Shown here one piece after another: positions 1 to 64,000 of a stretch of 64,000 nt of DNA. The notes below the pieces were generated by a model. That model saw nothing but the letters and a program-made list of their open reading frames with translations. It was not told where the DNA came from and made no database searches. The number at the start of each line of letters is the position of its first letter. The stretch's first letter is position 1. Location of the stretch: the sequence record KT919973.1; one strand, given 5' to 3'. A program made the position numbers and the translations under genes.

Positions 1-2
1 CA

Positions 3-602
3 GGTATTGTTCGCAATGAAGACGACCTTGGTTATGTCTATGGCAAAGTGTGGCGTAAACGTCTATCTGTAAATGCAGAGCGAGAAATTGTTGAGTTTGA
101 CCAGATTCATCAATTGCTGTGCGATATTGCAGCGGTTAATGAAGACCCGACGCAAAGTGCGCAACGTCGTATGCTTGTTGAAGCATGGGACCCGTACTTC
201 CATACTGAAAGTAACTCAGTTGACGTAGCTCTACCGCCATGTCATTACGGCTTTCAAGTGTTCGTGCGTAATGGTAAGATCAGCTTGAAATGGAATCAGC
301 GTTCAGTTGACACATTCTTAGGTCTACCGTTCAATATCGCATCGTATGCTTTGCTAGTGCATATACTAGCTAAATTGACTGGCTTAGGTGTCGGTGAATT
401 GATTTTCTCTGGTGGTGATGTTCACATTTATGAAGATCATCTAATACAAGTAATGAAGCAAATGAGACGTACGCCGCGTGCGCTACCTCAGATTGAACTT
501 CCTGAATTTGAAACGTTGTCACAGTTGTTAACTAAACGCGCAAGTGATTTTCGCGTATATGACTATGACCCATACCCAACCCTAAAAGGTAAAATGTCGT
601 GA
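3..602 (+). CDS. td: Thymidylate synthase, 5'-truncated by the window edge
   Basis: Frame is open from base 3 (DLGYVYGKVWR). Catalytic LPPCHYGFQ and WNQRSVDTFLGLPFNIASY motifs; the Asn in PFNI is typical of a dUMP-specific enzyme. Confidence 0.95.
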   Translation, partial: GIVRNEDDLGYVYGKVWRKRLSVNAEREIVEFDQIHQLLCDIAAVNEDPTQSAQRRMLVEAWDPYFHTESNSVDVALPPCHYGFQVFVRNGKISLKWNQRSVDTFLGLPFNIASYALLVHILAKLTGLGVGELIFSGGDVHIYEDHLIQVMKQMRRTPRALPQIELPEFETLSQLLTKRASDFRVYDYDPYPTLKGKMS

Positions 603-793
603 TTAGTAAAACAGATTATTTTGAACTGAAAACAGGTACGCCGATCATTGTAATTGAGCGAATTGACACAATCGACGGTGAGCTTATCAAACTTCCGTAC
701 AGCAAAGTTGTTGCAGCTAACGACCCGCTCATCGGCGATTCGCTAACTGACGGCAAGATTCACTATCTTTTTGACTTTGAAATTGGTGAGTAA
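599..793 (+). CDS. Hypothetical protein
   Basis: 64-aa ORF with GTGA overlap to td stop; tightly packed in the operon. Confidence 0.6.
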   Translation: MISKTDYFELKTGTPIIVIERIDTIDGELIKLPYSKVVAANDPLIGDSLTDGKIHYLFDFEIGE

Positions 794-794
794 C

Positions 795-1001
795 ATGAAC
801 TTAGGTGAGTTCGTAACGGGGTTGTTGACATTGATTGCGTTCGGTATCGTCGCAATGTTGGTTATTCTCGGATTGTCAGTTGGCGGGCTTATCTTCGGTG
901 CATGGCTCATCATTTCGGGTCATACAGTCGCTGGGTGGGTTGTATTGTTCATCTCGGCGATTGTTTTCGCTTTAATAGGCACAATAATGAGGAATTTGTA
1001 A
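795..1001 (+). CDS. Hypothetical membrane protein (two hydrophobic segments)
   Basis: ATG at 795 after GGTGAG; almost wholly hydrophobic. Confidence 0.7.
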   Translation: MNLGEFVTGLLTLIAFGIVAMLVILGLSVGGLIFGAWLIISGHTVAGWVVLFISAIVFALIGTIMRNL

Positions 1002-1291
1002 TGGCGTTACATATTTACGTAGAAGTTGACACCAATGATGGTGATTACGTTGGCGATTTGAAACCGGCATCGAGTGAAGAAGTTGAGCGATTTGAAACGC
1101 TCGTACATCTTTCTGGTGATTCTCTGGCGAGTTGGACAGAAGGCGAATGTCAAGAGCGTCCGAACTCAGAAGTATACCCTGAGTTCAGTGAAGATGATAT
1201 TCAGTTCATTTCTGAACAAATGCCTTACTGTGAATACGGATTTCACACTGTTGAAAAAATTCAAATTGTTGATGTGTTGAATACTCTATGA
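1001..1291 (+). CDS. Hypothetical acidic protein
   Basis: ATG at 1001 after GAGGA; TAATG overlap with the upstream stop. Confidence 0.7.
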   Translation: MALHIYVEVDTNDGDYVGDLKPASSEEVERFETLVHLSGDSLASWTEGECQERPNSEVYPEFSEDDIQFISEQMPYCEYGFHTVEKIQIVDVLNTL

Positions 1292-1605
1292 TCAATGAAA
1301 TTCTAGCTTCAAGTAAGCGAATCGACAACGGTCGAACAGTAAAAGACGTTCACATGAGCGTTGTTGAAGAAGTAGGCGAACTAGCAACTGAAGTTCGCGT
1401 CAAGTACGGTACGTCGTACAAAAACGCTGACGTTGACGGGATTCTAGGTGAATCGGTTGATGGTATTCTGTGTCTAATTGACCTAATTTACGTCGATAAC
1501 CCGAACATCACTGAAGCTGAAATCATGAACGTTGTTCGTAACAAGCTCGCTAAATGGGAGCGAAAGGAAAACGAACACAAAGCAAAAACTGAAAAAAAAT
1601 GGTGA
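1288..1605 (+). CDS. MazG-like NTP pyrophosphohydrolase
   Basis: EEVGEL...GESVD acidic helix motifs of the all-alpha NTP-PPase fold. Confidence 0.7.
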   Translation: MINEILASSKRIDNGRTVKDVHMSVVEEVGELATEVRVKYGTSYKNADVDGILGESVDGILCLIDLIYVDNPNITEAEIMNVVRNKLAKWERKENEHKAKTEKKW

Positions 1606-1611
1606 AAATAA

Positions 1612-1908
1612 ATGACAAATCGTTATACATTTGAAGAAATTCTTGGTGAAGACTACGACGACAAAGACTATCTTGACTTTCTACTAGATGGTTATGGTGA
1701 CTTCCCTGGTGTGAAGTTCATCGACCAAGACGGCGGTGGTGAAGGTGGTTCTGAGTACTGCTACACGATTCTTGAAAAAGACGGTCGTTACTTCAAGACT
1801 GAATACAGCTACTACAGCTACCACGGTTACGACAACTACGGGGACCACTTCGTTGAAGTTTACCCAAAGCAAGTTACAATCACCCAATACGTGAGCACTC
1901 CTCAGTAA
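1612..1908 (+). CDS. Hypothetical protein (acidic, Tyr/Gly-rich)
   Basis: 98-aa ORF, operon packing. Confidence 0.7.
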   Translation: MTNRYTFEEILGEDYDDKDYLDFLLDGYGDFPGVKFIDQDGGGEGGSEYCYTILEKDGRYFKTEYSYYSYHGYDNYGDHFVEVYPKQVTITQYVSTPQ

Positions 1909-2669
1909 TGCGTATTGTTGTCGGGTCAACTGCGTTACATCATAATGGTATTCGACTGCGTAAGACCATTAAAGATCTAGATGTATTCGTAGACTCGCCC
2001 GACTCGGCTAACGACGGGGATGATTTTATTGTCATGCCCGTCGATATATTGCAGATGTTCGACGGTGATATAGCAACTGCTGACGAAATCTACACGATAA
2101 AATGCAGTCATCTTGGTTGGGATGAGCATAAAGTCGGGTACAGTCAGTTTGGTGGTTCGACATTGTGGGACAAGCACAAGCGTGATGTTATGGCGCTATC
2201 GCGATTCTGCAAAATCAAGCCTGAGCTATACGCAGCGTTGACAAATCATTGGCGAAAAGAGCTTGGCAATAAAGATTATCTGTGTTTGAACAAAGACGCA
2301 GACGACTTCTTTAATGACAAAGTTCGATACGTGTATGAACATGATGAGCTTCATCGAATGGTCGCAGCACCTAACCGCCCGTTGTATGAGAAAATTCTCA
2401 AAGACGGCTGTGATGTTTTAGTCAGTAAAGAGAAGTTCGAACAATTGTCGTTCGAAGACAAGATCAATTTATTCCACGAAGAAATTTCGGTAATCGCAAT
2501 TGAACGATACATTGTTCACGGAATGATGCCGTTGAATGCGTGGAATCATGCGTTGAAGAAGACAATTACACGGCTTACTAAGAATTGGGCATGTGATTTC
2601 ATTTGTGCAAACATGAGTCATTACATGAAGCCGAAATATAATTTGAATATTCTTGAAGAAAAGGGTTGA
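1908..2669 (+). CDS. Conserved phage protein with an N-terminal nucleotidyltransferase-like motif
   Basis: N-terminal VVGS...KDLDVF resembles the Pol-beta hG[GS]x(9-13)DhD signature; function not established. Confidence 0.45.
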   Translation: MRIVVGSTALHHNGIRLRKTIKDLDVFVDSPDSANDGDDFIVMPVDILQMFDGDIATADEIYTIKCSHLGWDEHKVGYSQFGGSTLWDKHKRDVMALSRFCKIKPELYAALTNHWRKELGNKDYLCLNKDADDFFNDKVRYVYEHDELHRMVAAPNRPLYEKILKDGCDVLVSKEKFEQLSFEDKINLFHEEISVIAIERYIVHGMMPLNAWNHALKKTITRLTKNWACDFICANMSHYMKPKYNLNILEEKG

Positions 2670-2739
2670 CTGCGGTCAGCCCTTTTGTGTATTATAGCTA
2701 CATCAACACGATGTTGACCTAAAACAAAGAGAGAACATT
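2659..2739 (+). promoter_or_regulatory. Terminator-like hairpin fused to a sigma70-type early promoter and conserved leader
   Basis: AAAAGGGTTGAC-TGCG-GTCAGCCCTTTT hairpin containing -35 TTGACT (2666); -10 TATTAT (2690); AAAGAGAGAACATTATG leader/RBS. Confidence 0.8.
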
Positions 2740-3069
2740 ATGACTGACCAAACTAAATTCGACATCAAATTTGCTGAAATCAAAGTCGTTTATTCTATGC
2801 GTGCAGAACACCAAAAAGTAGCAATGCGCCTTGAAGATGGTACAATCATGCTGCATGAAGTGCTTTTCATGGATTCGAAAGGTTCATATTGTGAAAGTCG
2901 CAAACTGTGGAGCACTACAGTTGAAAAGAAATGTGCATGGCCAGGTTATGAGTCAGCACAGCTTATTGACAAAATCAAAGCAGCGGGTAAAGTTTCACTT
3001 AAACATTGGCGTGCTGCTTCAGAAGCAGACTACGAAAACTTTCGTCTTATCGAATCATTTGAGGGTTAA
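2740..3069 (+). CDS. Hypothetical early protein
   Basis: 109-aa ORF directly after the early promoter. Confidence 0.75.
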   Translation: MTDQTKFDIKFAEIKVVYSMRAEHQKVAMRLEDGTIMLHEVLFMDSKGSYCESRKLWSTTVEKKCAWPGYESAQLIDKIKAAGKVSLKHWRAASEADYENFRLIESFEG

Positions 3070-3071
3070 TC

Positions 3072-3473
3072 ATGTCAGAATTTTATCAAATGTGGGAAAA
3101 GAAAATCGGGCGTCTTGAAGAGATGCACAAGAAAATCTACGACATGGGTCAACTTGCTGCTGGTGATGAAGGCAAGTATATTTTCAAAACTGAAATGAAG
3201 CGTGAGCATCTATCACGCGAGATTTCACATGAAATTGACCATAAAGGTCTAGATCTACATCATCTTATGTACAAAGGTTTGCATGAGACAGCACGTGAAT
3301 ATCAAGGTGCAATCATGATATTCTGCAAAGAAATGCCACTCGAACAGCGTCGAGAACTTTTTGACAAGATTCGCGCAGTGTTCAATATTGATGCTTACAC
3401 AGACGAAGCATGGGAAGGCGTTCTTAAACGTTTCAAAGGTTCACTAGTAAGCCAAGGTATGATTGAGGAATAA
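3072..3473 (+). CDS. Hypothetical protein
   Basis: 133-aa ORF, GAGGG RBS. Confidence 0.75.
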   Translation: MSEFYQMWEKKIGRLEEMHKKIYDMGQLAAGDEGKYIFKTEMKREHLSREISHEIDHKGLDLHHLMYKGLHETAREYQGAIMIFCKEMPLEQRRELFDKIRAVFNIDAYTDEAWEGVLKRFKGSLVSQGMIEE

Positions 3474-3476
3474 ATT

Positions 3477-4184
3477 ATGAGCAGCTACAACACAAAGAAA
3501 GCAGAGTGTGAAAAACGCGGTATTGCATTCAACTTCACTGAAGAACAATGGAAAACATTACAAAGCATGAAGAACGGTGGTCGTTGTGCATACACAAACC
3601 ACCCGTTTAATCAAAGCAGCAAGAAAATGCGTGCGACTGTTGAGCGTATTGACGAGTCTATGCCGTATGAACCAAAGAACTGTGTTCTTGTGACTCAGCT
3701 TGCAAACAACGTAAAGTGTAACTACATCGAGCAGAATCAGCCCGTGAGTAAAGCAAATGCTGAAGAAGCTCATACACTGAAGCAGATTCAACGTCTTCTT
3801 GCAGATGAGACGAAAGTCAAAAGCATTATTCAGTCATATCTTGATCGCTACAAAGGTGAAGTTATTGAAACACCGATGACTGATCTTGAGATCACTAAGC
3901 TATACGTGAAGTACGCGACTGAAGCACAGCGCCAAGGTAAACACTTTGAAATCACGATAGGCGACTTCAAACGTACTGTATCGCGTAAACGCTGTCAGGT
4001 TAGTAAAGTACTACTGCCGAACATGAAACAGCGCGTAGTGCGCGTTATAGACGATTCTAAGCCTATTACGTGTGACAACATTCAAGTAACTTCGCGTCAA
4101 ATCGACGAAATCATGACTTCTATTGAAGAAATGGACATGACACTCGCGCAAAAACGCGCAATGATGAAATCAATTGGAGCATAA
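3477..4184 (+). CDS. Srd-like protein (T4 anti-sigma family), two-domain internal repeat
   Basis: KRGIAFNFT...CAYTNHPF...TVERID...Y...NCVLV resembles the T4 Srd N-terminal motif as I recall it; a second degenerate copy starts at RQGKHFEIT...CQVS. Confidence 0.55.
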   Translation: MSSYNTKKAECEKRGIAFNFTEEQWKTLQSMKNGGRCAYTNHPFNQSSKKMRATVERIDESMPYEPKNCVLVTQLANNVKCNYIEQNQPVSKANAEEAHTLKQIQRLLADETKVKSIIQSYLDRYKGEVIETPMTDLEITKLYVKYATEAQRQGKHFEITIGDFKRTVSRKRCQVSKVLLPNMKQRVVRVIDDSKPITCDNIQVTSRQIDEIMTSIEEMDMTLAQKRAMMKSIGA

Positions 4185-4185
4185 A

Positions 4186-4446
4186 ATGAGCTATTTACTA
4201 TCAATGCAAAAAGGTTGTTCAACTGTCGTAACCGTGAGTGGTGTACCGTTAGTTGTAGATCACGAAACTGAGTATGTGACTGTTGATGGAAACGGTTACG
4301 TAACGGGTTGGACTGACCGCCCGTACTTCGACGAAGAAGATCAGACATGGTCGTGTTATGAGCTTTACGGTGAAGAGTGGCATTTGGCAACTATTGCAAA
4401 CCCAACGAAAGAAGCAGTCGAAACGTTGATCGAGGTATACCCATGA
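4186..4446 (+). CDS. Hypothetical protein
   Basis: ATG at 4186 after GGAG. Confidence 0.7.
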   Translation: MSYLLSMQKGCSTVVTVSGVPLVVDHETEYVTVDGNGYVTGWTDRPYFDEEDQTWSCYELYGEEWHLATIANPTKEAVETLIEVYP

Positions 4447-4811
4447 GTTGTAATTTAATGGAACGCCTCGCTGATGAATATCGAAAATCAGACGTGTATG
4501 ACCCTGATTTGCACTGTGATATTTTTGCTATCCCTGTTCAAGAAGACGGCGAAATGGATTCGATATACATCAAAGAAGCATTGTATGGTGTATATAATGA
4601 GATTCGGCGCTATACTGGCATGTCGCTAGACGAAGCCAAGGAATGGTTTAAAGTTCAAGAAGTTGAAACGTGGTTTGGTGAATCAAACACTGTAAACGAA
4701 AAAGTTTATAACACGTTTTTCGTGCGTTATGATATTCCTGACGAGTTAGTTAAGCAACAATACTCTGAGTGGAAACAAGGTCCCTCGGCAACAATTAAGG
4801 AATCATTTTGA
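4443..4811 (+). CDS. Hypothetical acidic protein
   Basis: ATG at 4443 after GAGG; ATGA overlap. Confidence 0.7.
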   Translation: MSCNLMERLADEYRKSDVYDPDLHCDIFAIPVQEDGEMDSIYIKEALYGVYNEIRRYTGMSLDEAKEWFKVQEVETWFGESNTVNEKVYNTFFVRYDIPDELVKQQYSEWKQGPSATIKESF

Positions 4812-5569
4812 GAATTTTCATTTTTAGCGGTGCTGGTCTTGATGCAGAATCAGGTATCAGTACGTTTCGAGACGCAAATGGTCTGTGGGAAAATCATGAC
4901 ATCATGGAAGTGTGTAACATCAACACATTTGCAAACAATTATGAAGTGACACATCGTTTCTACAATGAGCGTCGTAAACAATTAGCTGAAGTTCACCCGA
5001 ATTCAGCACACTACAAAATTGCTGAACTGTGTGAAAAATACGACGTTGACAACTACACTGCGAACGTATCAGATTTACTTGAGCGTGCAGGTTGTAAAGA
5101 CGTTAAGCATATTCACGGTGAGTTGACAAAGATCGTGCAAGATTACACGTCAAAAGACAGTACAGTTATTGACATCGGGTACAATGAATACGAGTTGCGT
5201 ACAGGTCGTCGTGATAAACCGGGTGTTGTGTTCTTCAATGAAGGCGCACCATTATACACTCACTTCTGGGGTGATATTGACACTCTATTGCCGACTGACA
5301 TTGCAATTGTTGTTGGTTCGACGCTTGAGATTAACCCGATTCATTGGGATTTGTCTGCGACGGGCTGTAAATTCATTCTTATTAACCCGACTGGCATTGA
5401 CACTGAAAAGCATTCTGCACTAAACGAAGCGATTCGTATGTGTGACGTATTCATCAATAAGCCAGCCACTGAGGCATTCGATGAAATTGATACGCACATT
5501 GAAGAACATATTTCACGCAATTTTCCTAATGGTCTACTTGACTATCGAGGGAATAGCGTTAATCATTAG
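4808..5569 (+). CDS. sir2: Sir2/CobB-family NAD-dependent deacylase (sirtuin)
   Basis: FSGAGLDAESGISTFRD, HPNSAH, TANVSDLLERAG, HIHG, KPGVVFFNE, VGSTL and INP sirtuin motifs. Confidence 0.93.
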   Translation: MRIFIFSGAGLDAESGISTFRDANGLWENHDIMEVCNINTFANNYEVTHRFYNERRKQLAEVHPNSAHYKIAELCEKYDVDNYTANVSDLLERAGCKDVKHIHGELTKIVQDYTSKDSTVIDIGYNEYELRTGRRDKPGVVFFNEGAPLYTHFWGDIDTLLPTDIAIVVGSTLEINPIHWDLSATGCKFILINPTGIDTEKHSALNEAIRMCDVFINKPATEAFDEIDTHIEEHISRNFPNGLLDYRGNSVNH

Positions 5570-5585
5570 TGGAAGTGGGGCTGTT

Positions 5586-5711
5586 ATGTCATTCATAGCA
5601 GCTTTTTTACTCATTCTAGATAAGTTGTATATTTTAGCAGGTTGTGCGTCTATACTAGGTGCATTGTTAACGTACTGCTATGTGAAATTGAGTGAGGAAC
5701 ATGATGTCTAA
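5586..5711 (+). CDS. Small hypothetical membrane protein
   Basis: Hydrophobic 41-aa tail of the tracked ORF; start uncertain. Confidence 0.35.
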   Translation: MSFIAAFLLILDKLYILAGCASILGALLTYCYVKLSEEHDV

Positions 5712-7497
5712 AAAAGACAACTTTCAAATTTTATCAGACAAACAACACGTTCTTAAACGACCGGGTATGTACATCGGGTCAGTTGATCGAGAAGAACATG
5801 AGCGTTTTGTCTTAGGTGATTTCAAGAAAATCGAGTACGTACCGGGTCTTGTGAAGATTATCAACGAAGTTATTGATAACTCTCTTGATGAAGCGATTCG
5901 AACTAAGTTCAAATTTGCCAATGTTATTGAAGTGAAAATCGAAGGTAATCGAATCACTATCTCAGATAACGGTCGCGGTATTCCGCAAGACAAAGTTCTA
6001 GACCCAGATGGTAAAGAGCTTCTTCGACCTGAAGCTGCATGGACACGTACTAAAGCAGGTAGTAACTTCGAAGATGACCGAACAACTGTTGGTATGAACG
6101 GTGTTGGCGCTGCACTGACCAACTACTTCAGTCATCAATTCATTGGTAAGACGTGTGACGGTAAAAACACAGTAACAGTAAGCTGTTCTAACAATGCAGA
6201 TCGTATTTTCGTTAGAACTTCGAAAGGTGGTACGAAAGGGACTTCAGTTGAATTCATCCCTGATTTTAACCGCTTTGGTGTATTTGGTATCTCCCCTCAA
6301 GACGAAGAGATCATCAAAGACCGTCTCGCGTCGTTGTCAGTCGCATTCCCTGAGATTACGTTCAAGTACAACGGGAAGAAACACGCCCCTACGCTGAAGC
6401 AATACGCAAAGATGTTTAACACAGAAGTTGCGTTTGAATTTGACAACGTTGCGCTGTTTGTCGCGCCGTCTGATGAATTCAGACATAACAGCTTCATCAA
6501 TGGTGTAAATACATCTAATGGTGGTACCCACGTAGATTACTTCATCAATAAACTTTCAGATGAATTAATCCCGATGATTAAGCGTAAGCATAAAATCAAT
6601 GTACCAAAACCACAATTAAAGAATGGTTTGACACTCGGGTTGTTCATTCGTAACTTCACAGACCCTAAGTTTGACAGTCAGACAAAAGAACGTCTAACTA
6701 GTTCTCAAGGTGAAGTGTCACCATACTTGAAAGACTTAGCATATGACAAAATCGCTAAGAAGATTCTGGCAGAAGATGATATCATCATGCCGATTATTGA
6801 AGCGTTACTTGCTAAACAACAAGCAGCCGAAGCGCGAGAACTAGCACGCAAGCAGAAGAAAGCTCAACAAGCGAAAGTTGCAGAGCATATCAAGGCTTCG
6901 CAGCCAGGTGGTACGCTGTTCTTGACTGAGGGTAAGTCAGCGATTGGTTACTTGATTAAAGTTCGTGACAGTAAAAAGCATGGTGGTATTCCGTTGCGCG
7001 GTAAAGTACTGAGCACATGGGGTAAACGCCCTGCCGAGATCATGAAAAACAAAGAGCTATGCGATATCATGTCAGTGCTGAACATTCAGCTCGGTAATGA
7101 CGACATTCGAGACATGTACTATAAAGACATTGGTATCTTAGTTGATGCGGACGTTGATGGTAAAGGTTCGATTTTCCCGTTGTTGCTTGCGTTTTTCTAC
7201 AACTGGCCAGAGCTTTACAAGCAGAAGCGAATCAAGTTCGTTCGTACACCAGTAGTCATTGCATCGAAGAATAAAGAAACGAAATGGTTTTATTCTATTG
7301 AAGAGTATCGCAAGGCGAAACTGAGTAAAACGTGGAAGATTCGTTACATTAAGGGTTTGGGTTCACTGACTGAAAAAGAATACAAAAAAGTTATTAACGA
7401 GCCAGTTTTTGATGATATTGTAATCGATGACCCAAATTGTTTTGAACTATTGTTCGGTAATGACACTGATAAACGTAAGGATTGGATGACCCAATGA
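5701..7497 (+). CDS. 39: DNA topoisomerase II large subunit (gp39 ATPase fused to gp60 TOPRIM)
   Basis: HVLKRPGMYIGS, EVIDNSLDE, DNGRGIP and GMNGVG GHKL motifs; LTEGKSA, PLRGK, DADVDG and YIKGLG TOPRIM motifs. Confidence 0.95.
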   Translation: MMSKKDNFQILSDKQHVLKRPGMYIGSVDREEHERFVLGDFKKIEYVPGLVKIINEVIDNSLDEAIRTKFKFANVIEVKIEGNRITISDNGRGIPQDKVLDPDGKELLRPEAAWTRTKAGSNFEDDRTTVGMNGVGAALTNYFSHQFIGKTCDGKNTVTVSCSNNADRIFVRTSKGGTKGTSVEFIPDFNRFGVFGISPQDEEIIKDRLASLSVAFPEITFKYNGKKHAPTLKQYAKMFNTEVAFEFDNVALFVAPSDEFRHNSFINGVNTSNGGTHVDYFINKLSDELIPMIKRKHKINVPKPQLKNGLTLGLFIRNFTDPKFDSQTKERLTSSQGEVSPYLKDLAYDKIAKKILAEDDIIMPIIEALLAKQQAAEARELARKQKKAQQAKVAEHIKASQPGGTLFLTEGKSAIGYLIKVRDSKKHGGIPLRGKVLSTWGKRPAEIMKNKELCDIMSVLNIQLGNDDIRDMYYKDIGILVDADVDGKGSIFPLLLAFFYNWPELYKQKRIKFVRTPVVIASKNKETKWFYSIEEYRKAKLSKTWKIRYIKGLGSLTEKEYKKVINEPVFDDIVIDDPNCFELLFGNDTDKRKDWMTQ

Positions 7498-7724
7498 TTA
7501 CAGCAAAAGAGGCAAGAGCAAAGCGGAAGAAACTTTCGCCTGCTGTTGAGAAGTCACTTGAAGAGCTAGATTTTGCAATTCAAGTCGCTTCTCCCACGAA
7601 GTCGCGAGTTGACTTCAAAACAGAAAAATTGACTGAAAGTGAGCGCGATACTATTCGTAGTATTTTGATTAGTCTCGGCTATGATGCGTTCATTACAGGT
7701 GAGAAACTTGAGGTGATGTGGTAA
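7494..7724 (+). CDS. Hypothetical protein, paralog of 8235 and 8624
   Basis: MITAKEAR...LGYDAF...LEVMW pattern shared with 8624..8893. Confidence 0.7.
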   Translation: MITAKEARAKRKKLSPAVEKSLEELDFAIQVASPTKSRVDFKTEKLTESERDTIRSILISLGYDAFITGEKLEVMW

Positions 7725-7939
7725 TGAGCAATTTCATTCGAATTCTAGAAGATATGTGTCGCGAGTTTCGCGGCGAACTGAACGAAGCAGCGACAGCCGA
7801 GGTAGATTATTACCTCGTGCAGCTTTACGTCGCTATGCTATCACTAGGTTTCGGCGTACAGATTGCGATTTACATTTTGTTTTATGTCATTTTTTATCTA
7901 CCAATGACCGTAATTGGTAAGCTACTAGGGATTAAATAA
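7724..7939 (+). CDS. Hypothetical membrane protein
   Basis: TAATG overlap; C-terminal hydrophobic segment. Confidence 0.65.
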   Translation: MSNFIRILEDMCREFRGELNEAATAEVDYYLVQLYVAMLSLGFGVQIAIYILFYVIFYLPMTVIGKLLGIK

Positions 7940-7956
7940 GAGACGGAGGTGGCATT

Positions 7957-8223
7957 ATGCTAAAGTCTTTTATTGAAATATCCCTAAACGAAATGACATA
8001 CCAAGAGTTGCGTGATCTCACGATAAATGAGATTCACGCGCTCGTTAAGAAGCTGAAGAGACAGCTTCCACAAGAGTACAAGGACATTATCGACGAACTT
8101 GAACCAGACATGTACGAAGATCTGATTGCAGAAATCGCATATGATGGTGGTTTGAAAGGTAAGAGATTTGTAAACTTAAAAATCCCGAAGCGAATCTTAG
8201 ATAGGTACGCTGACTACTTCTGA
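7957..8223 (+). CDS. Hypothetical protein with a capsid-targeting-like N-terminus
   Basis: MLKSFIEISLNE leader; ATTAAATA at 7931; GGAGGT RBS. Confidence 0.6.
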   Translation: MLKSFIEISLNEMTYQELRDLTINEIHALVKKLKRQLPQEYKDIIDELEPDMYEDLIAEIAYDGGLKGKRFVNLKIPKRILDRYADYF

Positions 8224-8234
8224 GAGAAAATATT

Positions 8235-8627
8235 ATGTTTGATGCTGCTAGTATGCGGTCACGCTATAAGCCGAAGCAACCGTCCGACCGTCAGTTAAAG
8301 AAAATCGAAGAATTTCAAGATTTTCTGTATAACACTTTGAAATCAATTGATAAAATAGCTGATACAGAGCTTGAGATAAAAGTCGGTATAAAAGCTGAAT
8401 TTTATGAATCAGCGGTTGCAGAGTTCGAGAAATTAGGTTATAATATCAGAGCAGTGAAGAATACATTCGATATTAAAAATCGAATCAACCCTTACGAGCC
8501 GTCCGAAATTGGCTACTTGCAATACGAGACTCACAGTTTAGCACTTGCTTATGTGAATCGTATGTTGATGGAACACGGTTCTGAACGCATGATATTGACT
8601 ATAATTGATTGGAGACGAAAGTCATGA
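8235..8627 (+). CDS. Hypothetical protein, likely distant paralog of 7494/8624
   Basis: 130-aa ORF; MFDAASMR...KLGYNI...IIDW. Confidence 0.7.
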   Translation: MFDAASMRSRYKPKQPSDRQLKKIEEFQDFLYNTLKSIDKIADTELEIKVGIKAEFYESAVAEFEKLGYNIRAVKNTFDIKNRINPYEPSEIGYLQYETHSLALAYVNRMLMEHGSERMILTIIDWRRKS

Positions 8628-8893
8628 GCATGATTATGAAAGCAGAAGAAGCACGAGCACGCAGCATCAAAGTAATGGAAGAGAAGTTTCCCGTTGATGA
8701 TCTAGAACATCTAGATGAGCGCATTGCGCAAGCAACTGATGAAATGCGCTTTGGTATTAATATCAGAATGCAAGACGAATTGCCAGGTATTGAAAGTCAT
8801 AGTATGAAACGCCTATTGATTGAATATCTGCGTTTACACAACTACAACGCATTTTATGTCGATAATATTTTGGAGATTCGATGGCAAATTTAA
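8624..8893 (+). CDS. Hypothetical protein, paralog of 7494
   Basis: ATG at 8624; KAEEARAR...LEHLDERIAQA...NYNAF...LEIRW. Confidence 0.7.
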   Translation: MSMIMKAEEARARSIKVMEEKFPVDDLEHLDERIAQATDEMRFGINIRMQDELPGIESHSMKRLLIEYLRLHNYNAFYVDNILEIRWQI

Positions 8894-9609
8894 AAGTTTA
8901 TTACTGTAGTGATATTCACAACGACTATCACGCAGAGAACGCGCTAGAATCGATTACAGGCGACAAAGACGCTGTATTGGTAGTAGCGGGTGACATTAAC
9001 AGCAAAGGGCGCACAGTGCGCGATTTAGAAGCTGTAGCCGACCGTTGGCGCGCTGTTATCGCAGTGCCGGGAAATCACGATTGGTGGGGTCTTGCGATTC
9101 ACGAGCGACATAAATTTGAAACTTCGGTTGACAATGTTCACGTCTTGCTTGAAAATACAGTTCAGATTGACGACGTGACATTCTGCGGAACTACGCTGTG
9201 GCACGAAGTCAATGACTGGTTTGAGGGTCAACGTTGGAAAGACAACATGAATGACCGTCGTAAGATTCGCGGTCCGCAATGGCGACCTTTGTACGGTGAA
9301 GATGTACATGCACTTCATTGTAAATCAGTCAAATTTATTGAGAAATGTCGCGAGATTGAAGGTAAGAAAGTGTTAATCACACATCACGCCCCTTCTCTGA
9401 AGAGCATTTCATCTTACTATGCGTATTCAAGTACGAATAGTTTTTATTGCACTGACCTTGACCATTTACTTGAAGGGTTCAGTTTTGCAATTCACGGTCA
9501 TGTTCATCAAGAATTTGACTATCACGTAAATGGCTGTAATGTACTGTGTAACCCACGTGCATACGGCTCAGAAAACCCAGAATATGGGCTTAGGATTTTC
9601 GACATATGA
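8881..9609 (+). CDS. Calcineurin-like metallophosphoesterase
   Basis: SDIH, AGDI, PGNHD, THH and GHVH motifs. Confidence 0.9.
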   Translation: MANLKVYYCSDIHNDYHAENALESITGDKDAVLVVAGDINSKGRTVRDLEAVADRWRAVIAVPGNHDWWGLAIHERHKFETSVDNVHVLLENTVQIDDVTFCGTTLWHEVNDWFEGQRWKDNMNDRRKIRGPQWRPLYGEDVHALHCKSVKFIEKCREIEGKKVLITHHAPSLKSISSYYAYSSTNSFYCTDLDHLLEGFSFAIHGHVHQEFDYHVNGCNVLCNPRAYGSENPEYGLRIFDI

Positions 9610-9794
9610 CTTTTATTTTTGTTTACTTATTGATTGGTGCACTTTTGACAGTTGCGATTCAAGATACATTACACGAAACGTACCGCCAAAACGGTGGTCA
9701 AGCGAGTAAAGGCGTGGTGAATTTATTATCAACAGTCATCACGCCAGTACTAATGATTGCTCTAATCGTGATGAAATTGTTCAAAATTAAATGA
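9606..9794 (+). CDS. Hypothetical membrane protein
   Basis: Two hydrophobic segments; ATGA overlap. Confidence 0.65.
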   Translation: MTFIFVYLLIGALLTVAIQDTLHETYRQNGGQASKGVVNLLSTVITPVLMIALIVMKLFKIK

Positions 9795-9834
9795 TTAAAT
9801 ACGTGCGTCAAATAAAACAATAAAAGGTAATACA

Positions 9835-10080
9835 ATGACGCACGATTTGAATATGCTTCTAGAGCAGTACAACCTAGCAAATTACGAATGCGATGGTGAT
9901 TTTGAAGACTATTACTGGTCGGTAGCCGAATGGATTGGTCAGACTGTATTCAGTCATGGGACAATTCGTAAACATGATATTTTAGAATTGCTATGTGATT
10001 TACTAGCAATAGATGAAGACAAAATCAACGTAGATGATGTTGATGACTTCCTTAACGAAGCGTATGAGGTAATTGAATAA
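9835..10080 (+). CDS. Hypothetical acidic protein
   Basis: 81-aa ORF, AAGG RBS. Confidence 0.65.
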   Translation: MTHDLNMLLEQYNLANYECDGDFEDYYWSVAEWIGQTVFSHGTIRKHDILELLCDLLAIDEDKINVDDVDDFLNEAYEVIE

Positions 10081-10139
10081 TGAAGAAATTTCATCGTAAG
10101 GAGTTGTTTCACTAAGTAATTTAACTTGGAGAAACAACG

Positions 10140-10649
10140 ATGACTGAAGTCAAAAAATACAAAGGCGTAAAAGAAAAAGATCTACCACTATACAACTCAC
10201 GCGAAATGGGACCTCATCATGTTTTCGAATTATGGGATGGTGAATGGGTACCAGAGTGGGCTAGAACATACGTTCGTTATCAGAGCTTCTGGAGCCCAGA
10301 ACGTGTTGGGTTTTACATGTCAACTAGCGCAAGACGTATGATTGACCTAATTCGGAATGGTGAATGTCTAGCACGTTACAAAGGTAACTACGTGTTTCGT
10401 TACACGCCAGTGCCACATACTGGTTGCTACAAGAACTGGATTCATGCTCGACGCGGTAACGGTTTGATGTCTGAAATGCATCATAACAAGTTCTGTGAAG
10501 ACGAGATTGAAGCCGAATACGGTAAAGTAGTTCGCAAAAAACGTGCTCATACAGTTCGCTGTCTTCTAGATTGGGATGGTCTATCGTCTTACAAATCTCC
10601 ACAGCGCGGGTGGAAACGCTCTAAAAAGCGCAAACAGTGGATGAAATAA
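10140..10649 (+). CDS. Hypothetical basic protein
   Basis: 169-aa ORF, GGAG RBS, C-terminal RGWKRSKKRKQW. Confidence 0.7.
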   Translation: MTEVKKYKGVKEKDLPLYNSREMGPHHVFELWDGEWVPEWARTYVRYQSFWSPERVGFYMSTSARRMIDLIRNGECLARYKGNYVFRYTPVPHTGCYKNWIHARRGNGLMSEMHHNKFCEDEIEAEYGKVVRKKRAHTVRCLLDWDGLSSYKSPQRGWKRSKKRKQWMK

Positions 10650-10651
10650 AC

Positions 10652-10687
10652 AAAAGGGTTGCAATTTGCAGCCCTTTTCATTATCAT
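10652..10687 (+). promoter_or_regulatory. Hairpin terminator/early promoter cassette
   Basis: AAAAGGGTTGCA-ATT-TGCAGCCCTTTT; -35 TTGCAA (10659), 17-nt spacer, -10 TATCAT (10682). Confidence 0.7.
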
Positions 10688-10713
10688 AGATGCTTCAAAT
10701 AAAGGAGCACAAT

Positions 10714-10911
10714 ATGATTCAAATTTTATTAGCAACACTAGGTGTTATTCTAGTATTCGTATCAGCAACGCCATTAGTATATGTAGTCAATAAGATTATT
10801 GAAGACGAATTCGATTCAATGATAGCTAGTGTAACTGCATTGTTAGTAGCTGTTGCTGTGTTTTGTTTTACTTTTATGTTCATTGCCTTCACGGGCGCTG
10901 AATATATGTAA
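10714..10911 (+). CDS. Hypothetical membrane protein
   Basis: ATG at 10714 after AAGGAG; two hydrophobic segments. Confidence 0.7.
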   Translation: MIQILLATLGVILVFVSATPLVYVVNKIIEDEFDSMIASVTALLVAVAVFCFTFMFIAFTGAEYM

Positions 10912-10924
10912 CGAGAAATATATT

Positions 10925-11518
10925 ATGACAGACAAGAAACAAAAACCTACTCTAATTTTCGACGTAGATGGTGTGCTTATTGATTGGGCAAGCCAGCTAC
11001 CGCTATTCTGCAAGCGATGTGGTATCGACCCCGTTCTTGCATTAAAACACTTCACTGCTAAAGAGCATGTTGACGTACGTGATTTATTCGGTGTCGAGCA
11101 GCGTTCAATAGCATTTGACTTACTTGAGAAGTATAATCTTGAGCACGGTAAGTACATGACTGCGTTCCCTGATGCGGTAGAGAACGTTCACAAAATCGCG
11201 AAAGAATACAATCTTGTTGCGCTGACTAAATTCGGTGATTCAACTGATCACTGGCTTGTGCGCAAGTTCAACTTAGAAACATTCTTCCCGGGTTGTTTCA
11301 GCGAATTGATTACTATTCGCGGTGATGAGAGCAAAGTCGGTTATGTCTCTCAGCTAGTATCAGATCACGACGTGATCGGTTTCATTGATGACCAGTTAGA
11401 AAATACTGAGCAAATCAAGAAGTGTTTTCACGACCTTAAAGTGGTACACCTCAATCGATATGACGAACGAGCAGACGTTCATCATATGTCAAAGCTATTA
11501 GATTTTATTCACGAATAA
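10925..11518 (+). CDS. HAD-superfamily phosphatase (T4 gp30.2-like)
   Basis: LIFDVDGVL motif I and FIDD motif III; located near gene 30. Confidence 0.75.
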   Translation: MTDKKQKPTLIFDVDGVLIDWASQLPLFCKRCGIDPVLALKHFTAKEHVDVRDLFGVEQRSIAFDLLEKYNLEHGKYMTAFPDAVENVHKIAKEYNLVALTKFGDSTDHWLVRKFNLETFFPGCFSELITIRGDESKVGYVSQLVSDHDVIGFIDDQLENTEQIKKCFHDLKVVHLNRYDERADVHHMSKLLDFIHE

Positions 11519-11581
11519 AGTTTAACACGTCTTACATTCATCATATAATAAAGCTCCTGTCGGGGCTTTTTTGGGTTAATT

Positions 11582-11881
11582 ATGATTAAACGAGCTTATA
11601 TTATTCATGCTGATAGCGCACTTGCAAAACGTGCTGTTGCGTTAGATAAGCGAGAGTCAAAAGGCAAGCCGTTCTTTTCGAATCGAGAAGAATGGGAAGC
11701 TGAATTGCAAACCGATTGGCAAGAATGGAACAAAGAAGCTTGTGATTATATTGTTCACATTTACGGTGATCATATCGCAGGTAAGCCATTCTTAGTAACA
11801 ATCAACAACGGCAACGTATATTTTGAGGAAAATGATGTTTGCTATACTAATGAAAAGCAACCAAGAAGTGGCGATTATTGA
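11582..11881 (+). CDS. Hypothetical protein
   Basis: 99-aa ORF. Confidence 0.65.
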   Translation: MIKRAYIIHADSALAKRAVALDKRESKGKPFFSNREEWEAELQTDWQEWNKEACDYIVHIYGDHIAGKPFLVTINNGNVYFEENDVCYTNEKQPRSGDY

Positions 11882-12035
11882 TCTCGGTGATGTTACAATG
11901 CCTGCATTGTACCTGAAAGAGCAAGATGCACTTAAAGTGTTGTACAAAAATGATTTACACGAACAGTGCTTTGTTGCACGTGTTCGTCCTGAAATTTATA
12001 TAGAGGGTCCAGATGATTCTACCAATCCTGAATAA
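11832..12035 (+). CDS. Hypothetical protein
   Basis: ATG at 11832 after GAGG; overlaps the ligase start. Confidence 0.55.
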   Translation: MMFAILMKSNQEVAIIDLGDVTMPALYLKEQDALKVLYKNDLHEQCFVARVRPEIYIEGPDDSTNPE

Positions 12036-13350
12036 ACTAGCAGCAACGACTAAACGCACTGAAAAAGAAGCAATCCTGAAGTCTGAAAAAGACAATGAAT
12101 TGCTAAAGCGTGTATTTGAGCTTGCATACACACCTACGTATCAGTTTAATATGAAGAAACTGCCTGAAGTGAATGCAGGTGAAGCATATGTGCATGAATA
12201 TACCGAACTAGAAGATGCACTAGAGCAAGTGTTTAGTGCGTTGGTTGTGAATCAAGTGCGCGGTCATTCTGCACAAGATTTTGTTGCTCGTATACTCGCT
12301 TCAGTTTCTGAAGACGACGCGGAAGTGATTCGTCGTGTTATCTTGAAAGATCTTCGAACTGGTTGTACGGGTGGTACTGCAAACAAAGTTTGGAAGAAAC
12401 TGATTCCAGAACAACCTCAAATGCTTGCAAGCCCGAAGAACGACAAACTAATCGACGCGATTCTAACTAAAATCGCATACGCTGAATTAAAAGCTGATGG
12501 TGCTCGTTGTTTCGCTCATGTTGACTTAGATGGTAACATTACTCTTACATCGCGTAACGGTAAACGCTATCAAGGTCTAGTCAAAGTTGAGAAAGGCTTG
12601 ACTGAAATGGGTGTAAACGGCTTTGTTATCGACGGTGAGCTTGTGTACGCGCCAAACGGTTTACATGAGGTTGAAGACCGTTCGACTGGTAATGGCATTG
12701 TCAACAAAGCAAGTAAAGGTACAATCACACCGAAAGAACAGGCTGACATTGTATTTCAAGTATGGGATATCATCCCTGAAGACGTTTATTTCGGTAACTC
12801 GAATGAATTGAACATGCCGTACAGTAAACGTAAACAGATTCTTGCAGATGTTGCTATTAAAGCACGTGGTATCATCGAACCGATTCCGTGGCAGACTGTT
12901 TCTACAAAAGAACAAGCATCTGAAATCTACAATCAGTACGTTGCTCAAGGTCTAGAAGGTATCATCTTGAAAGACCCAGATGCACTCTGGGAAAACAAGC
13001 GAAGCAAATCACTTGTGAAATACAAAGAAGTTCACGATGGTGATTTAGAGATCATTGAAGTAATCGAAGGCGACAAGAAGAACAAAGGCAAAATGGGTGC
13101 TCTTCTTCTTCGTTCAGCTTGCGGTATGTTGATTACTAAAGTCGGTAGTGGCTTCAGTGATAAACAGCGTGCTGAAATTTGGGAACGTCGTGATGAAGTA
13201 ATCGGTATGATTGTTGAAATCAACTACAACGCAATCACACGCGCACGTAATAAAGAAACATGGTCTTGTTTCTTGCCTATTTTCGTGCAATTCCGTGATG
13301 ACAAAGATGTTGCGAATGCGCTTGAAGAAATGAGCGGGTTCAAAGGTTAA
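12013..13350 (+). CDS. 30: ATP-dependent DNA ligase
   Basis: ELKADGAR (KxDG), VIDGEL, FQVWD, EGIILK and KRS...KYK motifs; C-terminal FLPIF..FRDDK. Confidence 0.96.
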   Translation: MILPILNKLAATTKRTEKEAILKSEKDNELLKRVFELAYTPTYQFNMKKLPEVNAGEAYVHEYTELEDALEQVFSALVVNQVRGHSAQDFVARILASVSEDDAEVIRRVILKDLRTGCTGGTANKVWKKLIPEQPQMLASPKNDKLIDAILTKIAYAELKADGARCFAHVDLDGNITLTSRNGKRYQGLVKVEKGLTEMGVNGFVIDGELVYAPNGLHEVEDRSTGNGIVNKASKGTITPKEQADIVFQVWDIIPEDVYFGNSNELNMPYSKRKQILADVAIKARGIIEPIPWQTVSTKEQASEIYNQYVAQGLEGIILKDPDALWENKRSKSLVKYKEVHDGDLEIIEVIEGDKKNKGKMGALLLRSACGMLITKVGSGFSDKQRAEIWERRDEVIGMIVEINYNAITRARNKETWSCFLPIFVQFRDDKDVANALEEMSGFKG

Positions 13351-13351
13351 T

Positions 13352-13374
13352 AAAGGGGGCTTATGCCCCTTTTT
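13352..13374 (+). terminator. Rho-independent terminator
   Basis: GGGGC-TTAT-GCCCC followed by TTTTT. Confidence 0.8.
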
Positions 13375-13385
13375 GCGTTTGTGCG

Positions 13386-13393
13386 TATAAATA
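13386..13393 (+). promoter_or_regulatory. T4-type late promoter
   Basis: Exact TATAAATA, 23 nt before the ATG at 13417. Confidence 0.8.
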
Positions 13394-13416
13394 CTTTCAT
13401 TTAGAGAGACAATAAA

Positions 13417-14304
13417 ATGATTATATTCGAGGGATATGACGCGCTATTTGAAGCGTTTGATAGAGCAGCGAATTATGACTGGCTGACCGACGACGAAGCG
13501 TTTTTTGAAATCGGCGGGACTATGTATAAAGCAATCATAACTAGCAAAGATGAAGCACGCGGACGCATAATTGACGTTTCATTTATGTGGAAAAGACCAG
13601 ATGGTCAGTATTCATATGAATTAAAGAAATCGAGCAACGCGAAAGATTCATTGATGGTAATGAGTACGGTGCTTGCAGCTACGTTTGACAAGGCTAAACG
13701 AGAAAACCCAGATTACATTACATTCAGCGCATTTGCAGACCATGACGACAGAGATGCAAAGAAACGCTATAATCTTTATAAGCGCATGGCTGAACGATAC
13801 GCAAAGCAGATGGACTATACTTTACAAACGCACGGGCGTATGTTTGTATTAAAAAACAACAACCCATCTAATGAAATTAGACGACTACCAAATGATGGTA
13901 TTAAAGTCGAAGATGAGATCACATATGTTGATTTCCCTAGAGTGAACGCATTCACATGGGCGACGCTATTTGAGTGTGAACGACCTGGTGATTTTGAATT
14001 GATTCGTATGACAAATGGGTTCGCTACAATCAAACGAGTTAATGATAAAACAGTTCAAATTAAAGCATCAATCAATGGTAATAAATTTGATAATTTAGAC
14101 ACGGTTGAAATATGGGAAAGTCTGCTAGGTACTATTATTGCTAAACCTGCATGGGGTGGTGATGGAGAAGCTGAATTACTAGAGAAGGGCGCGATTCTAG
14201 AAGATGGTAAAATGCTGATTCTTGACTACAACACACTTTACATGGTTGAAAAGGTAAGCGACTTTGAAGAAGTTTGGGGTCATAGTCTTATTAGAGTTGA
14301 ATAA
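13417..14304 (+). CDS. Putative virion internal protein, EAFD-domain paralog family
   Basis: MIIFEGYDALFE/AFDR leader; N-terminal about 140 aa align by eye with 40953, 48886, 49344 and 50266; late promoter upstream. Confidence 0.6.
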   Translation: MIIFEGYDALFEAFDRAANYDWLTDDEAFFEIGGTMYKAIITSKDEARGRIIDVSFMWKRPDGQYSYELKKSSNAKDSLMVMSTVLAATFDKAKRENPDYITFSAFADHDDRDAKKRYNLYKRMAERYAKQMDYTLQTHGRMFVLKNNNPSNEIRRLPNDGIKVEDEITYVDFPRVNAFTWATLFECERPGDFELIRMTNGFATIKRVNDKTVQIKASINGNKFDNLDTVEIWESLLGTIIAKPAWGGDGEAELLEKGAILEDGKMLILDYNTLYMVEKVSDFEEVWGHSLIRVE

Positions 14305-14330
14305 AAAAGGGAGCAAATTGCTCCCTTTTT
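14303..14330. terminator. Bidirectional terminator between convergent genes
   Basis: AAAAAAGGGAGCAA-AT-TGCTCCCTTTTT. Confidence 0.85.
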
Positions 14331-14333
14331 CGA

Positions 14334-15962
14334 TCATGGTGTTAGAGGACTACGCTCTTTTGTTAGTCTATCTGCATCGATATCTACATCAACAGAACGC
14401 ATGAAATTGGCTACTTCTGAAAGCTCGTGTAAACGCTCTTGCTTTTTGAAAGCAGACAATACACCTTGCTTCGTATCTTCTTTGATTTTCAATCGAATTA
14501 CAGCGTCGTATTCAGACATTTGAACAACGTCAGCTTCAAACATCGTATTACGGTTGATGATAATCTCTTTTGAGTATTTCATACCGTGTTTACCTGAAGC
14601 TAAAACAGGCAAGCCGCTCGCTTCTATGATGAATACAACATTCATTTTCTTATCTGACTCAAGCAGAGAACGCATATCTGATTTACTATTCTTAGCAGTT
14701 GAATCAATGATGTTCTTAGAGCTTGATTCAACGAACTTACAAGCAACAAGAGGGTCGATTGACGTTGAGATAAACGCAGTCGAAACAAACGAGCCAGATT
14801 CAAGAATAGAGCGCACATGTTTACTTGACATTTCACAGCCACGATATAACGTCATTCCACCAGCAATCATACCAGCTTCAGAAAACGCTTGGTCGATGCG
14901 TGAGACAATCTGTGATTCTTTATCAACACCCGTTCCGTGTAATAACTCTTCATTCACCTTCCATGAAAAACGAGTCGCGGAGTATCTAGCAATAGCAGCT
15001 TGTGTAAGTGACGATAGACCCGCAAATGAATCTTCCTGCATAAGTTGCAAAGAAAGACGTTCATACTGACTTGCATGAGCACGTGAGCGAGATTCCATGA
15101 TACTATTCAGAACGCTTTGAGGCTTCTTCGATTCGGCGATATATGAATTCAATGAAACTGCCACAGTTTCAAGATTCAAACTCATATCAATTAAACCTTT
15201 CGCAGCATTAGCAAGAACATGTTCATTGCTTTCATTCAATTGAGAACGAACAGACGAACTTACACGCGCTTCATATTGAGGCATTTGAAGAACATCATTT
15301 GGAACACGTGCAGCGGGGTTTTCTTCTACCCATTTACCTAGTACGTCATCTTCATAGTCGTCATACGCAGCATCGGCAGTTACGATAATCGTTTTCTTGC
15401 TTGAAATATCAGTTTCGAGTGACATTTTTAACGCAATATCGTTAATTGTTTCTTCAGATGCTTCGAATAGCTTATCGGCATTATACCCTGGTTTGGTTAC
15501 AATAAAGAAGCTGTAATCTTGCGAAATTTCTTCACCACCCACGCCAATGATCTTAGTTGTATCACAGCCGTAACGTAGCTTTTTAAACAACGTTTTAACG
15601 CGCAAGTCGAACATCTTACCCGTACCTAGTTTCTGCACACGCATTGAAACGACATTCGCACGACGTTTGATCATGAAATCTTGAACCACTTTAACAATAG
15701 TTTGTTGAAGCTTTTGTTCATCTCCCATTTCACGAATAGTAACACCGCCTTTTTTGCCGCGCATTGCTGATACAGTACAGAACCACGCACGTTTACCGCG
15801 ATTTCCGATATCTGATTTTGTTTTAGTTGTGAACGAAACAACGATGTCTCTGGCTTCGCCTTTCATGTCGATCACAAAGAATTTGTTTTCTTTGGTCGAG
15901 CGAGCCGGATAATAGTCGTACGTTGCGCTCATGTTTTCATTTAATTGTTGAAATCCAATCAT
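14334..15962 (-). CDS. alt: Alt-like NAD:protein ADP-ribosyltransferase (R-S-E/VIP2 class, C-terminal catalytic domain)
   Basis: TLYRG, FISTS and SKEIII motifs; MIGFQQLNE leader; late-promoter-like element upstream. Confidence 0.75.
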   Translation of the reverse strand: MIGFQQLNENMSATYDYYPARSTKENKFFVIDMKGEARDIVVSFTTKTKSDIGNRGKRAWFCTVSAMRGKKGGVTIREMGDEQKLQQTIVKVVQDFMIKRRANVVSMRVQKLGTGKMFDLRVKTLFKKLRYGCDTTKIIGVGGEEISQDYSFFIVTKPGYNADKLFEASEETINDIALKMSLETDISSKKTIIVTADAAYDDYEDDVLGKWVEENPAARVPNDVLQMPQYEARVSSSVRSQLNESNEHVLANAAKGLIDMSLNLETVAVSLNSYIAESKKPQSVLNSIMESRSRAHASQYERLSLQLMQEDSFAGLSSLTQAAIARYSATRFSWKVNEELLHGTGVDKESQIVSRIDQAFSEAGMIAGGMTLYRGCEMSSKHVRSILESGSFVSTAFISTSIDPLVACKFVESSSKNIIDSTAKNSKSDMRSLLESDKKMNVVFIIEASGLPVLASGKHGMKYSKEIIINRNTMFEADVVQMSEYDAVIRLKIKEDTKQGVLSAFKKQERLHELSEVANFMRSVDVDIDADRLTKERSPLTP

Positions 15963-15994
15963 TTTTATAGACTCACCCTTTAGAAATATATGTG

Positions 15995-16002
15995 TATTTA
16001 TG
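15995..16002 (-). promoter_or_regulatory. Late-promoter-like element for the Alt-like gene
   Basis: CATAAATA on the minus strand, 32 nt before the ATG. Confidence 0.6.
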
Positions 16003-16053
16003 ATTGCTCATAACACCCGTTGAAATTATTTTAAACTTTTTGTCAGAAAAAGG

Positions 16054-16121
16054 TTGCTTTGTTTTCGTTTTAACCATATTATAGCTTCATCGAAACGAAT
16101 TAACGAACAGAGAGAATAATT
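16054..16121 (+). promoter_or_regulatory. Early promoter with conserved leader
   Basis: TTGCTT-17 nt-TATTAT, then AGCTTCATCGAAACGA...AGAGAGAATAATTATG. Confidence 0.75.
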
Positions 16122-16628
16122 ATGAATGTACAATCACTGACTAACGAACAACTTGCAGCACGTTACAACATGACAGTAGACTCAAACGGCTTTCAAGCTG
16201 TTGATGATAAAGGTCGTCGTCATTATCTAACAGACTTGCGTCAGAAAGCGATGAAAGAAGCTAAGACGAAACGTACTTCAAAAGTTAAAGCAGCGGCAAG
16301 CAAAATCGCTTTACCAACCGCAGAAGAGAACTTAGCGCGTCTGAACGGTGATTTTACTGAACATCAATGGTTTATTCGTGAATCTCAGCCGGGTCTTGAT
16401 ATTGAAGAATTAGGTCTGCGATTCTACTTTATTGGTGGTCACGAACGTCATCAATTGAACATTCGTACAAAGCACTTCAGTAACAAAGAGTTGAATAACT
16501 TTTACGCTGACAAAAAGATTCTGAAAGCTCACAAAGGTACAGGTTCAATCACAATCGGTTCTCTGAGTTATGATGAAGTAGTCGAAATTGCTAACGATAT
16601 CATCGAAAAGAGCAAAAACGAGATCTAA
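16122..16628 (+). CDS. Hypothetical early protein
   Basis: 168-aa ORF after the early promoter. Confidence 0.75.
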   Translation: MNVQSLTNEQLAARYNMTVDSNGFQAVDDKGRRHYLTDLRQKAMKEAKTKRTSKVKAAASKIALPTAEENLARLNGDFTEHQWFIRESQPGLDIEELGLRFYFIGGHERHQLNIRTKHFSNKELNNFYADKKILKAHKGTGSITIGSLSYDEVVEIANDIIEKSKNEI

Positions 16629-16649
16629 ATCACGAAAAAAGTAGTTTTA

Positions 16650-16682
16650 GGGATTGACAATAACACGTCAATCCCCGATAAT
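16650..16682 (+). promoter_or_regulatory. Hairpin/early promoter cassette
   Basis: GGGATTGAC-AATAACAC-GTCAATCCC; -35 TTGACA (16654), 17-nt spacer, GATAAT (16677). Confidence 0.65.
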
Positions 16683-16726
16683 AAACACATCAAGACGAGA
16701 TACGAACTACTTAAAGAGAGAACATT

Positions 16727-17554
16727 ATGACAATCACTAAAGCAGAAATGAAAGCTATCGCAATCGACCTTATGTCTGGTAACAACTTGATGAAGCGCGA
16801 TCTGATTGCAGAAGGTTGGTCATTCGAATTTTCAAAACGTAAAGCTGCACTAGGTGATTGTAACTACCGTACTAAAACACTACGTCTTTCTGAAAAATTC
16901 TTGAACGCTCGTACTAAAGAAGAGCAAATCAACACAATCACTCACGAAATGGCTCATGCGATTGCTTACACTGATTACAACGAACGTGGTCACGGTGCTA
17001 TCTGGAAGCGTGTACACCGTCAACTAGGTGGCGATGCAAAGCGTTGCTCAACTGTATCTAACCCTGATGCTGTAGATAGCAAGTACGTTGTTTTCTTCGA
17101 AAACGCTCAAGGTGAACTTGAAGTAGTTCAGAAAATGGATCGTTTGACTAAGCGTTTTCAACCAGTACACATCAAGGCTCTATACTTGAAAGGTCGTAAA
17201 GCTGAAACTGAAGGTCAACTTCGTTGCGTTGCAACATCAACATTCAACGCTATCAAAGCAGATCACGAAGCTAAGAAAGCTGAAAATACTAAAGCAGTTG
17301 AACCTGTAGCAGCACCTGCACCGAAAGCTGAAAAGAAAGCTGAAGCGCCTAAGCCTGCTAAGAAAGTAAACGCACGTGGTCAAGCTGCTCGTGACGCAAT
17401 CGCAGAAATCGTAATGAATACTACTCACAAAGGTTGTAAGTCAGTGTCATTTGAACAGCGTGGTAAATACAAAGATTGGTACATCATTATTGAACTAGAA
17501 GCTCACACAATCGAAAAGCGTCTAGACACTTTCAAAAAATCTCACGGTTTATAA
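16727..17554 (+). CDS. SprT-like zinc metalloprotease
   Basis: KRKAALGDC, TITHEMAH (HExxH) and GHGAIWK motifs; Ala/Lys/Pro-rich linker before a C-terminal domain. Confidence 0.85.
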   Translation: MTITKAEMKAIAIDLMSGNNLMKRDLIAEGWSFEFSKRKAALGDCNYRTKTLRLSEKFLNARTKEEQINTITHEMAHAIAYTDYNERGHGAIWKRVHRQLGGDAKRCSTVSNPDAVDSKYVVFFENAQGELEVVQKMDRLTKRFQPVHIKALYLKGRKAETEGQLRCVATSTFNAIKADHEAKKAENTKAVEPVAAPAPKAEKKAEAPKPAKKVNARGQAARDAIAEIVMNTTHKGCKSVSFEQRGKYKDWYIIIELEAHTIEKRLDTFKKSHGL

Positions 17555-17572
17555 CATTGTTGTTCTCTTTAT

Positions 17573-17595
17573 AGCCCCGAAAGGGGCTTTTTTTT
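17573..17595 (+). terminator. Rho-independent terminator
   Basis: AGCCCC-GAAA-GGGGCT followed by a T tract. Confidence 0.85.
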
Positions 17596-17623
17596 GGTTT
17601 GAGCGGAAAAATTCCGTCTCATC

Positions 17624-17677
17624 TTAGTAGTATTAGTGCTTTTAGTAATATTAGAAGTATTAGTAAGATTTGTTTAA
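17624..17677. repeat. Tandem 9-bp-period array (TTAGTANTA consensus)
   Basis: TTAG at 17624, 17633, 17642, 17651 and 17660; degenerate TTTG at 17669. Confidence 0.8.
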
Positions 17678-17719
17678 TAACCACCTTGGCAGACGTATAA
17701 TATAGGTCGAGGTGAAGAA

Positions 17720-17959
17720 ATGATAACGATATACACAATTCCCAACTGTGACGGCTGTCGTCACGCAATTTCCCTCTGTAAGTTCAAAAACGTCCCGTAC
17801 ACTGTAATAGAGTTACAGTCTCAATCTGATATCGATAAATTGCATGAGAAACTTGGTGGGGTGCGCAACATTCGCGTGCCTCTTGCTATGCATGGTGATA
17901 CATACATAGGTCATCTTCCAGAACTCAAGCAATGGGTTGATAACCAGACATATAAATAA
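17720..17959 (+). CDS. Glutaredoxin (NrdC/NrdH-like)
   Basis: ITIYTIPNCDGC (CxxC), VP motif and YIG. Confidence 0.85.
   Translation: MITIYTIPNCDGCRHAISLCKFKNVPYTVIELQSQSDIDKLHEKLGGVRNIRVPLAMHGDTYIGHLPELKQWVDNQTYK
17951..17958 (+). promoter_or_regulatory. T4-type late promoter
   Basis: Exact TATAAATA upstream of the gp24-like gene. Confidence 0.8.
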
Positions 17960-18014
17960 AAGAAAATAACATTCTCTCCGCTGAAATGCGGCAATAAATT
18001 AAAGGAATCATACA

Positions 18015-18914
18015 ATGACTGTATCTAATAGTAACGGTTTACCAGACATTGTTTCTGTTCAAAAACGACTATACCCGTTAATATTTACGCAAATCGTTTC
18101 AGAACAGCCAACAACTCAACCGGTTGCGACTGCGTTCGGTTTCAAATCTGTAGCTGAAGCTGATGACGCGAGTGGGTGGCTGCCACATGGTTTTAGACTT
18201 GATCGCTGGTATGCACAAGTTCAATCATCAAAGCTAAAAACTGAAATCTCACTTGAAACAATTCAAGACATGCAAGCACTTGGTGTCAATGAATCGATTA
18301 TCACAGATTCTATTGCTGATCAAATCGCAGATGACATCAACACTAATATCATCGATGCACTAAACAGTATTTCAACTGTTGGTAGTGCAATTACGCTATC
18401 TGCTATTACTAACCGTTTTGATAAAGGTCGAGAATTATACTCGTTCGTCCATGCATCTGCTGCTGAGATTGAAAAGTCAACGGGTTGTACAGGTACATAT
18501 ATCGTAGCAGGTGGTGAAGCATTTGGTCTATTGACGGGCACTGGTATGGCTACACAGATTGGTGATACTAGCATGTATAAATGTGACTCTGGGTTATATC
18601 TAGTTCATGACAAGTATGCAACGACTGACTACGTAACAATTGGTGTTAAGAAAGAACTTGGTGATTATGAAATCTCAAGTTTAGTATTCAGCCCATACAA
18701 CTTTGACAAAGCAACAGACGCTGGTATTGCATATCAATATAAAACACAAGACTCAAAATCATTCCACCCAATTTACGGTGTGATTGCTCGATACGCATTG
18801 ACCGTTGCACCATTAGAAGATAATCAAACGGGTGCAGTTGAAATCGATTGGGATAATCTTGGTGTTCTTGCGAACAGTTCTAAGCTGTCATACACTCACG
18901 CAGTAACGGTATAA
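18015..18914 (+). CDS. 24: Head vertex protein (gp24-like, short form)
   Basis: Capsid-fold cues (QPTTQPVATAFGFK, SSKLKTEISLETIQDM, DDINTNII, VFSPY, GVIARYAL); late promoter upstream. Confidence 0.7.
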   Translation: MTVSNSNGLPDIVSVQKRLYPLIFTQIVSEQPTTQPVATAFGFKSVAEADDASGWLPHGFRLDRWYAQVQSSKLKTEISLETIQDMQALGVNESIITDSIADQIADDINTNIIDALNSISTVGSAITLSAITNRFDKGRELYSFVHASAAEIEKSTGCTGTYIVAGGEAFGLLTGTGMATQIGDTSMYKCDSGLYLVHDKYATTDYVTIGVKKELGDYEISSLVFSPYNFDKATDAGIAYQYKTQDSKSFHPIYGVIARYALTVAPLEDNQTGAVEIDWDNLGVLANSSKLSYTHAVTV

Positions 18915-18922
18915 GGTGTGAC

Positions 18923-19435
18923 ATGAAAAATCATTATGTAGATAATAAAGCCCTGTACGCATCTTTATGCGAATGGAAAAGCGAAATGAAGAAACACCCT
19001 GATGCTGCAATTCCCGTCCCTGACGTGGTAGCAATCAGTATCATGAAGATCAGCGAGAATTTATCTCGCCGTTACAATTTTAGTGGGTATACTGCAACCT
19101 GGAAAGAAGAGATGATTGGTGACGCAATCGAACATTGCTTGCGCTATATCAAGAACTTCGACACTGACAAGTATAACAACCCACACGCTTATATCACTCG
19201 TATTTGCTTCAATGCGTTTGTACAACGTATTAAGAAAGAAAGAAAAGATACAGCGATTAAATATAAAGTATTCTTATGTGATTCGTCTAACTACTCGATT
19301 GATGGTGAAGAAACTGATTTCGATTTTCTTCAACAGATGTTAGAACGTGTCAATTCTTACGAATCTGGCAAGACTGCTAAAGCTCAACCAGATGAACAGA
19401 AAGAACCACTTAACTTACAGAAATTTTACGATTAA
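18923..19435 (+). CDS. 55: Late-transcription sigma factor
   Basis: HYVDNK, RRYNFSGYT.TWKEEMIGDAIE and NPHAYITRICFNAFVQRIKKE. Confidence 0.95.
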   Translation: MKNHYVDNKALYASLCEWKSEMKKHPDAAIPVPDVVAISIMKISENLSRRYNFSGYTATWKEEMIGDAIEHCLRYIKNFDTDKYNNPHAYITRICFNAFVQRIKKERKDTAIKYKVFLCDSSNYSIDGEETDFDFLQQMLERVNSYESGKTAKAQPDEQKEPLNLQKFYD

Positions 19436-19444
19436 GGAATTAAC

Positions 19445-20890
19445 ATGTTAGGTAACTTTGACTCATTTCTGAGTGAAAATCGCCGTCAAACTCAGGGTGG
19501 TAAAATCTACCCTAAGTTTGGTCAAGTTATTGTTGAGCTAGGCACTGCATCTACTGAGTTCAGCAAAGGCAAAGGCGTTGAAACAACTATCGGCATGATG
19601 GAAAAGGCAAATGAGCTTAAATCTATCATGAGTACTAAACTTGCTGAAGATAAAAACGTCGATGAGAAAAACTTCGATATCAATCTGAGCGAGAACGTAA
19701 GCACAATCAACTTGCTTATGGAAAACGAATTCTTATCATTGCCAGCACATGAGCTACAGCAAGTTAAGTCTATGATCATGTGTACTGAAGCGCGTCTTCC
19801 TAGCATCGTGATTAAAGGCGGTTACTTAGATCAAGTTGTTGCTGAAGCGACTAAGCTTGGTTATAAGAAAAATGACATTCACGTTGTTTTCCCTATGCGT
19901 GAAATGAAAATTAATCTTGCTGATTCTGATAAGCTTGTAATTGAATCGCTATCAATCGACGACAATTCAGCCTCCGAAGTACTGTCAATGGCTGAAAACA
20001 TCGAGCTTGGTGACGTTTATGTGACTGTTGAATCGGTTGATTCAAAAGCCGAACTGTCTGACATCACTGAGATGAAAATCAAGTCTGGTAAAAATGCACT
20101 TACATTGGCTGCACTGAACCGTAAAATCATGGACTTGTTCATTGTAAAAGAAGCGAAAGACGTATCATACGCTCGTGAACGTAAAGACGATACTGGCTTG
20201 CCGATGCTAGAAGGCTTCAAAGCATACGATCTGAAACAGAACATCACCATGATTGAACATGCTCAGAACGTTTTCACGAAAGAAATCGCGACTGCGCCAC
20301 TGACATCGACTGCATGGCAAAATCTTGTTGATGTGAAAGAAGCGTATTTTGACAACGGTTGGAAGCTGAAACACAACAACACAAGTATTGTTCTAACAAA
20401 CGCGGAACATGCTATGCGTGCAAGTCGTACGTGTTATGAATACCGTGTTGAACTGTCTGAAGCTGGTTACCCGCTTCTTGATATGATTGCGATGATGGAA
20501 CGTAAAGGCGTGAAACGTTTTGACTGTAAAGCATTTGCTGAAGCTATGCTATCGTTCGATGGTTGTGTTACCCCTGAGCGTCAAACAGTGACTGCATTTT
20601 CAACAATGGCTGAGTCGAATCGTGTATTCCACCCGAATATCATGTCTAGTCTACGTCCAGTGACTGAAATGGTTGATGATGTTGATTCACTGATTCGTGC
20701 TCTTGCAAATGATCAGTTCAGTTCATTCAAGGTTGGTCAATCTTTCTCTGAAGCGATGCTTGATCAAGAAACACTTTACTCGATGATGGAAAACATCGTT
20801 GAAAACGGCGTTGACGTTTCGGTTGACGGTACTTTGATTGAGTTCAGCGTTAACGCAACGAACTATCTGATTGATATTGATATTAAGTAG
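19445..20890 (+). CDS. Hypothetical protein with a capsid-targeting-like leader
   Basis: 481 aa; MLGNFDSFLSE leader, then GGKIYPKFGQV; function unknown. Confidence 0.65.
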   Translation: MLGNFDSFLSENRRQTQGGKIYPKFGQVIVELGTASTEFSKGKGVETTIGMMEKANELKSIMSTKLAEDKNVDEKNFDINLSENVSTINLLMENEFLSLPAHELQQVKSMIMCTEARLPSIVIKGGYLDQVVAEATKLGYKKNDIHVVFPMREMKINLADSDKLVIESLSIDDNSASEVLSMAENIELGDVYVTVESVDSKAELSDITEMKIKSGKNALTLAALNRKIMDLFIVKEAKDVSYARERKDDTGLPMLEGFKAYDLKQNITMIEHAQNVFTKEIATAPLTSTAWQNLVDVKEAYFDNGWKLKHNNTSIVLTNAEHAMRASRTCYEYRVELSEAGYPLLDMIAMMERKGVKRFDCKAFAEAMLSFDGCVTPERQTVTAFSTMAESNRVFHPNIMSSLRPVTEMVDDVDSLIRALANDQFSSFKVGQSFSEAMLDQETLYSMMENIVENGVDVSVDGTLIEFSVNATNYLIDIDIK

Positions 20891-20897
20891 GTGTGCA

Positions 20898-21545
20898 ATG
20901 AAGCAATTTGGTGAATTTTTAACTGAAGTACAAAAGTACAGTTCCGCAGCAACGTCGATACGTGGTAAAGAAGTAGCAGCACTGGTTAAACTATACAAGA
21001 AAGGTATGTTTACACCGGGTGGTACTGCTCTTGACTATGGTGCTGGTAAATACGGTCGTAACGCTGAATTTTTACGCTCTGAAGGCATCAAAACGTATGC
21101 ATATGACAAATTCAATGGTACATCTGCTGATGGTTGGACTGATGTCAGTCTGACTATCCCAAATGGGGAATCATTCGATACGGCGTTTACTTCTTACGTA
21201 CTGAACGTTGTACCTGAAGAAGTCGAAGCAGAGATTATTCGTGATGTTGAGTCTCGTGCTCGTGGTAAAGTTTTCCATATCACTCGCGGTACTGACATTA
21301 CTCAAACTGTGTTGAACGTGATCAGTGGTAAAAGCAAAAACGATATCATGATGCAATTCATTGCTCAAGAATATCCAGATCTGTCTATGCAGATTGAAGC
21401 AGGTAATGCAACAAGAGACGTGGCTAAAGAAATTGCTACTCGCGGTGTAGTTACAGCGAAAGACAGCTTTCAACGTATTCCAGACCTTTCAAAGTACGGT
21501 TACAAGAAATCTGGTTCAGGTGCTTCGGTAGTTTGGACAAAATAA
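20898..21545 (+). CDS. Class I SAM-dependent methyltransferase-like protein with a capsid-targeting-like leader
   Basis: ATG at 20898, MKQFGEFLTE; ALDYGAGKYG (motif I), AYDKF, FDTAFTSYVLNVV. Confidence 0.75.
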   Translation: MKQFGEFLTEVQKYSSAATSIRGKEVAALVKLYKKGMFTPGGTALDYGAGKYGRNAEFLRSEGIKTYAYDKFNGTSADGWTDVSLTIPNGESFDTAFTSYVLNVVPEEVEAEIIRDVESRARGKVFHITRGTDITQTVLNVISGKSKNDIMMQFIAQEYPDLSMQIEAGNATRDVAKEIATRGVVTAKDSFQRIPDLSKYGYKKSGSGASVVWTK

Positions 21546-21562
21546 TTTCAAATTATTTGAAT

Positions 21563-21639
21563 AAAAGGGTTGCTTCGGCAACCCTTTTTGCGTATTATAG
21601 CTCTATCGAAACGAGATACGAAAACAAAGAGAGTACATT
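21563..21639 (+). promoter_or_regulatory. Terminator/early promoter cassette
   Basis: AAAAGGGTTGC-TTCG-GCAACCCTTTTT; TTGCTT-17 nt-TATTAT; first 40 bp identical to 37290..37329. Confidence 0.85.
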
Positions 21640-21897
21640 ATGATGATTACTGAATCAATTCGCCTTACTACTGTACGTGATATGCTAGACTGCCCTGCTA
21701 CGTCTTTCGCATTCTGGTCGCGAGAATTCATGATTATGCCTGACGAAGATTTAACAATCAAGACAGACGAAGAAAAAGTGACATTTATTCTTCTTGACTC
21801 TATGTGTGTTGTTACTGTAACATTAGACGATACATTAGAAACATTAGAAGCGGAATTCTCAGATGCACTTACAGAACGAGCAAAACGAATAGTTTAA
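21640..21897 (+). CDS. Hypothetical early protein
   Basis: 85-aa ORF after the cassette. Confidence 0.7.
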   Translation: MMITESIRLTTVRDMLDCPATSFAFWSREFMIMPDEDLTIKTDEEKVTFILLDSMCVVTVTLDDTLETLEAEFSDALTERAKRIV

Positions 21898-21944
21898 CTG
21901 CTCGTATTTGTTAGATATAATACTCAAACATTGAAGGAAACATT

Positions 21945-22406
21945 ATGATTTATATTGAAACGAGCAACATTCTATCTGATGACACTCTTGGGTTTGCAAT
22001 TGCAGGTGCGCCTCAAATCGACCAGCTTGAGAAAAAAGAGCGTGACAACGTACTCAATAAAGCAATTGAAGTCAAGCTTTATGAGCGTCTACCGTCAACT
22101 GCTGTCCTTGATTTTCTCTTAAATCAAAAGATTTCATTCATTGCCGTTTTGAGCAAAGTTTCGGTTATTGCTGAACAACAACGCGCTTGGTTTGATACGC
22201 TCGGTAAGCAATTAAACGTTGATGTAATGTACACTGACTTTCAAGAAGTCGAGCATACTCGCGATACACTATTGATTGCTGAAGATCGTCATGAACTGAA
22301 GCTTCACGCTCAGAAAGATGGTAAGATTCTTCCATTTTCAACACATACACAATTTCAATTCATCATCGACCATTTAAAGATTCAGGTCGATACTAAGGAG
22401 CAGTAA
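21945..22406 (+). CDS. Hypothetical protein
   Basis: 153-aa ORF, GAAGGA RBS. Confidence 0.7.
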   Translation: MIYIETSNILSDDTLGFAIAGAPQIDQLEKKERDNVLNKAIEVKLYERLPSTAVLDFLLNQKISFIAVLSKVSVIAEQQRAWFDTLGKQLNVDVMYTDFQEVEHTRDTLLIAEDRHELKLHAQKDGKILPFSTHTQFQFIIDHLKIQVDTKEQ

Positions 22407-22756
22407 TGCAAGAAAAGCCAGATTTACTTAAAGACGACGAAATTGTTGATGTAGTCGATGATCAAGAGGTACAAGAATATCTCGAACAGATTAACGCTCA
22501 ACGCCGTGCTTTGATTGAGAAAGAAGCTAAACGACGCATCAAAAAGAACTCGCGTGAGATTAAACGTCTGCGTAAGCACGCTGAAAAGTGTTTAATTGAA
22601 GAGAACAAAGCGGGTTATATCTACGCAATTCGTAAGCTGCGTTCTATTACTGGTCAAACTGTCGGTGACGATGTGCTTGAGACGCTTTGGGAAACAAGTC
22701 GTGAACAAGTATTGACTATCGTACGCTCTTTCGCAGAAGCGAAAGCGGGTCAGTAA
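22406..22756 (+). CDS. T4 a-gt.4-like protein
   Basis: EKEAKRRIKKNSREIKRLRKHAEKCL...Y.YAI.KLR pattern; lies upstream of 47/46 as in T4. Confidence 0.6.
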   Translation: MQEKPDLLKDDEIVDVVDDQEVQEYLEQINAQRRALIEKEAKRRIKKNSREIKRLRKHAEKCLIEENKAGYIYAIRKLRSITGQTVGDDVLETLWETSREQVLTIVRSFAEAKAGQ

Positions 22757-23220
22757 TGGACATCAAATCAGGCGCTGGTTACCCAGCCAGTGCGCTGTCG
22801 AACTTTGCGCCACACGCATTCACTGTGCGTGGCGTTGAATGTGCTTCAATGGAAGGGTTTCTTCAGTCACTGAAGTTTAAAAACCCTGATATGCAACGTG
22901 AAGTCTGCAAGCTTGTAGGTAAAGTTGCTAAAGCACGCGGTGCAAAGAAGAACTGGCAGCGCACTCAGACACTTTATTGGCAAGGTGAGCCGATTCAGAG
23001 AGGTTCGGTTGGTTATCAATCGTTACTCGATGATGCGTACGCTGCGTTGGCTCAGAACGTCAAATTTCAAAAGGCACTGCTTGCTACTGGTAAAGCTACC
23101 CTTACTCATTCAATCGGGCGTAAGAAGCAGGCAGAGACGGTTTTAACTGTACAAGAATTCTGTAGCCGATTGACAGAGATTCGGGAACATTTGCAGAATG
23201 AAGCTTATGAACGTAGTTAA
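22756..23220 (+). CDS. NADAR-family protein (T4 gp30.3-like)
   Basis: YPASALSNFAPH, CASMEGFLQSLKF, QTLYWQG and ALLATG motifs. Confidence 0.8.
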   Translation: MDIKSGAGYPASALSNFAPHAFTVRGVECASMEGFLQSLKFKNPDMQREVCKLVGKVAKARGAKKNWQRTQTLYWQGEPIQRGSVGYQSLLDDAYAALAQNVKFQKALLATGKATLTHSIGRKKQAETVLTVQEFCSRLTEIREHLQNEAYERS

Positions 23221-23707
23221 ATTGATGATTCGTGCGATTACTCGCGCTAAGAAAGCAAAGCCGATTGTTTACATTGACATGGACAATGTGCTTGTTGACT
23301 TCAAAAGCGGTATTGATGCTCTTTCAATCTGGGAGCGCAATCAATATGAAGGTCGCTACGATGAATGCCCGGGTATTTTCGCTCACATGAAACCACTCAA
23401 CGGTGCAGTTTCTGCATTTGAAATGTTGAACAAACACTTCGATTGCTATATACTGTCTACCGCCCCGTGGGATAATCCCGGTGCATGGCAAGATAAACGA
23501 TTATGGGTTGAGCGTTACTTAGGTAAAGGCGCTTACAAACGACTGATCTTGTCACATAATAAGCAGTTAAACTTCGGTCATTATCTCATCGACGACCGCA
23601 CTAAAAACGGTGCAGGTGAGTTTATGGGCGAACACATTCACTTTGGCACAGACGAATTCCCTGATTGGGCTTCGGTTGTGACTTACCTTACGAGTGAGAA
23701 AAAATGA
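23198..23707 (+). CDS. 5'(3')-deoxyribonucleotidase (HAD, NT5C-like)
   Basis: IDMDNVLVDF, LSTAPW, DKRLWV and YLIDDR; start could be 23207. Confidence 0.85.
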   Translation: MKLMNVVKLMIRAITRAKKAKPIVYIDMDNVLVDFKSGIDALSIWERNQYEGRYDECPGIFAHMKPLNGAVSAFEMLNKHFDCYILSTAPWDNPGAWQDKRLWVERYLGKGAYKRLILSHNKQLNFGHYLIDDRTKNGAGEFMGEHIHFGTDEFPDWASVVTYLTSEKK

Positions 23708-24747
23708 GCAAAATAGCACTGGTTGGTGACTTACATATCGGCATTAAAGATGACGACTTGTGGGTTCAAAACTACCAACGAGAATTCTTCGATTTTATGT
23801 TTGCTGAACTTGAAGAGCGCGGTGTAAAACAGATCATTCAGCTAGGCGACTGGTTTGATGTTCGACGCGGTGCGACTCAAGAAACATTGATGTTTCAGCG
23901 AACGTATCTAAATGGCATGCTGAAGGGATATGACACTCACGTTCTAGTGGGTAACCATGACATGCACTTGCGTGAATGCATTGTACCTAATACACCGTAT
24001 GAAGTACTGAGCATTGTCCCTGATGTGACTATCTATGAAAAACCGACAACGGTTGAGTTTGATGGCGTGAAAATCGACATTATTCCGTGGATTTGTAAAG
24101 AAAATGCGGTTGAAATCGATGAATTCATCAAAAATTCGACATCTGAATACTGTGTCGGTCACTTCGAACTAAATGGTTTTGAATTTCATCGCGGTCAGAA
24201 AGCAACGGGCTGTCTTGATGCTGGCTTCTTGAAGAAGTACAAGCAAGTATGGTCTGGGCACTTTCATACTCAGTCTGAAGCGGGTAATATCAAGTATCTT
24301 GGTACTCCATATACATTGACACTTGCAGATGCTGACGACAAGCGTGGTTTTTGGTTGTTCGACACTGAAACTCATGAAATGGAGTTTATCGAGAACCCTA
24401 ACTGTTGGCATACAAAGCTTTACTTTGATGCCGAGACGTTTGACCCGAAAACAATCCCGAGCTATGAAAACCGTAACGTCAAGATTATCGTTGAACGTCG
24501 TTCAAGCGACAAGCGAGAAATCTCGTTTGATGTCGTCGAAGACCGTATTGCACAAATCGCACATGCGTGTCAAACACTTGATGAATTAGATATCAAGAAA
24601 GATGTTGCTGAAGACATCAAATCGATCAAAGACATTGACGACTATGTTGCTGAGTATGCAGATACGCTTGACGAATCGACTGAAGTTAAGACGAAAGTTA
24701 AATCTATCTTCTCGGCGCTTCGTGCTGAAGCTTTGGAGAATGCATAA
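23704..24747 (+). CDS. 47: Recombination endonuclease subunit (Mre11-like)
   Basis: GDLH, LGDWFD, VGNHD, GHFE and SGHFH nuclease motifs; upstream of gene 46. Confidence 0.95.
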   Translation: MSKIALVGDLHIGIKDDDLWVQNYQREFFDFMFAELEERGVKQIIQLGDWFDVRRGATQETLMFQRTYLNGMLKGYDTHVLVGNHDMHLRECIVPNTPYEVLSIVPDVTIYEKPTTVEFDGVKIDIIPWICKENAVEIDEFIKNSTSEYCVGHFELNGFEFHRGQKATGCLDAGFLKKYKQVWSGHFHTQSEAGNIKYLGTPYTLTLADADDKRGFWLFDTETHEMEFIENPNCWHTKLYFDAETFDPKTIPSYENRNVKIIVERRSSDKREISFDVVEDRIAQIAHACQTLDELDIKKDVAEDIKSIKDIDDYVAEYADTLDESTEVKTKVKSIFSALRAEALENA

Positions 24748-24971
24748 TGGAACGTGAATTAGTAAGTCCTTGTAAAATCTGCGGCAAACTTCCGTTTATT
24801 CATAAGGCGCCAGTAATGGCAAATGGGTGTAGTTTCACAGCGTGGATTGTTGAATGTGACAACGACGATGATGATCAGCGCACTCCTCCTTTCGTTGAGC
24901 ATAGTCTAGTCGTCTATGGTTCTACTAAAGAAGAAGCAGTTGACCGATGGGATGAAATAGCCAATGATTAA
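24747..24971 (+). CDS. Small zinc-ribbon-like hypothetical protein
   Basis: PCKICGK...C; sits between genes 47 and 46. Confidence 0.55.
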   Translation: MERELVSPCKICGKLPFIHKAPVMANGCSFTAWIVECDNDDDDQRTPPFVEHSLVVYGSTKEEAVDRWDEIAND

Positions 24972-27201
24972 GTTTAAAGACGTAACATATAGTAATATCA
25001 TGTCAGTAGGCAACACGCCTATTACAGTAGATTTATCTGAGTTTAATAAGACATTGATTACTGGTACAAACGGTGCTGGTAAATCGACGTTTATCGAAGC
25101 AGTTTGTTTCGCGTTGTACGGTAAACCATTCCGTAATATCAAAAAGACTCAGATAGTCAACGCCGTGAATAAGAAAAAGCTATTGGTTGAAATTACATTT
25201 CAAGACAATAAGCATGTTTATAAAATCATTCGCGGTATTAAACCAAACAAGTTCGAAATCTACAAAGACGATGAACTAATCCCGCAAGAAGCTGCTGTTG
25301 CTGATTATCAAGACATGCTCGAAAAGAACATCTTGAAAATGAGTCTAAGCACGTTTAAACAGATTGCGGTGCTAGGCACAGCGGGTTATACTCCATTTAT
25401 GCTTTTACCTGCTGGTAAACGTCGTGAGATTGTAGAAGACTTGCTTGATATCGGTATCTTCAGTGATATGGCAGCGTTGAACAAAGTTGCGCTGAAACAA
25501 CTCAATGAGAAGATCAAAGATACCGAAGCTGAAATCGAACGTCGAATGGGTGAGCTTAAACTACACATTCAGTTTCAGAAAGAACAGCAAGATAACCGTG
25601 ATGGTGACCTTGCTCAACTTGAAGCGCGTAAGAAAGAAGCTGAAGCAGAGCTTGTACCTATTGGTATTGCAATCGCAGAGCTTGAAAATCAAATCAGCGG
25701 CGATAGCAAGATTCTACGTGATCTGAAACAGAAGCTTGATTTTGAACTGTCAGCGGCAGAAGAAGAGCACGAAACTGAACTTGCTGCGTTAGATTCTGAG
25801 CATCGTGCCAATATCAACGAGATCGAATCTAAACAGAAAGAAGAACTTGATGAACTCAAGGCTAAGCAAACAAGCGAACAGAACGTAATCGACGAGCTGA
25901 ATGAACAAGAAGTTCTCGACCTCGACAAAGAACACTCACAAGAATTGATTGATTTCGATAAAGAGACCGAGAAAAACACACCAGAAGCACCCGATGCTGA
26001 TGCTATTGCTGCTGATACTTCGACGGTGTTGAGCAACAAGAAAGAAATCGCGAAGCTCAAAGAGAATAAAGAATTCTTTGAGAAGAACGGTGACTGTGAA
26101 TGTTCGACGTGTAAGCAAACAATTTCGTCTGATTTCGCGCAAAGTGTCATTGATATGGCTGATTCGCAGATCGCAACTCTTACTGAAGAAAGCAAAGCAC
26201 TTGCTGAAAAGATTCGTGCTGCTCAAGCGCAGTCTAAAGCTCGTAGTGAGTATATTAGCACTCGTGCGAGTGAACGTTCAGCTTTAGATGAGAAACAGCG
26301 TACAGAGCGTTCTGTGCTTGTTAAAAAGCAATCAGAGAAGCGTGCTGAAGTAATCGAAGCGCAGCGTGAAGAAATGTCGAAGAAAACCAGTATTTTCAAC
26401 GATACACTGACGTTGTTACGTGAAGAACAATCTAAAGCTCGTGCAGAATCAGTTGCGCAGTTTGCTGACATCAAAGCGTCATTGACCGATAAGGGTGCGA
26501 GTGAACGCGAAGAATTAGCGAATAACATCGCTAAAGACAAAGCTGAATTAGCGAAAGCAATAACTAACGAGCAGAACTTGACGTCCAAGATTGCGACTAT
26601 CAATGCAGACATTGAAGACGTAAAAGCGAAAGCTGCAACGGAAGACCGCTCGGCGCTGATCAAGAAACTGACTGCTGAAGTTCGTGAAGTGAAGGCAGGC
26701 TTGCAAAATGATTTGCAGACTAAGCACTGTCGTACCATCGTTGGTACATTATTGAAAGATGACGGCGTGAAGTCGATGATCGTTCGCCAGTACATTCCGA
26801 TGATCAACAAGTATATCAATGACTACTTGAAGACCATGAATGCAAACTACAACTTTGTTCTTGATGAAGAATTCAACGAGACGATTAAATCTCGTGGTCG
26901 TGACGACTTTAGTTACACGTCATTCTCTCAAGGCGAACGTTGTCGCATTGACTTGGCATTGCTATTCGCGTTTCGTGACTTAGTAAGTGCTCGTACAGGC
27001 TCAATGACCAACCTATTAGTACTCGATGAAGTATTTGATTCGGCTGCTGATACTGATGGTGTTGATTCTATCAACCAAATCTTGAGCAGTATTCAAGATA
27101 ACGTGTTTATTATCTCACACAGCGAGAAGCATGAACAAAGCATGTTCGATAAGCATATTAAATTTGCCAAGAAAGGTAATTTCACAAGAGAGGTCAAATG
27201 A
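24964..27201 (+). CDS. 46: Recombination ATPase subunit (Rad50/SMC-like)
   Basis: GTNGAGKST Walker A, CSTC hook, FSQGE signature, LVLDEVFD Walker B, ISH. Confidence 0.95.
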   Translation: MIKFKDVTYSNIMSVGNTPITVDLSEFNKTLITGTNGAGKSTFIEAVCFALYGKPFRNIKKTQIVNAVNKKKLLVEITFQDNKHVYKIIRGIKPNKFEIYKDDELIPQEAAVADYQDMLEKNILKMSLSTFKQIAVLGTAGYTPFMLLPAGKRREIVEDLLDIGIFSDMAALNKVALKQLNEKIKDTEAEIERRMGELKLHIQFQKEQQDNRDGDLAQLEARKKEAEAELVPIGIAIAELENQISGDSKILRDLKQKLDFELSAAEEEHETELAALDSEHRANINEIESKQKEELDELKAKQTSEQNVIDELNEQEVLDLDKEHSQELIDFDKETEKNTPEAPDADAIAADTSTVLSNKKEIAKLKENKEFFEKNGDCECSTCKQTISSDFAQSVIDMADSQIATLTEESKALAEKIRAAQAQSKARSEYISTRASERSALDEKQRTERSVLVKKQSEKRAEVIEAQREEMSKKTSIFNDTLTLLREEQSKARAESVAQFADIKASLTDKGASEREELANNIAKDKAELAKAITNEQNLTSKIATINADIEDVKAKAATEDRSALIKKLTAEVREVKAGLQNDLQTKHCRTIVGTLLKDDGVKSMIVRQYIPMINKYINDYLKTMNANYNFVLDEEFNETIKSRGRDDFSYTSFSQGERCRIDLALLFAFRDLVSARTGSMTNLLVLDEVFDSAADTDGVDSINQILSSIQDNVFIISHSEKHEQSMFDKHIKFAKKGNFTREVK

Positions 27202-27662
27202 AACTCGTACCGATGACGGTCGATTACAGTGAAGATATTTACACGATGTGTAAGTATCTTTTACTTAACGACACACACACAGAATGTCCAGAAACGAAGA
27301 TCGGGCGCTTTATGCTCGGTCGTGCGACTGGTCATACAACTTCGATGGTAAAAGCCGCAGAGCGTCTACGTCGTGAAGGTTTCAATGTGCTTGAAGTCTA
27401 TTACAACGAATTGAATCGTTCGATGAATCGCCGTGGTTGGAATCATGACATGGCAACGACTTATGACAAGATCGTCCGTGATGGGTTTTATCACAACGCA
27501 TTCGTAGGTCGTGGCAATGCAAATATGCCAGACATCATCTTGTTTGACACATATTCGTTTGCTGAACAACGCATTCGCGGTGTATCTACGAAAGTAGATG
27601 AATTGATGCATATTTTGCATCGTGAGTTTAACAAGAAAACTGCGTTTTTCTTCATTCAATAG
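27198..27662 (+). CDS. Hypothetical protein
   Basis: 154-aa ORF; ATGA overlap. Confidence 0.7.
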   Translation: MKLVPMTVDYSEDIYTMCKYLLLNDTHTECPETKIGRFMLGRATGHTTSMVKAAERLRREGFNVLEVYYNELNRSMNRRGWNHDMATTYDKIVRDGFYHNAFVGRGNANMPDIILFDTYSFAEQRIRGVSTKVDELMHILHREFNKKTAFFFIQ

Positions 27663-27718
27663 TGTTTAGACCGGTAAATAGTCGTGCTAATATGAGCGCA
27701 GCTATTGAGGAAATGCAA

Positions 27719-27928
27719 ATGAACTTAGACAATTATCAATCTATGCCAGAGATAAAACATTGGGTTATCATTGATGCATTCACTGGCGAAGAAAAAATCA
27801 TCCCTGAGGCTCAACTACTAGAAGCGTTCGGTAAAGAGCGTTGGTTGAAAATCACATCTGGTCTAGACGACTACTTTACTGCTTACGAGTATAACTTTGA
27901 ATATACTGAACGTGGCTTTAAACTTTAA
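27719..27928 (+). CDS. Hypothetical protein
   Basis: ATG at 27719, 8 nt after GAGG; start may be further upstream. Confidence 0.6.
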   Translation: MNLDNYQSMPEIKHWVIIDAFTGEEKIIPEAQLLEAFGKERWLKITSGLDDYFTAYEYNFEYTERGFKL

Positions 27929-27962
27929 TTGAATAAAATATCATAATCTTGAAGGTAAAAGA

Positions 27963-28628
27963 ATGAAACTATCTAAATCTACAATCGAAGTACTGAAAAA
28001 CTTTGCAGGCATCAACAACGGCATGGTTATCCATCAAGGTTCTCGACTACGTACTCAAGACAACTTGAACAAGCAAATCGCTTACGCTGACATCGAAGAT
28101 TCGTTCCCTGTAGAGTTTGCAGTGTACGATCTGGGTGAGTTTCTAAGCGCGTTGAACTTGCTTGACAATGCTGAACTTGATTTCCAAGAAAAATACGTTG
28201 TCGTTACTGGTGATGGTGGTACGAAGCTTACGTTCCAATATGCAAACGCTGAGTTTGTAACTGAAGCACCTGAAAAAGTAAACTTCCCTACTGAACTAGA
28301 CGGCGGTGCTGAGTTTGATCTCAAAGGTGAAGATCTACAGCGCGTTAAAAAAGCGTCTGCGACACTAGGTCTTTCTGACATTTGTGTTCGAACTGAAGCG
28401 GGTAGCACTGCAATCACGCTATCAGCTACTGATGCACAAGGTTCAAGCAAACACACGTTTGAAATCAACGTTGGTGAAGTTGAATCAGACGTTGAATTCA
28501 AGTTCTTCTTCAAAGCAGAGCGTTTGAACATCGTTGACCAAGACTACAAAGTTTCGATTCACCCAGCGGGTATTTCTCGCTTCTTGGGTCTATCACTTGA
28601 GTACTTCATTGCAACCGAAGCACTTTAA
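27963..28628 (+). CDS. 45: Sliding clamp
   Basis: MKLSKSTIEVLKNFAGIN, FAVYDLGEFL and C-terminal YFIATE. Confidence 0.95.
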   Translation: MKLSKSTIEVLKNFAGINNGMVIHQGSRLRTQDNLNKQIAYADIEDSFPVEFAVYDLGEFLSALNLLDNAELDFQEKYVVVTGDGGTKLTFQYANAEFVTEAPEKVNFPTELDGGAEFDLKGEDLQRVKKASATLGLSDICVRTEAGSTAITLSATDAQGSSKHTFEINVGEVESDVEFKFFFKAERLNIVDQDYKVSIHPAGISRFLGLSLEYFIATEAL

Positions 28629-28645
28629 GTTATTTGTAAGTTATC

Positions 28646-28667
28646 GGGGCTGCAAAGCCCCTTTTTT
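28646..28667 (+). terminator. Rho-independent terminator
   Basis: GGGGCT-GCAA-AGCCCC followed by TTTTTT. Confidence 0.8.
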
Positions 28668-28694
28668 GAAAATTTTATTATGGGAAACGACTAA

Positions 28695-29645
28695 ATGAAT
28701 TTTGATCCGAAAGAACTTCTATGGGAACAACGCTACCGTCCACAAACAATCAACGACTGTGTATTACCCGAGCGCGTGCGTGAACACTTTCAAGCGATGA
28801 TTGATTCGGGTGAAATCCCAAATATGCTGTTAGCAAGTTCTTCACCTGGTACTGGTAAAACGACTGTTGCGCGTGCTGTGCTTGCAGATATGGGTTATGA
28901 AGTGCTTTTCATTAACGCATCATCTAGTCGCGGCATCAAGCTTGTACAGAACGATTTACCTGCATTCTGTTCGACTGTATCATTCTCTGGTAAGCCAAAA
29001 GCAATCATTCTTGATGAGGCAGACAACTTAACACCAGATGCTCAGAAAGCACTACGTGGTTTGATTGAGCAATACAGCAAAAACGTTCGCTTTATTCTGA
29101 CATGTAACTATTCTCAGAAAATCTTAACACCGATTCGTTCACGTCTACAGACATTCGAGTTTGTATACGACAAAGACGAGCGACTATCGTGTATCAAGCA
29201 AATGATTCTGCGTTCGATGAGTATTTGTAAGCAAGAAGGCATTTCTGTGACTAATGCAGCGGTGTTGAAAGAGCTTGTGAAACGCAATTACCCAGACAAT
29301 CGTAAAACTGTTGTTGCGTTGCAGAATTATTCTCGTAAAGGTGTTATCGACGAAGGTATTCTTTCAGAGATCACGGCAAACGATGATATTTCTGAAATGA
29401 TTGCGGCTTTGAAATCGAAAGACTTCAAAACGATTCGCGGTCTAATTCCGAAATACTCTGGCGATCTCGCGTCGTTTCTACATAATCTTTACAAAGCGGC
29501 ATATACTGACTTAGACGGTAATAGCATCCCGACATTCATTCAAATTGTAGGCGAAGCAAACAACAACGCTACAACTTGTGTCGATACTGAAATTCTACTA
29601 GCGTACACGCTTGTTCAAATCATGCTTGAGTGTACTTTCGTATAA
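28695..29645 (+). CDS. 44: Clamp loader large subunit (AAA+)
   Basis: LWEQRYRP, SSSPGTGKTT, ILDEAD, FILTCN and SRL. Confidence 0.95.
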   Translation: MNFDPKELLWEQRYRPQTINDCVLPERVREHFQAMIDSGEIPNMLLASSSPGTGKTTVARAVLADMGYEVLFINASSSRGIKLVQNDLPAFCSTVSFSGKPKAIILDEADNLTPDAQKALRGLIEQYSKNVRFILTCNYSQKILTPIRSRLQTFEFVYDKDERLSCIKQMILRSMSICKQEGISVTNAAVLKELVKRNYPDNRKTVVALQNYSRKGVIDEGILSEITANDDISEMIAALKSKDFKTIRGLIPKYSGDLASFLHNLYKAAYTDLDGNSIPTFIQIVGEANNNATTCVDTEILLAYTLVQIMLECTFV

Positions 29646-29654
29646 GGGGGTTTG

Positions 29655-30146
29655 ATGGACATCTTTGAATTCCTAGCGAAAGGCGAAGAAACTGAAGCGA
29701 GAATCGCTGAAGAAGAAAAAGAATACGAAGAAGAGCTGAAGAAAGCGAAGAAAGCAGAGAAATATTCACCGTTTGATTTCGTTGACAGTATCTACATGAA
29801 GAAACGTTTACCAGATGCTGTTGTTGATGAGCAATATCTACCATTTATGGTGAATCGCGCATTGAGCAACGGCATCGATACAGTTCTTCATGCGTATATC
29901 ATGGATTCGGTTGGTAGTAAGTTACCGAATGAAATGCAATATGATTATTTGTATCATGCAGTTCGTAAAGGTAAGCGATTCAATTCATGGGCAAAAGAAC
30001 CGAAATATGACTATGTTGATCTAATTGTTGAGGTATACAACGTCAATAAATCACATGCAATTAGTATTTCAAATCGTCTAACGCCCGAAGAGTTGAATCA
30101 ATTACAAGAATGGTACGACTCACGAACGGGGGGCTTAACACGCTAA
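29655..30146 (+). CDS. 62: Clamp loader small subunit
   Basis: Y.PFMVNRALS, QYDYLYHAVRKGKRF and Y.VN...A; follows gene 44. Confidence 0.9.
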   Translation: MDIFEFLAKGEETEARIAEEEKEYEEELKKAKKAEKYSPFDFVDSIYMKKRLPDAVVDEQYLPFMVNRALSNGIDTVLHAYIMDSVGSKLPNEMQYDYLYHAVRKGKRFNSWAKEPKYDYVDLIVEVYNVNKSHAISISNRLTPEELNQLQEWYDSRTGGLTR

Positions 30147-30727
30147 ACAGAATCGGGTTTATGTTTGCAGTTGTCATTGTGCCAACGTTTGATAGTTGCG
30201 GCATTCTTTGAAGATTTGCCGCAATGAATACAAACTGAAATTGGTCTCTCATCCCAACTGTCGCTAATCTTTTTCTTTACATCGCGTGTTCTCTCAACTC
30301 CTTTGAATGTAGACGGTACACCCTTTCGATTACTAGGCTTCCCGACTTTAGCATCACTGAGCTTTTGTTTATGTTCATTGCTCTTGGGCTTGCCTTTAAG
30401 AGAGTCTGAAATATTTCGGCGAGTTGTTTCGGAACGTTTAGTTCCCTTTACACTACCGCCTTCGCCGCCTATTTTGAGATTATAGGTGTTTTTACTACTT
30501 ACAAAATTTTCGTTCACTATCAGAGATTCGTATTCATATGCGTCTTCTTCGCAGTCGAACGTTTTTAAAATTATCTTTGTGAAATTATCAACACCGTATT
30601 TATCAATTGAGCGAAATATAATCTTTCCAGAACCCATGTAACCGTCGTCGATGTTATTCGTTGAGTGTTTACCAATATAAACTTTATTGTTTATGTTGTT
30701 TATTATTTTATATACGATATGAAACAT
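30143..30727 (-). mobile_element. Free-standing GIY-YIG homing endonuclease (Seg-like)
   Basis: ATG at 30727; IVYKI.N.IN.KVYIGKH, YMGSG, E...N; NUMOD3-like SETTRRNISD and SNEHKQKLS repeats; antisense insertion between 62 and regA. Confidence 0.9.
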
Positions 30728-30749
30728 AATAATTCTCTTTATTTTCTGA

Positions 30750-30761
30750 TATTTATAAATA
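30750..30761. promoter_or_regulatory. Palindromic, divergent pair of late promoters
   Basis: TATTTATAAATA gives TATAAATA on the minus strand (30750-57) and on the plus strand (30754-61). Confidence 0.75.
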
Positions 30762-30792
30762 GTGAGACATACATAATGATTACGAGGCTGCA

Positions 30793-31176
30793 ATGGCAGA
30801 TTACATTAACAAACTTGAAATTCAATTACCAGACGACGATGCATTTCTAAAAATTCGCGAGACTTTAACGCGAATTGGCATCGCCAATAACAAAACAAAT
30901 ACTCTATATCAATCGTGCCATATTCTTCAGAAACGTGGCGTGTATTTTCTAGTTCACTTTAAAGAGCTTCTAGCACTTGACGGTCGATGTGTAGAAATTA
31001 CTGACGAAGATATTGAACGTCGTAATAACATTGCCAAGTTACTTGAAGACTGGAATCTATGTAAAATCGCGCACCCTGAGTCGCACGAATTTACTGGCGA
31101 TAATAAGTTTCGCGTGATCTCGTTCCGCGATTCTAAAAACTGGAATCTACGATACAAGTATAAGATAGGTGCATAA
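30793..31176 (+). CDS. regA: Translational repressor RegA
   Basis: DDDAFLKIRETLTRIGIAN, LYQSCHILQKRG.Y.LVHFKEL. Confidence 0.96.
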   Translation: MADYINKLEIQLPDDDAFLKIRETLTRIGIANNKTNTLYQSCHILQKRGVYFLVHFKELLALDGRCVEITDEDIERRNNIAKLLEDWNLCKIAHPESHEFTGDNKFRVISFRDSKNWNLRYKYKIGA

Positions 31177-31613
31177 TGAAAACTTACACTGAATTTTTGA
31201 GCGAATATCACATGCAACACCGAGCGCCGTCACCTCCTGATGACAGCCCTCTGTACGATATCTCATTGACGGGAACATTCCCTGAAGATGTATACGAAGC
31301 GAACGGTCTACGATGGTACGGCAATCACAATGATCGCGATGAGCGCGAGGCGTATCAAATCATCAAACGCTGTCACGGAAACCCGAATGCGAAAGTTAAA
31401 ATCTATCGCGCATGTCCCGAGCACGTCAGCGTAATCAACTCAGGCGATTGGGTTACGATTGTCGAGAATTATGCAAAATCGCATCAAGAGTCTCGCGACT
31501 ATTCAAGTGAAATTTCAAACGACGATGAGCGTTATCATGTGATCAGTCAAGTTGTACTTGCTAAACAACTCTTCACCGAGGGATATTTCCTTGAGTGGGG
31601 ATACGTTAAGTAG
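31176..31613 (+). CDS. Putative ADP-ribosyltransferase-fold protein with a capsid-targeting leader
   Basis: MKTYTEFLSE; VKIYRA...INSGDWVT...YA..H...EWGY pattern. Confidence 0.5.
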   Translation: MKTYTEFLSEYHMQHRAPSPPDDSPLYDISLTGTFPEDVYEANGLRWYGNHNDRDEREAYQIIKRCHGNPNAKVKIYRACPEHVSVINSGDWVTIVENYAKSHQESRDYSSEISNDDERYHVISQVVLAKQLFTEGYFLEWGYVK

Positions 31614-31630
31614 GTATTCAACTTGCTAAT

Positions 31631-31660
31631 AAAATTAAGAGGTGCAAGCCTCTTAATTTT
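31631..31660. promoter_or_regulatory. 12-bp stem-loop abutting the RBS of 31673
   Basis: AAAATTAAGAGG-TGCAAG-CCTCTTAATTTT, immediately followed by GAGG. Confidence 0.55.
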
Positions 31661-31672
31661 GAGGAATACAAT

Positions 31673-32191
31673 ATGAACGATGAACGTTTTCAAGAACTAC
31701 TACAATTCGGTGGCGAATTCGAAGCTGCCGTTGAGCCTAAGATAGCACGTGTGTTCTGTCATGCAGACCCGCTAGCAATGCTAATCAATACAGCTACATC
31801 AAAAACAGATCAGAAACATAATCGTGGTCAGCGTTTAATGTTCTGTCAAGACACATCCGCAAGCTTCATGCTACCAGACGTGTTTGTTTTCACAAAAGGC
31901 AAGCAATTCTGTGTTGAAATCAAGTGCAAGAAACGCTTTTATCGCCACTCAGATGGTAAACTATATGGCGTAATCGACTCATACAAAGTTAAAGAGTATC
32001 GCGACGCAGTTCGCCACATGGGATTCGATGGTATATTCTATGTGTTTGGCGACGAAGAAACACGCTCGGCTTATTTTTCAAAAGACAACCCGATTGATAT
32101 GAAAATCGATGCGTTTCGCGAATATAAGAACCCGAAAGGCGAGTTCAAGGCTTGGCTTATCGAAGAACAACACTTTTTAGGGAAATGGTAG
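31673..32191 (+). CDS. PD-(D/E)xK nuclease-like protein
   Basis: E...LPDVFVF...VEIKCK catalytic pattern. Confidence 0.65.
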   Translation: MNDERFQELLQFGGEFEAAVEPKIARVFCHADPLAMLINTATSKTDQKHNRGQRLMFCQDTSASFMLPDVFVFTKGKQFCVEIKCKKRFYRHSDGKLYGVIDSYKVKEYRDAVRHMGFDGIFYVFGDEETRSAYFSKDNPIDMKIDAFREYKNPKGEFKAWLIEEQHFLGKW

Positions 32192-32251
32192 TTTAGAACT
32201 TCATTTTTCTCTGATAGCATAGCAACACGTAACAACTTGTGAAGGAATATC

Positions 32252-34804
32252 ATGGCAATCTATACATCAATTGAACGAATCGGCTCTAATCTTTGTGAAC
32301 GTTATTTAGATGATGACGGGTTTGAGCATATGCGCAAAGTCAAATATGAACCGACTCTGTTCATTCACTGTAACGAAGAAACTGGTTACAACGACATCTA
32401 CGGTCGCAACTGTCGCCCAAAGATGTTTGACACAATGGGCGAAGCTAGTAAGTACATCAAAGACACTAAGCAGCATCATGAAGTACTCGGTATGGACGAC
32501 TTCGTTGTAACTTATATCTCTGATACTTACAAAGAACGTAACTTCGACATCAATCGTATTCGAATTGCAAATATCGATATCGAAACCCCGTCTGTTGAGT
32601 TCCCTGAAGCAGCGCACGCTCCAGTGCCTATTACTTCAATCGGTCACTATGACAACATCGACGATAAATTCTACGTTTACGGTATTCCATCAAATGAAGA
32701 ATGGTCGCGTGAAAGCAGCATCGTTAAGCCAGAACTTCTAGAAAAAACAGTGTATATTCGCTGTGCAACTGAAAAAGAGTTACTTGTTAAGTATCTGCAA
32801 TTCTGGCGCGAAAAGACCCCAGCAATCGTAACAGGTTGGAACATTGAATCGTTCGATATGCCATACATTGTCAATCGATACAAAAATCTGTTTGGTGAGA
32901 AGGTGATGAATAGCTTGTCACCGTGGGGTAAAGTTCACATTTCGACGATGACTAACGATTACGGTCAAGAAATCTGTAAAGTGAATATCGTCGGCGTATC
33001 TGAACTCGATTATCTTCAGCTTTACAAGAAATTCACTTACGTGACTCGACCATCTTATCGTCTTGATTACATCGGTGAAGTTGAACTTGATGAGAAAAAA
33101 GTTGAGTTTACACAAGCGAACTACTTAGAGTTCTATGAGCAAGATTATCAGAACTTCATTGACTATCAGATTCAAGACGTTAACTTGGTTAAACGACTTG
33201 ATGAGAAACTTCAGTTGATGCTTTTGACTGTTTCTCTAGCGTACTATGCGGGTATCAACTATCAGACAGTACTTGGTACGATTAAACCGTGGGATGCAAT
33301 CATCTTCAACAGTTTGAAAGCTGAGAAGAAAGTAGTACCAATGATGACATCGCACGAAGGTGGTCGATTCATGGGCGCGTTTGTAAAAGCACCACAAGTG
33401 GGTTATCATCGTGGCATTGGCTCTTTCGACTTAACATCACTGTACCCGTCGATTATTCGTGAGTGTAACATTTCACCAGAAACAATCGTTGGTCAGCTTG
33501 ACTATGAAGGTACACTTGAAGATCGTATCGACAAGATTGTTGACATGGCTATTACGTTCCCTGCTGATGACATTTCAAACAGCGCGAACGGTATGCAATA
33601 TCGCAAAGACGTGCGTGGTGTAATCCCGATTGAGATTGAGAAAGTCTTCTTCCAGCGTAAAGCTAATAAGAAGAAAGCGTTCGAATACGAACAGCAAGCA
33701 ATCGACATCAAGAAAAAAATGGACGAAGAAGGTGAAACACCTGAACTTCGTGAAGCATACGAGCACGCGAAACATGAAGCGAAGATCTACGACGTACAGC
33801 AAATGGCTCGTAAGATCTTGATCAACTCACTCTATGGTGCGTTAGGTAACGAATACTTCCGCTTCTACGATCTACGTAATGCAGAAGCTGTAACAGCATA
33901 CGGTCAGCTTGCAATCAAATGGGTAGCGCGTGACGTTAACATCTGGTTGAACAAAGTTTGTAAGACAACTGACAAAGACTACGTGATTTACGGTGATACC
34001 GACTCAATCTACGTTAACTTTGATCCGCTTCTTGAACTTACTGGCGTTAACAAACTTGAAGGTGATGAATACACAGATAAATTCTCTAAAGTCTGTGAGA
34101 CAGTTGAAACGAAAGTTATCAACCCGTCATACGAAGCACTGCACAAGTACATGAACACGTATGAGCGTCAAATGTTCATGGACCGAGAAGTTCTAGCACG
34201 TACTGGTTTCTTTATCGCGAAAAAGCGTTACGCGCTTGACGTACAAGATAACGAAGGCATTCGTAAACCGAAGCTGAAAATCATGGGTATTGAAACTCAA
34301 CGTAGTTCAACACCACCACTTTGCCAAAAAGGTCTTAAAGAAGCAATTCGTTTGATTCTGCAAGAAGGCGAAGAGAAGCTTCAAGAATTCGTTAAAGAGT
34401 ATGAGAAAGAGTTCAAAGTAGCTCCGTATCAAGAAGTGTCGTTTGTGTCTAGCGCGAACAACATGAACAAATACTCTGACGAGCAAGGTAACCCAGGTAA
34501 AGGTTGTCCAGGTCATGTAAAAGGTGCGTTGTACTACAACAAACTAGCTGCACAGCATGGGTTCGACAAGATCAACGAAGGTGATAAAATCGCTGTTGTG
34601 TTCTTGACTCGAAACAAACACGGCATTGACCGTATTGCTTACCCGTCTGGTGGTAAACTACCTGAAGCAATCTCATACTTGATTGACCACGTAGATTACA
34701 ATCGTTTGTACGAAGACAAGTTCATCAAACCATTGACTGCGATTTCTGAAGCAATCAAGTTTGACTACAAGAAAACCATCACATTGGAGAGCTTCTTTGG
34801 CTAA
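32252..34804 (+). CDS. 43: DNA polymerase (family B)
   Basis: [12 protein letters not shown] and YQIQD exonuclease motifs; [19 protein letters not shown] and YGDTDS polymerase motifs; C-terminal LESFF clamp-binding motif. Confidence 0.98.
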
Positions 34805-35063
34805 TGTAGATAAAATTGAAATCAGTGGCGCAGAAATGCGCACTGATTTTGCTCGTGAACTTGGTATTGATGAAATAAGATACGTCAAATACGAGCGTGA
34901 CATTCAACTCGACATTTCATCTTGGTATGTTGACCATGATAATAATGTATTATCGTTGACGTTTAAAAACGAAGAGCCGTCGATTCATGGCATCGTCATT
35001 CCGCCCCGAGTCGAACTTAACCTATCAAAGGTTAAAGAAATCATCACAGAAATCTTGAAATAA
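34797..35063 (+). CDS. Hypothetical protein
   Basis: Probable TTG start after GGAG, overlapping the gene 43 stop. Confidence 0.5.
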
Positions 35064-35126
35064 GTTGTTGACAGTGTGCATGAACTCATGTACACTGTTA
35101 AAAGACTATTTTGAGAGGAAAATAAC

Positions 35127-36272
35127 ATGAACGTACAAGAATTATACAAAAATTTGATGTCTCTAGCTGATGACGCTGAAGGCAAGTTCTTCTTTGCTGA
35201 TCATCTTTCACCGCTTGGTGAAAAGTTTCGCGTGTTTAGCTATCATATTGCTTCATATTCTGATTGGCTTTTACCGGGTGCTCTTGAAGCGCGTGGTATC
35301 ATGTTTCAATTAGATGACAATGATGAAATGATTCGTATCGTATCTCGTCCGATGGAGAAATTCTTCAATCTAAACGAGAATCCCTTTACGATGGAACTTG
35401 ACTTGACGACCACTGTACAACTAATGGACAAAGCTGATGGTTCATTGATTAGCACGTATTTGTCAGGTGAGAACTTCGCGCTGAAGTCAAAAACAAGCAT
35501 CTTTTCGGAGCAAGCTGTTGCGGCTAATCGCTACATCAAAAAACCAGAGAATCGTGACTTGTGGGAATTCTGTGACGATTGTACTCAAGCGGGTTTGACT
35601 GTCAACATGGAATGGTGTGCGCCTAACAACCGCATCGTTCTTGAGTACCCAGAAGCTAAACTGGTTATCTTGAATATTCGTGACAACGAAACAGGTGATT
35701 ATGTAAGTTTCGACGACATTCCACAATCTGCGTTGATGCGTGTTAAACAGTGGCTTGTTGACGAGTACGACCCAGCGACTGCACATGAACCAGATTTCGT
35801 TGAGAAATTGCGAGATACGAAAGGTATTGAAGGCATGATCTTGCGTCTTGCAAACGGTCAATCTGTGAAAATCAAAACTCAATGGTATGTTGATTTACAC
35901 TCGCAAAAAGACTCAGTGAATGTTCCGAAGAAGTTGGTAACAACTATCTTGAACGGCAATCACGATGATCTCTATGCGCTATTCGCAGATGACAAACCGA
36001 CGATTGAGCGTATTCGTGAATTTGATTCTCACGTGACGAAGACTCTTACGAATTCATTCAATGCAGTTCGTCAGTTCTATGCTCGTAATCGTCATCTAGC
36101 GCGTAAAGACTATGCAATTGCAGGTCAGAAAGTATTAAAACCATGGGAATTCGGGGTAGCTATGATCGCGTATCAGAAGCAGACAGTCGAAGGTGTCTAT
36201 GAATCTTTAGTTACTGCATATCTGAAGCGACCAGAACTAGCAATCCCAGAGAAATATCTAAACGGGGTGTAA
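35127..36272 (+). CDS. rnlA: RNA ligase 1
   Basis: RGIMF, PMEKFFNLNE, DKADGSLI, EW...NNRIV, IEGMI and KIKT..Y motifs. Confidence 0.95.
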   Translation: MNVQELYKNLMSLADDAEGKFFFADHLSPLGEKFRVFSYHIASYSDWLLPGALEARGIMFQLDDNDEMIRIVSRPMEKFFNLNENPFTMELDLTTTVQLMDKADGSLISTYLSGENFALKSKTSIFSEQAVAANRYIKKPENRDLWEFCDDCTQAGLTVNMEWCAPNNRIVLEYPEAKLVILNIRDNETGDYVSFDDIPQSALMRVKQWLVDEYDPATAHEPDFVEKLRDTKGIEGMILRLANGQSVKIKTQWYVDLHSQKDSVNVPKKLVTTILNGNHDDLYALFADDKPTIERIREFDSHVTKTLTNSFNAVRQFYARNRHLARKDYAIAGQKVLKPWEFGVAMIAYQKQTVEGVYESLVTAYLKRPELAIPEKYLNGV

Positions 36273-36542
36273 ATGCATTTTGTATTTCAAGACGGGGAGC
36301 CGATGCAAGTCGGTGACCCGAATGTATTCATTAAAAAGTTACAAGAAGAGTTTTTACCTGCGTTGCAGAAGAAACTCGAAGAAGACCCAAAAAATCGAGG
36401 CGGTAAAATCGTCTACGTGGGCCCATCAAAAACAGATACTATTCAAGGTCTTGACGTTCAAATATCAGACAAGAATGGTGTCGTATCTACGTTTTATCTA
36501 AATCCCTTCACACAGACGTTCGCTCCAGTCTTCTATTCTTAA
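36273..36542 (+). CDS. Hypothetical protein
   Basis: 89-aa ORF abutting rnlA. Confidence 0.65.
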   Translation: MHFVFQDGEPMQVGDPNVFIKKLQEEFLPALQKKLEEDPKNRGGKIVYVGPSKTDTIQGLDVQISDKNGVVSTFYLNPFTQTFAPVFYS

Positions 36543-36543
36543 T

Positions 36544-36551
36544 AATAAATA
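36544..36551 (+). promoter_or_regulatory. Late-promoter-like element for the spanin genes
   Basis: AATAAATA, 33 nt before the i-spanin start. Confidence 0.55.
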
Positions 36552-36584
36552 CTCTCGTATACAACTAATACGGGAGTACCTATC

Positions 36585-36968
36585 GTGTTTTCACAATATA
36601 AAATTTACGTGCTCTTGGCGGTTGCTGCTGTTTTCATTGGTTCTATTGGTTACTTGAAGTATGAGAATGTAAGTCTTGAGAAAGATTTAGTTACTCAAAC
36701 TGCTGAAGTTGAGCGACTAACGGGTGATAATGAGCGTTTGCAAACAACTATCAAGAACAAAAACTTAACAATAGATCAATGGCGAAGTGTTTACCGTGAA
36801 CAGGAACAATATCGCAAAACTCTTCAAACAGAATTGGACAAGTTAACCGCGACTATTGACACATACAAATCACGTCAAGATATCGTATTTCAAAAACCTG
36901 GTCTAGTTCAAATAAAAGAGCAAAAAGCTCTTGACAAGTTCTTCGACGAGGTGCGAAATGGTCAATAA
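36585..36968 (+). CDS. Inner-membrane spanin (Rz-like, pseT.3 position)
   Basis: N-terminal TM helix plus coiled coil; lies between rnlA and pseT; overlaps a lipoprotein gene. Confidence 0.85.
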   Translation: MFSQYKIYVLLAVAAVFIGSIGYLKYENVSLEKDLVTQTAEVERLTGDNERLQTTIKNKNLTIDQWRSVYREQEQYRKTLQTELDKLTATIDTYKSRQDIVFQKPGLVQIKEQKALDKFFDEVRNGQ

Positions 36969-37287
36969 AATCATAGCAATTGCTCTATGCTTCATGCTGG
37001 TCGGTTGTATCGGTACACCAAAAGAGCCAGTACCTGAGCCGCAAAAGAATGAAATCGTCCACCCCAATATTCCAACACCACCGCCAAATCCCGGTGTCAA
37101 AATATTGGTCATTACGACTGATACAATCAAAGCTAATACAGCTTATGTGGGTTTTGAATACGACGAATGGTTAGATTTCGCGAAGTGGATGCATTCGTAC
37201 AAGACATATAACTTTGATTTACTTGAGGTTATTCGACTGTACAAAGAGCAAGATGCAAATATTCAGAAAAAAGATGAAAATAATTAA
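36958..37287 (+). CDS. Outer-membrane spanin lipoprotein (Rz1-like, pseT.2 position)
   Basis: ATG at 36958 after GAGGTG; lipobox LVGC; Pro-rich segment. Confidence 0.85.
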   Translation: MVNKIIAIALCFMLVGCIGTPKEPVPEPQKNEIVHPNIPTPPPNPGVKILVITTDTIKANTAYVGFEYDEWLDFAKWMHSYKTYNFDLLEVIRLYKEQDANIQKKDENN

Positions 37288-37289
37288 AG

Positions 37290-37366
37290 AAAAGGGTTGC
37301 TTCGGCAACCCTTTTTGCGTATTATAGCTACATCGAAACGACATCGACTAACAAAGAGAGTAAATT
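37290..37366 (+). promoter_or_regulatory. Terminator/early promoter cassette (mosaic)
   Basis: 37290-37329 identical to 21563-21602; 37320-37360 identical to 51222-51262. Confidence 0.85.
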
Positions 37367-37666
37367 ATGATTCAATTCAAAGGCAGAAAAATTATCTCTG
37401 ACAATCAATATTCCATATGGGTTTATGATTCGATTGACTCGCTTAAAAGCGACGACTTAAATGAGCGTAACTTTTATAACAACGTAACTGGTGAAACTCA
37501 TAAAAAGCTGCGTATTCGTCGCGGTCGCTTTGGCAAGAATTGGGTTCTCCGTGCTACGTCGAAAGACGACGACTCTACAATGTTAGTAGTTGCAGAAGGC
37601 TTCAAAACGAAGAAAGAAGCAATTGAATACGTAAATGACGTTTACTTAAACACAAAAGGGCTGTAA
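37367..37666 (+). CDS. Hypothetical early protein
   Basis: 99-aa ORF after the cassette. Confidence 0.7.
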   Translation: MIQFKGRKIISDNQYSIWVYDSIDSLKSDDLNERNFYNNVTGETHKKLRIRRGRFGKNWVLRATSKDDDSTMLVVAEGFKTKKEAIEYVNDVYLNTKGL

Positions 37667-37667
37667 T

Positions 37668-37901
37668 ATGAAGCATCTAGAAAATGCATACAACGAAGCG
37701 AACACTCAGTTTCATCAATATGGTGTATGTAGTGTATTTCAGCTTGAAAGTTTAATCGAAGAGCTTGAATCTTCTGTTCCGAGTAACGTGTTTGTTAAAG
37801 CAGCACGCAATGAACTCGATTCATTCGGTGCTCTATCTGGAACTCGTACAACTCAACTTCTCGAAATTGCCGAGTCTATCGTGACTCGATACAAGAAATA
37901 A
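37668..37901 (+). CDS. Hypothetical protein
   Basis: 77-aa ORF. Confidence 0.65.
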   Translation: MKHLENAYNEANTQFHQYGVCSVFQLESLIEELESSVPSNVFVKAARNELDSFGALSGTRTTQLLEIAESIVTRYKK

Positions 37902-37909
37902 GGACAAAT

Positions 37910-38827
37910 ATGAAACTGATTGTAACAGTCGGTGTGCCTGCGTCCGGCAAAACTACGTGGGCTGAGAAATTCTGTGCGAACGGGAAAGCAGTAAACGTCA
38001 ATCGCGACGATACTCGTCAAGAACTGTTCGGTCCCTTCAAGTGGGGCGAATACAAATTCACGAAGCAAAACGAAGAACTTGTAACTAAAGTCAACAAAGA
38101 CAAAGCTATGCTTGCACTTCGTCAAGGTAAGAGTGTTGTTATCTCTGATACAAACCTTGTGCCTGAACGTCGCGAAATGTGGCGCAACATCGCACAAGAG
38201 CTAGGCGCTGAATACGAAGAGAAGTTATTTCATATCTCTTTCGATGAAGCATTTGCACGCGATAAAGCTCGTGAAATGTCAGTCGGCGGTAAAGTTCTAA
38301 CAACTATGTTCCAGAACTATCACAAACACAATCGCGATTTGATTATTGCGCACTTCAAATCTCTGCTTGAACCTCTGTGGGAAGAAGGTACTGATTTGTG
38401 TGTATTGTCAGACATCGACGGTACGGTTGCTGAAATGCATAAAGGTATCAAAGGTCGTCGTAGCCCATTTGAATGGCTACGTGTTGAAGAAGATTCGCCA
38501 CGTGATACTGTAATCGAAATGCTAGATCTTCTAAGCGCCCACTACCCAATCATTTTCATGAGCGGTCGTGATGGTGTCTGCGAAGAGCATACACGCCGTT
38601 GGCTATTGAAACATATGCCATTCGCGTATTCAAGTGGGTTTGGTTTGGTCATGCGTGGTAAAGGCGATTCGCGACCAGACTGGGTAATCAAACTAGAATT
38701 GCTACTAGAATTAGCAAAACGTGGTTATCGTCGTCCTATTGTGATGTTCGATGACCGTGACCAAGTAGTCAATACTCTACGTGAAGTAGGTGTTGAAGTG
38801 TTCCAAGTACAACCAGGTAACTTTTAA
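37910..38827 (+). CDS. pseT: Polynucleotide 5'-kinase/3'-phosphatase
   Basis: GVPASGKTT P-loop, NRDD.R, ISDTNL; HAD domain DIDGT, SGR and FDDR. Confidence 0.95.
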   Translation: MKLIVTVGVPASGKTTWAEKFCANGKAVNVNRDDTRQELFGPFKWGEYKFTKQNEELVTKVNKDKAMLALRQGKSVVISDTNLVPERREMWRNIAQELGAEYEEKLFHISFDEAFARDKAREMSVGGKVLTTMFQNYHKHNRDLIIAHFKSLLEPLWEEGTDLCVLSDIDGTVAEMHKGIKGRRSPFEWLRVEEDSPRDTVIEMLDLLSAHYPIIFMSGRDGVCEEHTRRWLLKHMPFAYSSGFGLVMRGKGDSRPDWVIKLELLLELAKRGYRRPIVMFDDRDQVVNTLREVGVEVFQVQPGNF

Positions 38828-38839
38828 AAAGGTAAAAAT

Positions 38840-39391
38840 ATGATTGAAACATTAGTAACAGTAGCAGCAATCTTGTTTGTGTTGTTTGTCATTTACATGT
38901 ACAAGCGTGCCTCAGACAAACAAAAAGCAGAAAATGCGAAGTCGATGCGTGAACAAGCAAGCCCTGACATTCTCGGCAATCTGCGTGAGCGTGATGCACA
39001 AGAACTACGTTCGTTGAACGGTACGTCAAGCAATGCAAAATCTCGTGTGACTCACTCAGTGCGTCATAACGTACCAAAAACTCAATCACAGTCGCGTACG
39101 TCTCGTAAGCGCCGTGAAGATGATGACATTGTGACGAACCCACTGCATCCCTTAAACCCGATTACTGACCCTGTAGGTCTGTATTCAGATGACGAGCCAG
39201 CACGCTCACGACCTGAACCAAGCTACTCTGCTCCTGAGCCGAGTTACAGCGAACCAGAGCGCGTGTCTAGCCCGGGTAGTTACTCATTCGGTGGTAGTTC
39301 TGACAGCTCTTCAAGCTACTCAAGTTCGAGTGATAGTGGTTCAAGCTACTCAAGCAGCGATAGCAGTTCTGGTGGTGGGAGCTTTGACTAA
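38840..39391 (+). CDS. Membrane-anchored protein with a Ser/Asp-rich low-complexity tail
   Basis: N-terminal TM helix; EPSYS repeats and SSSYSSSSD repeats. Confidence 0.7.
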   Translation: MIETLVTVAAILFVLFVIYMYKRASDKQKAENAKSMREQASPDILGNLRERDAQELRSLNGTSSNAKSRVTHSVRHNVPKTQSQSRTSRKRREDDDIVTNPLHPLNPITDPVGLYSDDEPARSRPEPSYSAPEPSYSEPERVSSPGSYSFGGSSDSSSSYSSSSDSGSSYSSSDSSSGGGSFD

Positions 39392-39903
39392 TGATTGTAT
39401 CTGAGATTCGTGGCGATTTAGTCGCCACTCTCGCTCACGCGATTGAAAACCCTAATCATCAACGTACGTTTATCATGGGGCAAGGTTGTAACTGTTTTAT
39501 CAGACAAGGTGCAGGTATTGCAGGTCAATTACGACGTTTCCCCGAAGTTTACCAAGCTGATATCGACTTCGGTCGTAGCGGTGACCCACTGAAGCTAGGT
39601 GAATACTCGGTTGCGTTGTTTGATGACCACGGAACTGTCCCTCAAGCTGTTGTGTTTAACATGTACACACAGTTCAGCATGGGTACGAAAGAGAGACACG
39701 CTGAATACTCTGCAATTGCTGAATCTGTGCGTGGTATCGTTCGCTATCTTGAAGGCAATGACGATAAAATCTACTTACCTCTTATTGGTGCGGGTCTAGC
39801 GGGTGGTGATTGGGAAATTATTCGTGATATCATCGACCGTGCAAGCGGTAGTAAAGAAATCGTTATTGTTCATTTTGAAGAAGATAAATTAATCGACTGG
39901 TGA
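39391..39903 (+). CDS. Macrodomain protein (Appr-1''-p processing, T4 Tk.4-like)
   Basis: IRGDLV, QGCNCF...GAGIAGQL, NMYTQ and LPLIGAGLAGGDW. Confidence 0.9.
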   Translation: MIVSEIRGDLVATLAHAIENPNHQRTFIMGQGCNCFIRQGAGIAGQLRRFPEVYQADIDFGRSGDPLKLGEYSVALFDDHGTVPQAVVFNMYTQFSMGTKERHAEYSAIAESVRGIVRYLEGNDDKIYLPLIGAGLAGGDWEIIRDIIDRASGSKEIVIVHFEEDKLIDW

Positions 39904-39906
39904 TGT

Positions 39907-40077
39907 ATGTTCCCTTCCGAACTTGCGTTTAATGCATTGATTTTATTGCTTATTCTGTCATTGATTGCATTATTTGTATATTTTATTACGAAAATGATTG
40001 ACAAGAGTGAGGCTAAACGTGTTAAACTACGTCATAAGATCATAAGGCAACGAGCTAGAAAGAGATTACCTAAATGA
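39907..40077 (+). CDS. Small membrane protein (56 aa; not in the ORF track)
   Basis: MFPSELAFNALILLLILSLIALFVYFITK TM segment with a basic tail; ATGA overlap with the next gene. Confidence 0.55.
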   Translation: MFPSELAFNALILLLILSLIALFVYFITKMIDKSEAKRVKLRHKIIRQRARKRLPK

Positions 40078-40304
40078 GTTTTGAAACAAATAAAAAACTT
40101 GCTGAAGCTTTCGACTCGTGGCGCATTGTCCCTCGAATTTTAGTTGCAATGTATTGCTACTTGCTTTATACTACAGCAATATGGTTCATGGCACTGCCTG
40201 ACCCTTCAGCAACACAATCTGCATTTGTATCGACTATTGTCGGTGCAGGTGCAGCGATATTCGGTTTATACACAAATTCTGGAAAAGGAAAAACAAATGG
40301 CTAA
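40074..40304 (+). CDS. Small two-TM membrane protein
   Basis: FDSWRIVPR...WFMALP.PS..QSAFVS.IVGAG..FGLY. Confidence 0.7.
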   Translation: MSFETNKKLAEAFDSWRIVPRILVAMYCYLLYTTAIWFMALPDPSATQSAFVSTIVGAGAAIFGLYTNSGKGKTNG

Positions 40305-40488
40305 ATTACTTTACGCACACGAAGTTGAACATGAAATGCAACGACGCGACGTGTGGTTGAAAGCATGGTGTCATACTGCGAACGCAAATGACTGTAAAGA
40401 AACATCAACTGCAACAAACTATGCTGATGCATGTCTAGCTGCGTTTGACCGTCGATTTGAAAATATTAAGGTGGTATCAGATGCTTGA
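40297..40488 (+). CDS. Hypothetical protein
   Basis: ATG at 40297 after AAGGA. Confidence 0.6.
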   Translation: MAKLLYAHEVEHEMQRRDVWLKAWCHTANANDCKETSTATNYADACLAAFDRRFENIKVVSDA

Positions 40489-40879
40489 TTTAGATGTAGT
40501 ACTACTCAACCCAAATATCATCAAGTCAACTGAAATCGCTGGTCATAACTTCGGTGTTCAGGTCATTGAAATTGTAAGTGATAATATTTCTGGCGACGAC
40601 GTTGATAACTTTATTGATTTCATCGTTGAAGCTGAAACACAAGAACGTGAGCACCCGTATGTTGGTCACTTCTACGGCGACTTACTAGTATTGAACGTAG
40701 CTGAAGAACGTCACCACTTCGAAGCGCGTATGTCTGAAGAAGACATTGCGAATCTAACAATCGAGCTTGATGATGCATTCATTCAACACACATACGAGTT
40801 TATTGAATGGTACAAGCGAAAAGCGCGAGAGTTCTTCGATGATGATGAATTAGAATTCGAAATTGACAATCAAATCTAG
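40481..40879 (+). CDS. Hypothetical acidic protein
   Basis: ATG at 40481 after AAGGTG. Confidence 0.7.
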   Translation: MLDLDVVLLNPNIIKSTEIAGHNFGVQVIEIVSDNISGDDVDNFIDFIVEAETQEREHPYVGHFYGDLLVLNVAEERHHFEARMSEEDIANLTIELDDAFIQHTYEFIEWYKRKAREFFDDDELEFEIDNQI

Positions 40880-40881
40880 TT

Positions 40882-40910
40882 AAATCCCGTCGGTTAAGAC
40901 GGGATTTTTT
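40882..40910 (+). terminator. Rho-independent terminator
   Basis: AAATCCCGTC-GGTTAA-GACGGGATTT followed by a T tract. Confidence 0.85.
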
Positions 40911-40916
40911 GTTTTG

Positions 40917-40924
40917 TCTAAATA
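40917..40924 (+). promoter_or_regulatory. Late-promoter-like element
   Basis: TCTAAATA, 28 nt before 40953. Confidence 0.5.
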
Positions 40925-40952
40925 GAAGAAACAACATTAAAAGGTTAATTAA

Positions 40953-42404
40953 ATGAAACAATTTAACGAATTTTATCAAGAAGTTCGCCTTGATGAGATT
41001 TCTGATCGTGCGAATATCGACATTGATTGGGATTGGGGTCATGAGAACGGGACGGGCGAGACTTCAGCGAGATTCGACGCTGCTGGTGAGCGATTTGAAG
41101 TTGGTGTTGAAGAAAGCAACCCTGGTTATTTCACTATTACATTCCAAAACTCAGGTGGTTATGCTCAGACAGGTAAAGCAGGACACTCTGCGGCTGCGGT
41201 ATTCTCTGGTGTATTGACGACTCTACGTGAATTCACCGAGACGTATGAAGAAGAAATGGGCATGAAGCCGTATGAATATGACTTCAGCGCAGCTTATGAA
41301 CTACCAAAGAATCACGAGTACTACGCACTTGTTAACAATCGACGCGAAGCGACTCGTTTAGATGAAGAAAGCAAGAAGAAGCTATTGAAAGACTTGATTT
41401 CTCGTCCGATGCTTTACTACGCTCTATCGTTGACGTTTGGTAAAGAATACGGCTATTCGACTGACATTAGCGACCGTTGGCTTGCACGTCTAGCAGGCGG
41501 TGCAAACGATTTCCGCTCTGTTCGTAAGAACGTGACGCGCAGTATTCTTTCAATGAGCGACAGCGACGTTAACCAAGCGTTGATGAGCATGAGTGGTTCT
41601 GTCTCTTTCACACTTACTAACGAGAACGAGCGTGCTAGTAGCTACGATACAGCATTCGGTGGCGGACCGTCTCTTGAAGATTTTGTTGATGAAGCAGATC
41701 AATATCAAATCGAAGCATGGATCAATGAAGGTCGTGAAGATGAAATCATTGAACACGCAGATTGGCAAACTCTAGTTCGTATTGCTAGTTGGGGTCTGAT
41801 GCACGAAGAGCTGATTTTCCACGATGACGAAGACGTTCGTGCAGCGGTAGTTGAGTCAGATTACGAAATGGGCGATAAACTTGCTTCATCTGGCGATTGG
41901 CAACACCGTAAACAAGCTGCGGACATGGGTTTTGGTATTTGGGATCTTGTTCTTGACTCAGATGAAGATGTACGGGACACAGCGTGGGATTGGTCATTCT
42001 CAAACGACGATGCAGACACACGTATCACATATGCGAAACGCTACGAAAGTGAATTCGGTCGCGATATGGCAGAAGATATCTGGGATAGAATGATCGATGA
42101 TACAGATGATTACGAAGAACGCCAATACGTAGCCGAACAAGGTTATCGAGTTGAGGAACTTCTAGCAGACCATGATGAAGACGTGCGCGAATCTGCAATT
42201 GGTGCGGTATTTAACGTACTGGGGTTAGATGGTCGCGAAGCTGCTGAGTTCTTGATGAATAACTCAGATCCATATCAAGAAGAGGTGTTTGAATACGCTA
42301 TAAATGGTAACTTCGGTCCGTCATTTGATGAAGCACTTATTGAGCTTGCTGAAGAAAACGGCGTTGATGTATCTGAGTACAAAGACGACGAAGACGAAGA
42401 ATAA
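40953..42404 (+). CDS. Putative virion internal protein: EAFD-family domain plus acidic HEAT-like repeats
   Basis: MKQFNEFYQEVRLDE leader; three LxxDxDEDVR repeats; very D/E-rich. Confidence 0.65.
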   Translation: MKQFNEFYQEVRLDEISDRANIDIDWDWGHENGTGETSARFDAAGERFEVGVEESNPGYFTITFQNSGGYAQTGKAGHSAAAVFSGVLTTLREFTETYEEEMGMKPYEYDFSAAYELPKNHEYYALVNNRREATRLDEESKKKLLKDLISRPMLYYALSLTFGKEYGYSTDISDRWLARLAGGANDFRSVRKNVTRSILSMSDSDVNQALMSMSGSVSFTLTNENERASSYDTAFGGGPSLEDFVDEADQYQIEAWINEGREDEIIEHADWQTLVRIASWGLMHEELIFHDDEDVRAAVVESDYEMGDKLASSGDWQHRKQAADMGFGIWDLVLDSDEDVRDTAWDWSFSNDDADTRITYAKRYESEFGRDMAEDIWDRMIDDTDDYEERQYVAEQGYRVEELLADHDEDVRESAIGAVFNVLGLDGREAAEFLMNNSDPYQEEVFEYAINGNFGPSFDEALIELAEENGVDVSEYKDDEDEE

Positions 42405-42410
42405 TATTAA

Positions 42411-42447
42411 AAAAGGGTTGACAGATGTCAGCCCTTTTTTGTATTAT
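42411..42447 (+). promoter_or_regulatory. Terminator/early promoter cassette
   Basis: AAAAGGGTTGACA-GA-TGTCAGCCCTTTT; TTGACA (42418) and TATTAT (42442). Confidence 0.8.
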
Positions 42448-42477
42448 AGCTTTATCGAAAACGAAAAAGAGAATAAT

Positions 42478-42750
42478 ATGAACATTAATGACTTAACAGA
42501 AATATTCATCAACATTCACGACGAGCATTATGACGTTGATGAGACATTAGATCGAATCGAAGCATCTATTGATCGAGACGACGTACACGGTGTGTTTATG
42601 CCCTTTACACAAGGCGTGAGCATCTTTTTCGAGAAGTTTGACGACGAAACGCTTGAATTGGAAAAGTATCAAGAATTCGTCATCGAGAAACTACATAGTG
42701 AGTTTGGTGACGAGATTGGTGAAATTGAATTTGAAATTAGAGAGAATTAA
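42478..42750 (+). CDS. Hypothetical acidic early protein
   Basis: ATG at 42478 after AAAGAG. Confidence 0.7.
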   Translation: MNINDLTEIFINIHDEHYDVDETLDRIEASIDRDDVHGVFMPFTQGVSIFFEKFDDETLELEKYQEFVIEKLHSEFGDEIGEIEFEIREN

Positions 42751-42751
42751 G

Positions 42752-43375
42752 ATGTTATTAGCTGACTACATTAAACACGTGATGCAAGAATATCACACGA
42801 TTTTCCCGACTCGATTTTCAGTACTAGATCATCTTTTCGCTACGAACGGTAATGGGATTACTCTCAAAGATGGTTATATCATGGATTTCGAGACTCGGCA
42901 AGTCAAAGAGCCTACACGTTTATCGCGTGAAGAGATTATTCAACATGTGAAAGACTCTTCAGATTATAGACTTGGGTGGTGTGCTCGTGTGATTAAAGAA
43001 ATCGGTGATGAGTACCCCGAAGCAACAGAAAAGTTGAAGAAGCGTTTAGAATCTCATATGGCAGAAGACGAGCGAACAATCGAACGTCTGTGCAACATTG
43101 ACGAAGCATACAAAATTCAACCCGATTTAACACGACTTGAGGTGTATGCATGGGGTGGCTCGCGTCGTTATATCCCGATGTATGATTTCGAGAAATCGAA
43201 ATACGATGACACAATCGAGCAGCTTGAGTACTTCAGAGATTGCATTGTCAATGCGACACCTTATGAACTCACTGAAGATTCTTCTGACACAGAAAAATTC
43301 TACGCTCGTGGGGTTCTGTCGTGGAAAGAAAACGTCGGCGAAATCGACAAAATCATTAAAAAACTTCGCAAATGA
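42752..43375 (+). CDS. Hypothetical protein
   Basis: ATG at 42752; 207 aa. Confidence 0.7.
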   Translation: MLLADYIKHVMQEYHTIFPTRFSVLDHLFATNGNGITLKDGYIMDFETRQVKEPTRLSREEIIQHVKDSSDYRLGWCARVIKEIGDEYPEATEKLKKRLESHMAEDERTIERLCNIDEAYKIQPDLTRLEVYAWGGSRRYIPMYDFEKSKYDDTIEQLEYFRDCIVNATPYELTEDSSDTEKFYARGVLSWKENVGEIDKIIKKLRK

Positions 43376-43419
43376 TGTTTATCTTTTCTGTGTTTTTCTT
43401 ATAATAGAGTAAGCATGTT

Positions 43420-43797
43420 ATGTTACACAAATATTCGACCAATCGTTTTATGAACATGGTTAATTACATGAGTTCTCAATTCGTGCAAGGTACGATATTC
43501 TTGGGATTCATGCCGATTACAGCGCCCAGCGATTCTTGGGGAATGTACGTACCTGAGAGTGACCATCGCTGGTGCGCTGTCCATTTATTCGACTCTGAGC
43601 AACAAGCGACACGCTCAGATGAAGAAGAACGCGAACAGAAGCGAATCAATAAAGGTTATGAGTGGTTAATTGTGCTTTACGGTACAGACAATTCATCATA
43701 CATGAAACGCTTTAAGCGTCGTGAAGACGCAATCGCATGGTTCTTCAATGAAGAATCAGTTAAAACACTAGATGGGCTATTCTTTTACAATAGCTAA
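43420..43797 (+). CDS. Hypothetical protein
   Basis: 125-aa ORF; start uncertain. Confidence 0.6.
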   Translation: MLHKYSTNRFMNMVNYMSSQFVQGTIFLGFMPITAPSDSWGMYVPESDHRWCAVHLFDSEQQATRSDEEEREQKRINKGYEWLIVLYGTDNSSYMKRFKRREDAIAWFFNEESVKTLDGLFFYNS

Positions 43798-43809
43798 TAG
43801 AGAGAATAC

Positions 43810-44430
43810 ATGAACGTTGAACAAACATTGCGAGAGTTGAATCAAATTAACAACAAGGTTTACACTCGCATCGTAAATGAAGCAATGAAGCCGAATATTC
43901 TTTCAATTTACGAACATGTGAAATTGAAAATCGGGTACAATAAAGAAATCTGGTATGGTGATGCTGATGTATACGTATCAATCGAGCCAGCGTATGTGAA
44001 ATACAAAGAAGAACACGACGTTCTGATCATCAAAAACGTAGTATCGTGCTTTGAACGTGGCGTAGTTGTTGCTATCGTCAACAAAAAGACTGGGGACATC
44101 CCACTCTGTAAGTGTGTTGAGTCACACGGTGTGAAGCGCGAAGGTTGGGACTTCGGGGATCATCGCGATTGGGAAGTTGAAGGTCTTGATACGCTTCGCG
44201 ACCACAATTGGAAATTCGGTTATGAAGATCTTCGAGATGACTCGTTAGTATTCAAGCGAGAATCTTACTGGGAAGACGTTCGACCTGACAAACCATACAA
44301 CGACTGGCATCGTGCATCACATGGCTGTGGATTTCTTGTGGATAACTTGCTATACGCTGAACGAGAAATCAGATGGACATATCACATGGTCGTCGAAGAT
44401 GAAGCATATACAATTTGCGATGAAGAATAA
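43810..44430 (+). CDS. Hypothetical protein
   Basis: 206-aa ORF, AGAGAG RBS. Confidence 0.7.
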   Translation: MNVEQTLRELNQINNKVYTRIVNEAMKPNILSIYEHVKLKIGYNKEIWYGDADVYVSIEPAYVKYKEEHDVLIIKNVVSCFERGVVVAIVNKKTGDIPLCKCVESHGVKREGWDFGDHRDWEVEGLDTLRDHNWKFGYEDLRDDSLVFKRESYWEDVRPDKPYNDWHRASHGCGFLVDNLLYAEREIRWTYHMVVEDEAYTICDEE

Positions 44431-44454
44431 AAAAAGGGGCGAAAGCCCCTTTTT
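44429..44454. terminator. Bidirectional terminator
   Basis: AAAAAAAGGGGC-GAAA-GCCCCTTTTT between convergent genes. Confidence 0.85.
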
Positions 44455-45508
44455 ATGGTCGGTAGATCATATGATTAGAACCCATTCGTTCCCATGACCC
44501 TAGATTCATACGATTACGCATTTCAGCGAATAATGCTGAGTTTGCTCGTATATCATCAAGTGGTAGCGCAACTACACCTTCAGTTTTATGTGCCAGTAAT
44601 TCAAGTTTATCTAGCAAATCGCTAGAATTCCGACCGTCGTATTTAAACTGACTGAACCAATAACCAATCTTACTAAACTTCTTATCTCTGGTGTATCTCA
44701 CATCAAACCCTTTCAATGCATACATCAAGCTGCTTTCTTTACCTTTAAACGGTTGTCTCGACTCACTGTGTTCAGCCCCTGCACGCGAAATCAATCGTTT
44801 CTTAGACTCTTCTGGTATATTGTCCCACCCATCAAAGTTGTGTTTAAATCGATTAATCCATGCTTGAGCAGTGGCTGGTGAATTTTTAAAATCTGCTTTA
44901 GTATCTGCAATCGCTTGTGCATAACGAGCGTTTATCTCGTGCGAATAGTTCTGATATTCGTCGTGTGTCGCTTTGTGACCTGCTTTAGCATGTCGAATGA
45001 ACTCTTTATCGATATAAGCTCTATTACGCCCTGAGTGTTGATATACACCCTCTTCGTCGCGTGTCTCGAAGTCTTCTATATCACCAGAACGCCAGTTATC
45101 ATAAGCATGTTGAAGTTCATGTAATGTAGTGCTGTACATCTGTTCTTTCTCGACTCTAAACTTAGCCATAATCTGACTCACCGCAGTGACACCGGTTATA
45201 TCAACGGTGATTTGCAAGTTCCCTGCTTCACCTGCTTCTGGGTCGTGTAAAGCACCGCGCCAAACACCCATTTCGGTTGGGTTTTGGTTATCAAGTTTAA
45301 GATAAGCAACGATACCACGCGCAAGAAGCGCATCGAACTCAGTTTCACCAGTTTTGATGTTCAGATTCTTGGTATTGAGCGCGAGTTTGTTTGGGTCGAA
45401 TGGTCGGCTACTTAGAGCTGCTTCTAATTGTGTCTCAAGCTTATCGACAATAAACTTAGATGCGTACTCTAATGCACGCTGCGATTGAACGTTTTCAAAA
45501 ATAATCAT
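44453..45508 (-). CDS. Putative zincin-like metalloprotease, probably late-expressed or virion-associated
   Basis: TTLHELQHAY (HExxH) with distal Y..YSHEINAR; MIIFE leader as in 13417. Confidence 0.65.
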   Translation of the reverse strand: MIIFENVQSQRALEYASKFIVDKLETQLEAALSSRPFDPNKLALNTKNLNIKTGETEFDALLARGIVAYLKLDNQNPTEMGVWRGALHDPEAGEAGNLQITVDITGVTAVSQIMAKFRVEKEQMYSTTLHELQHAYDNWRSGDIEDFETRDEEGVYQHSGRNRAYIDKEFIRHAKAGHKATHDEYQNYSHEINARYAQAIADTKADFKNSPATAQAWINRFKHNFDGWDNIPEESKKRLISRAGAEHSESRQPFKGKESSLMYALKGFDVRYTRDKKFSKIGYWFSQFKYDGRNSSDLLDKLELLAHKTEGVVALPLDDIRANSALFAEMRNRMNLGSWERMGSNHMIYRP

Positions 45509-45540
45509 CTTTTTTCTCGAATTCGGTTGACTGTATTACT

Positions 45541-45548
45541 TATTTAGG
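45541..45548 (-). promoter_or_regulatory. Late-promoter-like element
   Basis: CCTAAATA on the minus strand, 32 nt before the ATG at 45508. Confidence 0.5.
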
Positions 45549-45585
45549 TTAATATCTATCGCATCGAAACGAAAGAGAGAACACT

Positions 45586-46281
45586 ATGACTAATGCAGCT
45601 CGCAAATATGTGTACGACATCTTCCATGATGAGCTTCAAAAGCCGTCTGTGAATCTAGACGCCTTTAAAATTAAAGGTTCAAATGGTAAACCACTTCTCG
45701 GTTATCTGACTGACACACATCTACGCAAACTACGATTTGTTATGTTCGTGAGTAAGCGACATGCATCCGAGTACGGACGTTCTTGTTGGTCTCATGATGT
45801 TCGTGATGATTGTGACAAAATCGAAGGTACTTGGTCGAGCGTAGCGAAAGAAATTATAAAGCGCAAAGCTGAATACGCAAATTACGTGACTAAGACGTAT
45901 CTTGATTACGACTATGGTGTTGAAGAGCCGACCCTTGCGATCATCGACAAGATGCTGAATAAACCGAAGCGTTTTCACGTTGCAAAGTACGTCAACAATG
46001 AAATGTGTGTTAGTGAGAATAATGATTCAATTGTGCTAATTGATCGTGATACTGATGTGAAATTCGTTGTGAAGTATCAAGATTTTCGCTATACTGGCGA
46101 ATTGATGCGTCTCGCAACGCCTGCAAACGTGTTTACCAATAACGAAGAGAAAGCACTTTGCAGTGCAATTTCAAATCTCGTGAGTTCTCGAATCAACGAT
46201 ATTCTTGCTAAGAAGCGAGCGAAAGAAGAGAAACGTCGCCAAGCAAAACGCCAACAACTAATTGAAGCATACGGAGCTTAA
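45586..46281 (+). CDS. Hypothetical protein
   Basis: 231 aa; preceded by the CATCGAAACGAAAGAGAG leader motif. Confidence 0.75.
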   Translation: MTNAARKYVYDIFHDELQKPSVNLDAFKIKGSNGKPLLGYLTDTHLRKLRFVMFVSKRHASEYGRSCWSHDVRDDCDKIEGTWSSVAKEIIKRKAEYANYVTKTYLDYDYGVEEPTLAIIDKMLNKPKRFHVAKYVNNEMCVSENNDSIVLIDRDTDVKFVVKYQDFRYTGELMRLATPANVFTNNEEKALCSAISNLVSSRINDILAKKRAKEEKRRQAKRQQLIEAYGA

Positions 46282-46283
46282 TC

Positions 46284-46676
46284 ATGGCATATCAAGTAAT
46301 CAACGGCAAATTGCGTAAAGTAAAGAAAAACAAGCCACGCGACTATGATAAAGAGTGGTCAAAGATGCACGAAACTGCCAAGAAGCAAGCAGAAATCATG
46401 GATCGCATTCATGAACGTGAGCGCATTGAACGTCTAGGTTCTCGTGAGCGTCATGAAGCAATGATTGACCTTGCTAAACGCAATGATCGTAAAGGTAAGA
46501 AAGGCGGCGACTGTAACGTAACTCAGTGTCAAAAGCCCGGTGCAAGCTCTTACAACACTGCAATGAGAGCGTATTACTGCGAGTCTTGTGCTAAAGAAAT
46601 TTGGTTAGTAGGTCAACGTCAAGGTCGTGACTTTATTCGACCAACACCAGATTACACATACAAGTACGAGGGTTAA
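46284..46676 (+). CDS. Hypothetical protein with a Cys4 zinc-finger-like motif
   Basis: CNVTQC...YYCESC. Confidence 0.7.
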   Translation: MAYQVINGKLRKVKKNKPRDYDKEWSKMHETAKKQAEIMDRIHERERIERLGSRERHEAMIDLAKRNDRKGKKGGDCNVTQCQKPGASSYNTAMRAYYCESCAKEIWLVGQRQGRDFIRPTPDYTYKYEG

Positions 46677-46680
46677 TCTC

Positions 46681-46920
46681 ATGGGCGAATTTTTATTTCT
46701 TATGTTCATTATCACGTTTGTAATTTCAAACATTATCGCAATTTTCACGGGTCTGCATATAATATTCGAACGAACATACAATATACCCATGATTATGATC
46801 ATGTTATATGGGTTTATCGGTACACTACTAGTGTCAATTGTTATGTTTATTCTGTTTATCATATGTAAAATCGAGCAAACGAAATTCTGGCAAAACATTT
46901 CTAAAATGAGAGAAATTTAA
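46681..46920 (+). CDS. Hypothetical membrane protein
   Basis: ATG at 46681 after GAGGG; two TM segments. Confidence 0.65.
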   Translation: MGEFLFLMFIITFVISNIIAIFTGLHIIFERTYNIPMIMIMLYGFIGTLLVSIVMFILFIICKIEQTKFWQNISKMREI

Positions 46921-47255
46921 TGCAACAAATTGTATTATATGTTGATTATCAAAACCCACGCACTGCAATCGTAGCTGATACTACGTTGAGAGACGAAGAT
47001 TATGATCTATCGGGTATGGGGTTGTCTAAAGCATGGCAATCGAACTACATTGCACTTGAAAAGCAAGGCAAATGGCGTCTAGTGAAATGTCGTTATGTAA
47101 TTGGGTTCGAATCAATAGAATTCAACACGATTGACGGTATAGTTGCGTTCATCAATGCGATTAACATCGACAACAATCAACCAACGATTAAATCAGTCGT
47201 GTTTGAAAAAGTCGCGCCTGTGTATGAAAACATCAAAGTAAGAGGTTTATCATGA
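46920..47255 (+). CDS. Hypothetical protein
   Basis: 111-aa ORF; TAATG overlap. Confidence 0.7.
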   Translation: MQQIVLYVDYQNPRTAIVADTTLRDEDYDLSGMGLSKAWQSNYIALEKQGKWRLVKCRYVIGFESIEFNTIDGIVAFINAINIDNNQPTIKSVVFEKVAPVYENIKVRGLS

Positions 47256-47533
47256 GTTTTGAAACAAAGATTGTCTGTTACGGTGCACTTGTAACTGAAG
47301 TTGAGCATGGTTGGGGCACTCGACCAGATGGTTACATCATCGCGAAAAGCGAAGCTGAAGTGCTGAAAAAAGGTGCTGAAATGCGAGAAATTGCAGCAAA
47401 AGCGAAGTACGGCTATGAATATATCGGTGATGTATTTACATTCGAACCAACTCAAAAAGCTATCGAAGAGTTGACCAACCGCGAGTTCATTTGGACTGGT
47501 CGTGACTTCTCTGAATGGGGTAAACGAATTTAA
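47252..47533 (+). CDS. Hypothetical protein
   Basis: 93 aa; EVEHGWGTRPDGY. Confidence 0.7.
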   Translation: MSFETKIVCYGALVTEVEHGWGTRPDGYIIAKSEAEVLKKGAEMREIAAKAKYGYEYIGDVFTFEPTQKAIEELTNREFIWTGRDFSEWGKRI

Positions 47534-47540
47534 AAAGATT

Positions 47541-47586
47541 GTGAAACTAGTTTAATATCAACGACATGATGCTATACTAGTTTCAC
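47541..47586. promoter_or_regulatory. 11-bp inverted repeat flanking a -10-like element
   Basis: GTGAAACTAGT-24 nt-ACTAGTTTCAC, with TATACT at 47573. Confidence 0.5.
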
Positions 47587-47662
47587 ATTGCAGCGATGTA
47601 CTGCAATTCACGTCTGGTTAGGTTGTACAGATAAAAATAAAACTTAAAAATATAGGTATAAA

Positions 47663-47791
47663 ATGAAAAAACTTTGGCTTTCATTAGCATTGTTATGTTC
47701 TACTGCGTCAACGACAGCGGCTACATTCACGGGACTACCGGCTGAAGGTGTCAAAACACCGAGTCCTTTAATTAAAGAGTCGCCACTCTAA
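47663..47791 (+). CDS. 42-aa ORF with a Sec-type signal peptide (not in the ORF track)
   Basis: MKKLWLSLALLCSTASTTAA/TFTGLPAEGVKTPSPLIKESPL; AGGT RBS. Confidence 0.5.
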   Translation: MKKLWLSLALLCSTASTTAATFTGLPAEGVKTPSPLIKESPL

Positions 47792-47803
47792 AACGAGGTT
47801 ATT

Positions 47804-47983
47804 ATGAGAAAGCATGAAATACGAGATATGGTTGAACGTCAAGGGTTCATTCTGAACGAAGAAATTGACGAACACAATCAATCACTCTGGCAGATAAAAG
47901 ACAACGGTCAAGTTGTTTACGAATCGTATAATGAATATTGCCTTGAGGCATTTCTCAAAGGTGTTAGATATTCAGAACAGTAA
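47804..47983 (+). CDS. Hypothetical 59-aa protein (not in the ORF track)
   Basis: GAGG RBS; followed by an AAGCGCC-TTTAT-GGCGCTT hairpin and T tract. Confidence 0.6.
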   Translation: MRKHEIRDMVERQGFILNEEIDEHNQSLWQIKDNGQVVYESYNEYCLEAFLKGVRYSEQ

Positions 47984-48012
47984 GCGCCTTTATGGCGCTT
48001 TTTGAGGTTATT

Positions 48013-48318
48013 ATGAGACGACAAATCAATAGAATGAAAAACGATAATGGTGATTTCGAGCGTTATATGCGCACGCAAGCAGCTAGATACGCTCGAAGAG
48101 AGATCATCAACAATATAGCCGATGACAATGACATCTTCTTAGTCGGTTCTTACACGATGTACAAAGATTGTGATGAAAAGGTTGTTCTTCAGCTTGTACG
48201 ATACGCAGGTTACGAGCGTGCTGAAGTTAAAGCAGTGCCGATTGTCGGTAGTCTTGTTGATTGTGTTAATGTCATTCACGGTGTTGGGTTTAGAGTGGTG
48301 CTAAATAATGATAGTTAA
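48013..48318 (+). CDS. Hypothetical protein
   Basis: ATG at 48013 after GAGG. Confidence 0.65.
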   Translation: MRRQINRMKNDNGDFERYMRTQAARYARREIINNIADDNDIFLVGSYTMYKDCDEKVVLQLVRYAGYERAEVKAVPIVGSLVDCVNVIHGVGFRVVLNNDS

Positions 48319-48592
48319 CATTGCTCATCATTCTTTTGATGTGTACATTGGTCGCGGCACCCCGTTTGGGAACCCATTTAAATCAGGGATTGACGGTACT
48401 CGAAGCGAAGTTATTGAGCTTTATCGCGAGTGGTTACGCATTCAATTACAAGACGACGAATTTAAAAAGCAGTTTATGCAACTAAAAGGAAAGATTCTCG
48501 CCTGTCATTGTAAGCCTAAAGCGTGTCATGGTGATGTAATATTAGAAGAACTTGATAGATTGAGCAGCCCATTAAACAATTTTATAGGTTAA
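48308..48592 (+). CDS. DUF4326-family protein
   Basis: DVYIGRGTPFGNPF...LKGK.LACHCKPKACHGDV. Confidence 0.85.
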   Translation: MIVNIAHHSFDVYIGRGTPFGNPFKSGIDGTRSEVIELYREWLRIQLQDDEFKKQFMQLKGKILACHCKPKACHGDVILEELDRLSSPLNNFIG

Positions 48593-48595
48593 TCT

Positions 48596-48889
48596 ATGAG
48601 AGAAGCAATTGCATTATTGAAAAACACGAAGATGAGTTATACGGACATTAGCGCATTCGGCGACCCCGTAGTATATGTTCATGCAGGCCATGAAACGATT
48701 TTAAAGGTAGAATACACTGAAGATTGCTACTCATTTTTCGATTACAGAAGCAAGTATCTCTATACTGAACAGTCAATCGACGACTTAGAAATACATTTAA
48801 AATCAATAGATGTCGGTCTTGATGATGATCTACCATTGAATGGTAATATCGACAAAGACACGATACCAGACGGGGAATTTTTAGAGTGA
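48596..48889 (+). CDS. Hypothetical acidic protein
   Basis: 97-aa ORF. Confidence 0.65.
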   Translation: MREAIALLKNTKMSYTDISAFGDPVVYVHAGHETILKVEYTEDCYSFFDYRSKYLYTEQSIDDLEIHLKSIDVGLDDDLPLNGNIDKDTIPDGEFLE

Positions 48890-49335
48890 AATTTAGCGAA
48901 TATCAAAACGAGCTAACAGAAGCATTTGATCGACCAGCACAGATCACAGCACGACGTGGCAATAAGAGCTTTTTTAACGTCGGTGACAAACGTTACATCG
49001 TCGAACTCGCATATGAAGAATACGATAAATCTATAAATGTTGAGTTTATGTATATGTCCCCAGAATCACCAACATGGAGCTATAATCTCGCGAAAGGCGA
49101 TGCTAGAGACGCGATTACAGTTTTTGCAACTGTTATATCTGAAATTGAAGAATTAATGCGTAGCAAAGATGTAAATTATATACATTTCAACGCATTTAGC
49201 GATTCGAACGCGGATGATTATCGTAAGAGACTTAGTGTATACAAACGTATTGCAAAACGATTTGCTGATGAACTTGGGTTTAAGGTTGTGTATGACATGG
49301 GTTCTATTTCACTTGAAAGATTGGATAAAAGGTAG
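48886..49335 (+). CDS. Putative virion internal protein, EAFD-domain family (domain only)
   Basis: MKFSEYQNELTE/AFDR; aligns by eye with the N-termini of 50266, 49344 and 13417. Confidence 0.65.
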   Translation: MKFSEYQNELTEAFDRPAQITARRGNKSFFNVGDKRYIVELAYEEYDKSINVEFMYMSPESPTWSYNLAKGDARDAITVFATVISEIEELMRSKDVNYIHFNAFSDSNADDYRKRLSVYKRIAKRFADELGFKVVYDMGSISLERLDKR

Positions 49336-49343
49336 AGTTTAAA

Positions 49344-50264
49344 ATGAAATTTAGCGAATATCAAAGACTCAACGAGTCGTTAGATCGACCAGCGAAATAT
49401 AAACTCGTCCGAGAGTTACCAAATTTAAACGTGTATGCGTTTCAAGTTGATGGTGTTTATTATGAAATAGACATACAGAAAGGCATTATACGTGAACCGA
49501 ACGGGATGAAGTCGATTAAGGCTGAGGTGTCGTTCAAAGCTCTTGATGGTAGCGGTTATAATCTAACTAAGAAAGATGATAAAACAGCACGAGTCGTATT
49601 ATCAACGGTTGTCGATGCGATTTTCAGTTTTGTTAGAGACAATTCACCTGCTCAAATAACATATAGCGCGTTCAATGACGCTGATCAGCGTGATGCAGAT
49701 AAACGTCTCAGACTGTATAAGATCATGACAAAGGCGAAACTTAGAGAATTCCCTCAGTATGATTACAGAAACGTAGGTCGTGAATTTATTGTGTATGATG
49801 TGGGTTATCAACAACGTGTAGATGACTTTTCACGTCGAGCACGTCGTCCAGTCGGGTTTGAAGAACATAGCGACCATGTTGAAGTTAATTTATCTCACGC
49901 CAATGCATATGCATTTGTAAGAGCGTTTGAAGTTGAAGATGGTTCGATGATTAGTGGTGTTCTAGGGCAAGGTCGTGCAGTTGTAAAAGCGGCTGACGAA
50001 ATTGCAGCTAGGTTACGTGTAAATCGCGTTGTGTATGAAATGTCGGACAGGGAAGGTTGGTTAGCAGCACTACAGCACCCAATTTTCGACTATGGCGAGG
50101 GTCCCGAAGAAGATAGAACATATCTGGTTGGTGCATTCAAGAACTTCTATATCGTCTTGACTAGTCAAACAAGTCTAAAAATATACACCGACGATGCGGC
50201 GTTTACCAAATACGTGAATGCATTCGACGCGCCGTGGTTAAACCCAGAAATAATGGAATCTTAA
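49344..50264 (+). CDS. Putative virion internal protein, EAFD-domain family
   Basis: MKFSEYQRLNE/SLDR; shared domain plus variable C-terminal half. Confidence 0.65.
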   Translation: MKFSEYQRLNESLDRPAKYKLVRELPNLNVYAFQVDGVYYEIDIQKGIIREPNGMKSIKAEVSFKALDGSGYNLTKKDDKTARVVLSTVVDAIFSFVRDNSPAQITYSAFNDADQRDADKRLRLYKIMTKAKLREFPQYDYRNVGREFIVYDVGYQQRVDDFSRRARRPVGFEEHSDHVEVNLSHANAYAFVRAFEVEDGSMISGVLGQGRAVVKAADEIAARLRVNRVVYEMSDREGWLAALQHPIFDYGEGPEEDRTYLVGAFKNFYIVLTSQTSLKIYTDDAAFTKYVNAFDAPWLNPEIMES

Positions 50265-50265
50265 A

Positions 50266-51141
50266 ATGAAATTTAGCGAATATCAAAACGAACTAACAGA
50301 AGCGTTTAACCGCGCTGCACCCATAACAGCACGACGTGGTAATCAGAGTTACTTCGAAATAGACGGCGCTGAGTATATGATTGGTCTGTATTATGAAGAA
50401 GATCGCAAAGCTCTAGGCGTGGATTTTATGCATAAGCCAACGGGTGCAATGTCTTACAATTACAGCCTAGCAAAGGGTGATTCTAAAGACGCGATGACTG
50501 TTTTCGCCACGGTTATTTCTGAAATTAAGCACGTGATGCAAAACAACATCGTAAATCGAATCACATTCGCAGCATTTAATGACACAAATCGTTCTGATTC
50601 CCGTAAGCGTACTCGATTATACAAAAGAATGGCTGAACGATTTGCCAAAGATTTAGGTTTCAAATTGAGAGTATCAAATGAATCTGAAGGTGCGTCATTC
50701 GTGATGGAACGAATCGTTCCTATTGAAGACCCAAAGCCTGTTTACACTGATAACCCGACTGGTTATGATACAGAAATGGGAACTGAATTGCTCGATTTAC
50801 CTACAATTAACGACGCTGCTATTGTTAAAGTAACGGGTGGTGATGGTATTTGGTATCTTCGTGGCGGTCACTCGTTAAACATCGAAGCTGGTATTGTTGA
50901 ACTTTCGGCAGGTAGCATCAATGATGATGTTGCTTGGTATAAATCATTTTACACGTTAGAGTGGTATTATGAACCTGAAGACGAGCTTTTCTACGATGAT
51001 GAGCAACGTATAGCAATGATTTCTGGTAAGATCTGGGTAATCAATGGAAATGAGATCACCGTTTGGAGTGATGTTAGTTCTCTTGAAGCCCAAAGTGATT
51101 CGAAATTGAGTCAAACAACGTTAGAACGAATTGGTGCTTAA
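50266..51141 (+). CDS. Putative virion internal protein, EAFD-domain family
   Basis: MKFSEYQNELTE/AFNR; shared domain plus variable C-terminal half. Confidence 0.65.
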   Translation: MKFSEYQNELTEAFNRAAPITARRGNQSYFEIDGAEYMIGLYYEEDRKALGVDFMHKPTGAMSYNYSLAKGDSKDAMTVFATVISEIKHVMQNNIVNRITFAAFNDTNRSDSRKRTRLYKRMAERFAKDLGFKLRVSNESEGASFVMERIVPIEDPKPVYTDNPTGYDTEMGTELLDLPTINDAAIVKVTGGDGIWYLRGGHSLNIEAGIVELSAGSINDDVAWYKSFYTLEWYYEPEDELFYDDEQRIAMISGKIWVINGNEITVWSDVSSLEAQSDSKLSQTTLERIGA

Positions 51142-51152
51142 ATTAAATACAG

Positions 51153-51177
51153 AAAGGTAGCTTCGGCTACCTTTTTT
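51153..51177 (+). terminator. Rho-independent terminator with a UUCG tetraloop
   Basis: AAAGGTAGC-TTCG-GCTACCTTT followed by TTT. Confidence 0.85.
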
Positions 51178-51198
51178 CGTTTTAGAGCAAAAAAACGG

Positions 51199-51270
51199 TT
51201 GCATGAATTTCACGAAACGCCTATTATAGCTACATCGAAACGACATCGACTAACAAAGAGAGAGAACATT
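51199..51270 (+). promoter_or_regulatory. Early promoter with conserved leader
   Basis: TTGCAT-17 nt-TATTAT; 41 bp identical to 37320-37360. Confidence 0.8.
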
Positions 51271-51465
51271 ATGAAAGCACGCATCAATCAAGGTTTTGGC
51301 AAATACACTGAAGTTGAAATCGTTTCACACGACGAAAACTCAGTAAACCGTCTTGGTAACAAAGACAACTACACTGTTAGAATCACAGGCGGTGTTGACT
51401 GTTTCGGCAAACCTGCTAAAATCGGGGCTGTTCAGACAGTTCAAGCATCAAACATCGAATTTTAA
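51271..51465 (+). CDS. Hypothetical early protein
   Basis: ATG at 51271 after the leader. Confidence 0.7.
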   Translation: MKARINQGFGKYTEVEIVSHDENSVNRLGNKDNYTVRITGGVDCFGKPAKIGAVQTVQASNIEF

Positions 51466-51477
51466 GAGGTAACAAAC

Positions 51478-51777
51478 ATGGATATTACTGGTAAGTTAGA
51501 ACTATCAATGAAGCAGTTTGTGAACACAGGGTTCAACCCGAATAAAACTCACATTCTAGTTGGTCAAGCAAGCGGTCACTCAATCGAGCGATTCAATGAC
51601 GCAGGCGAAATCATGACTTCTAATGTCATGTATGTTGAAATCAATGGCGGTATTGTGTATGCTGTGACGCACTCTAAGAGTCGTTATCAACTAACCAACG
51701 TGTCTTTTGACGAGATTACGCAAATGATTAAAGACGCTGCTGAACGCGGTATTAACATTCCGCTTTACAACAACTAG
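51478..51777 (+). CDS. Hypothetical protein
   Basis: 99 aa, GAGGT RBS. Confidence 0.7.
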   Translation: MDITGKLELSMKQFVNTGFNPNKTHILVGQASGHSIERFNDAGEIMTSNVMYVEINGGIVYAVTHSKSRYQLTNVSFDEITQMIKDAAERGINIPLYNN

Positions 51778-51838
51778 AAATTCTGCTTTAATACAAACGA
51801 ATTCACTATTTTTGATTACTTTTTGAGAGAAATATATT

Positions 51839-52156
51839 ATGACTACATTCAACGTTAACTTCACTGCTGCAATCGAACTTACTTCTAAAGAATTCGTTGA
51901 GACGAATCGCATCAAAGGTCGTTTCTTCAATTCAATGGTTGGTCATGAGCAAGGCGAGCACGCATTAACTGCGCCGATTGAATCATTCAAAGTAATCGAC
52001 AACAAAGTATACGCAGAGACGCGCAACGCAGTATATCACATTCGTAACCTATCTGCTGTTGCTCTTGCTGACTTCAACACAATCAACGCACCAGTTTACG
52101 TAAAAAAAGCTGATGCGCAGTTTGATGAACTAGTTAAATCTGCTCTGTTATCGTAA
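51839..52156 (+). CDS. Hypothetical protein
   Basis: 105 aa, GAGAG RBS. Confidence 0.7.
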   Translation: MTTFNVNFTAAIELTSKEFVETNRIKGRFFNSMVGHEQGEHALTAPIESFKVIDNKVYAETRNAVYHIRNLSAVALADFNTINAPVYVKKADAQFDELVKSALLS

Positions 52157-52608
52157 TGTACCCGAAGAATAAAAGCTATTATGACTTGGTGTATCTTGAC
52201 ATCGCCAAGTCATTTGCTAAGAAAAGCACCTGCAAGCAGAAGCAAGTAGGTGCTGTCATCGTCAAGAATGATCGTATTATCTCACACGGTTACAATGGTG
52301 TTCCTGCGGGTGTGACACACTGTAACAAAATCGAAGACTATGGCGATTTATCACATCGCGAATGGTCAGAAATTCACGAGATACATGCGGAACAAAACGC
52401 GATTTGCTACGCTGCACGCGCTGGCATATCTACTGAAGGCGCGACTATGTATGTTACAACGTCGCCGTGTCATAACTGTGCCAAGCTGATAGTCGCGGCT
52501 GGTATCAAAATTCTCATTGTAGGTTCGATTTACAGCGGTTCACAACCCGATTGGTGGCATTGGCTAGATGCTCGTGGTGTGAAAGTTATTATGTTCGAAG
52601 ACGAATAA
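52156..52608 (+). CDS. cd: dCMP deaminase
   Basis: STC...VGAVIV, GYNG, HAEQNAI and SPCHNC. Confidence 0.93.
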   Translation: MYPKNKSYYDLVYLDIAKSFAKKSTCKQKQVGAVIVKNDRIISHGYNGVPAGVTHCNKIEDYGDLSHREWSEIHEIHAEQNAICYAARAGISTEGATMYVTTSPCHNCAKLIVAAGIKILIVGSIYSGSQPDWWHWLDARGVKVIMFEDE

Positions 52609-52662
52609 TGTTTAATATAAGTAATTCGGACTTATAATAGAGCTTTAACAAGAGAGAAACAT

Positions 52663-53595
52663 ATGAAAAGTACAATGTTTTTAAACAACATCACATGCAT
52701 CGATCACGCATACGTTGATGAAAACGGTAAAATTAACGGTATGAGTTACAATCTATGTGTTGAAATCACCGGCGAAGTAGATGAAACTGAGCAAGTCGTA
52801 ATTGACTTCAGCGGTTGCAAGAAAGCGATCAAGCAGTTAGTAGACGAATCTGAACACGCAATTGATCACCGTCTAGTTCTTGTCAACGGATACAGTGAAT
52901 ATGTGTTAAGCGATATTGAAAATCGTGACCGTACACAAATCGACTCTCCGTTATTCACTGCTGTTTCGTCTGTCAATGACTGGTATCAAGAGATCGTCGA
53001 TGTATCGCTATTCGATACTGATCTTCACATCCCGTCGGATACGCTGTACATGAACTATCTAACCGAGTATCTTGAAAATATGTTGCTGAAGCAGCTTAAA
53101 CTACAAGGCTATCCGGTCACACACGTCACTGTAGAGCTTTCAGAGAGCTTTGACTTGCCATCATGGGCAAACACGCACGTTTCATTTCATTACGCTCATG
53201 GCTTGCGTTCTAGCTCTTCTTATGGGTGTCAGAACATTGCACATGGACATCGTTCGTTCATTGCAGTTGATGCCATGTTAAACAGTCGTGGTCGCAAAGT
53301 ACTGGAGCGCATTGCTGAAGAAATGAGCGGCTACATCGTATGGAACGACAATCTAACTGCGGAAGGTGCGGTAGCGTATTGTTCACAGCGTGGTAATTTC
53401 TATTTGAACATCGATTCAGAAGAAACAATCGTAATCAACACTGAAACTACAGTTGAAAATCTCGCGAACTACATTGCAAAAACATACGAAGACGAGTTTC
53501 AGCGTATGGGTGTACAGCGTGTATGGGTATCTGAAGGTCTTTCGAAAGGCGCAGTCGTTGACATCAAAATCAACAAAGAATTACTCTATAAGTAA
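52663..53595 (+). CDS. queD: QueD-like 6-carboxytetrahydropterin synthase (double-length)
   Basis: DHAY, VVIDFS, DHRL, CQNIAHGH, TTVEN and SEG T-fold motifs; adjacent to folE. Confidence 0.75.
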   Translation: MKSTMFLNNITCIDHAYVDENGKINGMSYNLCVEITGEVDETEQVVIDFSGCKKAIKQLVDESEHAIDHRLVLVNGYSEYVLSDIENRDRTQIDSPLFTAVSSVNDWYQEIVDVSLFDTDLHIPSDTLYMNYLTEYLENMLLKQLKLQGYPVTHVTVELSESFDLPSWANTHVSFHYAHGLRSSSSYGCQNIAHGHRSFIAVDAMLNSRGRKVLERIAEEMSGYIVWNDNLTAEGAVAYCSQRGNFYLNIDSEETIVINTETTVENLANYIAKTYEDEFQRMGVQRVWVSEGLSKGAVVDIKINKELLYK

Positions 53596-53662
53596 TCAAC
53601 AATTAATGTTTAGTAGCACGCTTCGGCGTGCTATTATTGTTTTCTGACTAAGAGGAAATAGA

Positions 53663-54337
53663 ATGTTAGACAAAAATAAAGTAGATCCAATTCTTGGACA
53701 AAAAGTTGAAGCGCATCTTCGTGAAATCGGAATGCACACGCCGACTGTTGAAAACGGTCTAACTGATGATGAAAAGAAAGTAATTCTTGAAGATCGATTC
53801 ACTGACATCATGCAAGCTCTAGGTCTTGACCTTACTGACGATTCGCTTGTTGATACACCGAAGCGTTGGGCTAAGATGATGGTCAATGAACTCATGAGCG
53901 GTCTATCACCAGATATGTTCCCTAAATGTACTGCTGTAGACAACAAAATGAACTACGATCAGATGGTTTGTGAAAAAGGCATTACTGTTCTTTCACAATG
54001 TGAGCATCACATCGTAACAATCGACGGCTTTGCAACAGTCGCATATATCCCAAATAAGAAAGTACTTGGTCTTTCTAAGATGAATCGCATCGTCGAGTAC
54101 TTTGCTCGACGCCCACAGATTCAAGAGCGTTTGACTGTTCAAATCGCTGAAGCACTGAAGTTCATTCTTGAAACTGAAGACGTGGCGGTGATGTTAGACT
54201 GCAAACATTATTGTGTCAAAGCGCGTGGTGTTGAAGACAACAACTCAAGTACTGTTACAAGTCATCTATCAGGTGCGTTTAGAAATGAGCCTGAAGCACG
54301 AGCAGAATTTATGTCTCTTGCTCGTTCACAGGCGTAA
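53663..54337 (+). CDS. folE: GTP cyclohydrolase I
   Basis: DTPKR, SQCEHH, GLSKMNR, RPQIQERLT and HYCVKARGV. Confidence 0.96.
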   Translation: MLDKNKVDPILGQKVEAHLREIGMHTPTVENGLTDDEKKVILEDRFTDIMQALGLDLTDDSLVDTPKRWAKMMVNELMSGLSPDMFPKCTAVDNKMNYDQMVCEKGITVLSQCEHHIVTIDGFATVAYIPNKKVLGLSKMNRIVEYFARRPQIQERLTVQIAEALKFILETEDVAVMLDCKHYCVKARGVEDNNSSTVTSHLSGAFRNEPEARAEFMSLARSQA

Positions 54338-55010
54338 CGTACCAATCTTTGAACTTAGCCGATGTGTATTTCACGCATCGGTTATACACAGTAACATTAG
54401 TGGTATTATTAGCTTCGGCTGCTAAACGAGACGATTCAAACACCCCGTTTGGCGTGTGAAATAGATACTTCGATTGCGGGTTTTGACTCCCGACTTTAGA
54501 CTTAGCGAGTTTTCGCTTATGTTCTTCAGTTTTTGTCGTTCCCTTCAGAACACCTTTGCTCTTCGCAACATATTCACCACGAAGATAGCGTTCGTCGTCA
54601 ACTCGAATGTATTCAGTTTCACCAGTAGCAATGCATATCGCAGCAAACTTACCTATATGATGCTTTGCAGCATCTTTTCTAGCATCTTTTGTCATCGACT
54701 CAAATAGCCTAGAGTTCATATTGAACTCGCGTTGCTGTGAGCCGTTCGACATATTGAATGCTGTTAGTGCAAACTTCAGGCGATGTTTCAAATTTCCATT
54801 GAACATTTTAGCCAATAGCAAATGAGCTATATAATGCTCACGTGCTGTCAATCGCACTAGGTTATGTGATTCATCACTACCACCCGCACATTTAGGTAAA
54901 ATGTGATGTTTTTCACTATAGCCGTCGGGTGTGTTTTGAATTCGATTCTCGATTAGAGAAATGTACCATTTCGTGTATTTGTTTAGTATAAGATTGTCGT
55001 GTGTTAACAT
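54309..55010 (-). mobile_element. Free-standing HNH homing endonuclease (Mob-like)
   Basis: EKHHILPKC.GGSDE..NLVRLTAREHYIAH; NUMOD3-like TEEHKRKL; C-terminal FESSRLAAEA helix; antisense to the cluster. Confidence 0.9.
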
Positions 55011-55043
55011 TGTACTCTCTTTAAATAAGCATTACTGTGTTAA

Positions 55044-55051
55044 TATTTATA
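55044..55051 (-). promoter_or_regulatory. T4-type late promoter for the HNH gene
   Basis: Exact TATAAATA on the minus strand, 33 nt before the ATG. Confidence 0.75.
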
Positions 55052-55072
55052 ATTTTTAAGACGAGGTTCACA

Positions 55073-56449
55073 TTGATAATTGAATACGTTATGTCTGCGA
55101 CGGGTCATGCTCGTCTTGGTGCAGCACATAAACTAATGGACGTGGTTGACACGTCCTATTTGCGTAAAATACTAGACGCAGCACAAGATCTCGACGGTGT
55201 TCATAAAATCAGTATGTTGTATAACGCATACACTGAAAAGAAAGTCGGTAAGCAAATTAAAGACTTGTTCGGTGATTCTGTATACAAGATTCATGTCGAT
55301 TCTGGCGGTCTTCAGATTGTTAACTTAGGTCTAGAGAATACACCAGAACTTCGTAAAGCAGTTTACGAGAATCAAGCAGAGTCTGGTGATATTGGCATGT
55401 GTTTCGATGAAATCCCGTTGCACAATGAAGCACAAGGTGGTGGTTCTGCTCGTATCAACACGAAAGACAAGGTCTTCATGTATGATCTAGCGTACAAATA
55501 CGGTGTTAAAACAGGTAAGAACATACGCGCTCAGATTGAAACATATCTTGAGAAAGAAAGCGATTGTAAACCGTACATAATCTTACAAGGCAACTCAGAC
55601 GATGACTTTAAGGCATTTAGTGATGGTATAATGTCACAACTTGAAGGCGTTGAGCATCACATTGCTGGGTGTGCTGCTGCCGATACATGTATTGGTAATG
55701 GCGTGCGTGAGTCTATTGACATGATGAGTGTCATTCCGAAGCTCAATATCCCAGATAAAGCAAAGAAATCTGTGCATATGCTAGGTGTCGGTTCTGTTAA
55801 GCGATTGTTGCCTGCTGTAGCTCTTATCAGAAGCGGTTATTTCGGTGATGATTTTCACATTAGCTACGACTCATCAACTCACACTGGTTGTTTAACCAAT
55901 CGTGAATACACAGATAAGCTCGGTCGTCGTCGTAAGATCTCAGGTCACGGTATCTTTAAAGATGGTAAGAAATTACCGTCGCGTGAACTAGATGAAATGC
56001 TAGATGAAGTGTGGGGTCGTTTCGGTCATGTGTTACCTCGGGGTAAAGAAGAGTTCAAAGAGTTCGCAACACGATTGTGGTTGAAAGAACTCGACAAAGA
56101 AACGATGACAGACGAAGATATTGTGTTTGAAGTTGCTTGTAATATGTGTATAATCTTATCACAAGTCAATAATTTCCAAGCAATCATCTCCGAAACTCTT
56201 GACTTGAATACACCGAAAGCAGTTGACTTATCATCATTCTTCGGCGGGGTTGTAGAAGAAAAAGAACCACAAGAAGGGTTTAAGAAATGGTCTTCGATTC
56301 GTCGTCTAGACGTTTTAGATAAACTACTTGATGTGAAAGACGTTGCTGCATATCAGCGATGGCACGCAAGTCATATTGACAAGCTACCATCTATGCGTAT
56401 TCGTCGCGGTACAACTGCTGAATTCCCAGCTTTCAAAGAACAAGAATAA
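55073..56449 (+). CDS. dpdA: TGT-fold deazaguanine transglycosylase (DpdA/DpdA2-like, probably DNA-targeting)
   Basis: Probable TTG start at 55073 after GAGG; HVDSGG, MCFDEIP, ILQGN, HMLGVG and SYDSS motifs; embedded in the folE/queD/queC/queF cluster. Confidence 0.75.
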   Translation: MIIEYVMSATGHARLGAAHKLMDVVDTSYLRKILDAAQDLDGVHKISMLYNAYTEKKVGKQIKDLFGDSVYKIHVDSGGLQIVNLGLENTPELRKAVYENQAESGDIGMCFDEIPLHNEAQGGGSARINTKDKVFMYDLAYKYGVKTGKNIRAQIETYLEKESDCKPYIILQGNSDDDFKAFSDGIMSQLEGVEHHIAGCAAADTCIGNGVRESIDMMSVIPKLNIPDKAKKSVHMLGVGSVKRLLPAVALIRSGYFGDDFHISYDSSTHTGCLTNREYTDKLGRRRKISGHGIFKDGKKLPSRELDEMLDEVWGRFGHVLPRGKEEFKEFATRLWLKELDKETMTDEDIVFEVACNMCIILSQVNNFQAIISETLDLNTPKAVDLSSFFGGVVEEKEPQEGFKKWSSIRRLDVLDKLLDVKDVAAYQRWHASHIDKLPSMRIRRGTTAEFPAFKEQE

Positions 56450-56450
56450 T

Positions 56451-56488
56451 AAAATGGGTTGACAATTGTCAACCCATTTTTGTATAAT
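56451..56488 (+). promoter_or_regulatory. Terminator/early promoter cassette
   Basis: AAAATGGGTTGACA-AT-TGTCAACCCATTTT; TTGACA (56459) and TATAAT (56483). Confidence 0.8.
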
Positions 56489-56519
56489 GCATATTGGTTA
56501 CATTTAAGAGAAAAATATA

Positions 56520-58178
56520 ATGAGTAAAAGCGATTACTATGTGTATCTGTTAATAGACCCTCGAACAAATAAAGTATTTTATGTAGGAAAGGGTAGGAAT
56601 GAACGTGCTAAGTTTCACGAATCCGAAGTTCGTCGAGATATTTCAAGCAACCGAGTACTAAATTCAGCAAAGAAAAAAGAAATTAACGACATCATCAAGA
56701 GTGGTTATGATGTCGTTATTAAAATAGTCAAAGACAATTTAACTGAAGATCTTGCATTCGGTATCGAATCGAATCTCATTGAATCATTTGGTATCGAAAA
56801 TCTATCAAATGCAGTACGCGGGCATCATAGAGAAAATTGCGAGCGTTTTAAACTGTCAATGTCATTCGACTCTGAATTGTCATCTATATATACAACAACA
56901 CTGTACAACGTATTCAATCGAGCATTTTCGAATGACTACAATGGTAATAAGTGTCAATCTCATTTAATTTCAAATCATAATGTACTAAGAACAATGCTCA
57001 AAGCAGTCAACATGATTGACAATGACGGTATGTGGCGTAACACATCGCGTACAGTATTATGTGTTGAATGTATTGAAGTTGTTTACCTTGCATATATGTT
57101 AGGTGCAGATATGAGTAAGATAACATTTGCCACATCGTCATTAAAAAAAATTGAATGGGTTTCAGAACGATTCGGTATTAGAACACAATACAATGTATTA
57201 GGAGCAGTCATGGAAAAATTTGACGTGTGTATTATGAATCCACCATACGAACGAACACAAGGGAAACTGTTTGTTGAGAAATGCATGGAATATGCGCATG
57301 AAGGTGTTATCATCGGGTTAGCTAACTTAGTTATGGACTATTGCAAATACACACGCGGTACGTCGCAGAAAAACCCAGCGCAAAACTTTTCACAAACGTT
57401 ATTAGATCGTTCGCGTGAAATTTACATGACGAATAACACGCTCGTAGACGGCACGACTATTTTCAGCGCAAACATGAAGAACATGATTATAATTGCCTCA
57501 TGGGATGCAAATGAGACAAATTCAACAAAAGTAATCAACTATCAAACGGGCAAGCAAACTGTTGTGAAACGAGGTGAACGAGTCTCTTTCTTATTAGATC
57601 AAAAGAACAAAGAAATAGTTGATTCCCTGCACGAAATATTCAAAGAACGTAAGCCTTTAATTGCTGACGATAATGTACAACTTTTCCAAAAAGGTCGTAT
57701 CGTTGATAATGAACGTTTCAAAGGTATCAACTCGATCACGTACCCGATTCATGTTCAACTATGTTCTGCCGAAACATCACCGGCGTCTGGTGGAGATAAA
57801 ACGACTCAAATCGGTGCGTTAGATAGTGTATCTGCGATGATGTTTAACAAAACATTCACTCATGATAAAATAAACAACTACAAAGACATTCAATCACGCA
57901 TTGAAGAAGAACAAAGAACAATCAAACGTGGTAGTTGCGAGAATAACCCGTTAATTGCCGCCTTCAAAACAGAAGAAGATGCTAAACGAATGTTCGATTG
58001 GTTTAAAAACCCATTGATATGTCTATACGCTCTTCATACTGATTATATGCAACACGGGTATGGTATCAATACAGTCCCTATGCCATTCTGTACAATCGAA
58101 GAATTGATTGATATGGCGGGGTTGACACAAGAACACATAGAATACGCACAAAAAGCATATGAGGGTTATGCGGAATGA
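56520..58178 (+). CDS. GIY-YIG nuclease fused to an amino-methyltransferase catalytic half and a TRD-like C-terminus
   Basis: YVYLLIDPR...FYVGKG...R..H...E...N; KFDVCIMNPPY (motif IV); no recognizable intact motif I. Confidence 0.7.
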   Translation: MSKSDYYVYLLIDPRTNKVFYVGKGRNERAKFHESEVRRDISSNRVLNSAKKKEINDIIKSGYDVVIKIVKDNLTEDLAFGIESNLIESFGIENLSNAVRGHHRENCERFKLSMSFDSELSSIYTTTLYNVFNRAFSNDYNGNKCQSHLISNHNVLRTMLKAVNMIDNDGMWRNTSRTVLCVECIEVVYLAYMLGADMSKITFATSSLKKIEWVSERFGIRTQYNVLGAVMEKFDVCIMNPPYERTQGKLFVEKCMEYAHEGVIIGLANLVMDYCKYTRGTSQKNPAQNFSQTLLDRSREIYMTNNTLVDGTTIFSANMKNMIIIASWDANETNSTKVINYQTGKQTVVKRGERVSFLLDQKNKEIVDSLHEIFKERKPLIADDNVQLFQKGRIVDNERFKGINSITYPIHVQLCSAETSPASGGDKTTQIGALDSVSAMMFNKTFTHDKINNYKDIQSRIEEEQRTIKRGSCENNPLIAAFKTEEDAKRMFDWFKNPLICLYALHTDYMQHGYGINTVPMPFCTIEELIDMAGLTQEHIEYAQKAYEGYAE

Positions 58179-58678
58179 CATACAGCGATACGAATCGTTA
58201 TTCAGATGATGTTAGCTTAGAGCGTCGAAAGAAGACAGGTGAAGTATTCACCCCTCTGAATTTCGTTGATTTCATGATCGATCAAAAAAAGCATTTACTG
58301 GAAGCTGGTAAGACATGGTTCGAGCCAAGCTTTGGTGACGGTAATATAGTTTGTCGTATAATCGAACGCAAAATTGATATCGGCGTCGAACCATTACAAG
58401 CAGTTCGAGATGTATACGGTTGTGAATATATGAAAGACAATTATGAGTGTACTCTTCAGAGAATACGTGATATAGTAGGCGAGTCCGATGAACTCGAAGA
58501 GATAATGTCTAATAATCTAGCATTTTGCAACACGTTAGACAAAAACGACCGAAGCGAAGGTCGTGAATGGCCTTCTTGGTTGTTGCAGCTAGACAGAAAA
58601 TGTCTAAGAGAATCAGGCGGGCTTGCGAGTTTTTTCGATTCAAATAATGAAGGTAAAATTAATGACATCAAATTATGA
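58175..58678 (+). CDS. SAM-binding half of an amino-DNA methyltransferase
   Basis: RRKKTGEVFTP (motif X), WFEPSFGDGN (motif I), VYGCE (motif II); no NPPY; ATGA-coupled to 56520. Confidence 0.7.
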   Translation: MTYSDTNRYSDDVSLERRKKTGEVFTPLNFVDFMIDQKKHLLEAGKTWFEPSFGDGNIVCRIIERKIDIGVEPLQAVRDVYGCEYMKDNYECTLQRIRDIVGESDELEEIMSNNLAFCNTLDKNDRSEGREWPSWLLQLDRKCLRESGGLASFFDSNNEGKINDIKL

Positions 58679-59573
58679 TGAAGTATCAGCTATTGCGGCT
58701 GAGCATTTAGGTAAAAAAGCTGGCGATTACAGCGATTTCGTTAATATCGTAGACGTTCGACCAGATTTACTTGTACCCATCCCGCGTGAGCTAAATCGAA
58801 CTGATTATGGTATCACAAACGAAGATTTTGCAGGTTTTGATACATGGCATGGCTTCGAAGTATCGGCACTGACTGAACAAGGTCTGCCTGTATCTGGTAT
58901 GGCGAAAGTCGTGTACCCGAGCGATTCACCGAATATCGTTGAAAGTAAATCAATGAAACTGTATTGGAACAGCTTCAACATGGCTAAAGTCGCTGCGACT
59001 CGTGCTGAAGTACAAGGTGCAATTGAAGCTATCGCGTCGCGTGATCTATCTGAAGTCATCGGTGCTGAAGTACAAGTGAGCTTCTTCACAGTCAGATCAA
59101 CACAACCGCACGGTATGACAGGGTATGCAGAACTCGACAAATACGTATCTGAAGACACTGTATTCGACTCAGAAAGCGGTGCAGATGCTGATTTACTGCA
59201 AGAATCTCACGTGAAGCGCATGAAAGTGTTCACGCCGAATCTACGTTCTAACTGTCGCGTGACGCATCAACCAGATTTCGGTGATCTGTATGTATACATG
59301 AAAGGTGAAAAAACACCAACTATTGACAGTCTCATGCAATACATCGTGTCATTCCGTAAAGAGAATCATTTCCATGAAGAATGTGTTGAAATGATTTACA
59401 AAGCGTTACTTGATAAGTTCGACCCACAAGAGCTTATGGTAACAGCGTTATACACACGTCGCGGTGGTTGGAATATCTGCCCAGCACGTGCAACGCATGA
59501 AGAACTACTACCAGAAGCACTTGGTAGTGAAGTTGTCTCGCACACTAACGGAAGTTGTTTATTCCGTCAGTAA
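58662..59573 (+). CDS. queF: NADPH-dependent 7-cyano-7-deazaguanine reductase (two-module type)
   Basis: ESKSMKLYWNS, LRSNCRVTHQPDFG, FHEECVE and YTRRGG. Confidence 0.93.
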   Translation: MTSNYDEVSAIAAEHLGKKAGDYSDFVNIVDVRPDLLVPIPRELNRTDYGITNEDFAGFDTWHGFEVSALTEQGLPVSGMAKVVYPSDSPNIVESKSMKLYWNSFNMAKVAATRAEVQGAIEAIASRDLSEVIGAEVQVSFFTVRSTQPHGMTGYAELDKYVSEDTVFDSESGADADLLQESHVKRMKVFTPNLRSNCRVTHQPDFGDLYVYMKGEKTPTIDSLMQYIVSFRKENHFHEECVEMIYKALLDKFDPQELMVTALYTRRGGWNICPARATHEELLPEALGSEVVSHTNGSCLFRQ

Positions 59574-59628
59574 TAAGAGCTATGATGAGTGTTCAATTGT
59601 GAGCACTCATATACTTGAGAGGTTAAAA

Positions 59629-60345
59629 ATGAAAGTAGTATCTGTTCTAAGCGGTGGCTTGGACTCAACAATCCTTACGTACAAACTAGTAGATGAATAC
59701 GGCAAAGACAATGTGTTTGCATTATCGTTCTACTACGGTCAAAAACAGTCAATTGAGCTAGAAAAAGCTAAATTGACTTGTCAAAAGCTCGGTATCGAGC
59801 ATCGTCTAATCGACATCTCATTCTTAGGTGAAGTGGTAGCACCTGTATGTGCAAATATCGCTGGTTCAGATGTTGCTATGCCAACTATTCAAGACGTTCT
59901 AGGCGACCCTCAACCGCCAACTGAAGTTCCATATCGTAATATGCTATTGAACACTATCGCGTTCTCATTCGCGCAAGCAAATGGCTGTGCAGCGGTGTTT
60001 ACTGGCATTCAAGTGCATGACGCATACGGTTACTGGGACTGCACACAAGACTTTCTTGACGGCATGAACAATCTATCTGCACTGAATCGTCAACACGAGA
60101 TTGCATTACTTGCTCCGTTCGCTCGTATGTCAAAGGCAGATGAAATCGCTATTGGTGTTAAGCTCGGTGTACCGTTTGAAGATAGTCTAACGTGTTACGA
60201 CCCTAACGAAGCAGGTGAAAGCTGTGGTAAATGTCCGTCATGTGCTGAACGCATCATGAACTTCGGTAAAGCGGGTATTAAAGACCCAGCACCTTACTCA
60301 ATTGACATCCCATGGGAACAAGTATTTGCTAAGGCAGGTCATTAA
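59629..60345 (+). CDS. queC: 7-cyano-7-deazaguanine synthase
   Basis: LSGGLDST, YGQK, VPYRN, YWDC, TCY and CGKCPSC. Confidence 0.95.
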   Translation: MKVVSVLSGGLDSTILTYKLVDEYGKDNVFALSFYYGQKQSIELEKAKLTCQKLGIEHRLIDISFLGEVVAPVCANIAGSDVAMPTIQDVLGDPQPPTEVPYRNMLLNTIAFSFAQANGCAAVFTGIQVHDAYGYWDCTQDFLDGMNNLSALNRQHEIALLAPFARMSKADEIAIGVKLGVPFEDSLTCYDPNEAGESCGKCPSCAERIMNFGKAGIKDPAPYSIDIPWEQVFAKAGH

Positions 60346-60953
60346 TGTGTGGATTATTTGCTGCTAGAAGCAAGCAAGAGCTTATTGAATTATCAAAAAG
60401 CAATATTCATCGTGGTTCGCGTACTCACTCTGTGAGTACGTTTAAGAACGGTCATGTGACGGTTCACAAGTTTACAGGGGCGTTCAATACAACTAATGTG
60501 CCTGATAGTGCAGATTTTTATATCTGTCATGTACAAGCACCAACGGGAACAAGTGCTCAAGCACATCCCGCTATTGTAACAATTGAAGAGAACGGTCAGT
60601 TGCATGATTCACACGTGTGGCATAATGGCATTCTTAAAGATCATTACATGAAAAAACAGACTCAAGAATGGGATACTGCACACATCGCTGAAGCGATTTG
60701 CTACGGCAAATTAAACGAACTTGACGGTACGTTTGCTTGTTTTCACTTCATTAACGGCAATTTGCGTGTATTTCGTAATGAAATTAGCCCGTTGTTCATG
60801 AGCGAAGACGGTACATCGTTTAGCAGCACGCGAACGATTTTAACTCCAGAGCATGTTGAGCCAAATAAAGTGTTTAACATCGACTTGAAGACGTTTAAGA
60901 TGACAGTCGTAAACGAGTTCAAGACTCTTGAAAATCCCTATTTCTTTATGTGA
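60345..60953 (+). CDS. Class II glutamine amidotransferase (QueC-associated Gat)
   Basis: N-terminal MCG, HRG, HVQAPT, HP, WHNG and DGTF; TAATG-coupled to queC. Confidence 0.8.
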   Translation: MCGLFAARSKQELIELSKSNIHRGSRTHSVSTFKNGHVTVHKFTGAFNTTNVPDSADFYICHVQAPTGTSAQAHPAIVTIEENGQLHDSHVWHNGILKDHYMKKQTQEWDTAHIAEAICYGKLNELDGTFACFHFINGNLRVFRNEISPLFMSEDGTSFSSTRTILTPEHVEPNKVFNIDLKTFKMTVVNEFKTLENPYFFM

Positions 60954-60963
60954 GGTTAAAAAC

Positions 60964-61239
60964 ATGATTGAAGTGAATATCGACGACTTGCTGAAAAATG
61001 GTAAAGTCACATTTGAATTTGAGAAAGCAGATGGTTCTATTAAGACTGTAACTGGTACGCGCAATCTCGATTTCATCCCTGCTGAGTTTCACCCGAAAGA
61101 AAAGCCTTTAGCTGAAGGTGAGACAAAGCCAGAGAAAACAGAAAAGCAAAAAGCGACATGCGGTTACTTCGATCTCGAAGCTAACGGCTGGCGTTCGTTC
61201 AAACGAGCTAATTTACGCGAAGTGAAATCGTTTGACTAA
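60964..61239 (+). CDS. DUF2693/WYL_2-like SH3-barrel protein
   Basis: VTFEFEKADGS...GT, YFDLE..GWRSF. Confidence 0.75.
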   Translation: MIEVNIDDLLKNGKVTFEFEKADGSIKTVTGTRNLDFIPAEFHPKEKPLAEGETKPEKTEKQKATCGYFDLEANGWRSFKRANLREVKSFD

Positions 61240-61441
61240 TGACCCGTTTGCTGAACACTTGCGCGTCGGACAGTGGATTATTCACAAGAAGACGGGCAAT
61301 GTGTATACAGTAACGAGTAAAGGCAAACTCAAGTTCGACGGTAAGTGGTACAATGCTATCACTTACACGAGCGAACTAGGCGACGTATACACAAGAACAT
61401 ACGACGACTTCCGCGGGTTTGAACTAAATAGTCCGCACTGA
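61232..61441 (+). CDS. Hypothetical protein
   Basis: 69 aa; HKKTGNVY. Confidence 0.65.
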   Translation: MTNDPFAEHLRVGQWIIHKKTGNVYTVTSKGKLKFDGKWYNAITYTSELGDVYTRTYDDFRGFELNSPH

Positions 61442-61535
61442 GAGACGGTCGCAGTGCGCTGATAAAACAGCGATCAACAAATAGGAGTGATGGGCCCTAA
61501 CTCATCAAATCATCAACTTTCGTGAGAACTATATA

Positions 61536-61742
61536 ATGGCTACAGAAAAAGAATTACTCGATGACGTGAATAACTTCTGGATTGGTTGGGACCAACGTGG
61601 TCCTGAGAGTCGAGATTATGACATCGAAGATGGTAATATGCGCAAGAAATGTCGTGAGTTTGAAGAGCGAAAGAAAGCTACAGACGAACGCATTGCAGCA
61701 TTTGAAGCAACACGAAACAAATACAAAAGACGAGAGAAATAA
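61536..61742 (+). CDS. Hypothetical protein
   Basis: 68-aa charged ORF. Confidence 0.6.
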   Translation: MATEKELLDDVNNFWIGWDQRGPESRDYDIEDGNMRKKCREFEERKKATDERIAAFEATRNKYKRREK

Positions 61743-62080
61743 TGACACTTAAAGCACACGCAATGGGCGAACAAATCATCATCGACACTAAAGCAGTTAA
61801 AGAAGGTGAAGAAATCAAATCTGAAGGTGGTATCGTTCTCGGGCGTGCTACTCAACCCGAAGTTCCGCTTCACGGTATTGTGATTTCTGTCGGCGAAGAC
61901 GTAGACCAAAACGTCATCAAAGTAGGTGACAAAGTTTTATTACCACTAGGTAATATCAAAAACGTACCTGACCCACGCATTATCGAAGGTATCATGAAGC
62001 AAGACGACCAAGATCGTGCGCTATGGGTACATACGCATTACAAAAACATCGCGGCTGTATATCGCGACGACGAGGCATAA
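61742..62080 (+). CDS. 31: Capsid-assembly co-chaperonin (GroES-like)
   Basis: A.GE.III, EEIKSEGGIVLG, G.VISVG.DV, KVGD.V and H...I.A. Confidence 0.85.
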   Translation: MTLKAHAMGEQIIIDTKAVKEGEEIKSEGGIVLGRATQPEVPLHGIVISVGEDVDQNVIKVGDKVLLPLGNIKNVPDPRIIEGIMKQDDQDRALWVHTHYKNIAAVYRDDEA

Positions 62081-62082
62081 CA

Positions 62083-62472
62083 ATGAACGACAATCTTAGA
62101 CTAATTGAAGTATCAGCAACTGGCTACTACAGCAACGCGACCGCAGCACACACGTGCTGGGTTACGGCTGAGTTTGTTGAGAAATATGAAGATGCGATTT
62201 GCGCATTTAGCTTTTATTTCAGTGACCTAGACGGTAAACATTCTGAAACAGAAGCTGAAGTTTGCATTCATGAAGAACAGCGCGATATGGCACTGGCTTG
62301 GAGTGAGTCTCAAGGCGAAGATTGGTCAATTACTGAAATCATGTTCGATCATGAAGCATTCGAGAGCGATGACATTGAAGAAATGATCAGCTTGAACGAA
62401 GACATGAACAACACGATTGAAGTCAAGACACAAACAGTCATTACAATCGGTACTGAAACTATCATTGTATAA
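62083..62472 (+). CDS. Hypothetical acidic protein
   Basis: ATG at 62083 after GAGG. Confidence 0.7.
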   Translation: MNDNLRLIEVSATGYYSNATAAHTCWVTAEFVEKYEDAICAFSFYFSDLDGKHSETEAEVCIHEEQRDMALAWSESQGEDWSITEIMFDHEAFESDDIEEMISLNEDMNNTIEVKTQTVITIGTETIIV

Positions 62473-62500
62473 AAAAAAGGGAGCAATTAGCTCCCTTTTT
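62471..62500. terminator. Bidirectional terminator
   Basis: AAAAAAAAGGGAGC-AATTA-GCTCCCTTTTT. Confidence 0.85.
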
Positions 62501-62501
62501 G

Positions 62502-63008
62502 CTATTCGTCATCTCCATAACCATACTTGTTGTTGTCAAAGTCACAACGCGGGTTATTCAAGAAACTCTTTCTGTAAATCTTTTCCAATTCGCTTTTCTT
62601 CGCACCATCTGGGTACTTAATACCTAGACTGTCTAAATGTTCTTTTTGTTCTTGCAGTTTTAATCGACTGAAGATCTTAGTTTGGTCTTTTGGGTGCTGA
62701 GGGTGATAATCATTATCTGAGTAATCAGCTTCTAGGTATTCTACTAGATTTTTAAGCCACTGAATGTAATCAATTCCACGACCTTTCAAACCACTTCTTG
62801 TAAACTTATGAATCACAACGCCTTCGTAAGTATTGCACGCTCGACACAGAACGCCTCGAATATGCCCCGTGTTGTGGTCGTGGTCAGTATGTGGCGTGCT
62901 TTTCTCTTCACTCAATTTAGTACCGCACAACACACATCTGTCCAATTGATCCATGATTAGTTCATTACGGCATTCTGTCAGTTCTGATTGTTTAAGTTGT
63001 TTGCTCAT
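62502..63008 (-). CDS. 49: Endonuclease VII (Holliday junction resolvase)
   Basis: CVLC...DHDH...RGVLC.AC N..EG, KFTRSGLKG.GIDY..WL.NL..YL..DY and C-terminal K.EL helix. Confidence 0.92.
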   Translation of the reverse strand: MSKQLKQSELTECRNELIMDQLDRCVLCGTKLSEEKSTPHTDHDHNTGHIRGVLCRACNTYEGVVIHKFTRSGLKGRGIDYIQWLKNLVEYLEADYSDNDYHPQHPKDQTKIFSRLKLQEQKEHLDSLGIKYPDGAKKSELEKIYRKSFLNNPRCDFDNNKYGYGDDE

Positions 63009-63081
63009 GTTTTTCTCAAAAAAGTTATTGACTATGCTATTGTTTATATGTACAATGAGAAGGCAAATTCATATAAGGAAT

Positions 63082-63342
63082 ATGACAATGACATTGAGAC
63101 ATTTAAGACAACGACTCGAAACTCTTGCGATATGTGAATTCAGCGTCGTCGAAGTTCGATACTTTGAAGATGGTCGAGAGCGTTATATCACGCCAGAGTT
63201 CGAAATCGAATTCAACCCAGAAGTGACAATCATCATGTTGTCAGATTCAAAAGGTCGAATCTCTTACAATGAGATCGAAATAGAAAAAGAAATCGCAAGT
63301 CATGAAGAGCTTGCACATCGTGAACGTTTTTTAGGAATTTAA
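63082..63342 (+). CDS. Hypothetical protein
   Basis: ATG at 63082 after AAGGA. Confidence 0.65.
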   Translation: MTMTLRHLRQRLETLAICEFSVVEVRYFEDGRERYITPEFEIEFNPEVTIIMLSDSKGRISYNEIEIEKEIASHEELAHRERFLGI

Positions 63343-63351
63343 GGTAAAATT

Positions 63352-63999
63352 ATGAGCTTTGTGAAATACACATCATTAGAAAACAGCTACCGTCAAGCAT
63401 TCGTAGACAAATGTGACATGCTTGGCGTCAAAGAATGGGTAGCTCTTGAGAAGATCCACGGTGCCAACTTCAGTTTTATCGTCGAATTCAAACCAAGCAC
63501 TGAGGAAGTACCTGGAGAGATGTCTGTAACGCCCGCTAAACGCACTTCTACTATTGGCGCTAATGCTATGGGTGATTACGACTTCTACGGTTGTACGAGC
63601 GTTGTAGAAGCTCACATCGAAAAAATGCAAGATATCTCAAATTGGCTATTTGCCAATGATTTTATCAAAAACGATGAAACGATCATCGTCTATGGTGAAC
63701 TTGCAGGTAAAGGCATTCAAAAAGAAGTCAACTACGGTGATAAAGATTTCTGGGCTTACGATATCTTATGCCCAGAAACCGGTGAGTTTCTAGATTGGGA
63801 TGTTGTGCTCAAAGCATGTAAGTTTGCTGGAGTCAAGACGACTCACGAAATCGCACGCGGTACACTTGATGAACTACTTAAAATCGATCCCCTCTTCAGA
63901 AGCTTTCACACGCCCGCTGACGTTGATAGTGAAAACGTAGCAGAAGGGTTCGTAGTTAAGCAATTGAAAGCGGAGAAACGCTTACACAACGGTTCTCGT
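63352..63999 (+). CDS. rnl2: RNA ligase 2, 3'-truncated by the window edge (absent from the ORF track)
   Basis: MSFVKYTSLENSY, WVALEKIHGANFS, VYGELAG..IQK.V.YG, F.AYDI and AEGFVVK. Confidence 0.93.
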   Translation, partial: MSFVKYTSLENSYRQAFVDKCDMLGVKEWVALEKIHGANFSFIVEFKPSTEEVPGEMSVTPAKRTSTIGANAMGDYDFYGCTSVVEAHIEKMQDISNWLFANDFIKNDETIIVYGELAGKGIQKEVNYGDKDFWAYDILCPETGEFLDWDVVLKACKFAGVKTTHEIARGTLDELLKIDPLFRSFHTPADVDSENVAEGFVVKQLKAEKRLHNGSR

Positions 64000-64000
64000 G

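Follow-up and report, generated by a model that had tools for sequence, protein, structure and literature searches.

The window analysed here is a stretch of 64,000 nucleotides from sequence record KT919973.1, and its positions 52663-60953 hold the gene cluster by which Vibrio phage phi-ST2 (KT919973), a KVP40-like Schizotequatrovirus, modifies its DNA with 7-deazaguanines. Over these 8,291 bp the sequence is 100% identical to KT919973. Six genes, all on the plus strand, follow one another in the order QueD-FolE-DpdA2-QueF-QueC-Gat, which is also their order in phage VH7D (Table 1). The initial annotation had named all six (as queD, folE, dpdA-like, queF, queC and gat) and had placed them correctly; it overlooked three genes that interrupt the cluster. 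That QueE is encoded outside the cluster, near 72.5 kb in the phage record and about 165 kb away, also escaped it, and a candidate for DpdM is found elsewhere in the phi-ST2 genome, outside the window.

Table 1. Genes of the phi-ST2 cluster, with positions in the window.
Feature	Position	Strand	Properties
QueD (6-carboxytetrahydropterin synthase-like)	52663..53595	+	310 aa, two PTPS/T-fold halves; HGH at residue 194
FolE, GTP cyclohydrolase I	53663..54337	+	PF01227 E 1e-60; NF006824 298 bits vs cut-off 202
HNH homing endonuclease	54309..55010	-	phrog_655 homing endonuclease E 3e-44; overlaps FolE 3' end by 29 nt
DpdA2, DNA 7-deazaguanine transglycosylase	55073..56449	+	458 aa; TTG start, GAGG Shine-Dalgarno
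GIY-YIG/methyltransferase-like protein	56520..58178	+	552 aa; N-terminal GIY-YIG nuclease domain and methyltransferase-like part with NPPY motif
Methyltransferase fragment	58175..58678	+	167 aa; FTP and FEPSFGDG motifs; phrog_21201 'DNA methyltransferase' E 3e-83
QueF, bimodular NADPH-dependent preQ0 reductase (preQ0 to preQ1)	58662..59573	+	QueF_N and QueF domains
QueC, preQ0 synthase (CDG to ADG to preQ0), PP-loop ATPase	59629..60345	+	238 aa, without fused Gat domain
Stand-alone class-II (Ntn) amidotransferase (Gat)	60345..60953	+	202 aa, begins Met-Cys; start shares one base with QueC stop (TAATG)

Deazaguanine genes and mobile insertions

QueD matches the Pfam PTPS family in two stretches (43.8 bits, cut-off 22.4) and phrog_14221 over its full length, and is listed as ALP47397 in supplementary file 4 of PMC6884629. 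In QueF, both the QueF_N domain (PF14819, 98.9 bits) and the QueF domain (PF14489, 71.6 bits) score above their cut-offs, and the score against TIGR03138 (226) falls below the cut-off of 293, so that the protein is a divergent member. The catalytic Cys and the motifs are kept, as had been claimed: Cys198 lies in CRVTHQPD, ESKSMKLY (residue 94) agrees with the NADPH-motif pattern E(S/L)K(S/A)hK(L/Y)(Y/F/W), and HEE is found at residue 238. All 301 aligned residues (301/301) are identical to those of VH7D QueF. In GenBank, the phi-ST2 protein is misnamed '6-pyruvoyl-tetrahydropterin synthase'. QueC matches PF06508 (178 bits) and TIGR00364 (168.9 bits, cut-off 150.3), with SGGLDS at residue 8 and a Cys4 zinc motif, C-x9-C-x2-C-x2-C, at residue 189. 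The QueC domain starts right at the ATG at 59629, with no N-terminal extension on the annotated protein. The canonical zinc motif has an x8 spacer, which is one residue shorter than the x9 found here.

Two insertions break up the cluster in phi-ST2, and the VH7D cluster is without both. The HNH gene sits in an insertion at 54319-55073 that is missing from VH7D in a blastn comparison. By the same comparison, a single 2.2-kb insertion at 56449-58670 carries the GIY-YIG/split-methyltransferase pair, in which the start of the second gene overlaps the stop of the first (ATGA). The 552-aa protein, found only in phi-ST2 and PVA23, matches GIY-YIG nucleases in Pfam (PF22945, E 6e-16) and in the PDB (E 3e-9) and, weakly, Eco57I; its translation contains DVCIMNPPYE. 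The 167-aa fragment aligns with the C-terminal part of phrog_11371. All three interrupting genes arrived later as mobile insertions and have no part in the deazaguanine pathway.

Base exchange and the chemistry of virion DNA

A Pfam search with the TGT-fold protein encoded at 55073-56449 gave no match. It is 98% identical to the experimentally validated DpdA2 of VH7D and 61% identical to the founding DpdA2 of phage nt-1 (YP_008125322), and it appears as ALP47368, classed as DpdA2, in supplementary file 4 of PMC6884629. When its AF2 model (pLDDT 90.5) was searched with Foldseek, the top matches were all tRNA-guanine transglycosylases (TGT; E 8e-8, probability 1.00, TM about 0.45-0.58). The motifs DSGGLQ (D76) and YDS (D266) are invariant across 43 homologues, and D266 is the presumed nucleophile. 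By its kinship, its TGT fold and its catalytic aspartates, the protein belongs to the DpdA2 subfamily.

The cluster and its DNA chemistry are already published biology, and phi-ST2 itself is among the phages measured: the dPreQ1/mdPreQ1 system of VH7D, phi-Grn1 and phi-ST2, as described in a 2023 NAR paper (PMC10516641), is the same system as that considered here. Table 1 of that paper gives, by LC-MS/MS of phi-ST2 DNA, 668 dPreQ1 and 44 mdPreQ1 per 10^6 nt and 0 for all other deazaguanines, dPreQ0, dG+ and dADG included; for phi-Grn1, the paper likewise reports dG+ as 0. We estimate that preQ1 replaces about 0.3% of the Gs in phi-ST2. The paper further reports that VH7D DpdA2 expressed in E. 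coli puts preQ1 into DNA (2,765 per 10^6 nt) and prefers preQ1 over preQ0 over CDG; the drop in efficiency is about 5-fold for preQ0 and about 40-fold for CDG. Judging from this 98%-identical protein and from the dPreQ1 in phi-ST2 DNA (PMC10516641), the phi-ST2 enzyme is predicted to insert a 7-deazaguanine base into DNA.

These data bear directly on the initial annotation. Its proposal that a DpdA-family transglycosylase puts 7-deazaguanines into the phage DNA is borne out by the dPreQ1 measured in phi-ST2. Multiple modifications were also considered possible; two are indeed found, but the second, mdPreQ1, is attributed to DpdM and not to Gat. The mixture of dPreQ0, dPreQ1 and dG+ that it envisaged is contradicted by the table cited above, in which only dPreQ1 and mdPreQ1 appear.

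Alternatively, the cluster might mainly supply preQ1 for the queuosine of host or phage tRNA rather than for DNA modification. According to PMC10516641, VH7D QueF, which is identical to that of phi-ST2, complements an E. coli queF deletion and restores tRNA Q; preQ1 made by the phage is thus accessible to the host TGT and could in principle feed host tRNA queuosine. As the main role of the cluster, however, this is highly improbable: dPreQ1 has been measured in phi-ST2 virion DNA and DpdA2 inserts preQ1 into DNA (PMC10516641), no QueA, QueG or QueH was found among the viruses analysed in PMC6884629, and in the related phage 6E35.1a dPreQ1 replaces as much as 15% of G (PMC12028318). Since 6E35.1a also encodes Gat, the flux through preQ0 is high with Gat present.

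A stand-alone amidotransferase linked to QueC

Gat itself has no match in a Pfam search, a point that was overlooked when it was first named. The assignment rests on a profile search, on the fold and on family members that match GATase_6/7, one of them above the cut-offs. The family profile finds the glutaminase domains of GlmS and PurF in the PDB (E 2e-5), and the AF2 model (pLDDT 93.7), which shows a true four-layer Ntn fold, retrieves PurF, GlmS, AsnS and EgtC with Foldseek (E 5e-9). Invariant in the family are C2, R23, G24, N94, G95 and D110, together with a C-terminal NPY motif (consensus ENPYFF). Cys2, N94-G95 and D110 align to Cys1, Asn98-Gly99 and Asp123 of GlmS, as in class-II enzymes; the N-terminal Cys noted in the initial annotation is thus kept, directly after the initiator Met. 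The motif HVQAPT aligns to GHVRYPT of PurF and AHTRWAT of GlmS, and the invariant Gln64 stands at the position of Arg73. In PurF and GlmS, Arg73 holds the alpha-carboxylate of glutamine. Gat may therefore act on something other than free glutamine, or may bind its substrate in a different way.

Gat is 100% identical to its VH7D counterpart, 90.6% to that of nt-1 and 62% to that of 6E35.1a. At E<=1e-30, the family comprises at least 321 clusters, and nearly all of the best 150 listed stand alone, are 200-230 aa long and begin with Met-Cys. The family has 361 IMG/VR loci, and all of the contexts examined are phage-like.

The position next to QueC is conserved. In all of 80 viral contigs from IMG/VR, QueC lies upstream of Gat on the same strand, directly abutting it in 72 and separated by one inserted gene in 8, and in most of these loci the stop and start overlap. 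QueF is present in 63 of the 80, ArcS2 in 3 and neither in 14. The pair also occurs in nt-1 (without QueF), in pf16 and in Vibrio phage 2.275.O. The genes 3' of Gat vary among phages, although they often belong to nucleotide metabolism (e.g., DCD/dUTPase or an Rv2179c-like exonuclease). Gat is missing from the published gene lists of these phages, yet it is among the most tightly linked genes in such clusters; the deazaguanine literature examined, including the main text of PMC10516641, makes no mention of the 202-aa protein.

Proposed role of Gat in the pathway

The initial annotation regarded Gat as a branch that competes with QueF. In such a scheme, QueC and the adjoining Gat would act together as an archaeosine synthase, a split version of Gat-QueC that turns preQ0 into G+, and dG+ would be one component of a mixture in the DNA. 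The precedent is the fused Gat-QueC of phage 9g, which yields dG+ when co-expressed with DpdA (PMC6884629); as in phi-ST2, a class-II Gat and a QueC PP-loop module occur within a phage DpdA cluster. In addition, phi-ST2 Gat has the catalytic Cys and is tightly linked to QueC, and a small amount of dG+ (44 per 10^6 nt; PMC6884629) is present in nt-1, which also has the QueC-Gat pair.

Several observations nevertheless make this scheme improbable. The DNA of phi-ST2 and phi-Grn1 contains no dG+ by the values given above, whereas 9g, which has DpdA1 and no QueF in place of the DpdA2 and QueF of phi-ST2, produces it. The nt-1 phage belongs to the same phage group and has QueD, FolE, DpdA2, QueC and Gat in common with phi-ST2, but its DNA contains dPreQ0 > dADG > dG+; it has ArcS2 where phi-ST2 has QueF, and the base that its DpdA2 inserts is preQ0 rather than preQ1 (PMC10516641). 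This DpdA2 reads VSGAAIGYDS at the otherwise conserved ADTCIGNG patch. ArcS2 and DpdA2 reproduce the nt-1 dG+ in E. coli without Gat (PMC10516641), so that the dG+ of this phage is explained by ArcS2. The high proportion of Gat loci with QueF means that a competing branch would be the rule rather than the exception. Finally, no specific kinship links the Gat of phi-ST2 to that of 9g: the family profile aligned to 9g Gat-QueC by hhalign gives E 0.013 and a probability of 3.4%, in the HNG motif region only. The QueC of phi-ST2 and the QueC domain of 9g share only 25% identity, and the architecture and domain order differ, Gat being fused at the N-terminus of QueC in 9g and encoded separately, after QueC, in phi-ST2. 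Note that DNA mass spectrometry is blind to G+ as a free base, and a minor side reaction that yields G+ is therefore compatible with the data.

We propose instead that Gat is the ammonia-donating subunit of QueC, a role suggested by gene order and fold to which we give an even chance. As others have shown with phi-ST2 or with near-identical proteins, FolE, QueD, QueE and QueC convert GTP to preQ0; bimodular QueF reduces preQ0 to preQ1; DpdA2, a distant TGT paralog, exchanges guanine of finished DNA for preQ1; and DpdM, encoded elsewhere, methylates a small part of the dPreQ1 to mdPreQ1. Gat would hydrolyse an amide donor, probably glutamine, and hand the ammonia to QueC for the ATP-dependent step from CDG to ADG. 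QueC and Gat would thus make up a two-subunit glutamine-dependent preQ0 synthase on the plan of asparagine synthetase B, but split. That such a synthase, dependent on glutamine or another amide, is the standard format of QueC across the phage-like family seems to us equally balanced between true and false. The reading of the locus as a whole, that is, a phi-ST2 dPreQ1 cluster with the QueF route, DpdA2 and Gat as the partner of QueC, is likely.

The proposed pair resembles two known systems. In asparagine synthetase B, with a fused class-II Gat, and in archaeal GMP synthase, with two subunits, an ATP-pyrophosphatase activates a carboxylate or amide and is supplied with ammonia by a glutaminase. 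Members of the phi-ST2 Gat family match AsnB-type GATase_6/7 domains, and in archaeal GMP synthase a separately encoded Gat subunit adjoining a QueC-fold protein is known (PMC13329287), although that partner is a class-I Gat and phi-ST2 Gat is of class II. The glutamine-binding Arg of AsnB, PurF and GlmS is Gln in phi-ST2 Gat, and the partnership of QueC with Gat is putative. Because the catalytic Cys must be a free N-terminus, a Gat encoded 3' of QueC could not be fused to it. The nitrogen donor of QueC is ammonia (PMC13329287), and since bacterial QueC works with free ammonia, a Gat partner is chemically dispensable.

Gat could also be an Ntn amidohydrolase that acts on a non-glutamine substrate, such as a gamma-glutamyl or other amide (cf. 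EgtC), in another deazapurine or nucleotide step, and that channels no ammonia to QueC. The invariant Gln at the Arg73 equivalent, the EgtC-type hydrolases among the structural matches and the frequent nucleotide-metabolism genes downstream in other phages all fit this possibility. We consider it rather unlikely, since the link to QueC is strict, on the same strand and mostly with overlapping stop and start, while the downstream neighbours vary, and since the family otherwise retains the catalytic and oxyanion residues of glutamine amidotransferases.

The main point of this analysis is a correction: the phi-ST2 cluster should no longer be regarded as a candidate for DNA with mixed dPreQ0, dPreQ1 and dG+. 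In the literature searched, we found no description of a two-subunit QueC-Gat preQ0 synthase. If Gat is the ammonia donor of QueC, a missing component is added to the phage preQ0 pathway, and deazaguanine synthesis would not depend on the free ammonium of the infected cell. The same assignment would explain why Gat and QueC are fused in 9g, where G+ is made, and separate in phi-ST2, where the products are preQ0 and preQ1, and a comparison of the two arrangements could then reveal what determines whether a nitrile or an amidine is formed.

Gene content and published chemistry of the cluster

The deazaguanine cluster of the Vibrio phage phi-ST2, a 250-kb KVP40-like Schizotequatrovirus, is already known, and its DNA chemistry has been measured in phi-ST2 itself. 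The 8.3-kb region corresponds, at 100% identity, to positions 238663-246953 of the phi-ST2 record (KT919973.1; window coordinates are record coordinates minus 186000), and it is common, at lower coverage, to about 48 related Vibrio phage records. An ORF listing combined with family scans (Pfam, NCBIfam and PHROGs) recovered every gene named in the initial annotation, all of them on the plus strand; the GenBank product names of QueD and QueF are interchanged. QueF keeps its catalytic Cys and motifs, as had been claimed (Cys198 within CRVTHQPD, the NADPH motif ESKSMKLY, and HEE), and QueC keeps SGGLDS and the Cys4 zinc motif. QueE is encoded outside the cluster and the window, by the sole QueE-like radical-SAM ORF of phi-ST2; it matches all of five QueE models, each well under the cut-off (best E 7e-13).

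Features of the phi-ST2 deazaguanine region and of related loci (window coordinates unless marked; L004 and L015 are loci within the phi-ST2 record, L024 and L025 related metagenomic loci)
Feature	Position	Strand	Remarks
dCMP deaminase gene	52156-52608		directly 5' of queD
QueD	52663-53595	+	310 aa, two PTPS halves
FolE	53663-54337	+	ORF listing and family scans
HNH homing endonuclease	54309-55010	-	within insertion 1
Insertion 1	54319-55073		755 bp, between folE and dpdA2
TGT-fold protein (DpdA2)	55073-56449	+	458 aa, no Pfam match
Insertion 2	56449 to about 58670-58678		2.2 kb, between dpdA2 and queF
Promoter match	56459-56488		56451-56488 together with hairpin
QueF	58662-59573	+	QueF_N and QueF domains
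QueC	59629-60345	+	ORF listing and family scans
Gat	60345-60953	+	202 aa, starts Met-Cys-Gly
Small ORF	60928-61239		WYL_2 domain; directly 3' of Gat
QueE	record ~72544-73428 (L004:1246-2130)
DpdM candidate	record 29627-30550 (L015:10630-11553)		outside window
Further genes in related metagenomic clusters (CxxCxxCC, PP-binding, Formyl_trans_N)	L024:1449-2147, L024:4349-4588; L025:444-989

DpdA2 was defined on the related phage nt-1 by Hutinet et al. 2019 (PMC6884629), and the supplement of that paper lists DpdA2, FolE, QueD, QueE, QueC and QueF for phi-ST2. Gat is missing from this list; the supplements of the NAR 2023 paper and the 2024 MMBR review (PMC10966956) may name it. According to the NAR 2023 paper (PMC10516641), phi-ST2 virion DNA contains 668 dPreQ1 and 44 mdPreQ1 per 10^6 nucleotides, and dCDG, dADG, dDG, dPreQ0, fdPreQ1 and dG+ are each zero. 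In the same paper, the DpdA2 of the related phage VH7D, expressed in E. coli, put preQ1 into DNA, and preQ0 and CDG less well; the QueF of VH7D rescued a queF deletion; and DpdM, a CxxxCxxCC protein, was shown to give mdPreQ1. QueF of phi-ST2 and that of VH7D are identical at 301/301 aligned residues. In 6E35.1a, a more distant relative, dPreQ1 takes the place of 15% of G (PMC12028318). Between them, PMC6884629 and PMC10516641 settle the chemistry of the cluster. Deazaguanine modification of the DNA had thus been anticipated correctly, whereas the predicted mixture of dPreQ0, dPreQ1 and dG+ does not agree with the LC-MS/MS data already published for virion DNA, in which dPreQ0 and dG+ are absent.

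A scan of the whole phi-ST2 record with Pfam DUF3109 (PF11307) gave no match for DpdM, and a search for the CxxxCxxCC motif gave one candidate (CPASCGSCC), which has a weak match to Pfam CxxCxxCC. In related metagenomic clusters, QueF is separated from the DpdA2-sized gene by a CxxCxxCC (DpdM-like) protein and has a Formyl_trans_N gene (DpdN-like) nearby, and a PP-binding gene of acyl-carrier type lies between QueC and Gat; these genes suggest further variants of preQ1 derivatisation.

Since a dCMP deaminase gene lies directly 5' of queD, and DCD/dUTPase genes lie 3' of Gat in several metagenomic relatives, the deazaguanine genes are embedded in a block of nucleotide metabolism. The small ORF 3' of Gat, whose WYL_2 domain (Sm-like SH3 barrel) matches at E 2e-21, is kept at the same position in VH7D and nt-1.

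The transglycosylase and the inserted genes

By sequence and model comparison, the TGT-fold protein is assigned to DpdA2: it has 98% identity with the VH7D protein and 61% with the founding DpdA2 of nt-1. Its AF2 model (pLDDT 90.5, built on 43 homologues) retrieved exclusively tRNA-guanine transglycosylases as top matches in a PDB fold search (E 8e-8), and DSGGLQ (D76) and YDS (D266) are invariant in the family. Membership of DpdA1 was rejected, as BLAST against the DpdA of Enterobacteria phage 9g (DpdA1) gave no significant similarity. Most homologues keep a patch, ADTCIGNG(V/L)xE, at residues 196-214, a position which we take to be that of the LAVGE substrate loop of bacterial TGT. The patch is a candidate specificity determinant because it differs, reading VSGAAIGYDSRE, in the DpdA2 of nt-1, which inserts preQ0 rather than preQ1.

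The cluster is broken up by three extra genes, and alignment with VH7D places them in two insertions. The HNH gene of the first overlaps the final 29 nt of folE, and the C-terminus of FolE is altered (224 aa versus 222 aa in VH7D). The second has two overlapping genes: one for a protein of 552 aa in which a GIY-YIG nuclease is fused to a methyltransferase part (NPPY motif), the other an ORF of 167 aa with methyltransferase motifs X (FTP) and I (FEPSFGDG). The pair resembles a split, permuted N6/N4 DNA methyltransferase. Among 50,697 phage records, this cassette occurs at 100% identity only in phi-ST2 and PVA23, and residues 6-360 of the 552-aa protein have relatives, at 30% identity, in T4-like phages of Klebsiella. 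At its left edge, 32 nt 5' of the 552-aa gene, is a perfect 12/12 match to a sigma-70-type promoter (TTGACA, 18 nt spacer, TATAAT) overlapping a 13-bp palindromic hairpin, and therefore the cassette may carry its own promoter. The HNH insertion and the methyltransferase cassette move independently, because they are found in different subsets of relatives.

Identification of Gat and its linkage to QueC

Gat matches no named family in Pfam, NCBIfam or PHROGs and was identified solely via its profile, fold and relatives. A word search collected 30 relatives, several of which have precomputed GATase_6/7 domains; against the PDB, a profile built from 27 of the 30 hit the glutaminase domains of GlmS and PurF (E 2e-5), and the AF2 model (pLDDT 93.7) has PurF, GlmS, asparagine synthetase and EgtC as fold matches (E 5e-9). 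Cys2, R23-G24, N94-G95 and D110 are invariant in the family and align with Cys1, Arg26, Asn98-Gly99 and Asp123 of GlmS. On these comparisons, the initial annotation is right in calling the protein a Gat with a conserved N-terminal Cys. An invariant Gln64 (motif HVQAPT) occupies the position of Arg73 of PurF (HVRYPT) and GlmS, the residue that anchors the glutamine alpha-carboxylate.

The stop codon of QueC and the start codon of Gat share one base (TAATG). The pair, QueC and then Gat, also occurs in VH7D, in nt-1 (a phage with ArcS2 and without QueF), in Pseudomonas phage pf16, in jumbo Vibrio phage 2.275.O, and in six of seven metagenomic contigs examined, the seventh being a 2.3-kb fragment. 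When 1.84 billion representatives were searched exhaustively with the Gat profile, at least 321 clusters matched at E<=1e-30. With few exceptions, the best 150 matches are free-standing proteins, 200-230 aa long, whose alignment starts at residue 1; two are clearly longer, one with a C-terminal DUF3310 and the other with an extension that has no Pfam match, and neither QueC-Gat nor any other informative fusion is found among these 150. IMG/VR contains 361 relatives, and 80 fetched loci were examined with HMMs built for this analysis. Every one of the 80 has QueC 5' of Gat and in the same orientation, directly abutting it in 72; in the other eight a single gene intervenes, which is HAD-like in several cases and encodes a GIY-YIG nuclease in one or more. 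Of these loci, 63 contain QueF and three ArcS2; the 14 with neither include some short contigs. Gat together with QueF is therefore the norm in the family, not a peculiarity of phi-ST2. An association of Gat with QueF, by ammonia attack on the QueF thioimide, was considered and rejected, since Gat is linked to QueC and retained in loci without QueF. The linkage to an upstream QueC in 80/80 loci, with or without QueF, argues that Gat is an accessory of QueC.

Possible role of Gat

PP-loop ATP-pyrophosphatases, such as asparagine synthetase B and GMP synthase, are commonly paired with a glutaminase. By analogy with these enzymes, and because the CDG to ADG step of QueC requires ammonia (PMC13329287), we infer, with about an even chance of being correct, that Gat is the ammonia-donating subunit of QueC. 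Gat is separate from QueC in every locus examined. The catalytic Cys of Ntn enzymes has to be the free N-terminus, and a gene that lies 3' of QueC and stays separate fits this requirement. The change from Arg73 to Gln leaves room for Gat to act on a different amide substrate, which we consider less likely than ammonia donation to QueC.

The initial annotation had instead linked Gat to a G+ branch competing with QueF for preQ0. The Gat-QueC of 9g, which forms G+, is a fused protein of 471 aa with Gat at the N-terminus; hhalign of the phi-ST2 Gat family profile against this protein gave no sign of specific kinship (probability 3.4%), the QueC parts have 25% identity, and only the general class-II fold and the pairing with QueC are common to the two systems. 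A split G+ synthase made up of QueC and Gat, which might still act at the level of the free base, is quite improbable, given the zero value for dG+ in PMC10516641 and the distribution of Gat across loci, where it accompanies QueC whether or not QueF is present; the competing branch is therefore not supported.

If Gat does supply ammonia to QueC as its subunit, the two proteins would constitute a glutamine-dependent preQ0 synthase, whose product would pass to QueF and then to DpdA2. This QueC-linked amidotransferase is the one remaining point of some interest in the cluster.

Follow-up and report, generated by a model that had tools for sequence, protein, structure and literature searches.

The genome of Vibrio phage phi-ST2 (KT919973) carries an inserted cassette of ∼2.2 kb between a DpdA-like gene and queF, and the question that this locus raises is whether the inserted genes serve the deazaguanine cluster in which they lie or constitute an element of another kind. 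The window referred to throughout is the whole stretch of DNA that was analysed, 64,000 nt in length. The main features of the locus are as follows:

55073–56449, + strand: upstream neighbour, 458 aa (phrog_10773), DpdA/TGT-like according to other annotators; outside the cassette.
56450–58661, + strand: inserted cassette of about 2.2 kb, as delimited by junction comparison with Va3, PVA23, K566 and metagenomic contig L009.
56451–56480, no strand assigned: terminator-like hairpin with a perfect 13-bp stem, directly 3' of the stop codon of the upstream gene and followed by a T-run.
56459–56488, + strand: sigma-70-type promoter, TTGACA-18 nt-TATAAT, a 12/12 match.
56520–58178, + strand: gene 1, 552 aa (GenBank ALP47356, 'hypothetical protein'), with a GIY-YIG domain, probable relic motifs I–III, and motif IV through to a recognition domain.
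58175–58678, + strand: gene 2, 167 aa (ALP47484, 'DNA methyltransferase'), with motifs X, I, II and III only, lacking NPPY.
58662–59573, + strand: downstream neighbour, queF-like (QueF_N + QueF); outside the cassette.

The two ORFs, of 552 and 167 aa (56520–58178 and 58175–58678), overlap by ATGA, as a preliminary description of this DNA had reported, and translation of gene 2 is coupled to that of gene 1 in this cassette. The GC content of the cassette (37.2%) is the minimum among the 2.2-kb stretches of the window. It occupies the place of a 29-nt spacer found in cassette-less relatives, with the first codons of queF changed as well. The 17-nt overlap of gene 2 with queF noted earlier is real, but is restricted to phi-ST2: an A-run whose length differs by one base between phi-ST2 and PVA23 is responsible. 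In PVA23 the two genes meet as TAATG, and in a metagenomic relative they are separated by a 12-nt gap. The dpdA-like identity of the upstream gene agrees with its annotation by others (PMC12028318), but Pfam and PDB searches of the 458-aa product returned no match, and the label is therefore used here as others' annotation only.

Comparison of the locus across relatives, which the preliminary description had recommended, revealed a presence/absence polymorphism. Two of 48 related phage records carried the cassette, as did a single metagenomic relative; the non-carriers had either the 29-nt spacer or another insert at the site. In Va3-type relatives the site is cleanly empty, with 29 nt, and in K566/K567 the same spacer is occupied by a different ORF. 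Known carriers include phi-ST2 and PVA23, and the near-identical non-carriers Va3, R11Z and phi-Grn1 show 98.5–99.4% identity in the flanking sequence. Homologous cassettes, likewise polymorphic for presence, lie between the primase and dCTPase genes of Klebsiella and Shigella T4-like phages. Within Jiaodavirus, nine records carry a homologous cassette at this position and about 130 close relatives lack it, some of these cassette-less relatives holding another annotated homing endonuclease at the same site. The Tevenvirinae homologues of gene 1 are classified in PHROGs as 'homing endonuclease' (phrog_314). The flanks of the phi-ST2 cassette differ from those of Va3 at too few positions (8 and 30 mismatches) to show a clear co-conversion gradient. 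The best reading of these observations is that the cassette is an accessory, horizontally moving element of the free-standing homing-endonuclease kind, present in a minority of Schizotequatrovirus genomes.

This distribution bears on the version put forward in the preliminary description, in which a restriction-modification-like module is coupled to the 7-deazaguanine pathway and tells modified from unmodified DNA. The site between the DpdA-like gene and queF speaks for such coupling, as does a promoter that may add to queF-queC transcription. However, the deazaguanine cluster belongs to the core of the genus (PMC12028318), whereas 46 of the 48 cluster-bearing relatives lack the cassette, and its homologues reside at unrelated loci, at primase-dCTPase sites and in Aeromonas phages; nor did the cassette proteins match any Que/Dpd family. 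Because other Straboviridae carry homologues elsewhere and the cassette is rare, functional coupling was rejected, and we consider it very improbable. The promoter and hairpin described earlier at 56451 were both recovered. The -35 hexamer forms part of the hairpin, and the promoter is the sole 12/12 sigma-70 match between 54900 and 59800; a hairpin is present at this site in every relative compared, with a different sequence each time. The insert places this consensus promoter ahead of queF-queC, which likely gain early transcription from it. Save for that likely gain, the position of the cassette within the deazaguanine cluster is best read as incidental.

What kind of element the cassette might be was addressed through its proteins. 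Gene 1 comprises three parts:

56538–56861, + strand: GIY-YIG nuclease domain, residues 7–114, of the PD-T4-3/CMoRE-like subgroup (PMC12923530).
57048–57215, + strand: residues 177–232, probable relic of methyltransferase motifs I–III without the glycine loop (VECIE; ATSS).
57210–58175, + strand: residues 231–552, reaching to the C-terminus: motif IV onwards, including the target-recognition domain, of a predicted Eco57I-type N6-adenine methyltransferase.

The N-terminal GIY-YIG domain, recognised earlier from the letters alone, matched Pfam PF22945 (6e-16), PADLOC PD-T4-3 (2.5e-15) and PDB entries 9u75/9u7u (4e-9). In the AlphaFold model of gene 1, pLDDT exceeded 90 for residues 10–100, and Foldseek gave a match at 1e-4; the remainder of the model, beyond the nuclease domain, had pLDDT values below 50 and was left unused. 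Pfam detected no NUMOD, helix-turn-helix or zinc-finger DNA-binding module in gene 1, and the nuclease is tethered to the methyltransferase part through a linker of roughly 60 residues.

Three known groups of GIY-YIG proteins invite comparison. The seg-type genes of T4-like phages, which encode free-standing homing endonucleases (an example is segF, located between soc and 56; PMC2988022), have the N-terminal GIY-YIG in common with gene 1, and share with the cassette an intergenic site between conserved genes, their own promoter and hairpin, a patchy presence, and sites used by other homing endonucleases. The cassette differs from them in having a methyltransferase core and recognition domain for DNA binding, and a coupled second gene in the unit. 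The closest solved GIY-YIG is that of the PD-T4-3/CMoRE type IV restriction endonuclease (9u75, 9u7u; PMC12923530), at 28–32% identity and an rmsd of about 3 Å. In CMoRE, however, a modified-cytosine sensor takes the place of the methyltransferase part of gene 1, and the match was confined to gene 1 residues 4–119, leaving the sensor domain without a counterpart. Lastly, GIY-YIG type II enzymes with separate methylases (Eco29kI, Hpy188I; PMC1564403) set a nuclease beside a methylase of matching specificity, as here; yet in those systems the specificity of the nuclease is intrinsic and the methylase is complete and separate, whereas the cassette nuclease is fused to the methylase recognition part.

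The methyltransferase parts were identified by hhalign, comparing profile with profile against complete Eco57I-type phage enzymes. Residues 231–551 of the gene-1 family aligned with canonical residues 192–516 (98.9% probability, E 4e-17, 259 columns), which bears out the motif IV and TRD-like tail proposed earlier. Motif IV, KFDVCIMNPPY, occupies residues 233–243 (57216–57248), and F234, N240, P241 and P242 are invariant across the gene-1 family. With single-sequence HMMs, the methyltransferase matches fell below threshold (Eco57I, E=0.0033). An exhaustive phmmer search of 1.84 billion representatives with residues 116–552 returned only two true relatives; a match to P0025 was discarded as spurious, this being a repeat protein.

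Upstream of motif IV, the degenerate VLCVECIE of the preliminary description is indeed present (RTVLCVECIE, residues 177–186): motif I is glycine-free and the motif II acid is lost. Residues 177–232 are nevertheless the most conserved stretch of gene 1, being identical in phi-ST2 and a 77%-identical relative. Homologues matched phrog_3689 positions 14–80 at 2e-5, and a PH1948/METTL5 profile match starts within this stretch; the hhalign alignment to Eco57I-type enzymes does not reach into it. The idea that the VECIE stretch might be Toprim-like found no support from any tool and was dropped.

Gene 2 holds GEVFTP (residues 22–27), FEPSFGDGN (49–57) and YGCEYM (81–86), and ends in a conserved D-x-SEGR-x-[YW]P-x-W tail. 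Residues 11–69 of its family aligned with canonical residues 25–85 (hhalign, 97.3% probability, E 2e-11), in keeping with the earlier assignment of motifs X, I and II and the lack of NPPY. Further matches were to phrog_21201 (2.5e-83), PADLOC MTase_II (2.5e-5) and an M.BseCI profile (0.0017); a single-sequence PDB search gave no match.

The matches of gene 1 and gene 2 map to non-overlapping parts of one canonical enzyme and are adjacent to each other in the mad2 and phrog_799 profiles, the gene 2 part directly preceding motif IV. Read across gene 1 and then gene 2, the motif order is IV–VIII, TRD, X, I–III, and the gene order is, on these alignments, a circular permutation of the enzyme, a point absent from the preliminary description. 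All family matches were gamma-type (Eco57I, N6_Mtase, MmeI, TaqI-like) and none were beta-class; the single chain that defines the beta-order class is represented in phi-ST2 by two chains.

Fused single-chain homologues occur in Aeromonas phages, and the single chains of P0027-29 and Aeh1p090 follow the same permuted order, beginning at FD..NPPY and ending in the gene-2 part. Proteins of the Aeh1p090/Ah1_00077 type (phrog_11371, 415 aa, uncharacterised) consist of homologous parts in equal order, but unlike the cassette they form a single chain with neither a nuclease nor the relic motif I–III before NPPY; such a relic was also sought in the ORF upstream of the fused gene and elsewhere in the Aeh1 locus, and not found. 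An AlphaFold model of a fused homologue matched M.TaqI-like and Eco57I phage methylases in a viral library (5e-5 to 9e-5), while Foldseek against the PDB returned methyltransferases only, none at E<=0.001. A core with a degenerate motif I followed by a small X-I-II gene was also seen, with other N-terminal fusions, on unrelated viral contigs (L015, L019, L022 and L023).

Could the pair simply be a decaying pseudogene, a single methyltransferase gene frameshifted at ATGA? The ORFs do lie in different frames, and the fused homologues show that a single chain exists, but the same domain boundary is split in four lineages with four junction types (the ATGA overlap, a 1-nt overlap, a 39-nt intergenic gap and a 17-nt overlap). 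Moreover, gene 2 begins at a start codon of its own, preceded by GAGGG, and shows a pN/pS of 0.15, and pN/pS was 0.13–0.26 in every sub-domain, with synonymous sites saturated (comparison with a 77%/83%-identical relative). Because the split recurs, fused homologues exist and selection is purifying, the pair is taken as a real two-subunit design rather than a frameshift wreck, and a pseudogene appears barely credible. The canonical profile order, the fused homologues and the signature of selection together uphold the earlier proposal of complementary halves, with the SAM-binding part supplied by the next gene: a predicted adenine methyltransferase was confirmed, by sequence comparison, to be split into a catalytic/recognition part on gene 1 and a cofactor-binding part on gene 2. 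Counting against such trans-complementation, the relic I–III stretch of gene 1, if it fills the SAM-binding side, would leave the docking of gene 2 in doubt.

A second alternative accepts the nuclease as an ordinary homing endonuclease and treats the methyltransferase part as catalytically dead, a module for sequence-specific DNA binding and base flipping, with gene 2 either a structural accessory or a protein to which SAM would bind only as cofactor or regulator. The glycine-free motif I and lost motif II acid of gene 1 fit this account, as do single-sequence HMM matches that all fall below threshold. Homing endonucleases, in addition, need no self-protection once their site has been disrupted (PMC2988022). 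On the other hand, the catalytic and SAM-binding signature residues of both halves (NPP[YF] and E-P-x-x-G-D-G) are invariant at about 20–40% identity, both genes are under purifying selection, and the nuclease-free fused homologues resemble stand-alone methylases. We regard a dead methyltransferase as unlikely.

The preliminary term 'type IIG-like' is a fair analogy, since type IIG enzymes (Eco57I, MmeI; PMC2731913) resemble gene 1 in combining a nuclease, an Eco57I-type NPPY core and a C-terminal recognition domain on one chain. Membership in that class nonetheless fails: it calls for a complete gamma-order methyltransferase in one polypeptide, and here canonical X-I maps to gene 2 only. The cassette departs from type IIG in its GIY-YIG nuclease, in placing the functional X-I–III on a separate, downstream-encoded chain, and in its phage-borne, mobile-insertion behaviour. 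Naturally split methyltransferases in which two polypeptides make one fold are represented by M.AquI and M.EcoHK31I alpha/beta. These enzymes methylate cytosine at C5 and are divided at another point of the fold, with neither a nuclease nor a permuted gene order.

The type IIG resemblance also raises the prospect of a weapon of benefit to the phage, one that would cut host or rival DNA many times at a short site while its own genome is methylated, and that would spread by ordinary recombination with no homing. The Eco57I-type core with its recognition domain, the proximity of the nuclease domain to the defence nuclease PD-T4-3/CMoRE and the cassette's own strong early-type promoter are consistent with this. 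A beneficial cassette, however, would be expected to be commoner than 2/48, the cassette is always in spacers that other homing endonucleases also occupy, and the Tevenvirinae copy is broken once (KpV477-type phages), as expected of a decaying selfish element. Taken together, these points make a weapon of this type decidedly unlikely.

The reading that we favour, and consider moderately probable from the sequence comparisons, is that the cassette is an element of the free-standing homing-endonuclease type that has a split, permuted methyltransferase as its guide, a hybrid between a homing endonuclease and a restriction-modification system. The chains of gene 1 and gene 2 would rebuild one circularly permuted methyltransferase core, and this methyltransferase/recognition module would locate a specific DNA sequence. 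Carrier genomes would be m6A-marked or devoid of the target site, and the tethered nuclease would cut unmarked co-infecting relatives. Repair from the carrier genome would then favour inheritance of the cassette and its flanks. A more specific proposal, which we offer tentatively as a possibility, is that the GIY-YIG nuclease is steered by a two-chain permuted Eco57I-type adenine methylase whose SAM-binding half decides whether to methylate (own DNA) or cut (a rival's). The tail D-x-SEGR-x-[YW]P-x-W at the end of gene 2 aligns with FD..GNPPY of the canonical enzyme; on this decide-methylate-or-cut reading, that tail and the gene 1 motif I–III stretch would be fossils of the tandem duplication behind the permutation.

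These results correct the annotation of the two genes, which stand in the record as a 'hypothetical protein' plus a 'DNA methyltransferase', and they caution that position within a deazaguanine cluster is no guide to function. In the literature searched, no account was found of a GIY-YIG nuclease with a split, permuted methyltransferase, in which the nuclease is fused to the catalytic/recognition part and the cofactor part lies on a second small gene. The cassette offers a rare natural case in which one methyltransferase fold is encoded by two genes whose order is permuted; it can be compared with fused relatives, and it bears on the origin of permutations. Homing endonucleases and restriction-modification systems are usually regarded as separate kinds of selfish DNA, yet a proposal based on sequence derives the GIY-YIG restriction enzymes from homing endonucleases teamed with a methylase (PMC1564403). 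The phi-ST2 cassette and its relatives from T4-like phages of Klebsiella, Shigella and Aeromonas may represent this meeting point in nature, in which a homing-type nuclease would find DNA by means of a methylase recognition domain.

The window matches Vibrio phage phi-ST2 (KT919973, genus Schizotequatrovirus) at 100% identity, window positions being record positions minus 186000. Between a 458-aa gene (phrog_10773; queuine-tRNA-ribosyltransferase/DpdA-like according to other annotators) and a queF-like gene lie two same-strand ORFs joined by an ATGA overlap:

56520-58178, same strand as gene 2: gene 1, 552 aa, 'hypothetical protein' in GenBank
58175-58678, same strand as gene 1: gene 2, 167 aa, 'DNA methyltransferase' in GenBank

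Every motif quoted for this pair in the preliminary description was found in its place. We favor, with some reserve, reading the cassette as a free-standing element of the homing-endonuclease type, with a split, permuted adenine methylase of the Eco57I type as its targeting module; complex formation, methylation, cleavage and homing are its predicted activities. PHROGs labels the pieces 'homing endonuclease', 'DNA methyltransferase' and 'unknown', the phi-ST2 genome paper lists three homing endonucleases with gene 1 not among them (PMC5107563), and our literature search found no paper describing this architecture. Two product names in the phi-ST2 record look swapped: 58662-59573 is named 6-pyruvoyl-tetrahydropterin synthase, yet its domains are QueF_N and QueF, and 52663-53595 is named 7-cyano-7-deazaguanine reductase, yet its homologue on the metagenomic relative (contig L009) weakly matches PTPS.

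The proposed comparison across related genomes found the cassette in only two of 48 phage records, phi-ST2 and PVA23, with a 29-nt spacer bearing a different hairpin at its site in genomes of the Va3 type. The deazaguanine cluster, unlike the cassette, is core in the genus (PMC12028318). Together with the lack of any detectable similarity of the cassette proteins to Que or Dpd proteins, this does not bear out the earlier suggestion of a deazaguanine-coupled system, which we now regard as very improbable; the position within the cluster is, on sequence evidence, a landing site and not a functional link. In K566 and K567, the same spacer holds an unrelated ORF of 341 aa (contig L004, 2949-3974) with its own hairpin and TATTAT box and weak matches to T5orf172 and a RING-like zinc finger, thus marking the spacer between the DpdA-like gene and queF as an insertion hot spot. 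The next upstream spacer carries an HNH mob-type endonuclease gene in phi-ST2, which PVA23 and Va3 lack. This gene (54309-55010, minus strand), also present in phi-pp2 and the metagenomic relative, lies between the GTP cyclohydrolase I and DpdA-like genes and overlaps the 3' end of the former on the opposite strand. Further along, a 142-aa ORF (62502-62930, minus strand; 'endonuclease' in phi-ST2) occupies the place of a 324-aa SegE-type GIY-YIG ORF on L009 and could be the truncated remains of a further homing endonuclease gene. The GC content of the cassette (37.2% vs 40.8 ± 1.3%) is the lowest of any 2.2-kb stretch in the window. Among Jiaodaviruses, a homologous cassette occurs between primase and dCTPase in 9 records and is missing from about 130 close relatives, some of which carry another annotated homing endonuclease there; in T4, the soc/56 spacer holds segF, next to gene 56 (PMC2988022).

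The GIY-YIG nuclease of gene 1 spans residues 7-114 (Pfam PF22945, 6e-16) and matches PADLOC PD-T4-3 (2.5e-15) and PDB 9u75/9u7u (about 4e-9), the latter described as CMoRE, a 5hmC-specific nuclease (PMC12923530). The AlphaFold model of gene 1, unusable past this domain, exceeds pLDDT 90 within it and matches 9u75/9u7u by Foldseek at 1e-4; the likeness stops at about residue 119. A restriction-modification-like weapon that does not home would draw on the PADLOC and CMoRE matches, and beside the rarity of the cassette we judge it improbable.

Since single-sequence HMM matches to methyltransferases all fell below threshold (Eco57I, E=0.0033), family alignments were built for comparison with eleven aligned, complete Eco57I-type methylases from viral contigs. 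The gene-1 family (231-551) aligned to canonical positions 192-516 (probability 98.9%, E 4e-17, 259 columns), from motif IV through the very C-terminus and including the recognition domain; the presumed target-recognition tail is real. The gene-2 family (11-69) aligned to canonical 25-85, where motifs X and I lie (97.3%, E 2e-11). Two further canonical profiles set the halves end to end: mad2 places gene 2 at 267-335 and gene 1 at 353-468, and phrog_799 places the PSD9 homologue of gene 2 at 207-276 and that of gene 1 at 274-325. The two halves thus complement each other, as had been proposed. A dead methylase serving DNA binding only we consider rather unlikely: NPP[YF] is invariant on the gene-1 side, as are, in gene 2, F-T, E-P, G-D-G and the glutamate of motif II.

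The gene order, motif IV to recognition domain followed by X-I-III, reverses the canonical one. Fused Aeromonas phage proteins (P0027-29 and Aeh1p090; 415-417 aa) start exactly at FD..NPPY and end with a gene-2-like segment. They match phrog_11371 over their full length (1e-203), and their C-terminal part matches phrog_21201. In a viral structure library, the AlphaFold model of P0027 (pLDDT 65; N-terminal strand and C-terminal half confident) hit phage entries labelled as M.TaqI-like or Eco57I methylases (5e-5 to 9e-5), along with the KpV477, PKO111 and Ah1 homologues; its PDB matches were all methyltransferases, none at E<=0.001. BFVD matches to A0A1D8KU98 (Synechococcus phage S-CAM7, 417 aa) and Q58MW7 (Prochlorococcus phage P-SSM2, 132 aa) suggest that T4-like cyanophages also have fused-type and gene-2-type relatives. 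The two-gene form recurs as follows.

Occurrences of the two-gene form
Metagenomic relative, site as in phi-ST2: 77%/83% identical, 1-nt overlap
Aeromonas phage Ah1: 39-nt gap, different N-terminus, weakly T5orf172-like
Shigella phage PSD9: 17-nt overlap
Klebsiella Jiaodaviruses

Ah1 (contig L006, protein P0027) holds both forms, the split pair gp104 and gp103 and the fused 415-aa paralogue Ah1_00077. The gene-1 homologue is broken once in KpV477-type phages and intact in PSD9, P0026, L011 and PKO111. When phi-ST2 is compared with the metagenomic relative, saturation is seen at synonymous sites (pS 0.73-0.89), and pN/pS lies at 0.13-0.26 in every sub-domain, with a value of 0.15 in gene 2. This low ratio, the invariant signature residues and the recurrence of the two-gene form in several lineages exclude a frameshift pseudogene, and we give the pseudogene reading hardly any credence; the split is an old, selected design without a conserved frameshift site. 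Cassette pS (0.80-0.89; 56520-58678 vs L009 6001-8126) exceeds that of flanking genes (0.64-0.66), which may mean that the cassette alleles predate the flanks or came in separately.

Ahead of NPPY, gene-1 residues 177-232 show the strand-helix pattern of motifs I-III without the glycine loop (VECIE) or the motif II acid (ATSS). Homologues match methylase profile phrog_3689 (positions 14-80, 2e-5), and a PH1948/METTL5 profile match begins within this stretch; the hhalign alignment to Eco57I-type enzymes does not reach into it. No other part of the protein is so well conserved, and the 77%-identical relative has the stretch unchanged; it is absent from the fused nuclease-free homologues, with nothing similar encoded nearby. 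The gene-2 tail (D-x-SEGR-x-[YW]P-x-W) aligns with FD..GNPPY of a canonical fragment, and together the two stretches resemble what a pair of methylase copies in tandem would leave behind. In unrelated IMG/VR viral contigs (L015, L019, L022, L023), an FD..NPPY ORF with a glycine-poor motif I before NPPY is directly followed 3' by a small NPPY-less ORF with canonical motifs X-I-II; N-terminal fusions of these cores vary from none to a ResIII helicase (L022). Contigs L024-L038 instead have an NPPY-less gene-2-like ORF upstream of a complete Eco57I-type methylase. These arrangements may represent a wider design with the SAM-binding half supplied in trans.

The 17-nt overlap of gene 2 with queF is present in phi-ST2 and peculiar to it, arising from an A-run whose length differs by one base; the junction differs in PVA23 and the metagenomic relative. 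The hairpin (56451-80) and sigma-70 promoter match (56459-88, 12/12) were confirmed, the latter being the only perfect match within 4.9 kb. In carriers, this added promoter probably drives both cassette genes and, via read-through, queF-queC.
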